DNA of 64,000 nucleotides, taken from assembly GCA_016906335.1 (NCBI GenBank), contig JADEYG010000002.1, positions 682,001 through 746,000 of the forward strand. Reading direction: 5' to 3'. Position numbers and translations under genes: made by a program. Shown piece by piece: positions 1 through 64,000 of this stretch. How positions within the stretch are numbered: position 1 is the first letter of the stretch; each line of letters opens with the position of its first letter. Below the pieces are notes generated by a model. That model was given only the letters and a program-made list of their open reading frames with translations, had not been told where the DNA came from and ran no database searches. Source of the DNA: Novakomyces olei (taxonomy: Eukaryota).

Positions 1-155
1 TAAAGACATTGATTTGTATTCCGGCAGGCTGGACGAGGCAGACGCGTATATTAAGCGGGGAAAGATGGGGTTGCGTGGGCTGGCGGATTTATTTTAATGA
101 AAAATAGAAGTTAATGTATGTATACGTGTTAGAATAATAAAGATCCATTGTCTAT

Positions 156-289
156 TATAAGGTCTATCTTTATAAGGGCTATCTTTATAAGGGCTATCTT
201 TATAAGGGCTATCTTTATAAGGGCTATCTTTATAAGGGCTATCTTTATAAGGGCTATTATTTATATAGGGATATTTATAAAGGGCTATT
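156..289. repeat. 15-bp tandem repeat (TATAAGGGCTATCTT)n
   Basis: Five perfect copies at 171-245 with degenerate copies on both sides. Confidence 0.95.
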
Positions 290-472
290 ATTGATCAAAA
301 AATGTTACTGGAGACTAATTCGAGATCCTGTTAAATATGATTTGGCAGCCAATGGCGATAATAGTCTTGCAAAACCTAGTACGACCAGGCTTGCACACGG
401 CAGACATCAAGTTTAACCCCCTTCTAATTCTATTATTACAAATAGTATACAACTATACGAAATATTTGTGCA

Positions 473-1501
473 TTATGCGTTCAGCTCAGCAAACTGCCCA
501 CGCAACAGCTTAATATCCTTATCCGTAGCTTTACAGCATCCACCAACCAGAAAATCTTTCCAAAAATTGCGGTTTTGCGCTTGTCTAACAACGGTGGCCA
601 GCTGCACTTCCCATGGTCTCGGATCACCCGGCGTTGCTTGTTCCCCCATTACTGCTGGCGCGTCCCAAGTTTTTGTAACTGGATTATACACCTGTCCGTT
701 TGTGCCGTCAGGGTAGAGGACAAGGCACGGTGGGACAGAGCCGGTTACAGAGACGGCGGCTCTTGCTGCTTCCTCGTACTCTGCAACAAGCCGCGCCAGT
801 TTGTGCACGGGCGCGCAATTAATGCCGATCCCCCACAACTCGGCCAATCCTTGGCCGGGGCATAATGCTGCTTCCACAGCCCGCGCAGCAATATTGCCGT
901 CCGGCAGCGAGCAGCCGCTGCCCGGGTACACGCAGGAAACCCACGCTCGGCAATTAAAGTGCCACAATGCCCGTCTTATCGCTCTCACTTCATCCAATCG
1001 CGGGACCGTCTCAAACGCCACGTATTTGATATGCCGCTGCACACTGGGCAGCTGGAAAAACAGCTTCAGGCGGCACAAGTGCCAATGGTAGAGCTGCTCT
1101 TCGTCGCTGTGGTCTGCGTCATAGGCGCCCGTGTACTCCTGTCCCGGAGACATGGCAGCGCCGTATGGGCCGAGGCTTAAGGCAACGCTGCTCCGGCCTG
1201 CCGCAGCGGCAACTGCCGTGTCAATTGCCGACTCCAGCAGAGGGATGACATCATCACCTCGTATACCGTGGGGGAACGCTGCCGTCCGTGTGCGGGCAAA
1301 CGTATCTGCCGAAGCCTGGTACGTCGCTGTCAGTACTATATCGGCCCCAGCCAGTACAAAATCGCGCTGGCAGTTTAGCAGCGCTGATGGCTTGTTCAGC
1401 AGTGTGCCTGTAGACCATAAGGCGCCCTGTGCGTCCCTGTAATCGACTCCATACTTGTCCTCAAGACTCGTACCCAGACCGCCGTCGAGTATTTGTATCA
1501 T
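473..1501 (-). CDS. Homocysteine S-methyltransferase (Mht1/Sam4/MmuM family), intronless
   Basis: N-terminal ILDGGLGTSLE, TATYQ, SLGPYGA, FET.P, GINC, YPDG and C-terminal GGCC zinc-ligand motifs. Confidence 0.93.
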   Translation of the reverse strand: MIQILDGGLGTSLEDKYGVDYRDAQGALWSTGTLLNKPSALLNCQRDFVLAGADIVLTATYQASADTFARTRTAAFPHGIRGDDVIPLLESAIDTAVAAAAGRSSVALSLGPYGAAMSPGQEYTGAYDADHSDEEQLYHWHLCRLKLFFQLPSVQRHIKYVAFETVPRLDEVRAIRRALWHFNCRAWVSCVYPGSGCSLPDGNIAARAVEAALCPGQGLAELWGIGINCAPVHKLARLVAEYEEAARAAVSVTGSVPPCLVLYPDGTNGQVYNPVTKTWDAPAVMGEQATPGDPRPWEVQLATVVRQAQNRNFWKDFLVGGCCKATDKDIKLLRGQFAELNA

Positions 1502-1561
1502 GACTAGAAATAATTCGGCGTCATTTGTGCGCTGTATATTACAAAAAATATAAACTCAATA

Positions 1562-1836
1562 TATAAAATTATAAAATTATAAAATTATAAAATTATAAAA
1601 TTATAAAATTATAAAATTATAAAACTATAAAATTATAAAATTATAAAATTATAAAATTATAAAATTATAAAATTATAAAATTATAAAATTATAAAATTAT
1701 AAAATTATAAAATTATAAAATTATAAAATTATAAAATTATAAAATTATAAAATTATAAAATTATAAAATTATAAAATTATAAAATTATAAAATTATAAAA
1801 TTATAAAATTATAAAATTATAAAATTATAAAATTAT
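1562..1836. repeat. 8-bp tandem repeat (TATAAAAT)n, about 34 copies
   Basis: Near-perfect array starting ~60 bp upstream of the HMT start codon; one variant unit. Confidence 0.97.
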
Positions 1837-2848
1837 CAATATCTATGAATGAGTGTTTGTTATCGGCCGTGTAGTAAAAAAAGGCTAGAATGTGTTGGGG
1901 TTAGTATTAGCCAAATCTTTGACAAAATCAATAAACAATATCGAGCACTGTTTTAATAATATAACTATTTTGTTGGTCAGACGCTGGACGCCGGCCGCGT
2001 GAATTCCAAACTGCGCCGACCGAAATCGGCCGCATTCCCGCACAAACCGAACATGTTTGAACTCGTTTCGAGCGCCTTTTCCCTAATTATTGTATTATTC
2101 TGTTGAGAGTGCGAGTTTGCGTCTGGACGCAGGTGCAAGAACTATTAGTGTGTGGCCGCGATGCAAACAATCTCACCGGCCAAACACCGCGTTAACGCAG
2201 GCAATTCGCATATACTTTATGGACAAGATACTGGAGAGATTGGTGGCGTGAGCCCAGCAATGAGGCTGCTACGCTGTATATATTTCGCAAGCGACTCAGC
2301 GTACGATACCCACGTTGTTGGGTCAGTGTTGCCAGAAAGCAGTCAATTAATGGAAGAGAACGAGTCTATGTTTGAGCAAAACGCCATCTCGAGGTGAGCA
2401 AAAGCGAAGCCTGTCAGTAATTGCTCAGCTCAGCGGGATTCCAAACCTGTTGGTCAAACTGGCTAGTGGAAAGTTGTAAAGTATGATGTCATTGGTCCAC
2501 TCAAGGCGTTGCAGATGCTACAAGAATTGTGTCTAGAAAACAACGGTGCTATATTTAAACGCGGTATGACGCTAATTGTAATTCTGGTTACCAAATTGCC
2601 TTGGGTTGCAAGGAAAATTGTACTAATACATCGGTGCTAGTTGCGACAGTGTGCTTGCTTTTGTGAATGTGCAACAAGGTTTTTGCAAGGTTCTTGGGTG
2701 AATTTTTGTTATCAATGGTCTGATAGCGTCTAATCCTGTGGCGATTCGCCAGATAGGCCATAAACTCATATACCGAGAAGTGGGACGATGCACAGGGCCG
2801 CAATATAATGTCAGTACGCACTAAGAATGCGGGCGTTAATGGACAAAC

Positions 2849-4040
2849 GCGTAACTTCCAACAGTAGCTCGTGCTTAATCAGCTGTCTGAATCTTCATCT
2901 CGGCGGTAATCCGGATTAAGATTGCTGGAAGGGCGCGGTTTTTGGCAAATCATTTTTCAGTATAGCCCGCCTGTCCTTTGGCGGATTATAGTGTCAAGTC
3001 TGCTAAGTCAAGCTCACGCTTTGAAGCGTTAGCTGTACATCCACTAGCCGAAATAATTCAGGATTAGGTAATTCACTTTAAATTGAGTTTTGATTATTTT
3101 CATCTCGGACTCTTTTAACAAAGTGCTCAATCCTGAGACTCATGGCTCTGGTAAGACTTTGTGCAGTAGCAAAATTATGATGCTATTTGCACCTGGCTGA
3201 TGGTTTTGAATGTTCAAAGCAGTTTATTATTGCGCTACAAAACTATGGAAATCTACATAAAAAAGACCTCAATACTCACCGGCACATCTCATGTGACACT
3301 GATGAATTAGATTCACCGCGTGTCAGTATAAGAGGTGTCGGTCAGAGGGATCTCTAAGGCACTGACGTATCATATGCGCCGGTGGACGTTGTGACTCTGT
3401 TATTGAACGAATACACACAACGGTGCAAATAGCAATCAGAACAATAAGAGTGGGTCACCAGCGGTAAGGTCCTGCTGTGAGCACTAGGCCAGCGGTGTCC
3501 CTCCAAGATCAACTTTCAAATCCATAGTGCTCCAACTTAATACAAACAAGATCAATGCTTGAGAGCACCCCCCAGCTGGCTATACAGCACAGAAGCTGAT
3601 GAAGCCCGATCTTGCCGTACAAGCGGAATGGAAATTAGGCCAATGCATGGAAAACCGTGTTCCAACGCAATACAACTGCCAAATGCCAAATCAACTAGCC
3701 CAAAGCCACCCCTCTATGCCTAGCGGAAATCTGCCCAGTCCTAAAGCCACAGTCGGCGATAGCGGTAGTCCTTGTCCGGACCTGAGACATAGAGGGGCCC
3801 CGAACGTGCCGTCTCCAAAGTCAATGCAGGGCCAAAAAATCACCGAAAAACCTGGAAAGACTCCAAAAAAAGGGAGGAAAGGCCACGCCGGTATCAAACA
3901 CCCATTACCGAGCGGAAAACAAGCCCTGAAACCACAAGTTTGAGCGGACAGAGTCCGTACCCCGGCTAAAAGGTGATTTACCAGGTAACAAACAAGTGCG
4001 GGAAATAGCGTCCGGACCTCGGGATCCCGAAGGATGGGGA
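2849..4040 (-). ncRNA. Candidate long structured non-coding RNA, identity unknown (telomerase-RNA-like architecture)
   Basis: No credible ORF. Upstream TATAAA and CCAAT on the minus strand. Many nested complementary segments in register, with G-U wobbles favouring the minus strand. Donor and branch point with no nearby acceptor at the 3' end. Ends are inferred. Confidence 0.5.
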
Positions 4041-4064
4041 ACTAGGGGAGCGAAACCACCTGGC

Positions 4065-4091
4065 TTTATACCCTGGACATGAGGCCATTGG
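4065..4091 (-). promoter_or_regulatory. TATA box and CCAAT box, minus strand
   Basis: TATAAA at 4070-4065 and CCAAT at 4091-4087, directly downstream (minus sense) of the 72-bp repeat array. Confidence 0.45.
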
Positions 4092-4101
4092 CAAATTAGC
4101 A

Positions 4102-4292
4102 ATCACAGAAACGTTCTAATGTCCTCAGTTGTGGGTACGAAAACGTGAAAAGGGCTCAAAAAAATGGGACTATGATCACAGAAACGTTCCAATTCCCTCA
4201 ACCTTGATAACGAAAACGGGTAAATTGCTCCGAAAACGGGACTATTATCACAGAAACGTTCTAATTCCCTCAATATTTATTCCGAAAACGTG
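4102..4292. repeat. Three diverged 72-73 bp direct repeats
   Basis: ATCACAGAAACGTTCYAAT..CCTCA starts at 4102, 4175 and 4247; each unit also carries CGAAAACG, and the first two carry GGGACTAT. Confidence 0.9.
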
Positions 4293-4889
4293 TAAAGCTG
4301 CATAAAAGAGTCGCGCAGATCCTGTTTTCGTGTTCATATTCATCTGTGCCGACGCGCGAAATTGAGGCAGATTCTGTTTTCATGACGATTAGCCTGTTTT
4401 GGGTTATATATCAATTTTGGGGCCGCATATGATTGGCCAGTCTAATGTATTAGGCACGTTTTCGTTCTCTGTGTTCCAAATAAGTAATAGCCCTAATCGC
4501 GTTTCCGTGATTTTAATTTCTGCTCGCTTTAATTCATATTAACAAGTAATACGCTCTAATAAAAATGTTGGTGATAGCTCAAATTTGATTTATTATTGGC
4601 ATCGAGACATATAAGTAATCCAAAAACATACGCAATATTTATGTAATTAAAAAGTTAAGGTACGGAGCCTGATGCATAAAGATACTTGAAATTAATAGAC
4701 ATGCTCGATAACGTTTGATAATTTACGAATCTCCACTGTTGCAAATTCGAGCACGCGCAAGCACGCGATTGCAGATTGCATGCGAACTAGAAAAGCTTTA
4801 GACTGAATTGATTGATTGATTGACTAATTGACTGACTGCTTTTTTCCTTTGGCCAAATAGCAACTGGTGAAGGTAAAATCTGCCATAGA

Positions 4890-6455
4890 ATGACAAAGGG
4901 TAGCACAGACTCCCGTGAGGGAAAACGCATTAAAATTGATAATGCAGTATTTGACGGGGATAAAGGTACCAAACCGGCCGATGGCAATCAACCAAAAAGA
5001 GCCAATGCCGGAATTAATCTCATTGAAGAGCAAGCAAGCGAGACCGGCAAGAGAGAAGGAAAGAATGAAGAAAGGCGCAGAAAAAAACTTATATTTAATG
5101 CATTTGCAATGACGACACCGAACCATTTATCGCCCGGATTGTGGAGGCATCGACGCAGTGATACGGGCAATTACAATACAATTGCGTATTGGACGCGTTT
5201 AGCAAAATTACTGGAACGCGGAAAATTCCACGCTCTTTTTCTAGCGGATACTTTAGGCCCTTATGACGTTTATCGCGGCCCACGTAACGTTAGACCCGCC
5301 GTGGAAGGCGGGACGCAGTTTCCCGTCAACGATCCTTCTCTCTCTATTTCTGCAATGGCGGCAGTGACGCAAAACTTGGGCTTTGGCGTGACTACTAGTA
5401 CAACGTACGAGCACCCTTACACTGTAGCACGTCGCTTTTCCACGCTCGATCATTTAACCAATGGCCGCATAATCATGAACATTGTGACCTCATACTTGGA
5501 AAGTGCAGCAAGGCTATACGGGTTGCCCGGGCAACTGGAGCATGACGCGCGTTACGCAAGAGCCGAAGAATTCATGCAGGTTTGCTATAAACTGTGGGAA
5601 TCTTCCTGGCGTGATGGTGCGGCCGTGCGAAATAGCGATAACGGCGTGTTTGCTGACGCGTCAAGTGTACGTGAAATTCACCACAAGGGAGAAAACTTTT
5701 GCGTCGATGGTGTCCATATTTGCGAGCCCTCGCCACAACGAACACCTCTTCTCTTCCAAGCGGGTACGAGTAGTGCTGGAAGTGCCTTTGGTGCAAGACA
5801 TAGCGAAATGATTTTCGTCGGTGGCCTTTCACCGGAAGCAATACGGAAATCTGTGGACGGCTTGCGGTCAAAAGTTGCCGCAGCCGGTCGAGATCCACGG
5901 CAATTGAAAATTGTAGCAAGTATAACGGTAGTTGTGGCGCCCATGGACGAGGAAGCCCACGCAGAATATAACGAACTGGCTTCGTATGCGAGTACCGAAG
6001 GTGCGTTGACTCTTTGCGGTGGCTGGACGGGGTACGATTTATCTCACTACAGCGACCACGAAGACTTTAGGTTTGTGGACTTACCGGCCATCCAGTCTAC
6101 CGTCCTCTATCTCGAGTCCAATGACCCCGGGAAAGAATGGAACAAGGAGCGAATTGCCAAGCATCTAATCTTGGGCGGCTTTAGCGGCAAGATCGTAGGC
6201 AGTCCGACCACAGTGGCGGACGAGCTGGAACGTTGGGCTGAAGTGGGTGATTTGGACGGGTTCAATTTTGCACATATTACGAGCCCAGGGAGTTTTGAAG
6301 ATCTCGTGGAGCTTGTGATTCCAGAAATGCAGAGACGAGGATCTTTCCACAAGGACTATGAGGCAAATGCTCATACCGCTAGAGGACTAGTATACGGCCA
6401 CGATCATTTAGCCACTGATCACCCTGGGTACCAGTACAAGTGGATGGACCATTAG
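4890..6455 (+). CDS. Luciferase-like FMN-dependent monooxygenase, NtaA/SnaA/DszA family, intronless
   Basis: LSPGLWRH, ERGKFHALFLAD, RRFSTLDHLTNGR..NIVTS, PSPQRTPLLFQAGTS, VGSPTTVADEL, DGFN motifs. Charged N-terminal extension; start codon uncertain. Confidence 0.93.
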   Translation: MTKGSTDSREGKRIKIDNAVFDGDKGTKPADGNQPKRANAGINLIEEQASETGKREGKNEERRRKKLIFNAFAMTTPNHLSPGLWRHRRSDTGNYNTIAYWTRLAKLLERGKFHALFLADTLGPYDVYRGPRNVRPAVEGGTQFPVNDPSLSISAMAAVTQNLGFGVTTSTTYEHPYTVARRFSTLDHLTNGRIIMNIVTSYLESAARLYGLPGQLEHDARYARAEEFMQVCYKLWESSWRDGAAVRNSDNGVFADASSVREIHHKGENFCVDGVHICEPSPQRTPLLFQAGTSSAGSAFGARHSEMIFVGGLSPEAIRKSVDGLRSKVAAAGRDPRQLKIVASITVVVAPMDEEAHAEYNELASYASTEGALTLCGGWTGYDLSHYSDHEDFRFVDLPAIQSTVLYLESNDPGKEWNKERIAKHLILGGFSGKIVGSPTTVADELERWAEVGDLDGFNFAHITSPGSFEDLVELVIPEMQRRGSFHKDYEANAHTARGLVYGHDHLATDHPGYQYKWMDH

Positions 6456-7273
6456 AGATAGATACGTCTATCGGAAAAACATAGACTTAACCCTCGACAA
6501 GAATCCCAATCGAGAAATCTATCTTTACTTAGCATCCCACTCAATAATTTTATTTTGACATTTCCTTGACCAAAACACATTAGTCTCCCACGCAACAATA
6601 TCGGGATATTTCTATCTCATTTTTCTCTTTATTAAAATTAAGGTAAAACCCTCCGATTTCTGTTGAATAGTTTGGCTATCGCTTGAGAAGGAGGAGCTAT
6701 TTCATGTAAACTTTTGGAATTCTGCTCACAAGCGAACAAAGCAAGCTTCAATTCCAGACAGCCCGCTGTCGCTTCGACTATAGTTTTTGCGGCATCATAA
6801 CAACCCTTAATCGCAGCAACTTTGGTCAAAAAACCTCGATGAAGAAGGAAATGCGGCAGATACAGCGATTGGCCCTAATTTTTCCTGGCCTCAGAGGCAG
6901 CCTAATTCCTGTTTGTCATACGTAAATATCGAACAATGCGTGGGCCAAGAACAGCTACAAATAAGGCCAATCCCACGAAATCATTGAATACGAGCAGCAA
7001 TGCTTTAGATCTGGCATAAGAGTAAGAGGGAGCTATAGCAATGTGTATTTAAAATTAAAATCACACCATGATCCACGTTTTGTAGGTTGGCTGTTCCATG
7101 CCTTGAGGAAATGAGCGTAGTCCGATCTATTGGAGAATTACACTAGAAATGAAAGACAAATTATAATCAATAGTGTAGGGTTAGGGTTTATATTATTATT
7201 GGTGTGGTATACTGAAGCAAAGGTTCGCAGACTGCCAGATCATTGGTGACCAACTTTGTGGTTGCCTTTGACC

Positions 7274-7949
7274 ATGATGAACCCAAACGAGGATACGGAA
7301 TGGTAAGCGACAGCAAATCAAGAACACTTTTAATTGAAGGAATGATGCGTTACGTGCTCAAGGCATACTGCCTCCAAAAGAAAATAAGGCTGAAGAAGCA
7401 GTGGACGAGGCTATTGAAGAAGCACGTGCACGAGCAGAAGCCACTCGCCACGAGCGTATGACAGTCGATGAGCTAGATGAATTGTTAGAAGGTGACGGTG
7501 AAGGCGACGAGGAGGAGTCTCGTGCTTTAGAGGCATATAGGCGTAAGCGCATAGCGGAAATGAGAGCGTCAGCTGCCGGTGAGCGATATGGGAGTGTTGA
7601 GCCCCTATCGCGTAACGATTGGCGCACACAAGTAACAGAGGCGCCTAGTGGGACAAGCGTCGTTGTAATATTGTACAGAGATCCAGTACCAGCGAGTAAA
7701 AGGCTCATGGCTTTAATGCGCGAATTTGCACATGCACATCCTGCGGTAAAAGTGCTGGCTATTACGGCACCTCAAGCGATCGAAAACTACCCGGATCGAA
7801 ACGTCCCTACATTACTAATATACCGTGACGGAGACTTGGTAGAGCAGATTGTAACATTGGCCACACTGGGCGGTATGGATACGCGGCTGGGAGATATTGA
7901 ACGAAGAATGGCAGCGAACGGGACTATTCCACAAAAGGAAGACGAGTAG
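7274..7949 (+). CDS. PLP2: Phosducin-like protein 2/3 (Plp2/VIAF), 2 exons
   Basis: MMNPNEDTEW|NDALRAQGILPPK after removing a 37-nt intron (7303-7339, GTAAGC..AAG); ENYPDRNVPTLLIY thioredoxin-like domain. Confidence 0.9.
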
Positions 7950-9023
7950 CGCACAATAACTGCAAATAGCAATTAGCATATCCATAGCACCTTATTTGAT
8001 TTAGTCAGGTGCAGTCAGTGGAATAAAAAGTTTGATTTGGAAGAGGCTATCACGCGCGCTTTACATATGGCCGCATAGAGTTTGTATTGATTATTGAGCT
8101 ATTAGTCTGCAAAATACAAGCCTGGCCTTGCATTATTCATACAAGCCCGTGAAGAATTAGAGTAGAGTCGTATCAGGATTAATTGCTGCTTGGCTTTTAG
8201 TTTTATTCTGGCTATTCCTCTACAGAATACACATGTAAGCATTGCAAACGGCGTTCGTGGCTTTTACCAAGAGGGCTAACTGTATAACTTTTATTTCCAA
8301 CGTAGACTAACTCATATGACCGCATTACACTCTAACTCTTTCTCTGGGCCAAACGACAAACAGAGCATAGAGCGCTTAAATACTAATTATATTCACGGGT
8401 GCCCGTGAATATATTGGCGGCTGCCTAAATCCGCTCATTCATCTCTTCCTCGTTCGACGTACAAGCAAGCTTATGACCATCGCGATATGCGCAGGATGCT
8501 GCACATAATATTACAGCTATATAAACTTTTTGACACGTGCCAATAGGCTCTTGTTGGTTCGTAGATTTATCAGTAAAATAGCGGTAAGGTATACGTTTTA
8601 CCGGAAAAAGACCGACTAGATTTTGACGCTCTATACCGTCTATAGTATATTGAAAGCAAGATTGAAGCACATTTTAGGGGGGGGGCTGATCTAATCGCTC
8701 AGCGGTAAACTTTAAATCGTTATAGCTGTTGTAGGTGCGTAGCGAACGAATTTAAAGCGTGTATTTGCAACCTCTTATTAGCTAATAAGATAGTGGAGTA
8801 AGCAATAGTATCATCGCTAGTCTAGAAAGGCTCATATTATAAATTCAACGATACCTTCCCATACTTTATATAGGGTTTTCCATATCAATTTGTAAGAGGC
8901 GAGCGTCTCGAATTCTCCCGCGTTCCGTGTGGGAGCCAATATAAAAGCGGAACCTCCCGGGCCATTCAGAACATCCAACTCGCAAAAAGCCAAGCACACT
9001 CATCAATCAAACTCAGACGCAAA

Positions 9024-9617
9024 ATGACTGTCACCCTCCCTCAGATCGGCCAGCCTGCGCCTGACTTCAAGGGCACTGCCGTCGTCAATGGCACTTTTGA
9101 GGAAATCTCGCTCGAATCCTTCAAGGGCAAGTACCTCATCTTGGCTGCTTATCCGATGGATTTCACCTTTGTGTGCCCGACTGAGATCATTGCGTTCTCT
9201 GATGCCATTAAGCAATTCCAGCAGCGCAATGCCGAGGTAGTGCTCTTCTCTACCGACTCTGAGTACTCCCATCTGGCTTTCATCAACACTCCTCGCAAGA
9301 ACGGCGGTCTCGGCGACTTGCACGTGCCATTGCTCGCTGACCCGAGCCACAAGATTGCCCGTGATTACGGTGTTTTGATCGAGGATGCCGGTGTCGCTCT
9401 GCGCGGCTCTTTCCTCATTGACCCGAAGGGTGTGTTGCGCCAGATCACTGTTAACGATCTGCCCGTCGGCCGTTCCGTCGAGGAGGCTCTCCGTCTCATC
9501 GACGCCTTTGAGTTTACTGATAAGTATGGCGAGGTCTGCCCTGCCAACTGGAACAAGGAGACCAACAACTCCACTATCGACACCAATAACCCGTCCAAAT
9601 ACTTTTCCCAGCATTAG
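9024..9617 (+). CDS. TSA1: Typical 2-Cys peroxiredoxin (Tsa1/Tpx1)
   Basis: [21 protein letters not shown] and C-terminal YF motif; strong codon bias; TATAAAA at ~8940. Confidence 0.98.
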
Positions 9618-10038
9618 ATTGGACGCTTAGATTTTAGAAGAATTAGAGAGGCTAGTAGAGAGGTTTAATGACCAGTCTTTTTTAAAAACTTGAAAAACTT
9701 GAACATGCAGACTACGATTCCAATATTCTATCACATTTTACAGGTGCTTGCTCAACCATTTGTGGACTCGATACTCGCGTGTCGCAGCAAAACGCAATAG
9801 AAAAGAACATTTGTTGCGCCAAAGAACATACTATATCTATTATACGACTGGTAATTGTGACTATAAACTGTAATTTAAATACTATTAAAAGAATTATAAA
9901 TTAGAATGGAATAATAAATTGGAACCGTTATATTGCTCCAATTAATACTAACTAATTACTGCCTCTGAGCTTCAAGTATACAAATTATTCAGACAAGAGC
10001 AAACTCAAACGGCTCCATCCAAATTGATACCGTAAACA

Positions 10039-11511
10039 ATGGAAAAACGGCGTCTCGAGGCCGTAGACGATACACCTCGTGCACGTGCCGCGGCACGGTC
10101 TCGGCGACACGTGAATCCACGTGTTGAAGCGCTTGTCCCGGACGCGGTACTGCTTTCGCGACTTTTGGATCAAGAACACCAGCTCGACAGCTTGCTTTTG
10201 CGAAAAAGGCACGACTTGATCGAATCTGAGAAAGTGCTGCCGAGGGTAATGTGCCATATTAATATTTATATATATATATATTTTCTTTTTCTTTTTCTTT
10301 TCTTTTTTTATTTTTTTTCGAGAAAACAGCCTTGAACGTCTATGCCTGTTGGGTTGTTGTCAAGTTTTCCTAACACTTTCCAGGAGAAAAGGATACTCAG
10401 ATTATTTATCTCTAATACTGCCAAAGGCCGCGACAGTCATGCGCAAGAACCGTCATGGAGACTGGTCATTGAAGGCGCTGTGTTTGACCCGGACACAAAT
10501 CAACCGGTCGCTGAAGCTCCTAAAATGACAGCTTATTTATCATCACTTGTTGTTCACCTCGAGCGGCCAGCGCAGCTTCATCCAGAGGGAAACTATGTGG
10601 AATGGCAGCGGCCAGGAGACCACAATGACACAGACGCAATCGTAATAGAGCGAGCTGGATCGGAGGATATCAATGCTACGATTTATGTGGCGCCTAATAC
10701 CTTACAGGACGTGTACGAGCTGGATCAGGATCTGCAAGATATAGTTTTGGCACGCGAGGCATCGCGGCCAGAAATAGTCATGGCCATATGGCAATACGTA
10801 AAAACCAACAAGTTGCAGGACGTGGAGGAGAAAAGGCTTATTCACTGTGATGCCCGGCTAATCCGTTTATTTGGCAGCGATCGTATATTTTTCCCTACAC
10901 TTCCGGACTTGATTAATCGGCATTTACGTCCTCCCACACGTGCAGAGATCAAGTACACCATCCGTGCGCATGGGTCCAGTGAGCCTTTAATTTGTGATAT
11001 TCCAGTTCTTGCAGCATCGACGCTACGAGGACAGGTAACAGAAGCACTAGAAAAAGCCTCCGAGCTCTTACCGGGAAGCACCTCCCAGGCTCAAGAAGAA
11101 ATTACAAAACTTGATGGTGAAATAAGTTCGTACTTGGCGGAAATGGATGCGTGCAAGGCTAAACACGACTTTTTCACTGCCTTCAGCAGTGATCCTGTGC
11201 CGACTCTGCGCACGTGGTTGGACTCACAGACTCGAGACCTTGAAATAATGCTGGCTGAAAACGTGGCAGGTGTAGATGCAGCCTCCAAGGCTTCTGGCTC
11301 CTTTTATACGCAAGATTGGGTCAAAGAAAGTGTGTTTCATTATCTGTCTGCCCGCACAGTAATGGAGCAGCATCAGCAGTTTCAACAGCAGCAGCATCAG
11401 CAGCAGCAGCATTTGCTCCACCAGCAACAACTGCTGCAGCAACAGCATATGAATCCAGGGCGGCAGTTTATTCCTCAGGCAGCCACGCCTGGTACTCAAA
11501 GGTGGCGGTAG
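10039..11511 (+). CDS. SWI/SNF-RSC SWIB-domain subunit (BAF60/Ssr3/Snf12/Rsc6 family), 2 exons, poly-Q tail
   Basis: LRLFISNT, W.L.IEG, IVMAIWQYVK...LQD.EEKR.I.CD SWIB domain; intron 10246-10383 (GTAATG..CTAAC..CAG) joins KVLPR|EKRILR. Confidence 0.9.
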
Positions 11512-11767
11512 TCCTAACTAAAAGTCAAAAACCGTCGTTTCAATACAATCAATTAGATCATGCAGGTTATGTCCAGATACAAGCAGAGAAAAGTTTAGTG
11601 AGTGCATCCATTGCAAAGTGGCCGAGAGAGTAGATAACCGCCAGTATCGGAAAGGAAATTAAAGCCAAGATACAAAAATGAATCTAGAATAAAAGTATTC
11701 CAGAATAAAAATGTTCCAGAATAAAAAATCCAAGCCAGAAACGTGGTTAACGAGCAAACGGCCGAGA

Positions 11768-12299
11768 TCAAGCATCAGATTTGGGCTGATAAAGCCCCTT
11801 CTGAAGCAGCTGTTGTTGTAGCTGCTGCTGGCGATTATACTCTTCCAATTCGTTCAGCCATTCGTCTCGTCTGGCCTTTGCCAACTGGGCCTGCATAGCC
11901 TCTCGGCGCGCACGATCTTCGTGCCTGGCCGACCCGTATACAAATGCTCCGGCTACGAGGGCGACAATAGTGAACCCTTGAGCGTAGATTCTGTAGCGAA
12001 AGAACCGGTTCGCCCGGCGCGCATTGCCAGAGCGCAGTGCCTTTTGAGCGCCCAAAAGAGCCGCGCAAGTGGCTAGAGTTCCTTCTACTTAGTGCCCGCC
12101 AAAGGAAAAATTGTGTCAGGCTCTTCCACGGTACAAGTACTTACCCAACGGCACAAGAGGCTCTTCCCTGAACCTGGTCACTTTTAAATTAGCTCTTAGC
12201 GGCAAAAAGAGAGTGCGTACAAAATTTCTGGCCGATACCGCCACCGCCTCCGTAATTCTCGCCAGGCAGCCCGGACGACGGCGGGCCTGCATTGCTCAT
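11768..12299 (-). CDS. RCF1: Respiratory supercomplex factor Rcf1 (HIG1 domain), 3 exons
   Basis: Spliced product reads KFLTRFREEPLVPLGTLATCAALL...FRYRIYAQGFT; introns 12220-12181 and 12144-12082. Confidence 0.92.
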
Positions 12300-13155
12300 G
12301 GCTAGAGTGCAGTTTAGTTAGGGTTAATTATTTGTCAGGGTTAATTGTATTATTTCGAATTATTTCAGCGTATAATCCGTTTCTCGTATTGTTGGGGAAA
12401 ATCATTAAAAATCGTCAGCCGTCATCCGTATAACGCGGATTATCTCGCCGGCCAGACTTACCAAACGGGAAGGCGACGTGAACAGCGTATATTAATCCAT
12501 TATATAAAGCCATTATATAGAGCCATTATTATACGGCCATTGTAAAGCCATTATTATAGAGTCCCGTATATTTTATAGCCGTTAGAGTCAAACGGCGTGC
12601 AATAGGTTGAGCACAGTGATTCGCGGACTATATTCTACTGCCGCTCACGATTAGACGGTAAACTCAACGATTTTGTCCCTGATAGGGCAAAGCAGCCAAT
12701 TGCGTATACTGAATTTTCGGGGCCAATTTTACTTGGAACCTGACTTGCGCCAATAAAAGGGTGGCCAGACTCGACTAGCGTAGAGGAAGGATACGGCTTT
12801 GTTACGTCACACACGCGCGTTTGGCTAACCGGATTCGCGTACACGATTGTGACGTGTAAATTGTGGCATTTGTCCAGTGCCGGCGTTCGTTTTACTGTTC
12901 ACTTTACTGTTCATTGTCGATATTAGTCTCGTTTCGAGCTTGACGAGCTGAATTGGTACAGACAGCAGCCTTCAATTGTTCACTGAACGGGTCTATTTAC
13001 GGGTCTATTGGTGGAGCTATAAGCATCCAATCAAGTCGCTTCATAAGCCAGTCGTTGAGCTAAACTTTGACCCTGCATAGCGTTTCGACAGCTCTGGAAA
13101 GCCGTGCCTGCCCCTTTCTTGTCTTTTTTTTTTATATTAATCCAGGCTCAGCTTC

Positions 13156-14225
13156 ATGCCTCGCTTTACTACAAACGACAATGTACAGCTCGAGTACCGT
13201 GACATTGGCAATGCTGCAGGACGGCCTACTGTAATCCTACTGCACGGGTTTTCCGGGTCCAGCGAGTATTTTGAGCGCGTGTTCCCCGTTTTACGGGACA
13301 AGTACCGTGTAATTGCACCGACACTTCGCGGCCATGGAACGTCAGATAAACCAAGGCATGGGTTCCATGTGGCTCGTCTTGCTCGCGATCTTTATGATAT
13401 GCTAGAGCACACAGGGTTACTGGCAGGAGCTCGATCTCGCAGTGGTGCTACGGCACCTCAATTATTAGGTGTCGGCTGCTCTATTGGAGCTGCCATTCTC
13501 TGGGCTTTTCAGGAGCTTTTTGATTCGCCTCCTTTTACTGGGTTCATTTACGTTGATCAGAGTCCGTACCAGAATTACGCGCCGGACGCGTCATGGCTGC
13601 GTGGGAGTAAGGGCTGCCATGACGCTGCCTCATTGGCTTATAATCAAGCTATGATTCTTCATGCACCTCATAAAATGTGGGAAGAATTAGCTCGCGACTG
13701 CCTTGGTCATCAAATTGCTCCTCATGCTTTCCCAAAAGTATCTCAGCAACAAGCTGACGTAGATATTGAGTTCTTTTCATACATTTCTGCTCAAGCTGAT
13801 CCATACTTTTTGGCCAACCTCATGCAGGACCACACTAATGCTGATTGGAGGTCTTCTATTGCTCATAACTCTTGGCTCCCTGTACACGTTGTCGCCAGCC
13901 GGTACTCTGGAGTTTTTTCCGTCGAAGCTGTCGACGCTGTTGCTGCTATTATCAATGAGGCTAACGGGTACCCATTGGCCTCTTTTGAAGTGGCTGACTG
14001 GGGCGGTCACTGGATGGTATTGGCAACCGTTTCCTTTTTTCATCTCTCTTTTAACGGTTTTCCTTTTATTTTATCCTTTATTTTATCGAGTATCGCTAAT
14101 GTGAATAGTACTATGAAAACGCTGAAAGGTTTGGCGCAGTCATTGATTGGTTTATGGGCGAGCATACTCAACGGCACGCTCCTAACCACGCGTTACGTCA
14201 TAAATTTGATCAGGTGGACGCGTAA
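13156..14225 (+). CDS. Alpha/beta hydrolase (non-heme haloperoxidase/esterase-like), 2 exons
   Basis: LHGFSGS, RGHGTSDKP, GCSIG nucleophile elbow, GGHW; intron 14017-14108 (GTATTG..GCTAAT..TAG) gives HWM|YYENAERF. Confidence 0.87.
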
Positions 14226-14512
14226 AGTACTGCGAAGGATTTGTCAACTCAAAAAGACATGACCGCTAAAGCACGAGCAGGAGCACGTCATACTGTTTGG
14301 CATGAACAGTGGTTGAGATAAAAGTGTTCCTGTCTGCTTTTGTCTTTGTATGTAGTCTAGATGTAGATATAAATTTGATTGTTTACTGCCCATAGCGTCA
14401 TTGCATGGCTAAGGCTAAGCTTTAAATCATTGATTTATTTCATAGCACTGTCGCAAAAAATAACAGACAACCTCAGTCTGACTGCTGACGAGCTCATTTA
14501 TGAAAATAATCG

Positions 14513-14628
14513 TATATTTATATTTATATTTATATTTATATTTATATTTATATTTATATTTATATTTATATTTATATTTATATTTATATTTATATTTATA
14601 TTTATATTTATATTTATATTTATATTTA
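14513..14628. repeat. (TATATT)n hexamer microsatellite
   Basis: About 19 perfect units; source of the spurious IFIFIF ORF. Confidence 0.97.
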
Positions 14629-15247
14629 ATTATTAATTATTCTATTACTAATATGCGCATCAATGCCTTATAATTCTTTTTCGTAATTCTTACCGATTCT
14701 CTGCTCTACACGTATCACATTATGCTCGCGCGTTAATATATATATTTCAACCAGCCAAAGGTACAATAATATAGCCACGTTTGCAAAATAGGAAGAGGAC
14801 GACGGGTGAGATCCCATTGCCTTTATCCCTTACGTGTGTGCGGTTTCATTACGCGTCCTTTTTGCTCAAAAGCAGCAAGACTGGTTTACGTTAAATTTAG
14901 CTGGTCGAATTGGTTCTGCAATAGGGACACGCACATATTATTTTGCTTTATATTCTACTCCATCGTTTTGGATCGCTATTCGTAGCTGGTCTTTTCGCTC
15001 GTTTATTTTCTCTTCGACTTGATCCAATTTTTGGTTCGATACTCACTAGTCACCAATCTTGCCCCGCTGCCTTGGCCGTGGATATATAAGGCTGAAGCTG
15101 AAACTGAAGCTGAAACTGACGCTGAAACTTCTGTTTTCTTGCTGCCTACTCGCGCTTTCTACTGTTGTCCGTTTGCTCAATTAACGTGGACTTGGTTAGT
15201 CCATTAATTTCGTCCGATTTGAAGTTTTTAACCCGGACTGAACACCT

Positions 15248-17579
15248 ATGCGCAACAGGGGCCAAAGGTCCAATCTCAGCACGACAACAGAGGAGGCGAA
15301 CAGGAATTTTACGCCAGCCAGTGACACGAAAATAGAGAAAAGCAGTCAAAAGAACGGCGAAATGGCGGACGAGCCACCGTTGCGCTTAGCAGACACGCGG
15401 CGTACTTATTCACAAGATATGAAGGACGATAGTGGAGCAGAGAAAGGATTGAATTTCCGTCAACAGAAACGAGGCCAGTCTCATGAGCATTTGTTTGTGG
15501 AAGACGACGCGTCCCATTTGGTTCATATAGTCGAGGATGAAAATGATAGTGGATCACGATTATCACGTCGCGATCGCCGGAATATCGTACTGCTTATTGT
15601 TCTCTACCTTTTGCAGGGAATCCCGCTCGGCCTAACGCTCGGCTCGCTTCCCTACCTTTTACGGCCCCACCTGACTTATGCTTCACTGGCTGTCTTCACT
15701 CTTTCTTCATACCCATACTCTATGAAACTGCTATGGAGCCCGGTAGTGGACGGTATCTACCTCAAAGCATTCGGCCGGCGCAAGAGCTGGATTCTCCCGG
15801 TGCAACTGACCGTTGGCGTACTGATGCTCGTGTTGTCTGGAAGGGTTGCAGGCTGGATTGAGAATGTAAGTTTACACCAGGCTTTGCTTGTTTAGAACTA
15901 TTATTATTTTTTTTTTTTATATATTTGTATGCTTTTTTGTTTATATCTTGCATATTTTTGTTTGGTCCTTTTACAATTTCGACACCCTCGTCGGAATTAA
16001 AGTTGGTGATTTTTTCCGCTTTCGTGCTTGACAATAGGCTTTATAATGCTAAACTTTAGGCCGAGAGCAATCTTTACGTACTGTCAGCCGTCTTTTTCAC
16101 GATGGTCCTCTTGTGTGCTACGCAAGACGTGGCAGTTGACGGCTGGGCTTTGACTCTCTTGTCAGAGGAGAATCTTTCTTACGCCTCTACTGCTCAGACA
16201 GTCGGCCTCAATACAGGCTATTTTCTCTCGTTCACGGTTTTCCTAGCCTTTTCGTCCCCGGACTTTGCCAACAAGTATTTCCGGAACGAATCGCTCGATG
16301 TTGGCCTTGTTACTTTGGGCGGATACCTACGCTTCTGGGGCTTTATTTTCATTGTCGTCACGATTTACCTCGCTCTGTTTCAGGAGGATACGGATGCACA
16401 AAGTATTTCCGATGAAATTGGTGTTACCGGTGTGCGGAAAGTCTACATGACTATAATTCAGATACTGAAGCTGAAGCGTAAGCTTTCCTAATTATTTACA
16501 CTATTTCACTGCATTCGAAATACGTCAAGTAGTACCGTTGCACGTTGAATATTTATTTATTATTAGACTTGTCTCAAGTTCGTACTCTAACTGTCCAGAG
16601 GTGCAAGGCTTTGTCGTTGTTCATTTGCTGGCCAAATTGGGGTTTGTGACAAATGATTCAGTGACAAATCTGGCTTTGCAAGAGCGAGGATTCTCTAATG
16701 AGGATCTTGCCCTTACTGTTATCATCGACTTTCCCTTTGAAATTATATTTGGGTACTTTGCTGCCCGCTGGTCTATGACCGGTGAGCCTTTGCGGCCTTG
16801 GCGGTATGCTTTTGCTGGCCGTTTAATAGCAGCTATAATCGGAATGGCCACCGTCTACTATTTCCCGGCTGACGGAGTTACTACTCGGTCATACTTTATG
16901 TTGATTATTTTCGCTCATGTACTGTCAAGCTTTATGAGTACTGTGCAATTTGTCAGCGCGTCTGCTTTCCATACACGGATTGCTGATCCGCTTATCGGTG
17001 GAACATACATGACGGTATTGTCCCTTTATTTTTTGGAAAGAAAATTTGAATTTTATTTTGATGTGTATCTGTCGGAAGTCTTTGAGTAGTATTGTATTCA
17101 TACGGACCTGGTCTCGGTTTTTTAGTTCATCTAAATACTCGTATTTATTTTTAATCTCGATCAGTGTCTCTGATTTTTCTCGTCTTTTTATTCTGAACTT
17201 TTTGTGTCAAATGTCCCTTATGTCTAATATCTAGTTGCTCAACACCATATCGAATCTTGGCGGTACGTGGCCTAAGTTTTTTGTACTCAATAACGTTGAG
17301 CGGTTTACAACATCTTACTGTGTGGCAACGGCAGTAGGCGAAGCCAAAGACGCGGCACGTATGGCTTTACTGAATGGTCAGAAATGCACCACAGAATCAC
17401 TTAAAGAGCAGTGCCTTGAAGCAGGTGGGCGACTACAGTCGGACCAGCATGGGTATTATTTTATAAACACATTGTGTGTTACGATTAGTGCCCTACTTTT
17501 TGTTTTCTTTATACGGCCGCGTGTTACTGCACTTGAGCGTTTGCCGCTCAAGACGTGGAAGATCTCTCGCGAACATTAG
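15248..17579 (+). CDS. Acetyl-CoA transporter AT-1/SLC33A1 family (MFS), 4 exons
   Basis: LYLLQGIPLGL, YPYSMKLLWSPVVD, RRKSWI.P.Q, ATQDVAVDGWAL, DPLIGGTYMT|LLNTISNLGGTWP; introns starting at ~15866, ~16478 and ~17015. Confidence 0.93.
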
Positions 17580-18102
17580 ACAGTAGGAGGGAAAAGAGGG
17601 AAAAATATTTTCATTGCATATCTAAATGGCTTTGTAGCATAATACTGAATAGATCTTGTTTCACTATTTGTTGCCCTAAACATGGATTGTATAGTAACCA
17701 TTCCATTTCAATTCAATTATTTTCATTCAATCATCTATAGAGTCTGCTCAACAAGTAATCCTCTGTCTCTATGATGTGCAGCTGTACTTGGTACACAAGT
17801 AACGCTATAGATGAGCTTAATATGGAAAATTACCCCGCGCAGATAATAGATAAGAGGCGGGTGACAGCTTCATCATTGACTAAAGGCGAAACGGTACCCG
17901 CACCGCCTCAGCTTGGGACTTTTATATTGCATCTAGTGTAGACGTAAACCTCATATATTCAACAACCCTGTGCGGTAACAAGAGACCTTCACCATAAACA
18001 CTAACCGTAACCGCAGACTAAACCGAAACCAAGCAGGTAGACAGAAAAATAGAAAAAAATAGATCAATAAATAAAGAATAAATCAATTAACCAATAAATA
18101 AA

Positions 18103-18579
18103 TCAGTAGACGCTAGCGTAAATCCCGGCCAATCCAGCGGCAAAAGCCAGAGTAGCACGAACGTAATTCTGGACCTTCCATGACTTCAAAAGGTCAACGA
18201 CATGAGGACGAGAGGCAGCGGTAACGGCAAGTTCTCCTTGTTGGCTGATACGCAATAGTTCCTGAATCCCTGGGTACATGACGAGACGGGTAAACACAAG
18301 GGGCCCGAGCAAGAGGACAGCGGAAGTAGCATGCTCCGATCGTCGGGCCGGGAGGTAGTAGGCACAGAGGGCGTTAGCTATACTTCCCAAGAGCGTGACG
18401 GGTACAACGATCTTTGCTCCACTGTAGTAAATAGCCCCGAGGATACGCGTAGACTCGTTCACGGAGAGCGGGAGGATTGGATCGATAGCGAGAAACGATG
18501 CTGCAAAGGAGAACCCAGAGACGAAAAGGCCCGACGTAAGGCCGACTGACTGAAGTGCGCGTAGTGTGCTCGGCTCCAT
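18103..18579 (-). CDS. DUF1772 / anthrone-oxygenase-like membrane protein
   Basis: 158 aa with four hydrophobic segments, FTRLVMYPGIQELL and LLKSWKVQNYVRA, typical of the DUF1772 pattern. Confidence 0.75.
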   Translation of the reverse strand: MEPSTLRALQSVGLTSGLFVSGFSFAASFLAIDPILPLSVNESTRILGAIYYSGAKIVVPVTLLGSIANALCAYYLPARRSEHATSAVLLLGPLVFTRLVMYPGIQELLRISQQGELAVTAASRPHVVDLLKSWKVQNYVRATLAFAAGLAGIYASVY

Positions 18580-19320
18580 GCTGCCTGAATAGAAGCGATT
18601 TGCTTTGGTGATTTGACTAGTTTACTATGCGGAACTTTGTGGCACTATATAAGCTGCGAATGGTACGTTCTGTCGTTCTATAAACTCGTACTTTTATAAC
18701 CTCGTAGGTAATATACTTGCTCCGCATCGTTCCATTTAAGGTACCTAACTTTACTGTGCGCAGTCCTCACCAAAGTTACAGCATTGCTTGAACTTTTTCG
18801 TACACTATGCTACTTTCAAGTACTAACTTTAGCTGCGTAAATGTATAATATACACATTATATACACATTATATACACCAAAAATCTGGCGATGTTGGAAA
18901 TGTAGGTTGGAAATTGTTGTTGCCGTAGAGTGTTTGAATTAGAAACTCACGAATGCTTTATTTGAATCCCAAAGGATCTGGGAGTTTGCTTGGGTCATAT
19001 AGAACTTTGTATTTCCAAAGTGAAATCAAATAAAACGGCACGCAAGATTTAAATGCATATGAACAAGGAAGAGAGTACATCACCGTAATATGAGGGGATA
19101 ATAGATTCATATTTCAACATTGTTAGTAGTAGCAATTTTAATCGCAATTTTAATAGCAATAATTAGTAGTAGTAGTAATAATCATTGTCTTATACACAAA
19201 AGTATAATTGCTTCCTTCTTTATTATGATTAATATACCTATTAGCGCATTACTCTACGGCAGTAATTACCATAATAAATAGAACCCATACTTTTATCATT
19301 GGCCACTAGAATAAATTAAG

Positions 19321-19365
19321 GACAATAAATCATCGACAATAAATCATCGACAATAAATCATCGAC
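19321..19365. repeat. 14-bp tandem repeat (GACAATAAATCATC) x3
   Basis: Seen directly, just upstream of the KGD4-like start codon. Confidence 0.9.
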
Positions 19366-19406
19366 ACGGTTCACGCAGGTTTGATCCATACCGGAGCCGT
19401 TCGAAA

Positions 19407-19825
19407 ATGAGAGCGTCTTCAATACTGCGCGCGGCGGAACGCAAACCGCTTATTCACTTTCTTGGGAAGCGCATTATTCCGGGTAAGACTCTACAGAAGC
19501 AGACAGGTCACCCGTGTAAATAACAACAATTACCACCCGACCGTCTGAACCCAACCTTTGTACTGATCTTTGTTATATAGCGGACGCTTTAGATCCGGCA
19601 AAGCATGCAGCACGGCACCGCCATCCGCAGGCTCCGGGCGACCTACCTGCCTCGTTCCTAAAACCTCCGCCAAAGTTAGCGCCGGCTTCAACTGCGTACA
19701 ATAGTACTTTACCCCCCGGGTACGTCTGGGATCGTGATGAGCTGCCTTTACGCTTCCACCGGCTTGCCCTGGACGCAACGGAGTCTGAGGCAATCGAGTC
19801 GGGCGGAGCGAGTTTTGTATTTTAG
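19407..19825 (+). CDS. KGD4: Kgd4/Ymr31/MRPS36 family (2-oxoglutarate dehydrogenase E3 adaptor), 2 exons, 106 aa
   Basis: MRASSILRAAERKPLIHFLGKRIIP, intron 19483-19580 (GTAAGA..TACTGAT..TAG), then ..HPQAPGDLP..ELPLRFHRLALDATESEAIESGGASFVF*. Both termini match family hallmarks. Confidence 0.9.
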
Positions 19826-20243
19826 AGTTATAATGTGCTGGACAACACGTGGCATTGACAACGACATTCACAAGCCAGTGCTATGGTACATTGGTCAATG
19901 TACGTTGTTGTCGATATTTACAGAGCAAAATCCTAGATGAAATGTACGCGACAACGCCTGTTAGCTAAGCTGTCCGGAATTTGGTTTGCGGCTAGAGCAT
20001 GTCGTAAAAATGCAGAGTGAATTAGTATTCAGACCAGTCTGAATATATAATTAAATGAATATTAAAGCATTTATCTAATATTAGAATGATTCAGTCATGT
20101 ATATGTTTGCAGCTTTATATGGTTTGATCATGAAACAATAGCAATGGGAGCATTGAACCTGTATGCAATAAGAATAATGAAAAGGATCTAAATAATGAAA
20201 AGGATTAAAGGATTAATAGAAGAATAATGAATAAACCGCTCTT

Positions 20244-22922
20244 CTACATCAACTCCCTTGAGGTATAGACAAAGCCGCCACCAAACCAGTAACGCCATAA
20301 AGTACGGCCCCATCCAAATGTAAACAAGGACAAGACATCCCGAGGTCGTGTCCAAAGTACCAGAAGCCGTCCGATCAGCGAAACGGGCACGGGGGATATA
20401 GAGGCGGTTGATGAAAGAGACAGTGTAGAAGTGCTTGAGCCACCAGAAACTGTGCGTGAGCTGTTCCGATGACGGCTGAACGCAAAAGACGATACTCTCC
20501 GTACTTGCGGCCGTCTCTCTGTAAGCAGTTTATTACTTTGCTGCACTTGCAAAAGAGCATTCGGCCGGGTTAAAGGCTGCCGGCCAGAGAAACCGTCAGA
20601 TTTGTCTGCCACACCGCGCTTGTAGACAAGAATTTCCTGATCACTTGCATCGCTACTGCCTTTAACACTTGCTTTCTCCATATTTTTAGGGGCTTCCTTT
20701 TGTACTTTAAAACTGTGCGATGAAGCCTCACTTGTTTCTGCTAACGACTCGGTACTCGGGGTATGAATGCCCTTTGCAAGGACTGAATGCTGGTCGAATT
20801 GCTCGGCAATGTCGGTTTTAATCCGGCTCCCCTCTTCATCTTCACCGCTTACTTTTGCCTTACATTTCGGAGGGATTACGCCCGCGCAAGACTGGTCCAT
20901 TGGCGGCAGGCATCCATAGCAAATAACCGTACTCGTGCGTGTTATCCCGCAGTACCTTGAAACATCAGGCGTCGATCTGCCCGTCGGCCGAACAGGTCTC
21001 CTTCGCCGAATTGAAGTGCGAGTCAGTGGCGATGATTCTGATGATGGAGTCGACCGGGACGATAAAGCGCTTGATTGCGATTTGGAAATGGACGACTGGC
21101 TCCGGCCTGACCTCTGCCTACCCGTCGATGGAAGCAATGCTGTAGGAGATGTTCGAGTTGAAGACGAAGAAGAAGACGAAGAAGAAGAAGACAAAGAAAC
21201 AATAGACGAAAAAGAGGCAGAAGAAGAAGCGTTTGAAGGGGACGCTCGGCGTCTATATCGGCCTGAAGGAGACTTGTATTTGCGAGCAAAAGGCCGTGGC
21301 CGGGGCAAAGGGTTAGTAATCATAAAACTGCACGATCGACAGACTGTAGATCGGCAGGCACTGCAAGCTCTCGCGGGAAACCCCGAGTGGAAAGCGAGTC
21401 CACACAGGGAACAAGAGGAAGCAGAAGCATTATTGTCAGTAGTGCCAGCGAGCTGCAGTACATCAGCAGGAAATGTATCACGCACAGTCATTGTCCTCGG
21501 AGCCTCACATGGCGAACACGTCACATTTGACGTCTCTGTACACGAAGAATGGCAGAGCGGAGGAGTAGCGATATACTTGGCTTTTGATTCAACGGCATTA
21601 CCTTCATCACCCCTTTTAGTATCCGCAATCACATGCACAAAGTTTGTCAGGGGAGATGGTTCACGGAACGATCGAGGCAAGGGCGACATGTCCAGCATTA
21701 AATCCTGTTTTGTACGGGTCAGTCGTGGTGTCTTGGGAATGGAAAGAGAAGAGTTCCAATCGTTGGAAAGCTCTGGAATGCTGGGCTTTGGCCTAATACT
21801 ACGCAAAGGCATTATAGAAGCAGCATCGGTATTGGTCCCACAAAGTGTATCAAAGCTGGTTATATTAGCATCGTCGAGACCAAACAGCCGATCTCTTTCG
21901 GGGCTGGCCATCCGTGCTCTTGCCCTCAAATCGTACATGGACACTGCCTGACGAGTGCGGCCTTTACGAGCAGTCCGCTGTTGCATTTCTGCCTCGTTCA
22001 TGTGTGCTGCAATTACTGGTTCCTGTTCTAGTAGGGAAGCCAAATTAGACCGTCGAAAGCGCAAATTTTTTGTCTGTGACATTTTTAAAAATTGTTGCTG
22101 CTGCTGCCGATTGTCCATGTGAGGCTCCATTGTTGCTACACTACTCCCCTCGTCTAGTTGTGCCCTTTCCGGCAGAGGCAGTTTGTAACACTCGGGACGC
22201 CCTAGTTGCTTTGAGCCACTCCGTGGGCCATCAGCTTTTGTACTCTTTTGCTCCTGTAGACGACTGGCCAAGTTTGCTTCCAGCTGAGCGTGTCTTGGTC
22301 TCAGGAAGCTTCCAGTACCATGGGCCCCAGTATGAGGCCCTTTTCGCAACGCATTTGTCTTTAACCCGTCCTTGCTGCCAGTATCTAGGCCCAAAATTGC
22401 ATCAGCTGCGTCTAGACCCGTGTGCTTTTGCGGGGGCACATACTGCGGCACCCGTGAAGGAGGGGCAAGCCGAATATTGCCCTCACTGGCTTTGCGAGCA
22501 CGCAAAGGACCCGGTGAAAATCGGCCTTCTTTTGAATATCGGCCTTCTTCTCTACACACTGCCGTCGTATAAAAGGCATTGCTGCTCTGTAGTGGTGCCA
22601 TTACAGGCGGAGGTTCGCGCAGAATCGAATACGCACTTTCGCACTCAAAGTCACTGTCGTCAGATCCACTGCTGTACTCGCAAACGGACTCGTCGTTTTG
22701 ATTGCCGCCCTCCTCTTTGCCCAAAGGCGGTGAAAAATAAACGGGAATATCAGCGGCACACGTATGTGCCATTTTGCTCCCGTCGTGGCCGCCTAGATCT
22801 GCTGATAAATTGGCAAACTGCTTCTCGCAGGTGCCTTCTTGAGCGTGTCGAGGCCACTGGAAAATGCTCGTCTGGGTTGCCGGCCGGTGCAACCCAAGCG
22901 CGGCCATTGCCGGAAGAGACAT
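20244..22922 (-). CDS. Ser/Arg-rich, largely disordered protein with a split FYVE-like Cys8 zinc finger
   Basis: 892-aa uninterrupted ORF; CSLC..CSACRSTVCRSC..[long insert]..VICYGC; hydrophobic C-terminus. Confidence 0.75.
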   Translation of the reverse strand: MSLPAMAALGLHRPATQTSIFQWPRHAQEGTCEKQFANLSADLGGHDGSKMAHTCAADIPVYFSPPLGKEEGGNQNDESVCEYSSGSDDSDFECESAYSILREPPPVMAPLQSSNAFYTTAVCREEGRYSKEGRFSPGPLRARKASEGNIRLAPPSRVPQYVPPQKHTGLDAADAILGLDTGSKDGLKTNALRKGPHTGAHGTGSFLRPRHAQLEANLASRLQEQKSTKADGPRSGSKQLGRPECYKLPLPERAQLDEGSSVATMEPHMDNRQQQQQFLKMSQTKNLRFRRSNLASLLEQEPVIAAHMNEAEMQQRTARKGRTRQAVSMYDLRARARMASPERDRLFGLDDANITSFDTLCGTNTDAASIMPLRSIRPKPSIPELSNDWNSSLSIPKTPRLTRTKQDLMLDMSPLPRSFREPSPLTNFVHVIADTKRGDEGNAVESKAKYIATPPLCHSSCTETSNVTCSPCEAPRTMTVRDTFPADVLQLAGTTDNNASASSCSLCGLAFHSGFPARACSACRSTVCRSCSFMITNPLPRPRPFARKYKSPSGRYRRRASPSNASSSASFSSIVSLSSSSSSSSSSSTRTSPTALLPSTGRQRSGRSQSSISKSQSSALSSRSTPSSESSPLTRTSIRRRRPVRPTGRSTPDVSRYCGITRTSTVICYGCLPPMDQSCAGVIPPKCKAKVSGEDEEGSRIKTDIAEQFDQHSVLAKGIHTPSTESLAETSEASSHSFKVQKEAPKNMEKASVKGSSDASDQEILVYKRGVADKSDGFSGRQPLTRPNALLQVQQSNKLLTERRPQVRRVSSFAFSRHRNSSRTVSGGSSTSTLSLSSTASISPVPVSLIGRLLVLWTRPRDVLSLFTFGWGRTLWRYWFGGGFVYTSRELM

Positions 22923-23076
22923 CAGATCATATCGCGCTCTTCTGAGCCAATTCCCGCGAGTTTAGGCGCTCATTCGAACAAGTGCAATTTACAGATTGCC
23001 TGCATATACGGTTGTTGTTTATTTGTAAACAAGAGCGTGGTAGCTAGTCTATATACGGCTATAAGAAAAGCAGTAC

Positions 23077-23155
23077 TTTACAATATAGTACATTTACAAT
23101 ATAGTACATTTACAATATAGTACATTTACAATATAGTGCATTTACAATATAGTAT
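23077..23155. repeat. 16-bp tandem repeat (TACATTTACAATATAG), about 5 copies
   Basis: Seen directly, upstream of the 892-aa ORF. Confidence 0.92.
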
Positions 23156-24203
23156 ACAATAACATCATACGCACGGTAGTCGTATATTATGTGCACAGTA
23201 ATAAATTATAAGCAATATCGAGAATTTTTGGTGGGTATTGTAGCGTCCGACAGCGAAGATATCATCGGCCGACCGTATTCTTATAAGGAATGAACTGCTT
23301 CAGCTGCGTTACTCAAAGCCCAAAAAAAGATCACGCGTACAAAGTCTTTGTGGAAAGAATCAAATAAACAGAGCATTAATACGAGCAGAATAGTCTAAAC
23401 GTTTAAACAGTCTAGTAACAACTTCAATTAGGCTATATTAACGTTGCCATGTTTGGCATGTCTTACAAGTGAGCCGTGCTTTTTATGTGCGCAAGCGCTG
23501 TACTTTGTAAATGAACCAGTTCCATGGAAATGGATGGATAGACGGGACTGCACAATTATTGTCTACAATATCTACAATCCGCACCTCGAAAGTCTAGCTC
23601 AGCCTACGTAGCGTAAAGGGCGCACAATAAAAAGTACAGTTCGTACGGCCATACACTAGTCGCCTTTAGTTTATACGCCTTTAATGAAGCGAGTGAGAAA
23701 GAAAGTTTGGCGTAAATTTTACCGCTGCGAGTCACTAATCTTAGACAAAGCGCACACAGCAATCAGCCACGCGTCATTTACCAATCATGCTTAACCACCT
23801 ACGCGTATCCCATCAAAGTGTCAGTAAAGGCCACTACATTTCAAGTTCAAAGTGCCACTCCTCCCACCCCATCATCAGAGGGAAATCTCCGCGACGACAC
23901 TGCGCTAAAATTATTCGGTATAGCAGCAGCCCAATAAATCTGGGTTATTTATATACATAATTTGTATAATTAAATCTCCGGTGGGCCAACGTGTTTCCCG
24001 CGCTAATATAATATCTATGAAAAATAAAGCAAACAGCCAACGCCAAGAGACAAGGGCAGAGACTGATCATCAAGCCGAAGCTTTTTGAGAATGTTTCAAG
24101 TCTTCAGTGTATAGAGCGGCAATCTAAATATACTGTGCACGGCAATACAAACCGCATCTTCAATCCAACTGGCTCCGGCGCTTTATACATAAATAAATAA
24201 ATA

Positions 24204-24340
24204 ATACTATATTATACTATTATATTATACTATTATATTATACTATACTATATCATACTATACTATATTATACTATAATATTATACTATACTATTATATT
24301 ATACTATTATATTATACTATTATATTATACTATATTATAT
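24204..24340. repeat. Degenerate TATAC/TATAT-type microsatellite
   Basis: Seen directly. Confidence 0.85.
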
Positions 24341-24544
24341 TTAGAACAATCACGGCCATGTGACAGGCAGCCAATCTGAGAATAATTGGATTGAGAAACA
24401 TAATCGCGATCACGCGGGAGGCAGCTGACACGGAGGAAAAGGGAAAGTAACGAGGACGAATCGGCAAACAAGGGAATATCAAAACAGTAAAAATAGAAGG
24501 AAAAAATAAAGGGTATATAAATATAAATATAAAGGGCGGCAAGT

Positions 24545-26398
24545 ATGTACCGTCCGCTGCCAATGGCTAATGGCCGGGAGACTGGAGCCGATTCGGCCAT
24601 CAGCGATCCCTGCTCTCCCACCTCAGAAGACTCTACTTCCTATTCCCCTACAGACCAATCCAAAAGCGCTGTGAGTAAATTCTTAACGCTAGCTCGGCAA
24701 TGGACACAGTGGGCTTTAGGCCCTTCGTGGGAGAAGCGCGGCCCAGATCGACCGGGCCCTGTGATCGGCCGTGCAGTGCTTCCGCAAGTGCAGCAGCCAA
24801 TAGTTCGAGTGAACGAGTGGCTGGAGCGAAATCGAGCCCGGGGCAAATGTGCAAAGTACGTCTTTTTTACAGTTTGGCTCATTGTACTCTGTGTGCTGAT
24901 TGTCGATTCCTCATTTTCCGCTCGCACAATGCTTGGCCGGCCTGATATTGAGAGCACTACGTCATCGCTCTGGCGACCCCGCAATGGCTGCGGCATGCGT
25001 GGGATGGACTGCGAACCCTTTGACGGAGCTTCTCGGTCAATCCGTTGCCCAGCCGCTCCCGCCAGTGTAATTTTGCATAGCCCTTATGACTTTGGCAATG
25101 CCCGGGCTGAGCGAACTCAACTGGTTATCGGAGGCGGAGATGCCGAACGGACTTACCGGGCCGATTCGTGGCTGTGTCCGGCGGCTGTTCACGCTGGGGC
25201 TGTGAGCCCACGAGTGGGTGGATGTGCAATTGTAACATTGGTGGGGGAGCACTCAAACCACATAGGCGTACGGCGAAACGGAGTGCAAAGTATGGACTAC
25301 AATGGCACTTTTCCCAAGAACTACAGGTTTATGCCTGCTCGCTCTGTCGGCAGCCGACACTGTCGCTCATTGATCTGGTCAATTATGGCGTACAATGTTG
25401 TAATGATGGCAGTTTGGGGACTCTTTGCTACTGCTGCCGAGTTTTTCTGGGCAGTCTGCACCGTAGGGTTTCTGCATGTTATTATGGTGACAGATGTTCC
25501 CACGCTTCATCCGGCCACGGCTGACAAGGCCCTCGAACTGACTACTCAACGGCTTTTTCCCACACTGGCGGTGTGCTTTTGTATATGGAGACTCGCTGCC
25601 AGATTCACTCTGGCGCGCTTAGAGCTTGTAGCCCCCATTGAACGAATGCTCTATTACACGGGCACTTTTTGGGTGGGCGCCTTAATAAATATTACAGGCG
25701 CTGCTATTCCCATTGATAGACTGGTGGCGGCTGATATGGCTAACGTTCCGGGGCAAAGAGCCGCTCTCGCAATGGTGGCCATATTAATTCTCGTGATTGC
25801 CGCCGGTCAGATTTATATGTTTAGAAAGCATGGGATGCTAAGATGGTACTTGGGCTGCTACATAGCCGGCTGCACTTGTATTGGCCTACTGTTCGCTATC
25901 CCGGGCGTCCATCCGCACCTGCACCATTATTTTATTTCTTTTTGTCTGCTTCCCGGCACAGGTTTACAGACCCGGCCCTCCCTACTTTACCAGGGTTTCC
26001 TACTCGGCTGGTTTATCAATGGCGCCGCCCGGTGGGGGTTCGATTCTATCCTTGTTACCACGATAACAATGATCAGGGAAGCTCCGAGAGGCACACATCT
26101 GCCTCATTTCGAAACAAACCCGGAAAACTGGGATTCCGAATCCATGATCGTTCGCTGGAACACCCTGACCAGCCCGTGGGATGAAGTTTCTGTGCTTGTT
26201 GATGACGTCGAACAGTACCGCGATACTGCATCGTCTTTTTGCCTCAAGGATTTGGCAGACAGTGCGCCAGACTGGATGTCATTGCCTCATTACGTTCGAC
26301 TGGCATATGTTCATGATGGCATGACGCATGATTATACGCGTGCTGCTACTATATACCCCAATGGAAGTTTTGTTAGTGCGCCTTCGGGCGCTTCATAG
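24545..26398 (+). CDS. Fungal LCCL-domain polytopic membrane protein
   Basis: CGMRGMDCEPF, YRADSWLCPAAVHAG LCCL motif, several TM segments, HLHHY, QGFLLGWFINGAARWGFDSI, DYTRA. Confidence 0.88.
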   Translation: MYRPLPMANGRETGADSAISDPCSPTSEDSTSYSPTDQSKSAVSKFLTLARQWTQWALGPSWEKRGPDRPGPVIGRAVLPQVQQPIVRVNEWLERNRARGKCAKYVFFTVWLIVLCVLIVDSSFSARTMLGRPDIESTTSSLWRPRNGCGMRGMDCEPFDGASRSIRCPAAPASVILHSPYDFGNARAERTQLVIGGGDAERTYRADSWLCPAAVHAGAVSPRVGGCAIVTLVGEHSNHIGVRRNGVQSMDYNGTFPKNYRFMPARSVGSRHCRSLIWSIMAYNVVMMAVWGLFATAAEFFWAVCTVGFLHVIMVTDVPTLHPATADKALELTTQRLFPTLAVCFCIWRLAARFTLARLELVAPIERMLYYTGTFWVGALINITGAAIPIDRLVAADMANVPGQRAALAMVAILILVIAAGQIYMFRKHGMLRWYLGCYIAGCTCIGLLFAIPGVHPHLHHYFISFCLLPGTGLQTRPSLLYQGFLLGWFINGAARWGFDSILVTTITMIREAPRGTHLPHFETNPENWDSESMIVRWNTLTSPWDEVSVLVDDVEQYRDTASSFCLKDLADSAPDWMSLPHYVRLAYVHDGMTHDYTRAATIYPNGSFVSAPSGAS

Positions 26399-27884
26399 AG
26401 TATGACACTGGTAGAGGAGGAGAGAAGAGAGATGAAGCTATTTGTTTGCGTGGGTTTGCATTAAGGGCGTGGGTCTCGTCATTTTCATTTTCTTTTTCTT
26501 TTTCTTTTTCTTTTTCTTTTTCTTTTTCATTTTCATTTTCTTTTTCGTTTTCATCGTCTGCTAAAATTATTCAAGAAATTCAACATTGATGAATAGCATT
26601 ATAATGTCTGCGTTTAGATAATTGCGCAGTAATCTACTACTGTGTTGGATGAAGAGCGATGCGGACTACATGTCTTGTCCTTAAAATTTTTGCAAAATAA
26701 ACCAATTGATACAATTGATGGCTATTTTGTAGGCTGCCTTTGTCGGTCAAGCGACTAGTCGTCGCTCCTTGCATATCTCGCGACGGGATCTATCTTATCA
26801 TTTAATGTACGAAACTTGCCCTTGCTCGAGCCTTGAAAACGGAAGTAAAGGTTTCGAGGGTCCAACAGAATGCTCTGATTCTAACTAATAAAGACTTGTT
26901 TTATTTTCTATTCGACCAAGATTTTGTATTCTTCGCGTACCTCAGACCTGGCCATGATGAAGATAAAAGAGCACGAAAAGACTCAGCACGAAAAGAATCA
27001 GCCACTGGCATTGCTATGGTACACAATGTGTAGACAAGATTGGCTTCATATAAACGGTGCGTGAAAATCGTTGAAAATCACGAAAGAGCATACAATTGGT
27101 TTATTGGACCCACTAATATTGCAGTAGCGTGTACGTGTAAAAATAGCCAAGGCCCCCCAGATCGGAACAAATCCGGTAAAGTTTCCTAGAGAGAATAGTC
27201 AGGCGTTGCTGAGTAATCAAATTATTCGGGTTATGAATGAATTACAGGTAGAGCACAAGTCTATTTGCCCCTCGTCTCGTTACTTTTCGCTTGGGAAGTT
27301 CCTATTTGAGATACCCTCCGAACATAAAGATCTTGCTGATTATCGGCTTAGTAATGCAGCTTGTACATATTTTTCGAACTATCTCCGAGACAATTAGACA
27401 ATTCCCTATCCCACACGAAAAGCCTATTTTGTCGTTAATCTGATCGTACCATCAATCTCCATTATAGGCAAACCTGTATTACCCTAAATTCTGGGGATTT
27501 GTATCGTGGGAAGAGAGCATCGCAACCTCAAAGGCATACTAGTCCAGATAATAGTACGGTCAGGAAAAGAGTCTCGTTCAATTTAAACTCTATAGTTATA
27601 CATTGGCTTAAATGCCCCATACTGAACTACTAAACCTAAATTTCTCGGCGTTTGCGATTAGACCAACGCTTGATTATGACTCATTATTGCCGTATCTGTC
27701 AAACGCGAGATCCGAGCAAAATCTGGAGATTTAAGACAAAAAAGGGTACACAGTAATCGTGTTTCGAGCCACAAATATATAGTGTAATTTATATACAATT
27801 AAATATGCAGTACGTCTCAAATGGTATATATATAGGCGATCAGGGATCCATGGCCCAAGTCGCTGCGCTTTTGCTCTTGACAAG

Positions 27885-29594
27885 ATGCCCTTTACACCAA
27901 TAAAACCCAAACTTTTAATCAACGGCGAGGTAACGAATAAGTGAAGAGCTCTTCGCCGTTCTCTTCTCCCTGAAATGCTGAGCTAACAAGTATCATAGCT
28001 CGTTGACGCTTCTAACAAGGAAACCTTTGAACTCTACAATCCGGCGACACTTGAAAAGGTCGCAGATGGTCGGTGCACATGTTTTGCCTTCCACATTTGA
28101 CCTGCAGTCTTGCAGCGCTTGATTGCTGTCAAAGTATCTGGCAATCAAGGAATTGGCTCGTCTTTTATTCTCTTTTTTATATTTATTTTCTTGTTCAGTT
28201 TCGAGGACAGTGTCCCTTTCCCGTCTCTCCAAGTACTGACTACTGCAGTCCCCGAGGCTACGGAAGAGGACACAAATGCTGCCGTGGCAGCGGCTAAAGC
28301 AGCTTTTCCCAGTTGGTCAGCTATGGCCCCGGAAGCCAGAGGCGCCTGCCTTAAACGACTGGCCCAATTAATCAGCGAAAACGTGGATGAACTCGCTTTC
28401 CTCGAGGCCATTTCTATGGGCCGACCAGTCTCTACGTTCTTTGAAGGCCGCGCAATCGTGGAAGAGTACGAGCACTACTCTGAAGCCTGGTCGGCTAATC
28501 TGGGCCAGACTAGTTTGAACACTCCGGGCTTTGTAAACATGACTTTTCGCCAGCCCTTTGGAGTCGTAGCGATTATAATCCCGTGGAACGTCCCCTTGGT
28601 CTTTTTTGCACTTAAATCAGCTCCGGCACTGATTACGGGCAACACTGTCGTACTGAAATCCAGCGAAAAGGCGCCGTTGACCTCGGCCAAAGTAGCGACG
28701 CTTATAAAGGAAGCAGGATTTCCACCGGGAGTGTTTAATGTTATTTCTGGCCACGGCCAGATTTCGGGGCAGGTACTGTCTGGTCACATGGACGTTAGAG
28801 CTCTGAGCTTTACGGGGTCCACTCGCACTGGTAGACTGATTCAAAAGGCGGCAGCTGCTTCCAACTTGAAAAAGGTCATGCTGGAGCTGGGCGGGAAATC
28901 TCCCGCTCTTGTCTTTGAAGATGCTGACCTGGAGAGGGCAGTCAAGGCGACTGCGCAAGGGATCCAGTTTAATAGTGGGCAAATATGTATGTCAAACTCC
29001 CGGATTTATGTGCAAAAATCGATAAGCGAAGCGTTTGTACAAGCATTTAAAACGCATTTCACAGACATAAGAGCCGGAGATCCCACAGAGATGTCGACGA
29101 ATCATGGGCCACAGGCGGATGAAGTGCAGTTCAATACGGTAATGAAGTACATTGAGGAGGGGAAAAAGGTATCGCGCGTAGTCGCGGGTGGAAAATCACA
29201 GAGGAGTGAGGTGGACAAGTCTTTGCGGGGCTATTTCATCGAGCCTACAGTGTTTGTAGACGCCCCGGAGACAAGCACGATTGCTCAAGAGGAAATTTTT
29301 GGACCGGTTGTAATGATCAACACGTTCGAGTCAGAGGAGCAAATTGTTTCTTTGGCCAACAATACAGAGTATGGATTGTACGCTTCTATTTTCACCCGAG
29401 ACGTGAGCAGAATAATGAGGATGGCGAAGGCAATTGACGCTGGTATAGTTGCAGTAAACTGTAGCAGTCCAACTCACAGCAAAGACCTGCCGTTCGGTGG
29501 TTACAAGAGCTCTGGTCAAGGGCGGGAAGGCTGGCAGGATTCTATGGATAATTTCTTGGAAAAGAAAACAGTGGTTATCAAGCTTGACGACTAG
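27885..29594 (+). CDS. Aldehyde dehydrogenase, 3 exons
   Basis: MPFTPIKPKLLINGE|LVDAS..NPAT; introns 27930-27998 and 28069-28248; IIPWN, KSSEKAP, FTGS, LELGGKSP, GQIC, EEIFGP, PFGGYK motifs. Confidence 0.95.
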
Positions 29595-30260
29595 TCCATT
29601 AGAGATCGCAAACGGCCGAGAAGGTGTTGGATAAGCGCGCCTGCCTATATTATTTATATTAGGGTTAGTAAGGGTTAAATACATTGTTGCACTGGTCGCC
29701 TATTAATAATTGTTTGCTATATTTGTCGAACGGACACATGTTTTTGAGCATTCAACTCCGTTCAATGTGCGTTTTAAATTACGAAATTGCTGCTATTAGC
29801 ACAGTAAAAAGTACATCAATGGGTCAAACGAAATAAATTGTTTTATTAACAATTTTATTAATCGTTTAATTAATTAATATAAATAATATTTGCACCTATT
29901 TAATAGTACATATAGCTAGTAAAAACGAATTCAATTACTCCTCAACCTGATCATATATGTTCTAGATAACAGGCAATACAGAAATATTTGCTGACACGGC
30001 AACTTTGCACGAGACTTAAAATCCGATTCAGTCCATCAAAACGAGCAATTGACACATTTTTAAGGTTGCCAAAAATGATTATAACAAGCAAAAATCCACT
30101 GCTAGCTATGCTCGCAGGACTGCATAATTTAGACAACACTGTTGTTTGTATAGTACAATAATAAAGGAATAAAAATAAAGTAAACAGATATGTAGAAAAT
30201 AAATAATATAAAATTGAATAAATATATCTATAAATGACATTTGTATAGCTAATGCCGTAT

Positions 30261-31809
30261 TCACATGCTGTATCGTGTATTGTAAAACACCTGTTTAAAC
30301 GCAAAAGCCGGCACCGGTGGGTACCCCATCTCCGCCATATCATTCAGCTCGTACCCAGAAGCAAAAGGCGTAAAAGGCGCGTAAAACGTCGGTGAAGCCA
30401 TTGCTGGAGCGACTGGAAGTGCCGTGGCCGGTGGAGTCGTCCAAGGATCCATGAAATGCTTTTGTGGAAAGTATACGCCGTGAGCCGACTGAGGTGCTGC
30501 GGCTGGCCAAGCGTGTTCTCTATATAGCGGCAGATTGGATACACTCGGAACGGAAGAAGTAGTGCTGCTTCCCCCGTCAGAAAGTCGTCCGCCTATGTGA
30601 TCGTAAGGGTGGTACATTGGAGTTGGAGGGTATATCGATGAAGGGTATATCGAGCCGTCCTCGCTGTTTACACTTTCTCTGCGATCTTGGTCAGTTGCAG
30701 CGGAATCGAACCCGTCTCCCAGCGCCGCCATTGTATGCTGCAGTTGGCGATAGACCTGTCCGCTCCAATACTTGTCCAGCCGAAGACGGAGCGTACGGCC
30801 CATAAACTCGACTCCATCAAACTGCTTTATAGCATTCACAGCTTGTTCTGGAGTAGAAAAAGTAGCAGTTCCCCATCCGCGCGATCGGCCGCTCGGAACA
30901 GTCGCAATATCGATCCGGAGAATGTGTCCTGCTGGCCGCAAAAAGTCTTTAAGTTCCTGCCAGTGACAGGAAAAGGAGAGCTAAAGTTAGAACAGAACAA
31001 CGTAAAGCAAATGTCTCAACATTGAAGAGTAGAACGCTTACATTTCCAACAAATACGACGAGGCAATCATTGTCTTCTTCAAACTCATCGCTGGCTGCTG
31101 GCTTGCTGTATAGTTGGCACAAGTTTGCGGGATCGGGAACGATGCTTATTGTATGGCCGTGCCATACTATTCCATTTAGGCGGTCTGTGAATTAGAACAC
31201 TCAGTATCTAAATAAATATTTTAATAAAACAAATATTAAACGTATAACAAACAAATAATAAATAATAATAAATAATAATAAATAATAATAAATAATAATA
31301 AAGAGAAATAAATAGTAAAGAGAAATAAATATGAATGGGACGACAGAACTAATAAATAGATAAACGTGTATTTAGCCAGACAAAGTACGTTTACAGAGAC
31401 GAATAATTTGGGACTAAACAAATCATATAACGGCAACGATTGAAACTTACCCTGACACGCGGCCGCACTTTCTGCGTCAGGCACAATTACAATACCATGA
31501 CTTGAACCAGTCTGGACCGGAGGAACGATGACCTCCACGCGAAGAACCGGAGACGCTTTGCGAAATAAATCTTTAAGATCCTGCCATCTTGTCCGGTTGG
31601 GTAACTAGCAACGATGAGCACAACGAACCTTTATCGGCAGTCCTTACATTTTTAACTAGCAAAAGAACTTCGTTGTTTGCAGACGCGATATCGGCAGGAG
31701 AAGCGACGCTATCGTCAGAACACTCACAAGTCACATTCTCCGCTAGCGCCACTGGCGGCTTGGGTAACGATTTCGGAGACGGTGGCTCAGATAAAGATGC
31801 GGTGCACAT
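30261..31809 (-). CDS. Two-RRM RNA-binding protein (Gbp2/Hrb1-type WQDLKD RRMs) with low-complexity C-terminus, 4 coding exons
   Basis: LLVKN|LPNRTRWQDLKDLFRKA and VFVGN|LSFSCHWQELKDFLRPAG..GRSRGWG; GT-AG introns restore the frame. Confidence 0.85.
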
Positions 31810-33816
31810 CCTGAGAGTACGTTGGAACGCGTAAAAGGCAACTAAACACTGTCAAGTCAGGTTGCTGATACACTTGCTGAATACAAAGCCTGGAGAAATG
31901 CCAAGTTAAAATTAAATATTAAATAAAAAATTGCTTAAAGCAAGAGATCTTACCTCCTCAAACGAGACCGTCGATCGCTCAGTATTGCGAGTGAGGAACC
32001 AATAAACAAAACGTTTGAGCGATAGTGTAGAAATTTGGCTGATTTTCAGGAATAAAATCTGCCTGAAGAATAAGTAGAATCGAATTTATCAACCGTAAAC
32101 TTTTTCGCGTAACAATATCACATGCCGCTAAACCAGCGTCCAAATCCAAACAGTCTTCACGCGGACTTTGAAACCAAAAAATAAGGATAATAAATGAGGA
32201 AGGCTCTAACGGTCTGGAACACGCGTATCCTTTTGCCTGTGCCGATCAGCAGCCAGATAAAGCCCTCTGCAATGCCACGTTTTAAAAGTACGAGGCAACA
32301 GGAGAGTCGGCTTAGAAAATTGATGGGATTGAATCGAATTTAATTCTTTGTCGCGTATATATATATTCCGCACAAAATGCTGTTTTCCTGATTATAGCCT
32401 TTTGCAATCAAAAGGGAATTTGATTACCGAAGGATAGCTTGAAATGGCTGACGACCTTTAATATAATCACGCTTTATCAACGGTGGAATTATTTGAATGC
32501 TTCGGAATTGTCTCTGTTTTGTGCTGTGGCGACAGTTTAAATATAAATACCGATGATAACACAAAAACCCATGAAGCGCGCTAAAGAGAATGCCAAAAGA
32601 AAAGCAAAGGCCGAGTCGCGATATGACGCGTAGCGCGGCGATTCGGTATGATGAAGCGATTAATTATTAATCCGAATTGGGATAGGCTTCTATTGCCGAC
32701 AAAAGCCAGTAAAGGCTCTATTAGCCCGATTGAGATCATTTAAACAAGATCCCCTGCGTCTGTGGGTGGAACTAGGAAGGTGACTTGATGTGTTGTTCCC
32801 AAAAAGGTCGATCTTCGTCCGCAATCAATCAAGTGGATGATATTGATAATGAATATCGGTATATTCTCAAAAAGTTAATACAAGAATACACTGCTTAATA
32901 AAGTGGGAGAAAAAATAGACGACGCCATTGGTTCTGAGGGATACACGAAATGCTCGAGTGTGTGCTTATAGCGCACAGGGCTTGCAGTGCCTTGCGTTCT
33001 AACTATGCTCCAAAATATTACCGGCACCATTGTTAATGAAGCCCTTCAAAGGGGCCCAGTCTAGAATAAATGAAATTAAGTTAGTGGCTATTCGGGCATT
33101 ATCTCCGGTGGTCTAATCGGAATAGTTAATGATCAGCGCTCATTATCGTCGGCAAATGTGAATGGCGCTACAGTTTCGTCATATGCGTTACAAGTCTCAA
33201 CAAGGGAGCCATTGGAATTACGCTTTTGTCTCTCTTGTGTTTCAAGTGTGTGTACACATTCTTCGCCCCTGCTTTTGTACCCGCAAACGTTGGGCCATTC
33301 CGCGCGTAGTGTAAAGGCAATACGCTCCATATTTTGTTGACCCCTAACAATAATCCGTATTACTTGAGCGTCAATGCTGTGCAGTCGTGTTGACATTCTT
33401 CTATTTCACACTAGACCCAATTCGTAACTGTTCGCGAATATTACTTGTCCCGTGATAGAGCGTGAATTGACATGTACATTACTTGAGCATGGCCCTATTA
33501 TTTGTCGACGCCCACTTTTGCATCTAGCATTACGCATAAGATTTGTCATTGCTGCTACCATTGCTTGCCGGATCATGTCCAAATTGACAAATTGGCATTG
33601 TGTAATGGGGGCACACTGTCCCAGTATGTTTCGGGCGCTTTCTGATTTGCGCTCTAGTACAGTTACAGTAGAACAGTCGCAGCAATATTATAATACACTA
33701 CCAACGGCAAACTTTAGCAACTACAATACACAAAAAGTGGCAGTGAATAACGGATATACTGGTAACATATACCTATCACAAGCAGCAGACACAAAAGTGC
33801 TGCTGCCGAAAACTCC

Positions 33817-36240
33817 CTACTTGAACCGCAATTCTGCCATTATGCAAATATGATCGCTCGGGTAATGAGCATTCGGGAGACCGACCAGGCCCTTGAAGTA
33901 CTTTACGTCCACGCCGGACAGTAAAGCAGTGACTTCGAGCGATGGAGACGTAAACCAAATATAATCAATAGCTCCACGGAATCCGGGCGTGTAGTTTGTG
34001 AAGGGTAGTTCTCCAATAAGGCTATACGAAGATTTCAAATTGAACCTGTGGCTCATCCCCGTACTGGCATAGTCTCCGTACTCGTAGTCCATAAAATCCT
34101 CATGTTTTGCATGGATACTGCCCCGGCTCAGAAACTCATAGACGCCGGATCCAGGTGTAGAATTGAAATCTCCACATATAATAGTGGGAAGCTTTGCAGA
34201 CTCATGGGCGGCAGCGCTACCCACATACGCAGGCAGCTGACTTATATTCTTTGCTTCTCTTTCAGCCACACTAATCTTACTCGACTGCTTTGCAAACTGA
34301 GGCATTAGCCGCTTCAGCTCGTCCATCAGCATTGCCGCCTGTATTACTTTAACGTCTCTAAAGTACGGGTCCCAGTGAATGTGAGCGTTTGCCACTACGA
34401 GCCGGCGGCCAGTGTCCCGAGATTCCAAGAGCGTTACTGAGGCAACGTTGTCCTTGGTCATTACCCGGTTATACATATCGTGCGTTAATTTATGCTCACC
34501 TCTTTTCAGAGGAAGAGCCTGATTAAATTCGAGCACTTGCTTCTCCAGTAAATTGAACTTTTCAGTCTTGAAAAAGGTAGCGCATCCATCAACGAGCCTC
34601 CGCTCCGGTTCTCCCATCGTGCGAGCTCTTGATTTCGTGTAGTGGATGCCCCGGTAGCCTTTCAACGCTAATTGTGGGGCAAAATAATCCTCGAAATTTG
34701 CTACATCAACCTCCTGCAGACATATAATATCGGCATCATAGCCCTGCAGCTCTTGCAAGATCAGCTCTTTCCTGTAAGACCAGGCCAGTGCCCACGACGG
34801 CGTGTACCCGTACATTTGGGGCGTAGCCATTTTGTTGCACAGGACATTGTAACTCATGGCAGAGAACCGTTCACTCTTTTTGCCTTTATTTTGGCTGTTA
34901 TTATTAGCGCTCGTCTTTGCTGCGTCAGCTTGCTTCCTCTCCTCCGACTGGGTATCGCGGCTCTCAACATCAATAGATTCGTCATTATTATCAAAGTCAT
35001 TATTGTCCTTTTCATTGCTATTTTCATCGTTTTCATAATCCACTCTGGCCCTCTCTCCCACTTCATCCTGCTCGTCCGCAATCAGAGAATTCCATTCACG
35101 GTTCGGCGGAGGCATAGGTACAGGACATGAATCCCTTAGAGCAGCGATAAAGGCCACTGTCCCGGATTCTATCAGTCTCTGCCTGTACTCGGGGTGCAGT
35201 GGATTGCCGTCAACTCCCAATATCTCCAGTCGGTAAAGCTGGCCAAACTCATAGGGCACAACGGTGAGCAGGTTATCAAACAACAGCAGCTCTCGCAGCT
35301 CTGTCAGCTGCCCCATCTCTGGAGGCAACGATTCCAATTGATTATCAGACAAGTCCAAATGGACCAAATTGCTCAGGTCTCGAACACTTGCGGAAATATG
35401 CTGCAGCTTGTTGTGCGCAAGAAACAGATGTGTAAGGAAGTGGAACCGGAATACTCCGCTTGAAACATTACGTGTCCCGATCCCAGAAACATCGAGGCTT
35501 TTCCATCCGTAGCCTGACCCGTCTGGACCATTAGTCTCGCCCCGGCGTTCTGCCTCGGCCGCTGAGGCTCCAGCGGTAGCCAACTGGCTGCTGCTGTTAC
35601 TGCTATTCTTTTGCAGCTGATGATGATGTGAGGGAGTCGTGCTTCTTGCAAAGGACCGTCCCGGCGAAGCAGTAACGTCCATTATACTCGGGTACGAAGA
35701 TGCAGAAGCAGAAGAGGCTGTCGTAGTTGTCACACTGTTTTGATTACGTACTGCTTGAACGGCCAAATGTGCGTGATAATGTGGAGACTTTGTACGCCGG
35801 GAAACGGCCGCCAGTTCCATACACTTTTGCCAGTTTTCACATGCGTTGACGGTATCCGGAGCCATTGCGCCTGAAAGCATTCGCTCTCTCTCTCCTCCAG
35901 AGTTGGGAAAAGGCGAGTCGCTGCCTACAGCAGCAGCTGCCGCTGCTGCAGGATTACTAGCAAAAGAAGCGGCCAAGTCTCCGCGAACAGAGGCCGATCC
36001 GTGGCCGCCCATCATTGCACTTAGTAGAGATTGAGTAGACGCTTGCTGTGACGAAGGATTGTACGCATCGTAAGAGGGTAATTGGCCGTGCTGCTGATGG
36101 TGCTGATGCGAGTACGTCTGTGTCGGGATCTGCCTTGCCGAGGGAGAGTCTTGCAAGTGAGCAACGCCTTCATTGAGCGACCGAGCAGGACTCAATTGTG
36201 GCTGGTAGAATTTATGCTGCGGGACATTGATACTGTCCAT
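33817..36240 (-). CDS. CCR4: CCR4-NOT deadenylase subunit Ccr4 (LRR plus EEP nuclease)
   Basis: LRR repeats, SYNVLC, ICLQEV, NAHIHWDP, ICGDFNS, IDYIW, PSDH. First ATG at 36240; the ORF track start is TTG. Confidence 0.97.
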   Translation of the reverse strand: MDSINVPQHKFYQPQLSPARSLNEGVAHLQDSPSARQIPTQTYSHQHHQQHGQLPSYDAYNPSSQQASTQSLLSAMMGGHGSASVRGDLAASFASNPAAAAAAAVGSDSPFPNSGGERERMLSGAMAPDTVNACENWQKCMELAAVSRRTKSPHYHAHLAVQAVRNQNSVTTTTASSASASSYPSIMDVTASPGRSFARSTTPSHHHQLQKNSSNSSSQLATAGASAAEAERRGETNGPDGSGYGWKSLDVSGIGTRNVSSGVFRFHFLTHLFLAHNKLQHISASVRDLSNLVHLDLSDNQLESLPPEMGQLTELRELLLFDNLLTVVPYEFGQLYRLEILGVDGNPLHPEYRQRLIESGTVAFIAALRDSCPVPMPPPNREWNSLIADEQDEVGERARVDYENDENSNEKDNNDFDNNDESIDVESRDTQSEERKQADAAKTSANNNSQNKGKKSERFSAMSYNVLCNKMATPQMYGYTPSWALAWSYRKELILQELQGYDADIICLQEVDVANFEDYFAPQLALKGYRGIHYTKSRARTMGEPERRLVDGCATFFKTEKFNLLEKQVLEFNQALPLKRGEHKLTHDMYNRVMTKDNVASVTLLESRDTGRRLVVANAHIHWDPYFRDVKVIQAAMLMDELKRLMPQFAKQSSKISVAEREAKNISQLPAYVGSAAAHESAKLPTIICGDFNSTPGSGVYEFLSRGSIHAKHEDFMDYEYGDYASTGMSHRFNLKSSYSLIGELPFTNYTPGFRGAIDYIWFTSPSLEVTALLSGVDVKYFKGLVGLPNAHYPSDHICIMAELRFK

Positions 36241-36274
36241 GTTGAGTGGGTTTGAGTACAAACAAAGTCAAATT

Positions 36275-36373
36275 GAAGCAGTCAATATTGAGAAATCAAT
36301 ATTGAGCAATCAAAATGAAGCAATCAAAATGAAGTAATCAAAATGAAGCAATCAAAATGAAGCAATCAAAATT
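36275..36373. repeat. 14-bp tandem repeat (GAAGCAATCAAAAT-like), about 7 diverged copies
   Basis: Seen directly, just upstream of the CCR4 ATG. Confidence 0.85.
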
Positions 36374-37907
36374 GATAAAGATCCGTTTAGGATAGGACAA
36401 GTGGTATATGTAAAAAGAAAAGCAGAGTGAAAAGTAGGAAAGAATTCGATTAATGGCCAACAACGTAGAAACGCGAAAAGGTACACAGCACTGCAATCGC
36501 GAAATGAAGACTTTTCTGTGAGTAAAACAAGCCGGCGCCGATTCTCAGACTCCCTAAAGCGTTGAGCGAATAAGCTTCTCTGAAAAAAAAAAGAGAAAGC
36601 GGAAATATAGAGTCGAAGGAAGGGAATGTACAGATTAACGGCAGTGGAATCAATGCTCAGGCTTCCCGATCGTGCATGAGCCTAGAGCGGCGCCCGCTTT
36701 AGAAGAAAATTCAAAAAGGACCAGACTCGACTGAGGGAAGAAGACCCGTTGGAAGAAGCAGTTAGGGTTTACAAAAGAAAACTGCAACAATGACGGCGGG
36801 TGTATAGTGCCAATAGCGTGCGGAATCAGAGTTCCTTAAAGGCGACAAGGCCGTCTCGACTCTGTACTGTCGGAAAACTTGAGATCCGCGGTCGACTTTG
36901 TATTACGAATAAACCTGTCGCTTCGTACGTATTAAAACATACGCAATGAGCTTTTTATTATACACAAAAAACATATTAAAAACGCAGCTAATATAATAGC
37001 AGCAACGGCGATCCAATATAGTATGGGACAGGATAGAAAGGCACTACTTTTTTATAGAGGTCCGTTATATACAGATGTCTATTTTGCAGGAATCGAAGGG
37101 TAAAGCCGTAAATGTTTCAGTCGCGTGGGGATGCTTGTAATGATTCCCGGCTGCGTGCTGAATCAGTCTGGAATTCCTTGTTTCTATTTCTTTGGAGATA
37201 ACCTTTTAACTGTCTTTTGGATTTTAACTAGGCCAATTTTCTGTTCAAGTCTCATTATCATTGATCCTGGCTGTTTATATTTTATTTTTTTTGGCTTGAT
37301 TTTATTCTTTCCTTTATTTATTAAATTTGATTTTTATGTCTTGAGCTGCGCAGGCATCTGTGTTCAAATTTAATTGCCTTCTTTCTTGCTATTGGTAGTC
37401 ATACATGGCAACGACGAGCACTAGACCGGCCTTTTAGTGTCCAATAGATTATCTAAAAGCACGCAGACGTGCATAATAAAACAACCCAATACTTGAATGC
37501 CTGGCATTCGAAAATCGGTTATACATGATCCAGCAAAGGCAATTTTGGTAAGAATTAAAAAACTGTTGGAAAAATATTGGAAAACTATTAGAAAAATGCT
37601 TTACATTAATATAAAGGCAAAGGCCCAGTATGATCCAACTGTCCAGCTATATCGCGCCATCGCGCTCTCTGTACAGTTTACAGAAACGTCCACGAGGATC
37701 GCACTGCCTCCCAATTCGTGACAATGCAATAAAGCACACAAGCAGCCTTTGACATATACAATTACTGTGCGCTTTAGCAGCAAAAAGCCTTCTTTCTGTA
37801 ACACTCATTCTGTAAAGTTCCGCTCCGTGTATCCAGACAATTTATAGCTCCGTAAACGTTTGCGACAAGTCACAGAGTCCTAATTGAACGGGCCTGTCTT
37901 GCTGGCA

Positions 37908-38229
37908 TTAATTATAATTTCGTCGCAGAGCACGGTACCGTCGAAGCCAGTAGAGCGTATCCAGTTCTAAACCCTTGTAAGCAACCGCAATTCCAAGAAT
38001 CGAACGAACCCTTCTTTATATACTCGCCACGAGCAAACAGCCGGTCCAGCTCATGTCTGTCTGCAACATTGCGATTGGCCATAAACGCTCTGTGTACCCT
38101 GTCGCGAAACCCGCTATACCCGAAGCTGCCATTGTATTCGCGTCCCATATACAAAAGCTCCTTGTACTGCTGACGCACCTGCCGCAAATTAGGATACGGC
38201 ATTACGATAGCACTCACCCTTGGATTCAT
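37908..38229 (-). CDS. LYR-motif protein LYRM5/ETFRF1-like
   Basis: YKELLYMGREY..F..R.HRAF..N..RGEYIKK|ELDTLYWLRRYRALRRNYN* after intron 38009-37967; probable 39-nt first intron 38217-38179. Confidence 0.88.
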
Positions 38230-38415
38230 ATTGGCGAGGCATCTACCAAGGCCAGTGACGTATATAATTTGTGCCTAATTAATCGTGTCTTTTACTATTC
38301 TGTAATCAATTCGTGTCCTTATTATATTCACCATAATCCAATTATTTTATCTGTGGCAAAGTTAGGGTTAACTAGGGTTAAGCTTTCGTGCCAATTTGAC
38401 CATCCAAAAGCGACA

Positions 38416-39182
38416 ATGCACGGCCGCGTGCTGAACAGGCTCGCTGGTGCATCGTGCCGCCATTTACGGGCCCAATATGGTCCACAGATTTACAGGACGC
38501 CAATGGCGGTGCGACGTTGCTTTGGCAATGCGACTTTAATAGGCAGATCGTCGGCTATAATGCCCTTTATCTCGGAGAACGATGTAATCAAGAGCGTATG
38601 GCAGCAAACCATCTAACTGTGTAGGGACGCGCTATAATCAACTATGATATATACAGCCGGCTGCTTAAAGACCGTATCATCATCCTGAATGGCCCTATAG
38701 AGACACAAATGGCCACGCTTATTGTCGCACAATTGCTCTATCTCGAGGCGGAAGACCATGAAAAGCCGATCAGCGTCTATGTGAACTCGCCTGGAGGCGA
38801 AGTGTCGGCGGGACTGGCCGTCTATGATACAATGCAGTATATACGCTGCCCCGTATCCACAATCTGCGTGGGGCAGGCGCTCTCTGCGGCCGCTCTCGTG
38901 CTTATGGCTGGCGAACCTGGCAAACGGTTCTCCCTTCCTAATTCTAGTATTATGGTACACCAGCCCAGCTCTGGGTACAGTGGCACAGTTTCCGACGTGG
39001 CTATTCAGGCTCGAGAACTATTGCGGCTGCGAAGCCGTCTCGATCAAATTTACCTCAAGCACTTGACAAAGAATTATGATATCAGTGATATTGAAAATAT
39101 GATGGATCGCGACAAGTACATGACTGCGGACGAGGCTGTTGATGTGGGAATCATTGATAAGGTTATAACGAAGCGTGATTAG
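38416..39182 (+). CDS. clpP: Mitochondrial ClpP protease subunit, 2 exons
   Basis: Arg-rich presequence; intron 38584-38624; [25 protein letters not shown] (Ser), MVHQPS (His), MDRDKYM (Asp). Confidence 0.94.
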
Positions 39183-39196
39183 GCGTGCTAAAAGCA

Positions 39197-39352
<156 letters not shown>

Positions 39353-40061
39353 AAAAGTTAGTCAGGTTTAGTCAGGCCCTACAGAAGTCAAATGAGGCTA
39401 ACTTCTTCGCAAATTGATGGCAGCTTGCTACAACTTTTATACTAAATCAGCATTCAATATGCTAAAACAGTCTTCATCGAAGATTGATTGATTTTGATTA
39501 AAGTTATTATACATGAGTATATTTTATACGACACCTCATGGTACGACGATTCAGTACTTTGTTCAGACTTTGGTTATTCAAGCGCTCGACTATCGGACCG
39601 GCGCAGGATTTGCTGATGTTCAATCATTTAATATCACCGCTGAAGCTTGTCAATGAAAGAAGGACACAAAAATTTAAAAGCAAACAAAGAGAACATAGGA
39701 GGGACTAGTGCTCCCTTTGAATATGATTTGAAATAAAACATGGGCAAAAAATAGAAAAAATAATTGGGACCATGCTTGCAAGACACAAGCAAACAAAGGT
39801 AGAGAAATAAAACAATAATCGAGAGGAGTAAAGTAATAATATAGTGATTGCGAAATACGAAACAGAGAACAGAAATGTATTTTTAAGCAGGCAAAACCAG
39901 GTAAACAAGGCGGAGGATCTATCAGCAATATTTTCCAAACTTTTATTATTTTTTAAGCACAAATTCAGTCGCATCTCCTTTTACGCCAAACCGCCCGCCG
40001 ATGCAAAAGAAAGACTCCCTGTATTGAGCTGCACTCATGAGCGCCATATGCCCGTAAGCAC

Positions 40062-42981
<2,920 letters not shown>

Positions 42982-43578
42982 TTAAAAATGACGTTTCAAT
43001 GTGGAACAGCCGTGCCCAGACGTACGAGTCCTACGTTGATCCGTTGCTGAATATTTGCAATGTGAATGTAGGCCTGTACGATACGTACACGTTTACTTGT
43101 TTTATTATGGCGCAAAATATATAATAATAGCACTGCTTTTGTTTATATTTCGTGTGCGTTTTTTCTCTAGTTAAAATACTTTGTTTATTTTAATGCCCCA
43201 TAATATATAGTGTATTAGTTTTATCGTGTTTTACTATATGTTTTTGCATTCTATTATCTGGTTTAATATTCAATTATCTGGTTTAGTATTCAATTATTTG
43301 TAATATTCAATTATCTGTCATAATTTGCCATTTACTATAATAGTTTACAGAATATTTTTTAATTAATTTTTACACTAGACGATTCAGTCAACGTGAACAA
43401 AAGTCCGACTTTTAGAGACGCGTGCGGCCGTAAAGGCCATCCCTATAATATCCTCAGGCCGCAGACAATGTTTTGTGACCTGCCCAAAATGGCCTGCACC
43501 AAGGCTTTTAAGAGCCAAAGTGACCGTAGATCGGGGCAGAAATACGTAAGGCAAGACCATTCTATATTCACACACTGG

Positions 43579-46225
43579 CTAGTCGCTTTCTTGAATGGTT
43601 GCACTCACTGAAAGGCAAAGATTTCGTCGAGTAAATTGAACCTTGTAAACAGGCGTGTTTTTCGTATAAAATGTGTTCATTAAATCCGACCTGCAGATGA
43701 AGTCAGTCTTAATTTCAGATAATAATAACATTCGAATTGAATAGCGCTCGTTGTCTTACGTTTGCTGCTTGTCAGATCGATCATTTGATCCATAAATATT
43801 AGCACCAGCACCTAATTTCTGGTCAGTTGTTTCCGCACCGGCTGTTGTTGCCGTCGGTCCGGGAATTGTAACTGAGGGACGGGCTGTATCGTCATCGCCT
43901 GATCCGGATTTCACATCCCACACTCGTAAGGTCGTATCTGACCCTCCGCTAATAAGCACTGAGCCTTCAGCAGAAAACGAAAGCGAATAAATGGCAGAGT
44001 CTCTATCGTGGCCACGCATAGTTTTTATTTTCCGTCCACTTCCTATATCCCATAATATGATATCACCTTCATATCCTGCAAGACGTTAGCAAATTTTAAA
44101 TCCATCAAACAGTATTTAAAGCCATCAAACAGAATAAAATTGAATTAGAAGAATGCTTTGTTATTTTTCATGGTAAAATTAATTTTGGGTTGCGTTATCA
44201 AATATTGCCCCTTCTCTTCACATATTTTCCTTTTCATCGATTTTTCTTTTCTCATTTCCCTTTCCCCCGTATTACGTCCATAAAGTTAAAGCTCTTTTCA
44301 ATTTCTGCATATTCAACTTTTCAAAAGTCCTTACCAGCACTGGCCATAGTGCGCCCATCGGGTGAGACTGACAGGCACGAAACAGGCTGCGAATGCCCTG
44401 CAAAGACACGCACTGAATTGCCTCGTGCAACATCCCAGAAACGACAAGTCTTATCGCTAGATCCTGTAGCAACGTACGCTGAGTTTGGATGAAATGTAAC
44501 ACACTATCAATCGAAAAAAAAAAAAGGAATCGGTTAGTCAAAATAGCAAACAATATTTATTCTTACGTCGACATCACTTAAATGCCCTGCGAATATGCGT
44601 AATGGTTGGACGTGCTCACAGCTCCATAGTCGAGCAGTTTGATCGTTGGAAGCTGTGGCAAAGTAGTGGCCATAAGGACCAAAAGCCACGTCCCATACAG
44701 GATGATTGTGGCCCTTGTAAGCTACTAAAGCGGTCCTTGTCTCCATACTCCATAGTCTGGTCGAACGATCTTCCGAGCATGATAAAAGGTACTGACTGTC
44801 AGGGGAAAAACTGACTCCGTATACTGGACCAGAGTGGCCCACTAGTTTCCGTGTTGAAAGGCTGTCGTTTTGAACATTTGAAAGACCTGGAATACGATTA
44901 GTCAGCCAAAAATAAATAAACAAACAAGGCCTTCAATATCTCGACTTACTTTGTTGCGACTTTTTGTTGAGCGACCAAATACGCAAGTAGCTCTCACCAA
45001 ACCCCGTCGCAATCATTGAGCTATCAGCAGAAATATCGACACAATTCATGCTATCAAAAGTGTTGTGAAACGTGTACATGCAAACACTAGGCTGGTTCGC
45101 TTGTGGGCCAATGTTGATGCGGTTACGATAATCCTTTATCATTTCGATTTCAGCATTCACATCCACATTTCGATAAGGTGGAAGTGGTATAGAGTCTAAG
45201 GCTGGAGAATCCTCCTGTGCCTCCCGTTTTACTTTAGCAAATGTCTCTTGCAGTGCAGAACTAGACCCAAACAAATCGCCATTACTTTCAGCACCGGAAG
45301 GCTGCTTGGCCTGCGGTTTGTCCTCCTCTTGTTTATGGTGGAGTTCGGCTTCAATGTCTACCACCATACCCTTATCCATGGGCAAATGACCAAGTTTCAA
45401 AGGCTGGTTACTAGCTTCCCCGTTCTGTAAAAGCTCATGGCCTGCGATTCCTTCATCTTCATCAAGAATCTCTTGTGCATCGTACCGTGTAGGCTTTCCG
45501 GGAATAATCTTGATTTCCAGGTATTCGTTCATAATCCGTACAATCACGTTTCCCCTCTGTGCTTCGCGTTCAAAGATATAATGGAGTAAAAGATCAAAAG
45601 TAAATCGCGAGAAGGCTAGCCGGTACTTGTTGTGACGGAAAAGAGAAGCAAGAGGATTGCTCTCAACATGATCGGGCAAAGACAATGACGATAGAATTGA
45701 AATATCGGCCCCGTGTTCAGCGATATGGTCTTGCTTGAACTTGTTAAAAAACTCGCGTGCGAGATCTGATAACCTTCGGGAGCATAAATCAAGAAACGAA
45801 TGGACGAAAACTGGATACAGAATTCGACGCAGTTCAGGCTAAATAGCTTAGATTAAGGCATTCCAGATATCAAACAATTAAAAAGGCAGACGAAATAATT
45901 GAGCAGCAAAAAGATTCGATAAAAGGCGCGAAAATTAGAAACGTAGATACAGATAAGCAAGACTCATTTTCTGGAATTGACTAACCTTGTAGAGATCTAG
46001 TGAGCTATCGACCCAGTTTCGTAAAGAATCGTATGCCTGGTAGTACGCGTCCGGCAATTCAGTCAGCCAGGTGCTTCCACTATTACGGCCATTGGCATTA
46101 GTGGCCGTCTGGTTGGCCGCCTCCAGCCGGAACATTGCCTCAGTTCGAGCATAACCGCGTTTTGAAAGGTACTCAAGCACAATCTTGTTCAAACTCTCTT
46201 GCGAGAGAGTTTGAGGTTGCGACAT
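43579..46225 (-). CDS. TAF5: TFIID/SAGA subunit Taf5 (LisH, NTD2, WD40), 6 exons
   Basis: [57 protein letters not shown], last exon [18 protein letters not shown]. Confidence 0.95.
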
Positions 46226-47096
46226 TGCGCGGCAAAGGCGTTAAGCCTGGTAAGGCTGTGTTGGCGATTGTAGCAAAAATTTTTTCCTATAATAATTACG
46301 TCGCTTCAAGGAAAACTGCTCCGTCTATCACTCGTCCGGTGCAATGCTCTGTCGCAGTTTGGAAGAGCGTCTGTTGAACATTGCATGTAAGATTACTTAT
46401 CTTTATGTGCTGTTTATATATTTATACTTTGTATATGAGGTCGTTTTAATATATTGTAACAGCGACGCCGTTCTGCTCGTAATAAAATTGGCGATATTTT
46501 TCGGTACATGTATAAGACAGCGTGCACGAGTCCGCGAGAAGAGCAGAGCGAATGGTCGAACAAGTCAACAAGCTTTTTGTTTACCTTTAAATTTCTATTT
46601 ATCTTCTTTCTTTTTCTACTTCATTTTATTTTATTATTTAATTTTACGTCTACCTACCTGTTCTTAGAAAACTTGCATGATTGTCGCGCTATTCTATCAT
46701 TTTGCTGTTCAACACATAAAGTAAACAAAATGATTTAGAGAAACCATCGCAAAGGACGCAAAGCCATATAAAATCCTACTCGAAGGATAAATGAAAAATA
46801 CACATTGACGAGCGCCATCTGACGCCACACTGAGAAAATCAACAAAGTCTCCGAAAGAATAAATTAAAAAAAAAAAGAAAATTATTGATAGGTATTGATT
46901 TTCGCTGTCAAAATGGTTTATCAACCATCAACCATAAACAGCTCTATACTCGAGCACGTGACACCATTTGGTAATATTATTCACTCCAACGCACATTCAC
47001 TTGGCTATCAGCGCAAGTAATCTTCTACGTCAGACGTCCAACGCGAAACGAACAAGGCAGACTTCGCGTTTGGCGGCCGCCTTTACTGTGTGCGAA

Positions 47097-48613
47097 ATGA
47101 GCACAGAAGAAGCGACAGGCTTAAAGTCTGAACAACAGAGAGGTCGGCTTGAATCTGAGCCAGCGCCAAATGGTGAAGACCGATCAAATATCGACCAGCA
47201 AAACAAAAACCCTGACGATGACGACAGATCGGCAGTGGAGGATTACAGTGGGATGGATCTCGAATTTTCCTTTCTGACACTGTTTGATTTCAGCGACGTC
47301 GTCTCTGACATTAACATTGATCGATACTTTGAAGTAGGCTAAGGAAATACGAGATTGAGTGTGGGCTGACGGATAGAAACTGAATAAATGGAAAAGAAGC
47401 ATTCAAAATAAGAGCGAAGCATTGCAAAAAGGCATTCGGCCCGAGGCAATCCGAGTTGAAACTGAACGCGCAAAATTCAAGGTATACGAGCATCTTAATC
47501 AGCTGCAAAAAACATGGCGATCCGGGTCCGTTGTACGCACTCGGGAAAAGTTCTCGTTTGTTCTTGGTGTCGGCAATTTATTCGGAATCACTCTTTGCTT
47601 GGGCATGTGGCCCCAGCTCATGCACATTGTCTACTCTGTAGAGATGGCTTTATTCATGCCTTTAAGGTACATGAAATCTGGTAAACTTATCGGCTCTTGC
47701 TAATCAAGAGATACATTACCTATCACCGCCGCGGCTATCAATACTTCATCGCCGATCTGTGTTATTGGGTGAATCTGATGGTATGAGAAACGCAAATGCT
47801 ATGTCTAACAGTGGCTTTAAGCTTCTTCTATGGCTGTGGGTATTCCCTTCTTCCAGCCACTTGCTTGTAGCGACCTTTTACCTTTCGTTCGGATCGCTTG
47901 CATGGGCAATTATCGCATGGAGGAACTCGCTCGTATTTCATTCACTGTAAGCCCTCTCTTGAAAAGAACGGTTTCCATATCCTTTTATTCTAAATAAATG
48001 ATCATTAGGTTTCTAACTCTTCAGGGATAAAATTGTCAGTTTATTCATCCACATTATGCCACCTCTCGTACTGCATGTCATTGTGCACATGCTGCCGCGC
48101 AACAAAGCTCTTGTTCGGTTTAAAGGTCTTGCTCATCTGAATCAAATTGCTCTGGCTCCAGCAATCGGAGTCACTTGTATGGCCTATTTGACATGGCAAG
48201 TGCTCTACTACGTATTTATTCAAGTACGCAGACGCGATAAAATTGCGGCAGGACGACCAACGTCTTTTACTTGGTTATTAAAGGCATATTCAAACACATG
48301 GATCGGCCAAATTGTTTTGCGATTGCCGACTGGATTGCAGCCATTTGCTTACATGAGCATTCAGTTTTTGTATGCTCTTGTAACAATGCTGCCCTGCCCG
48401 TTGTTTTTTGCAGATAAACGTTCCTGTGTAGCTTTCCTGCTTTTAGTGTTTGCATGGTCTGTTTGGAACGGTGCCAGCTACTACGTAGAGGTGTTTGGAC
48501 GTCGATTTGAAAAGGAACTTGATGCCTTGAGAGCCGAATTAGCCGAATGGCAGGCAGAAGACGGTAGTAAAGACGCGTCCACAACAGATACAAAGAAGGT
48601 TAAGAAAGGCTGA
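47097..48613 (+). CDS. GPC1: Glycerophosphocholine acyltransferase Gpc1 (DUF2838), multi-exon
   Basis: REKFSF..GV, YQYFIADLCYWVN, AWRNSLVFHS, SLFIHIMPP, GRPTSFTWL, WNGASYYVEVFGRRF. Confidence 0.9.
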
Positions 48614-48755
48614 ACGGTAGGAGACAAGAGGACAAGCAGATCCAGCATTTTTCCCGTTTGCTTGGCTGCACCATCTCTATTTACCAGTCAGCTCACAGGT
48701 ATCAAGCCGTGTCTGCTCCGCGACATATTGGAACAGTCGAGTTGAATAGTTTGCC

Positions 48756-49559
48756 TTATGCCCGGGTCATATCTCTATTCAATTTGACCTCATGCACAGA
48801 CTGATAGTACCTATTTGGAGGTTCGCCTTTAGCGCCAAGGCGGTATAGTTTAAGCGTGTCAACAGGATACGACTGAAGGAAAATTCCAGAACTCTCGTTC
48901 AGTTCTGGAGCCCCTTCTTGCACAGCATTTCGCAGCAAATACAATGGAATCAAGGGCCGTCGCCGCCGTTCCTGCGAAACATTAAATATCGTGCAATGCG
49001 GCTGAACGTCAGTTGACTCTTTGCACGATAACGAAGCCTAGATATATACTTTTGAGATATACCTGGACAAACAATTCTTGATAAATGCAATAATTAAATT
49101 GAAACTGACTTACTGTAAACTCTTGATCTCGAGTCGAGGCCAACCCTTGTCCACGAAACGTTTCCCTCAGAAAATCTAAACCTTAAATATGTAAACCCTA
49201 AAGAATTATGGCTCACTGTGCAAACGTAACAGATGGACAATTGCATCTTCGTCGGGAGGCAAGTAAACAACTCGAGCCTCGTCGCCACGTTGGCCAAAAG
49301 CTTTCCAGCCTTTCAATGAAATGGTAAAATCAAAGCCCAATTCTGACTGTACGCGATCAAGCAGAGCAGACGCGTTTTCCACATCCTCCTTTGTAGGAAG
49401 AGTCAGCAGGGCAAGTGTTATATGCGACATGCCATTTCCACAGAACAAGCGTGGCCGGGCAGCAATTGCCGGCGGAAGTGAACGTAATAAACGGTCAAGC
49501 GATTCCTGCAATTGCCGACAGTGCAGCGGCACCGCTATAAAATGAGTCGGCCTATTCAT
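48756..49559 (-). CDS. AKAP7-like 2H phosphoesterase, 3 exons
   Basis: RPTHFIAVPL, first HxT motif (SHITL); splicing gives ..DQEFT|PHCTIFN, the second HxT motif. Confidence 0.82.
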
Positions 49560-49785
49560 GACGACACTGCATGTTAAGTTGTCTCAAATAATCAAGGTCA
49601 AGTCAGAATCAGGATTAGGGTTAGGGTTTGTTAAAACTAAATGTTTTCAGCTTATCAGGGTTAAATAAGGATATATTGTGTGAGGGTAGTGCTGTGCCGT
49701 TTCAAATCGTTTTATTATGCAAAGATCAGCCTTTGGCCGCCATTTATTCACGGCGTAAGATGCCGATCTCCAAGTGCCTCGTTCT

Positions 49786-50412
49786 ATGCAGCCATCAAGA
49801 TCGTTTGAGACGGAGAAGCCGTTCGCCAGCGATCGGTTGCGCAAAAGAGCACCGGTAAAGTTCCATCGTGCCCGAGATCTGGATACGACTGCGGACGCTA
49901 TTGAGAGCCGCGACATTTCAGCAGTACATGCAGCTGGAGCTAGTCGCAAAACAGATGTGGCCGATTTGTATAGGTCTATAGTGGAGGTTAAAAAGCCTCG
50001 GACTTTGGAGGCAAATACATGTGACGTCTGTGGTCTGATTGTTCGAGAGGACGAAAAGGACTCACACACTCGCTCGACTCCGCATTTAGCTTCACTGGAA
50101 CAAGTAGCGCCTTCTCTGAATCCTCTGCATTTGAAACCGGGCTCTATTGGATGGCGTATCTTACAGGACCAAGGCTGGTCTCACGAAGCTGGGATCGGTG
50201 CGGAAGGCCGCAAGGGACCACGGGAACCGATAAAAGCTGGACAATTAAAAAACGATACAATCGGTCTGGGTCTCGATGCAAAAGATTTGATGGTGGAAAA
50301 AGCGGTTAAAGCTCCGGAACAGCCTACCGCTGAAAACTTGAAGGCTATTAGACAGCAATACGAGCAGGACAAAAGGGCACGTAGCAACTTGATGAGATAT
50401 ATGTATACATAG
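49786..50412 (+). CDS. G-patch protein with C2H2-like zinc finger (GPANK1-like)
   Basis: CDVC..H..S..H followed by G-patch IGWRILQDQGW..GIGAEGRKG..EPI..KNDTIGLG. First in-frame ATG at 49786; start uncertain. Confidence 0.83.
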   Translation: MQPSRSFETEKPFASDRLRKRAPVKFHRARDLDTTADAIESRDISAVHAAGASRKTDVADLYRSIVEVKKPRTLEANTCDVCGLIVREDEKDSHTRSTPHLASLEQVAPSLNPLHLKPGSIGWRILQDQGWSHEAGIGAEGRKGPREPIKAGQLKNDTIGLGLDAKDLMVEKAVKAPEQPTAENLKAIRQQYEQDKRARSNLMRYMYT

Positions 50413-50592
50413 CCATTAGTTCCTAATTACTTTATCAACCCAATAAAAAAAGAAGTGTGTGTTTGGCGAGCCGATCAACGCAAGCTCGCCTGATTTGGGT
50501 GCCAACCCTAAAACAGACTGTTAACCCTAATAAAGTATAACAATTCAGTAAATTCAATTTCGATCTAATTCAACACAAGCAATGGCAGCGCT

Positions 50593-53500
50593 CTAATGAG
50601 CCCCCATGACCTTTGTTTCACTGCCCGAGTTCTTCTCGGGGTACTTTTCAAGCAGAGCCTGTGCCTCTAGAATAACCTTTGGAGGGTAGCCAAGCACCCG
50701 CATTTCGTCAAAATTAGCCCTAGCCTCAGCCAGCTTTCCTAGCCGCAGGTTTAGGCCGATGATAATATTGTAGGTACTCGGTTCGCGTCCCTCCTTGCCG
50801 GCGGAGAAAGGCAGTGCTGCAAATTCAGCAAAAGCTTCGTCGTACATGCCCGCCTTTGCAAAAGTCCTTATAATAATATTTGCGCAATAAGCAGTTTCCT
50901 TGATGCCAAAGTATTCCATGTCCTTTTTCACAAGAGGAATAAAGTCAATCATTTCGCAAGCCTCAATAGCGGACAGCATACTCTGAAATACGAGTAGTGT
51001 AATGTGCTTTGAAAGCCTTTTATCGTTTAACTTTCTGTCAAATTTATTATCCTCTGCTTTTTTGTCAGCAGCGCTTACACCTTTGTCATTTGCGGAGGCA
51101 GTTTCCGCCGAGGCCATTGCCTTTTCTTTAGCCTTTGTATACAGCTCAAGAGCACGATCAAACTGCTTTAGCCTTGTACCAAAGCAATCAATGAGGGAGG
51201 CATAATGCATGGGCTCCAGTTCGTACCCATATTTAGTCATTGCATCCAAAATTTCGTTGGCTCCTCCCTGTAAGTCGCCGCTAGAGGTTATTGCGTCCAA
51301 CATTATTTTAAAAGTAAACGGCGTTGGTTGCAGGTTTTGCCGAATCATGTGCTCAACGACCTGAGCTGCCCGGGAATTATCATGTTTGCTCCCATAGTAC
51401 TGAATCATCATATGATAGGGATAATGCGACATGCCGCCGGGCAAAACGTTTTCGTATTCCAGCAATTTAGACTCGGCCATATCGGGCCGATCGGCCCGAA
51501 GAGCAGCGTAGATAATTGCACCAATAGTGACCTGCGTGGGCTCCAGCCCACGCTGACACATTTCGTCAAATAAATGTAAACAGTCTTGGAAGCGACGACA
51601 TTTCCCAAGCTTTGATATTGTAGTGTTGTACAGGAAAACACTGGGGACTACATTGTACTGCTTGGCTTCGTTAAACAGGCCCATAGCAATACTCGCTTGA
51701 TCATTATCGACGGAGGATAGATGGTGGATCATGGCTCCATAGGCATTAGCATTAGGGCAGTAGCCATAAGTAGCCATTTCTTCTTGCAGCTCAACTACGC
51801 GACGCGTATTTTTGTCTCCAGCGTAGGCAATTATCAGGTTATTTAGCATCCAAGAATACACTAAATCACGCTGCGCCCGAGTCAATTCCCATACTGGCAT
51901 CTCCAATTTGGATTTAGCCAGCTGAAACATTTGTTCACTCTCCTGCAATCGGTCCAATTTTGCCAATTTCTCTATTATTCGAGGGTAAATTGTGGGGTAG
52001 AGCAGAGCACCGTCCGCAATAACTTGCTGACAGGCTTTAACAAACTGCTGAGCTGCCTCCTTGGATCCTTCTTTTGAGGTATTTGTCTTAAAAAACTTCA
52101 TTCTAGCGGGAGAAACGGGCATCGCACGCTTGTAGACAAAATTGAGTCTGCGCGTCGAAATATCTCGAAGCATTTCCACAGTTTTGGCTGCTGGTAAAAT
52201 GGCGCTTGAGCCAGTAGCAGCCGCATAGGCTGATTCGTCCCCGTTCCCATACTTTCCTGCTGCATCCTCGTTTTCTTGCTGGCCATGGACTTGCAACCAG
52301 CTGCTGACAAGCGTCTCCAGCTCCCGCTCGCCATAAAGCCCGAGGTTCTTGAACACTGCGATTACTTGGCCCGAGGCTGAATGGCCCTGAGACGAAGAAG
52401 CCTTGATGGCAGAGCGCACAACGTCCATTAACAACGGCCGCAAAGATTGCCAGTCCTTTTGTGCTCTATCGCGTTTATCCTTCTTGAGCCATGCGGAATA
52501 AAATTTGTCACTATACGGGATAAGATTGTCGCCAAAGACAGAGTCAAACACGAGAACTTTGGCAACAATTACGCTGACTGCTAAAAGATTCTCCACCGGG
52601 TCTTGAAAGGTAGTCAGGGCGGAAGACGAAGAAGCCACAGGGTAATTGTATGGGTCTTTTGTCAATGGTTTTGTGAGCTCTTTTGCAAACACGTCGGTGC
52701 CAGAATTCAAGTGCTTGTGAGAGTTTTCCAATAGTACTTTGAACAGACTCTGAGCCGGAGAGGATGACAAGTCTTCAAGGCTAAAATTTTGCAGCAAAAA
52801 CGCTTGCAATGCAACGTTCTTGTCAAACGCAAGCCGATCGTGCTGGCACATTACTCTGGCCGCCTTGTCGAGCAGTATTAAATGTGCCGTTGCAGAGTAA
52901 GGGAACCGCTGCTCACTAAAACAGATCTGATCAAACATTCGATCTGCCTCCTCTGCGAAGCGAGGAACTTGCGACTCAATCAAGTGTTGCATCAGGGACA
53001 CACCTGCAGTAGCCGGATGGTACCCAGAGACAGAGTAAACGAGTCCGTAAACGTGGGATGCGTATTCGACATTGCCCTCCCGTAAAAGCATCAGTATAAA
53101 AGCGTCATAGGCCTCGTGGAGGTGCGCAGCGTCCCAGTACATGCTTGATTGGGAATCGGTGACGTAGCGCTTGAATACCTGCGTTGCTTCAGCACTGGCA
53201 TCGTGCTCCGAAAGCCATCTAAGTAGGACAGCGTGAACGGAAAAAGTAGGATCAACTACTCTTGTCTCCAACACCTCCATTGCCTTTTTAACCTGATCCG
53301 ACTTCAAGAGTGCCACAAGATACTCTGTCCATAATGGAGCGGGGACTTGGGGCATGCGCTCAACGATGCGATTGAAAAACTCTATTCCACCCTCATAATC
53401 CCCACTCGAGACGTACGCCTTTATCATTTCTGCGTAAATTACACGTTCATCATCGTGGCTTCCAAAGGCAGATTTGGTGGCAAGCGCCTTGTACTCGTTG

Positions 53501-54675
53501 TAACATTCAATCGCTGTTGTCATATCTTGAGCGCTTCCAACTACCTCGATCAGGGTCCGGAAAACAGTGATACTGGGCCGATAGGACCGCGCGTCTTCAA
53601 AGGCCTGGAAGACTTTAAGCAGCTGGTCAAAGTACCGAGTCCCGGAAAACGATCGTATGCAATCAACGTACCCGGTGAAGGAGAACGAATTGGCATGCCG
53701 GCTCTTTCTCATCAGGGAGACTATATCGACCATGACATCATAGACTGTGACAAATTTTGAGGGGTCAGAGGGCAGGTACCATCGGGTATTTACTTTATCG
53801 TCTTCTAGCGGAGATAGAGCAGATACGGTGGGCTCCAGGTTTGCTCTTATAAGCGCCCGTTGGTCCCCCTGTGTCTTTAACGCTCGGCAAGCAAGACCCT
53901 CGAGGGCGACAGCAAAAGCAATATTCTCTGGCTGTTCGCCCTTGGAGATGATAAAAGTAAGCATGGAAATAATGCGCCGAACGTCCAGCTCAGTGTACGA
54001 CATTTTATGGGACACACGGACGCCTTGAATCAGGGTGGAGATGATAGCTGACGTCTGCAGTTTGGGAACGTTGTTCACAATGTGAAGAAAGATATCGTAC
54101 ATTCGCTGACTGGAATAGTGATCCGATTTAGCCTCCCAAGTTTGAGCAACTAATTTTCGCAGTTCATCCTCAGTCAAACTGGTCAGGTCCGTGGCAAAAG
54201 TGTAGGCTGAAGTGCACAGCGGGTCGTCCTGTGATAGCAGCGTGGGAGCGGACACTGAAGACTTTGCCGGTGTATCACGTGCGCGTTCATCCACGGCCTG
54301 GACTGTGCACGTAGACGAAAAACGACGCACAGAAGGAGTGGCATTAGCAGCAGCAGCTGCTGCTGCTCCAGTAGGCAGAGGCCTTGGGGTATCATCGTTG
54401 CCAGCAGTAGAAGAAATGGCCGGAGCAAAAGGAGCCTGCAAGCTGACGGAAGAAGAGGAGGAGGAGGAGGAGGAATTGAATTGAGGCCCTGCCTGTTGCT
54501 GAGGGGCCCAGTGTAGGCTGAGGCTGTGGTTGACAAAACTGCGATTTGGGACATTGGGTACAGAGACGGCTGAGGGAGCAGCGGCAGCTGAAGACGACGA
54601 GGATGGATTGAAAAGGTACTTTGCCAGATTCTGCCTGGCCACGTTGGACAAGAACGCGGCTTTCAAGTACACCAT
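50593..54675 (-). CDS. Large mitochondrial pentatricopeptide-repeat protein
   Basis: 1360-aa intronless ORF; PPR motifs such as PSVFLYNTTISKLGKCRR..LFDEM..GLEPTQVT and REPSTYN. Confidence 0.9.
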   Translation of the reverse strand: MVYLKAAFLSNVARQNLAKYLFNPSSSSSAAAAPSAVSVPNVPNRSFVNHSLSLHWAPQQQAGPQFNSSSSSSSSSVSLQAPFAPAISSTAGNDDTPRPLPTGAAAAAAANATPSVRRFSSTCTVQAVDERARDTPAKSSVSAPTLLSQDDPLCTSAYTFATDLTSLTEDELRKLVAQTWEAKSDHYSSQRMYDIFLHIVNNVPKLQTSAIISTLIQGVRVSHKMSYTELDVRRIISMLTFIISKGEQPENIAFAVALEGLACRALKTQGDQRALIRANLEPTVSALSPLEDDKVNTRWYLPSDPSKFVTVYDVMVDIVSLMRKSRHANSFSFTGYVDCIRSFSGTRYFDQLLKVFQAFEDARSYRPSITVFRTLIEVVGSAQDMTTAIECYNEYKALATKSAFGSHDDERVIYAEMIKAYVSSGDYEGGIEFFNRIVERMPQVPAPLWTEYLVALLKSDQVKKAMEVLETRVVDPTFSVHAVLLRWLSEHDASAEATQVFKRYVTDSQSSMYWDAAHLHEAYDAFILMLLREGNVEYASHVYGLVYSVSGYHPATAGVSLMQHLIESQVPRFAEEADRMFDQICFSEQRFPYSATAHLILLDKAARVMCQHDRLAFDKNVALQAFLLQNFSLEDLSSSPAQSLFKVLLENSHKHLNSGTDVFAKELTKPLTKDPYNYPVASSSSALTTFQDPVENLLAVSVIVAKVLVFDSVFGDNLIPYSDKFYSAWLKKDKRDRAQKDWQSLRPLLMDVVRSAIKASSSQGHSASGQVIAVFKNLGLYGERELETLVSSWLQVHGQQENEDAAGKYGNGDESAYAAATGSSAILPAAKTVEMLRDISTRRLNFVYKRAMPVSPARMKFFKTNTSKEGSKEAAQQFVKACQQVIADGALLYPTIYPRIIEKLAKLDRLQESEQMFQLAKSKLEMPVWELTRAQRDLVYSWMLNNLIIAYAGDKNTRRVVELQEEMATYGYCPNANAYGAMIHHLSSVDNDQASIAMGLFNEAKQYNVVPSVFLYNTTISKLGKCRRFQDCLHLFDEMCQRGLEPTQVTIGAIIYAALRADRPDMAESKLLEYENVLPGGMSHYPYHMMIQYYGSKHDNSRAAQVVEHMIRQNLQPTPFTFKIMLDAITSSGDLQGGANEILDAMTKYGYELEPMHYASLIDCFGTRLKQFDRALELYTKAKEKAMASAETASANDKGVSAADKKAEDNKFDRKLNDKRLSKHITLLVFQSMLSAIEACEMIDFIPLVKKDMEYFGIKETAYCANIIIRTFAKAGMYDEAFAEFAALPFSAGKEGREPSTYNIIIGLNLRLGKLAEARANFDEMRVLGYPPKVILEAQALLEKYPEKNSGSETKVMGAH

Positions 54676-56328
54676 TGTGCAATCAGATAACGATTCCTAT
54701 AGCGCAAGGTCCGCAGGCGGTGTGATACTTGCAAATGCTGGCAAGTATCCAAACTGGGCCGCTCGCCGTCACTGCCAGCGGATCAGAGTATGGAAACACT
54801 GGAGCCGATCGTAATCAACGACTCGGAAAACTTTTGCTGTCTCGGCCTGATGAAAAGAGCAGACGCAACAGACGCACGCGCCAATGGGAAACCGATCAAT
54901 TTTTTGGTTCTCGAGCAGTGGCAATGCTTAGCGTGGTTCCATTGCACTGTGCGATTAGCACTGATCTCTTTCACGATACCGTGAACGAACGCAACGCGCA
55001 CGCCTCAACGCCGAAAACAAAAATATAATCGATCAGATACGTACGTAAGAGTCGAGGGTTATATAATAATTTTTTCCTGTTCCTATTATATATGGAAAAG
55101 CGCGCTCGGCCTACCATGCGCCGTACATCGGTGTTATAATGCCCGACCCCGAGCTGCGCAAGTAATGTATTGCGAACGTTTATTCTACACATAAACTAGT
55201 AGCTAGATATATACAATAGTTTAGGGTTATGGTTAGTTATGGTTAGTTATGGTTAGCGTCTTGAAAACCCTAGCCAGCCCATCCAATACAAATACTTCAA
55301 CAAAAGCACTTCCTGCAAGAGTTGAAGGACGTATAGGTAAGGCGGAAAATCTACAGAGAGCAAAAGGTAGAAAACCAACGGCAAAGTAGCTTTACTGTGG
55401 AGCTTACTGTGGAGCTCGTGTGACTGTATTGCCGAGCGAGTATATATATGATAGGACCCCTATCATACAATCTTAATATAGATTATCATAATCTAAAGTT
55501 TGGATTACTCGCTCGATGCTCCTCACGACTGAAGCTATACTAGCGTTTCCTCCCTACAGACATCCTGTTACTCCTTTGGGATTGCAATGCCTTGGAGCCT
55601 TTGACAAAATGCCCTTGTAAAGCTGGCATTCAAGGTTCATCCTTTGCCTCGTTCGTAGACTATATAAACAGGGAATGTCCTTCAAAAGAACTGTATAATT
55701 GAATAGACTTGTTTTATCCTACCAACCCATTATCCGTGCTCAAGAAAATAAGCAGTGGGATCGAGGAACCACGAATTAATTTAATTATTAAATAATTAAC
55801 TTGACGCTAAACACATACAATAATAGACTAAACAAAAAGTGTGCAGTGCAGTATTGTGACAGAATCCAGTTTGTAATTTATTTAATAAATACTCGTTAAT
55901 ACACGTACCAATGCTCCCCATATTGCATTTAGCATTTGGACCCGTTTGGTCGGACGTATGAACCAATTTTCCACAGCCTTTCCTCGCTGGTGACAATTGC
56001 GAGGCACGTTTTGCACGTGCCAGACACTGAAAAAAATAAAGGCGGTTGCTCTATATAGCGTTGAACGCGTAAGACTTGGCCTCTTTTTGTTCACCCGCGT
56101 TTTTATTGTCAAGTGGCATTTCAATACTGCTCCTGCGCGAGTTCTGCCTCAGCACTGCCGCACAATAAAGTCCAAACTGTTCGCACTCATACCGTTCGCC
56201 CATCCGCTGTGAAGTAGCGGCTCCCCAACGCTTTTTTAGTGGTTGGTGTGCTGGGTAAACTTTATTCTACAACTTGACCTTATACAAAACATTTTGCTAA
56301 TCTGAACCAGGAGCGTTCAGAGAGAACT

Positions 56329-58220
56329 ATGCTACTTTGGCAAGATCGAAGATCTTTACTGGCAGTGATCGCGACTGCAGTCGCGATCACTTCTGCACTC
56401 GCGTATCAGCATCCATTGGACGCGTGTCCCCAGTATCAGCGATACGCCAGTCTTCGTCACCGACCGTTTTCTACAGGTAAGTGCTGCAAGTATCTTCAAG
56501 CATTTGCCTGCAAGGCCTTTGAAGCAATATGGCATAAATTTGATACTGATCTGAGAATAATGCCCATGTTAAAAACAGTCATTGATAAATCAAAAAAGTA
56601 GAACCCTTGTGCTAATCATTATGCAAGGCACACTAGCCCTTCCACTACAACGGCCAGTTCCGCTGTGCCGGACTTTCCACTCGGATGCGGTTGAACAGGA
56701 AATTGAACGCGTCACGCAGATCATCAGCGACCCCGATTTAGCCCGATTATTTGAAAATTGTTTCCCCAACACGCTTGATACAACGGTTCGATGGCACGAC
56801 AATAACACAGAGTACCCCTTGTCGTTTGTTATAACGGGAGATATTAACGCGTTATGGCTACGCGATTCAGCATACCAACTTGAACCTTATTTCCGATTTG
56901 CAAAGGGGGACAAGAGCTTGCAATCACTGCTATTGGGTGCGGTTAATTTGCAGGCAGAATATATTTCAAAATTCCCTTATTGCAACGCTTTTCAGGCTCC
57001 CAAAGCCGCCCAATTTGGACCCTCTCAAAATGGCCAATCAGATCAGGTTCACCCGGCTTATGATCCCGCCGTTGTTTTCGAATGCAAATACGAAATTGAT
57101 AGTATTGCCAGTTTTCTTCACATTTCTCAGCGATATTATTCTGTTACTCGCGACGCGAGTATGTTTAGGGAATCCTGGTTTTTTGCTCTACGAACAGTGC
57201 TACGTCTTATCGATGAACAGCGAACGCCTTCCTTTGACGTGCGCAGTGGCCGTTGGCGGGCACCTTTTTATTCGTTTAAAAGGCACACCGAAAGTGGTAC
57301 CGAGACTCTGGCTCTCAATGGCGCGGGGCATCCGGTTAATGCTAATACTTCTCTAGTACGAAGTGCATTTAGACCGTCTGATGATGCGACTATTTTCCAG
57401 TTTTTTGTTCCTGGAAATGCAATGATTTCTGTTGAACTTGAGCGCACTGCAGATATGCTTCAATCTGCTCTTAAAATCTTGCCAAACAGACTAAGGCAGA
57501 CGGCCACGAGTCTGGCGGAGAGAGCGCACAATTATTCGCAGTCTATTCGTGAGGGGATTATGCAACACGCTGTCATTTCTCATCCAGTATTTGGCAAAGT
57601 ATTTGCTTATGAGATTGATGGATACGGTGGCACTTTATTCATGGGTAGTGCTGATTGCTATAATTATTATTTACTTTTTTATTTATTTAATTTCTTAATT
57701 ACAGTTTATGCTGACTGTATTTAGACGACGCGAATGTGCCCAGCCTTCTCTCTTTACCGTATCTCGGATTTATCAAAAATGATGATCCTATATATCAAAA
57801 TACTCGTAAAATGGTGCTTTCAAATGCTGGAAATCCGTACTATCTAGTTGGCAGTGCTATTAGCGGTATTGGTGGACCTCACGTCGGTCCATCGAACGCC
57901 TGGCCTCTAAGCCTGATGGTACAGGCTCTCACAACCGACGACGATTCGGAAATTGACCAAATTCTTGATACTCTGAGAACTAGTACTGCGAATCTAGGGC
58001 TAATGCACGAGAGCGTACACGTTGATAATATCGGACGTTTCACCAGACCATGGTATTTCTCTGAAAAAATGAAGATTTGATTTACATAAAACTTGGTTTC
58101 TGTTGTCTTTTGCTAAAAAGTTTCAGGTTTGCATGGGCAAATTCGTTGTTTGCAACTCTCATTCTGGACTTGGAGCAACGAAAACCGCATCTGCTTCAAA
58201 AAGGACCGGCTGCTATTTGA
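56329..58220 (+). CDS. Secreted glycoside hydrolase family 125 (exo-alpha-1,6-mannosidase-like; Mug157-like), 4 coding exons
   Basis: Signal peptide; LFENCFPNTLDTT, ITGDINALWLRDS, FECKYEIDS, FRPSDD, AYEIDG, DDANVPSLLSLP, MHES, FTRPW|FAWANS. Confidence 0.93.
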
Positions 58221-58660
58221 TTGAAGCATAGAAAAGCGTTATAGAGGTTTTGTGTTTAATGATTAAAGGTCCTGCGTTTTGTTTGGAATATACAGTTTTT
58301 AATTTATAATAATTGTAAAATTGGTTTTTGGAGACATACATCCAGCGTTTCATAACCTGAGCTTCGTTTTGAGTTTATGATCAAATACCCGTATATAGAT
58401 GCTTCAGTTCCGTAGATCCATAGTTTCTTATCCTGATTTTTGATGATAGAACGCGGTATCACCTTAATTTGCACAGACGATTCCAAATAAAACAGGTTTT
58501 ATTTGGACTAATCCTAACCCTAAGATAACTTTCTTGTAGAAGGGTTAAATTTGATATTAGTAATAATCAACCCAAATCATGTCCGTGTAACGAAATCCAC
58601 TCATACAATATTTCATCATATCTAGTAATTAGACCCAGTATTGCGGTGTCATGTGACTTG

Positions 58661-60064
58661 ATGGCTCATCAAGTCGAGACCGCACAGAGCTCTGCGAAAA
58701 CGAAAACTGTACCATGCAAATACAAAACTGGCCGTACCCTTGGCCAAGGCACTTATGCCGTAGTGAAGGAGGCAGTACACGTTGAAACGGGAAAGTAATG
58801 ATTGCAATAGTCGAGGCTAAGAACGCTTCTAATCCAAAGGTACTATGCAGCGAAAATCATCAGCAAGAAGTTGATGGCGGGCCGAGAGCATATGGTATTT
58901 ATCTCCTTGTCCCCGTCATTCATATTTTGCTTATAGACTAGATTCGCAACGAAATCGCCATTCTAAAAAGGCTCTCAATAGGCCATCGCAATATTCTCAG
59001 TCTTGTCGATTATTTCGAAACATACAATAATCGTAAGCGACTGAATTATAAAAAGCTTTATTCTAACTTTGGCTTTTTCAGTTTACCTCATCCTGGAGCT
59101 TGCATTAGGCGGCGAATTGTTTGACAGAATTTGTCGCAAAGGTTCTTATTATGAGTCGGACGCAGCAGAACTTGTACAATCGATTGTTTCTGCGGTCGCG
59201 TACCTTCACGATCACGGTGTTGTTCATCGAGGTATATTTATTATATTTAGGTTTATTCTTTATTTGATTCATTCTGCTCATACCACAGACTTAAAACCGG
59301 AAAACTTGTTGTTTCGCGGCCCAGAAGAGCATTCTGATTTGCTCATTGCGGATTTCGGACTTTCGCGTATAATTGACGAGGACAAATTTAATGTTCTTAC
59401 TACAACGTGTGGAACGCCGGGATACATGGTAAGCTGTTAATGTGAGGAATGGGTTGATACTAATCATCTAGGCGCCAGAAATTTTAACAAAGAAAGGCCA
59501 CGGAAAGCCAGTGTAATTAATTATAAATGTTACCAAGTGGTTTGTGTTTCTAACGTCAATGACAGGGATATATGGGCTATCGGGGTTATTACATATTTCA
59601 TGCTATGTGGGTACGCGCCATTTGATCGTGATTCAGGCGTTGAAGAGTTTCGTGCCATCATAACGGGTGATGTAAGGTTTGAGCCCTTTGAATACTGGGC
59701 ACATATATCGGACGCAGGTAGATATTCCTTCTTTTTTTCAATAGATTTTAGTATATTTTTTTCTAATTGGTCTAATACAAACAGCTCGAGATTTTGTCAG
59801 AAAATGCCTAACGGTTGATCAGCACAAACGTATTACAGCAAGAGAGGCGCTGGATCATGTGTTTATAAACCGGGAGATTTTCGATCGTACTGGGACTGAT
59901 TTGCTGCCGACAGTCAGAAGCAATTTCAATGCAAAGAAGTATGCTTTTACAGTTTACAATTTATCTTGTTGTTGCTAGTACTCTAACCGATATGAAGAGC
60001 GTTCCATGTTGCTTTTAATGCTATTCAAGCAATAAACGCAATGAAAGCTATGGGGCACTCATGA
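58661..60064 (+). CDS. CMK1: Calcium/calmodulin-dependent protein kinase I (Cmk1), 9 exons
   Basis: PCKYKTGRTLGQGTYAVVKEA, GGELFDRI, HR|DLKPEN, ADFGLS, TTCGTPGYM|APE, C-terminal calmodulin-binding NFNAK..AINAM; 8 short GT-AG introns. Confidence 0.93.
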
Positions 60065-60584
60065 CTGCCTTACGGCTTTTAATTTCGACTTCCTTTGCAA
60101 AGGAGTAAAGTATTTATCTGCTTTGACAGGCGTACATATTCAGTTGCTTGACTTGTGGCTGATTAGTTGCGTATACCAGGCCATTAAACAGTTATGACTT
60201 GCTATGCTGAATTTGGTTGACTGTATTCTAAGTCGATTTCGTGGGAGTAAACGGCAATACGTTTGGGCTGCTCGTTTATTGACGGCTTCTTTTTCTTCAT
60301 GAAAGCCTTTGCAGCTTTCAAATGCTTTTGGCGCGTGCTTACTGAAGTTTGTCATGCGCACATGTATGTACAGGAAGATATAAGACATTCTCAAGGGCAA
60401 ACTGTTTTGGGACGGAGTAGTAGTTTATGTTTCCCGACCTTTCAGCCTATTTCTTTAGATCAGGGTTAGTTAGCGTTAGTTAGGGTATATGTTATTAAAT
60501 CAATAATAATAAGCATATTCTGCCAACAAGGTAAATAATACGCTGCGCATACTATCATACTGTATTGTTATCTTAATTAAAGCT

Positions 60585-60656
60585 ACGCGTCGCTGCAAGA
60601 ATGAATATTCTGAATAATGTGCCTTGATTTGATTGAATATTTAACAGAAAACGCGT
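60585..60656. promoter_or_regulatory. Two MCB-like (ACGCGT) elements upstream of the Pol delta subunit
   Basis: ACGCGT at 60585-60590 and 60651-60656. Confidence 0.5.
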
Positions 60657-60657
60657 C

Positions 60658-64000: not shown

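Follow-up and report, generated by a model that had tools for sequence, protein, structure and literature searches.

Intron-like motifs on the minus strand of a gene-free gap and the question of an RNA 3' end at position 2849

A donor-like GTTTGT followed by a branch-like TACTGAC on the minus strand of a gap between two genes raises the question of whether the spliceosome could release the 3' end of a stable RNA there, or whether these motifs belong to an ordinary intron or to no intron at all. The initial annotation took them for the mature 3' end, at 2849, of a telomerase-RNA-like non-coding RNA of about 1.2 kb, formed by splicing that stops after its first step. In what follows, the window is the whole stretch of 64,000 nt that was analysed, all positions are those of that stretch, and the features discussed are collected in Table 1.

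Table 1. Positions and strands of the features of the gap and its borders
Feature	Position	Strand	Remarks
Homocysteine S-methyltransferase gene	473-1501	(-)	bounds the gap on one side
ORF-poor gap, 3.3 kb	1556..4835		0 ORFs of at least 130 aa; largest such gap in the window
Complete intron-like unit, 52 nt	1885..1936	(-)	GTTTAT 1936; TACTAAC 1906-1900 (A 1901); TAG ending 1885
Complete intron-like unit, 83 nt	1965..2047	(-)	GTTTGT 2047; GTCTGAC (A 1977); TAG ending 1965
Downstream intron-like unit	2366..2446	(-)	AG/GTTTGG 2446-2441; TACTGAC 2419-2413 (A 2414); TAG 2368-2366
First YAG past the branch (CAG)	2736..2738	(-)	75 nt from A; minus-strand reading and script
First AG past the branch (GAG)	2765..2767	(-)	46 nt from A; minus-strand reading and script
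Branch-like TACTGAC	2810..2816	(-)	A at 2811, 37 nt past donor; minus-strand reading and script
Donor-like GTTTGT	2843..2848	(-)	putative cut after 2849; minus-strand reading and script
Local branched hairpin domain	2848..2937	(-)	closed by 2937-2918 with 2866-2848, a helix ending at the donor G
Consensus-type donor GTGAGT	3274..3279	(-)	context CCG/GTGAGTAT; minus-strand reading and scan
Upstream intron-like unit, 68 nt	3299..3366	(-)	GTCAGT 3366-3361; TACTGAC 3328-3322 (A 3323); CAG 3301-3299
Sole strong Sm-like site of the region, AUUUUUUG	3833..3840	(-)	about 1 kb upstream of the 2848 donor
TATAAAG	4064..4070	(-)	possible promoter element for a minus-strand transcript; read by eye
Luciferase-like monooxygenase gene	4890-6455	(+)	bounds the gap on the other side

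Coding capacity of the gap

None of ten ORFs of the gap reached the curated cut-off of any Pfam family, and codon-bias scans of both strands of the gap gave isolated coding-like windows and no sustained coding signal, the plus-strand windows peaking at 9.0 (position 2981) and 8.0 (positions 2471 and 3191) and the minus strand rising to 7.7 at most (position 2010), against a coding mean of 8.7. The longest ORF found across 324 splice combinations, all of which were tried, was of 58 aa, and the minus strand of the gap is without protein-coding capacity. Two plus-strand candidates were rejected as proteins: a 114-aa ORF (3599-3943) without homologue, for which the one word-sharing candidate failed to score, and an ATG followed by an intron and a 44-aa ORF (3142-3357), which gave five matches at E<=0.001 to proteins of 552-2974 aa, four of them in several stretches and the fifth with none listed, so that these matches look like repeat noise.

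When metagenomes were scanned with the monooxygenase next to the gap, 13 loci were returned, none closer than 32-45% identity, which makes them unsuitable as an orthologous comparison. In the protein databases that were searched, the fungus has no close relative, its CCR4 reaching at most 50% identity and its aldehyde dehydrogenase at most 67%.

The 2848/2811 pair and its neighbours on the minus strand

The donor, the branch and both downstream AGs were found on the minus strand where the initial annotation had placed them, and the hexamer GTTTGT also opens, as it had stated, the cdc27 intron at 61432. This ORF-bridging intron (61432-61479, 48 nt), whose gene carries the Pfam domain CDC27, resembles the 2848 unit in its donor hexamer, in its TACTGAC branch and in its donor-to-branch spacing (35 nt versus 37 nt). 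It differs in that its acceptor lies 12 nt past the branch, whereas the 2848 unit offers a GAG at 46 nt or a CAG at 75 nt, and in that it is flanked by coding sequence and the 2848 unit by non-coding sequence. Twenty ORF-bridging intron clusters were found in the window, and CTRAY was present in 10 of them, with the acceptor 7-15 nt away in six and 27-33 nt away in three; the earlier view that acceptors in the window stand near the branch was therefore roughly right.

The donor and branch spacing of the 2848 unit fits the short-intron type of this genome (GTNNGT-type donor, CTRAY 30-45 nt further on), and the motifs are supported as what look like real spliceosome signals. The acceptor falls outside this pattern, the first YAG lying at 75 nt instead of about 6-15 nt (rarely about 33 nt). 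The long branch-to-acceptor distance is thus confirmed, but 75 nt is unremarkable, since the distance to the first YAG averages about 32 nt in unselected sequence and chance matches within an ORF gave 75 and 50 nt.

A lone donor and branch pair such as 2848/2811 is not special. GTNNG was found 20-55 nt upstream of TACTRAC nine times in the window, both strands included, against 3.36 expected (100 Markov simulations, the largest giving 8). Two of the nine pairs lie within an uninterrupted 905-aa ORF (20244-22961, minus strand) and one is antisense to a Sec24 ORF. In these three pairs the first YAG follows the branch at 75, 50 and 67 nt.

The surroundings of the pair, which the initial annotation had left out, present a different picture: four of the 17 TACTRAC motifs of the window are on the minus strand between 1900 and 3330, three of them with a donor 32-43 nt upstream, while the plus strand of this stretch has none, and this minus-strand cluster exceeds chance. 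In local Markov simulations of the 1571-nt stretch, at least four TACTRAC arose in 5 of 20000 runs, and none of the 20000 runs yielded three or more that were preceded by a GTNNG donor at 20-55 nt. A whole-window scan statistic, for which the scan-window widths were picked after the cluster had been seen, matched the cluster values in 4 of 1000 simulated windows for TACTRAC and in 1 of 1000 for TACTRAC with donors. Four complete canonical intron patterns, two of them with a common donor and acceptor, were counted in the stretch, a number that is only weakly raised (simulated mean about 0.95; at least four in 97 of 5000 runs).

Within this cluster, the three TACTGAC motifs have the 8-mer TACTGACA in common, all within 920 nt, and donor-to-branch spacings are 43, 37, 32 and 35 nt in the 3366, 2848, 2446 and 1936 units, close to the 35 nt of the cdc27 intron. 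The units at 2047 and 1936 have canonical geometry, with acceptors 12 and 16 nt from the branch A, respectively. In the 3366 unit the CAG acceptor is 24 nt from the branch A, and in the 2446 unit the TAG, which is the first usable YAG, is 48 nt from it. GTCAGT and ACTGAC of the 3366 unit are mutually reverse-complementary, so that this pair can also be read as an inverted repeat. For the consensus-type GTGAGT donor, the candidate branches are at 3064 and 3029, and the candidate acceptors end at 3044 and 3003.

A spliced transcript, chance motifs or half-introns

The reading that we tentatively prefer, at a little under an even chance, is that 2848 and 2811 are intron signals of a spliced non-coding transcript that runs past 2849 on the minus strand. 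An RNA polymerase II transcript without protein-coding capacity would cross the gap, possibly starting downstream of the TATAAAG and heading for the S-methyltransferase gene, and would carry several short introns, 2848/2811 being one among them. The spliceosome would recognise this donor and branch, like those of the near-identical cdc27 intron, and would then use a distant acceptor, the CAG at 2736 or the GAG at 2765, as no reading frame keeps the acceptor near the branch. The RNA would thus not end at 2849; indeed, the presence of units both upstream (3366/3323) and downstream (2446/2414, 2047/1977, 1936/1901) makes it more likely that the transcript runs on. Transcription, its strand, splicing and the outcome of the second step are all predicted here from the motifs.

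Several points weigh against this spliced transcript. Efficient complete splicing is doubtful, since the first YAG stands 24, 75 and 48 nt from the branch in the three TACTGACA units and 7-15 nt from it in six ORF-bridging introns. The 8-mer that these units have in common could be a DNA-level site. In intron-poor genomes, multi-intron non-coding genes are rare save as hosts of small nucleolar RNAs (snoRNAs), and snoRNAs were not found here. If the introns are real, the gap would contain a spliced non-coding gene so far missing from the annotation, upstream of a methionine-cycle gene, which would be ordinary but worth annotating; at present the case consists of motif statistics, and its value is that of a lead for RNA mapping.

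Chance is a somewhat unlikely explanation that nonetheless carries appreciable weight. Donor, branch and distant AG would then be functionless motifs in untranscribed or unspliced intergenic DNA, as the pairs inside the uninterrupted ORF and antisense to a coding exon presumably are, and the lone pair at 2848/2811, with its ordinary distance to the first YAG, agrees with this. Moreover, fold z-scores over the proposed RNA body on the minus strand are unremarkable (z<=-2 in 2 of 30 windows), and Rfam gave no match. What chance accounts for poorly is the cluster of TACTRAC motifs with donors, equalled in only 1-4 of 1000 whole-window simulations and in 0-5 of 20000 local ones, together with the empty plus strand of the same stretch.

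The transcript could also be cut instead of spliced. The three units that combine TACTGACA and a donor with no close acceptor would form an array of half-introns acting as first-step cleavage sites in a non-coding transcript, which would either set 3' ends (2849 being one) or destroy read-through towards the S-methyltransferase gene; this we consider unlikely. Slightly less credence is given to the specific version in which the half-introns at 3366, 2848 and 2446 undergo the first step only and the cut non-coding or read-through transcript is led to decay or to termination before the S-methyltransferase promoter, a mechanism of spliceosome-mediated decay or discard and not of stable-RNA maturation. 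In its favour are the clustering of the three units and their distances to the first YAG, beyond the 7-15 nt seen in six of the ten CTRAY-bearing introns. Such distances fit unselected sequence equally well, however, and TACTGAC pairs with U2 by a G-U wobble, short of full complementarity, which counts against the half-introns. In budding yeast, spliceosomal cleavage of the BDF2 mRNA reportedly leads to decay, and an analogous cut would account here for donor and branch without a productive acceptor by cutting or destabilising the transcript; BDF2 is a protein-coding mRNA studied by experiment, whereas the present case is deduced purely from motifs. Should the spliceosome halt after the first step here, the locus would add a rare case of spliceosomal cleavage in an RNA other than telomerase RNA, to our knowledge an open question in the field. 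According to the parts of PMC4299874 that concern this mechanism, a strong branch site and a long branch-to-acceptor distance trigger discard in Schizosaccharomyces pombe, and GTCAGT, the donor of the 3366 unit, blocks step 2 in the telomerase RNA TER1 of S. cryophilus and S. octosporus. With the half-intron array, the discard pathway would serve a purpose other than telomerase RNA maturation, and the question of such a use is raised in the discussion of that paper (PMC4299874).

The telomerase-RNA reading and weaker alternatives

The stable telomerase-RNA-like RNA with its mature 3' end at 2849 is very unlikely. The points that suggested it are the good quality of the donor and branch, the YAG at 75 nt, the TATAAAG about 1.2 kb upstream of 2849 on the same strand, the non-coding nature of the stretch upstream of 2849 and a mechanism established for fungal telomerase RNAs in the work described in PMC4299874. 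With TER1 of S. pombe, S. cryophilus and S. octosporus and with Aspergillus TER, as far as these are described there, the unit has in common a donor, a near-consensus branch, a long branch-to-acceptor distance and a non-coding strand (PMC4299874); the donor type of S. cryophilus and S. octosporus TER1 is, however, found in the 3366 unit and not at 2848 (PMC4299874), where the donor is GUUUGU, neither GUCAGU nor AUAAGU. In TER the two splicing steps are uncoupled by a branch perfectly complementary to U2 combined with a long branch-to-acceptor distance, by a GUCAGU donor or by an AU donor; of these, the 2848 unit has the long distance (75 nt). The 2848 branch is UACUGAC and not UACUAAC (G at position 5), several units stand in series here while in TER there is one at the RNA end, and cleavage is known in TER but would here be deduced from DNA motifs.

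The evidence offered for a TER1-like end fails on the Sm site, the closing helix and the flanking units, and a search for a template gave no support. The published telomerase RNAs described in PMC4299874 have an Sm site that either overlaps the donor or precedes it by 14-27 nt. In the region examined here, Sm-like A(U)4-7G was found on the minus strand only at 3840, 3175 and 1928, and the 2848 donor has no such site within 110 nt upstream, hence none at or within 27 nt, which bears out a caveat that the initial annotation had itself entered; the nearest run of at least three U upstream of this donor is at 2949. The closing helix that was proposed to bring 2859-2849 together with 3888-3876 can form (-11.2 kcal/mol) but is unexceptional: a partner at least equal was found by 62% of 300 shuffled 11-mers and by 48% of native 11-mers, enforcing the helix costs 13.2 kcal/mol relative to the minimum-energy fold, and it is out-competed by a stronger local helix of 2937-2918 with 2866-2848 (duplex energy -19.0 kcal/mol). 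Comparable donor and branch units lie on both sides of 2849. A telomerase RNA would hold a template complementary to about 1.5 telomere repeats. A search of 4045-2849 on the minus strand for a TTAGGG-type template (9-mers, at most one mismatch) gave none but a CCTAATCCT stretch at 3068, four to five such matches being expected by chance in the stretch scanned, and the host repeat may differ from this type; a single C-rich direct-repeat candidate was seen, at 4049 beside the TATA box, and neither a template nor a further telomerase RNA hallmark emerged. The 5' 650 nt of the proposed RNA are without excess structure (0 windows with z<=-2 between 4150 and 3401).

All 4227 models of Rfam 15 gave 0 matches at the gathering score in the whole window, and four sub-scans with E up to 10 gave seven distinct weak rows at chance level (E 0.96-7.3), two of them from C/D families at 3055-3111 on the minus strand and five, unrelated, on the plus strand (DUF2693, osmY, Antizyme_FSE, DnaX and H19_2). 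First-step-only cleavage at 2848 is unsupported rather than refuted.

It is highly improbable that the copies of TACTGACA (plus-strand reading TGTCAGTA) serve as binding sites for a protein, with the upstream GTs coincidental. Three identical copies inside 920 nt, other repeated motifs in the gap and flanking genes that may both concern sulfur/methionine metabolism would agree with a DNA-level element, but the copies are all in one orientation and 400-510 nt apart, unlike a typical site cluster, and each is preceded by a donor at the distance usual for an intron, an arrangement that arose in 0 of 20000 simulations. We know of no factor that binds this motif.

Hardly credible, and rejected for now, is a snoRNA cluster or host gene in which the CUGA of each TACTGAC would serve as the D box of a C/D snoRNA: a search of the minus strand from 1880 to 4100 for a C box (at most one mismatch) with a D box 45-135 nt further on and a stem of at least 4 bp gave 0 candidates, the Rfam matches (SNORD44, E 1.2; snoU2_19, E 2.9) are at chance level, and the units around the GAGATGA motifs at 3102 and 2900 are alike over a 10-mer at most, no more than chance would give. 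In Neurospora crassa, snoRNAs are hosted by UHG-like non-coding genes that have several introns and short ORFs only (PMC2780460). These genes resemble the present locus, where the introns are putative, in their several same-strand introns with canonical splice signals and in the shortness of their ORFs (159-267 bp there, at most 58 aa here), and differ in that neither Rfam nor the C/D scan detected a snoRNA in introns or exons here and that most of the present units (52-113 nt) are too short for one.

A tandem duplication, suggested by the TACTRAC spacings of 512/513 nt, was likewise rejected, blastn of 3500-2620 against 2600-1840 giving nothing below E 0.74 and a repeat search no long family. 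By eye, a hairpin near 3975 presents CCUUUUA as a U5-like loop, and an Sm site with a 3' hairpin near 3840 recalls the layout of an snRNA; neither had Rfam support. Next to the donor, the local hairpin domain folds more stably than most shuffled sequences (150-nt fold, z -2.36; 3 of 200 shuffles fold equally well), and its closing pairing recurs in the minimum-energy fold of 1197 nt.

The largest intergenic gap and its coding capacity

The fungal genes of the window (CCR4, Sec24, aldehyde dehydrogenase, a PPR protein, the DNA polymerase delta subunit Cdc27 and others) have long exons and introns that are short and few. In a protein collection search, the CCR4-like ORF had a best identity of 50%, with matches spread over Basidiomycota, Schizosaccharomyces and early-diverging fungi, and the aldehyde dehydrogenase shared 61-67% identity with diverse Pezizomycotina; the collection thus contains no close relative. 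The largest gap between ORFs of at least 130 aa (1556-4835) contains the donor-branch site 2848/2811 and lies between a homocysteine S-methyltransferase gene, downstream of the site and in the same direction, and a divergent luciferase-like monooxygenase gene. Judging by family names, the gap may be flanked by two genes of sulfur or methionine metabolism. A metagenome scan gave relatives of the monooxygenase at 45% identity at best.

Sustained codon bias was found on neither strand of the gap, and the isolated plus-strand windows that score 8-9 have no ORF behind them. Pfam gave no match at a family's curated cut-off for ten gap ORFs, two plus-strand ORF candidates had no usable homologues, and no combination of the putative introns of the cluster described below opened an ORF longer than 58 aa. 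Over the gap, Rfam had no match at gathering score, and four sub-scans with E relaxed to 10 added none of significance. The plus strand at 3142-3357 shows a pattern typical of small fungal genes (ATG GCT CTG, then GTAAGA, CTGAT as the branch, CAG at 3222 and a 44-codon ORF). The ORF has a single window that looks coding, with a score of 8.0, and no homologue among small proteins was found.

Donor-branch pairs and the minus-strand cluster

The initial annotation had proposed a spliceosomal-cleavage 3' end of a telomerase RNA (TER1)-like transcript at 2849. Its coordinates are all right on the minus strand, by direct reading and scripts, and the likeness to cdc27 is borne out: an ORF-bridging 48-nt intron (61432-61479), in a gene with Pfam CDC27, opens with GTTTGT and has TACTGAC 35 nt downstream of its start, with a branch-to-acceptor distance of 12 nt. 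Among the 20 ORF-bridging intron clusters, called by inference from reading frames, 10 contain CTRAY, at 7-15 nt from the acceptor in six and at 27-33 nt in three.

Features of the gap and comparison pairs (2848/2811 unit from sequence reading and script; YAG, first usable YAG after the branch A)
Feature	Position	Strand	Donor to branch A (nt)	Branch A to YAG or acceptor (nt)	Remark
Homocysteine S-methyltransferase gene	473-1501	-			gap flank
Luciferase-like monooxygenase gene	4890-6455	+			gap flank
GTCAGT donor	3366	-	43	24	
GTGAGT donor	3279	-			consensus
GTTTGT donor	2848-2843	-	37	75	
TACTGAC branch-like motif	2816-2810	-			A at 2811
First AG (GAG)	ends 2765	-		46	
First YAG (CAG)	2738-2736	-		75	
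AG/GTTTGG donor	2446	-	32	48	
GTTTGT / GTCTGAC / TAG	2047 / 1977 / 1965	-		12	83 nt; full canonical geometry
GTTTAT / TACTAAC / TAG	1936 / 1901 / 1885	-		16	52 nt; full canonical geometry
Donor-TACTRAC pair	21485/21436			75	within uninterrupted 905-aa ORF, 20244-22961 (-)
Donor-TACTRAC pair	21344/21313			50	within the same ORF
Donor-TACTRAC pair	41019/41062			67	antisense to Sec24 ORF

Taken singly, the 2848/2811 pair is no more than chance. The window holds 17 copies of TACTRAC on both strands (shuffles, 10.99 +/- 2.96; 17 reached in 4 of 100), and a GTNNG stands 20-55 nt upstream of TACTRAC in nine instances (simulated mean 3.36, maximum 8 in 100). Two of these nine pairs fall within an uninterrupted ORF and one is antisense to Sec24; since their branch-to-YAG distances are also long, a distant first YAG is typical of non-selected pairs and is not by itself a TER1-like design. 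The 905-aa ORF has no Pfam family, and its two chance pairs serve as internal controls.

Unlike the single pair, the same-strand cluster to which it belongs is significant, and its motifs are real. Within 1900-3330 the minus strand carries four of the 17 TACTRAC (A at 3323, 2811, 2414 and 1901) and the plus strand none; three of the four have the sequence TACTGACA, each with a donor-like GT at intron spacing. In simulations of local composition, at least four TACTRAC occurred in 5 of 20000 stretches and at least three with a donor in 0 of 20000. When whole windows were simulated and a scan statistic applied, the cluster values came up in 4/1000 and 1/1000, figures that are somewhat optimistic because the scan widths were chosen after the cluster had been seen. 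Under looser criteria, the number of complete intron patterns was only weakly raised (four, two of them with a common donor and acceptor; simulated mean about 0.95, at least four in 97 of 5000). Repeat and similarity checks ruled out an origin of the cluster by duplication.

On the minus strand, GTCAGT at 3366 is the reverse complement of ACTGAC at 3323, and a donor and a branch can therefore be read in the 3322-3366 unit from either strand. TER1 of S. cryophilus and S. octosporus uses the same uncommon donor, GTCAGT (PMC4299874); at 3366 it has no Sm site ahead of it.

Possible origins of the cluster

Beyond the motif statistics, every reading of the cluster is one that we infer. The most likely, held tentatively, is a minus-strand non-coding transcript that would pass through 2849 and be spliced; further units of the cluster lie downstream of 2849 and speak for a transcript that runs on past this position. 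Pure chance is a less probable explanation, to which the ordinary standing of the single pair would conform and against which the simulated frequencies of the cluster weigh. Less probable again, and the most interesting of the remaining readings, is that several units are half-introns at which first-step-only cleavage might serve decay or termination.

[quoted passage not shown] The Sm site of S. pombe TER1 overlaps the donor, and those of S. cryophilus and S. octosporus precede it by 14 or 27 nt (PMC4299874), whereas the 110 nt before 2848 contain no A(U)4-7G, the sole strong Sm-like site being at 3840-3833; lacking this defining feature, the site is not classed as a TER1-type end. In the published cases one of three features blocks the second step: a branch site that matches U2 perfectly and stands far from its acceptor, a GUCAGU donor, or an AUA(A/C)GU donor (PMC4299874). 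The branch at 2811 carries a G at position 5 and would presumably form a G-U wobble with U2. No TTAGGG-type template was found in the proposed RNA body (4045-2849), although the organism's own repeat may differ from TTAGGG.

The closing helix proposed between 2859-2849 and 3888-3876 can form (-11.2 kcal/mol), but it is ordinary, since shuffled 11-mers (n = 300) have an equal or better partner in the RNA body in 62% of cases and native 11-mers in 48%, and it is out-competed locally. In the 1197-nt fold and in the 150-nt fold, the proposed 3' end pairs with 2937-2918 instead; this helix has -19.0 kcal/mol and the extended long-range one -14.0, and forcing the long-range helix costs 13.2 kcal/mol. 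The local 90-nt domain modestly beats shuffles (z -2.36; 3 of 200 as good), and no folding excess was found in the 5' 650 nt (minus-strand z -1.20 to +1.99 in nine windows, 4150-3401).

TACTGACA could conceivably be a protein-binding site, which leaves the donors unexplained. In fungi, snoRNA hosting is the usual reason for multi-intron non-coding genes (PMC2780460). A snoRNA host gene is improbable here, with no candidates in a C/D scan of the minus strand and Rfam C/D matches at chance level. The weak matches (SNORD44, E 1.2; snoU2_19, E 2.9) fall on the same minus-strand segment, 3055-3111, inside the putative intron opening at GTGAGT 3279; its C box is mismatched and an adjacent terminal stem is absent.

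Repeats in the gap and elsewhere

Just upstream of a minus-strand TATAAAG (4070-4064) lies a 72-nt tandem repeat (4102-4297, 2.7 copies). A motif similar to CACGTTTTCG was read by eye about six times, in both orientations, across 4130-4465 (including 4315-4465). The arrangement suggests a shared regulatory array upstream of the divergent monooxygenase gene or of the putative minus-strand transcript, if not of both. An intergenic, perfect (GTTATGGTTA) array of 3.1 copies at 55226-55256, made of GGTTAT repeats, has a superficial likeness to telomere repeats of the fission-yeast type, but nothing was found to tie it to a telomerase template. The intergenic regions of the window often contain AT-rich micro- and minisatellites. 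A near-perfect (TATAAAAT) microsatellite at 1562-1836 has 34 copies with 99% matches, and its end lies about 60 nt ahead of the homocysteine S-methyltransferase ATG.
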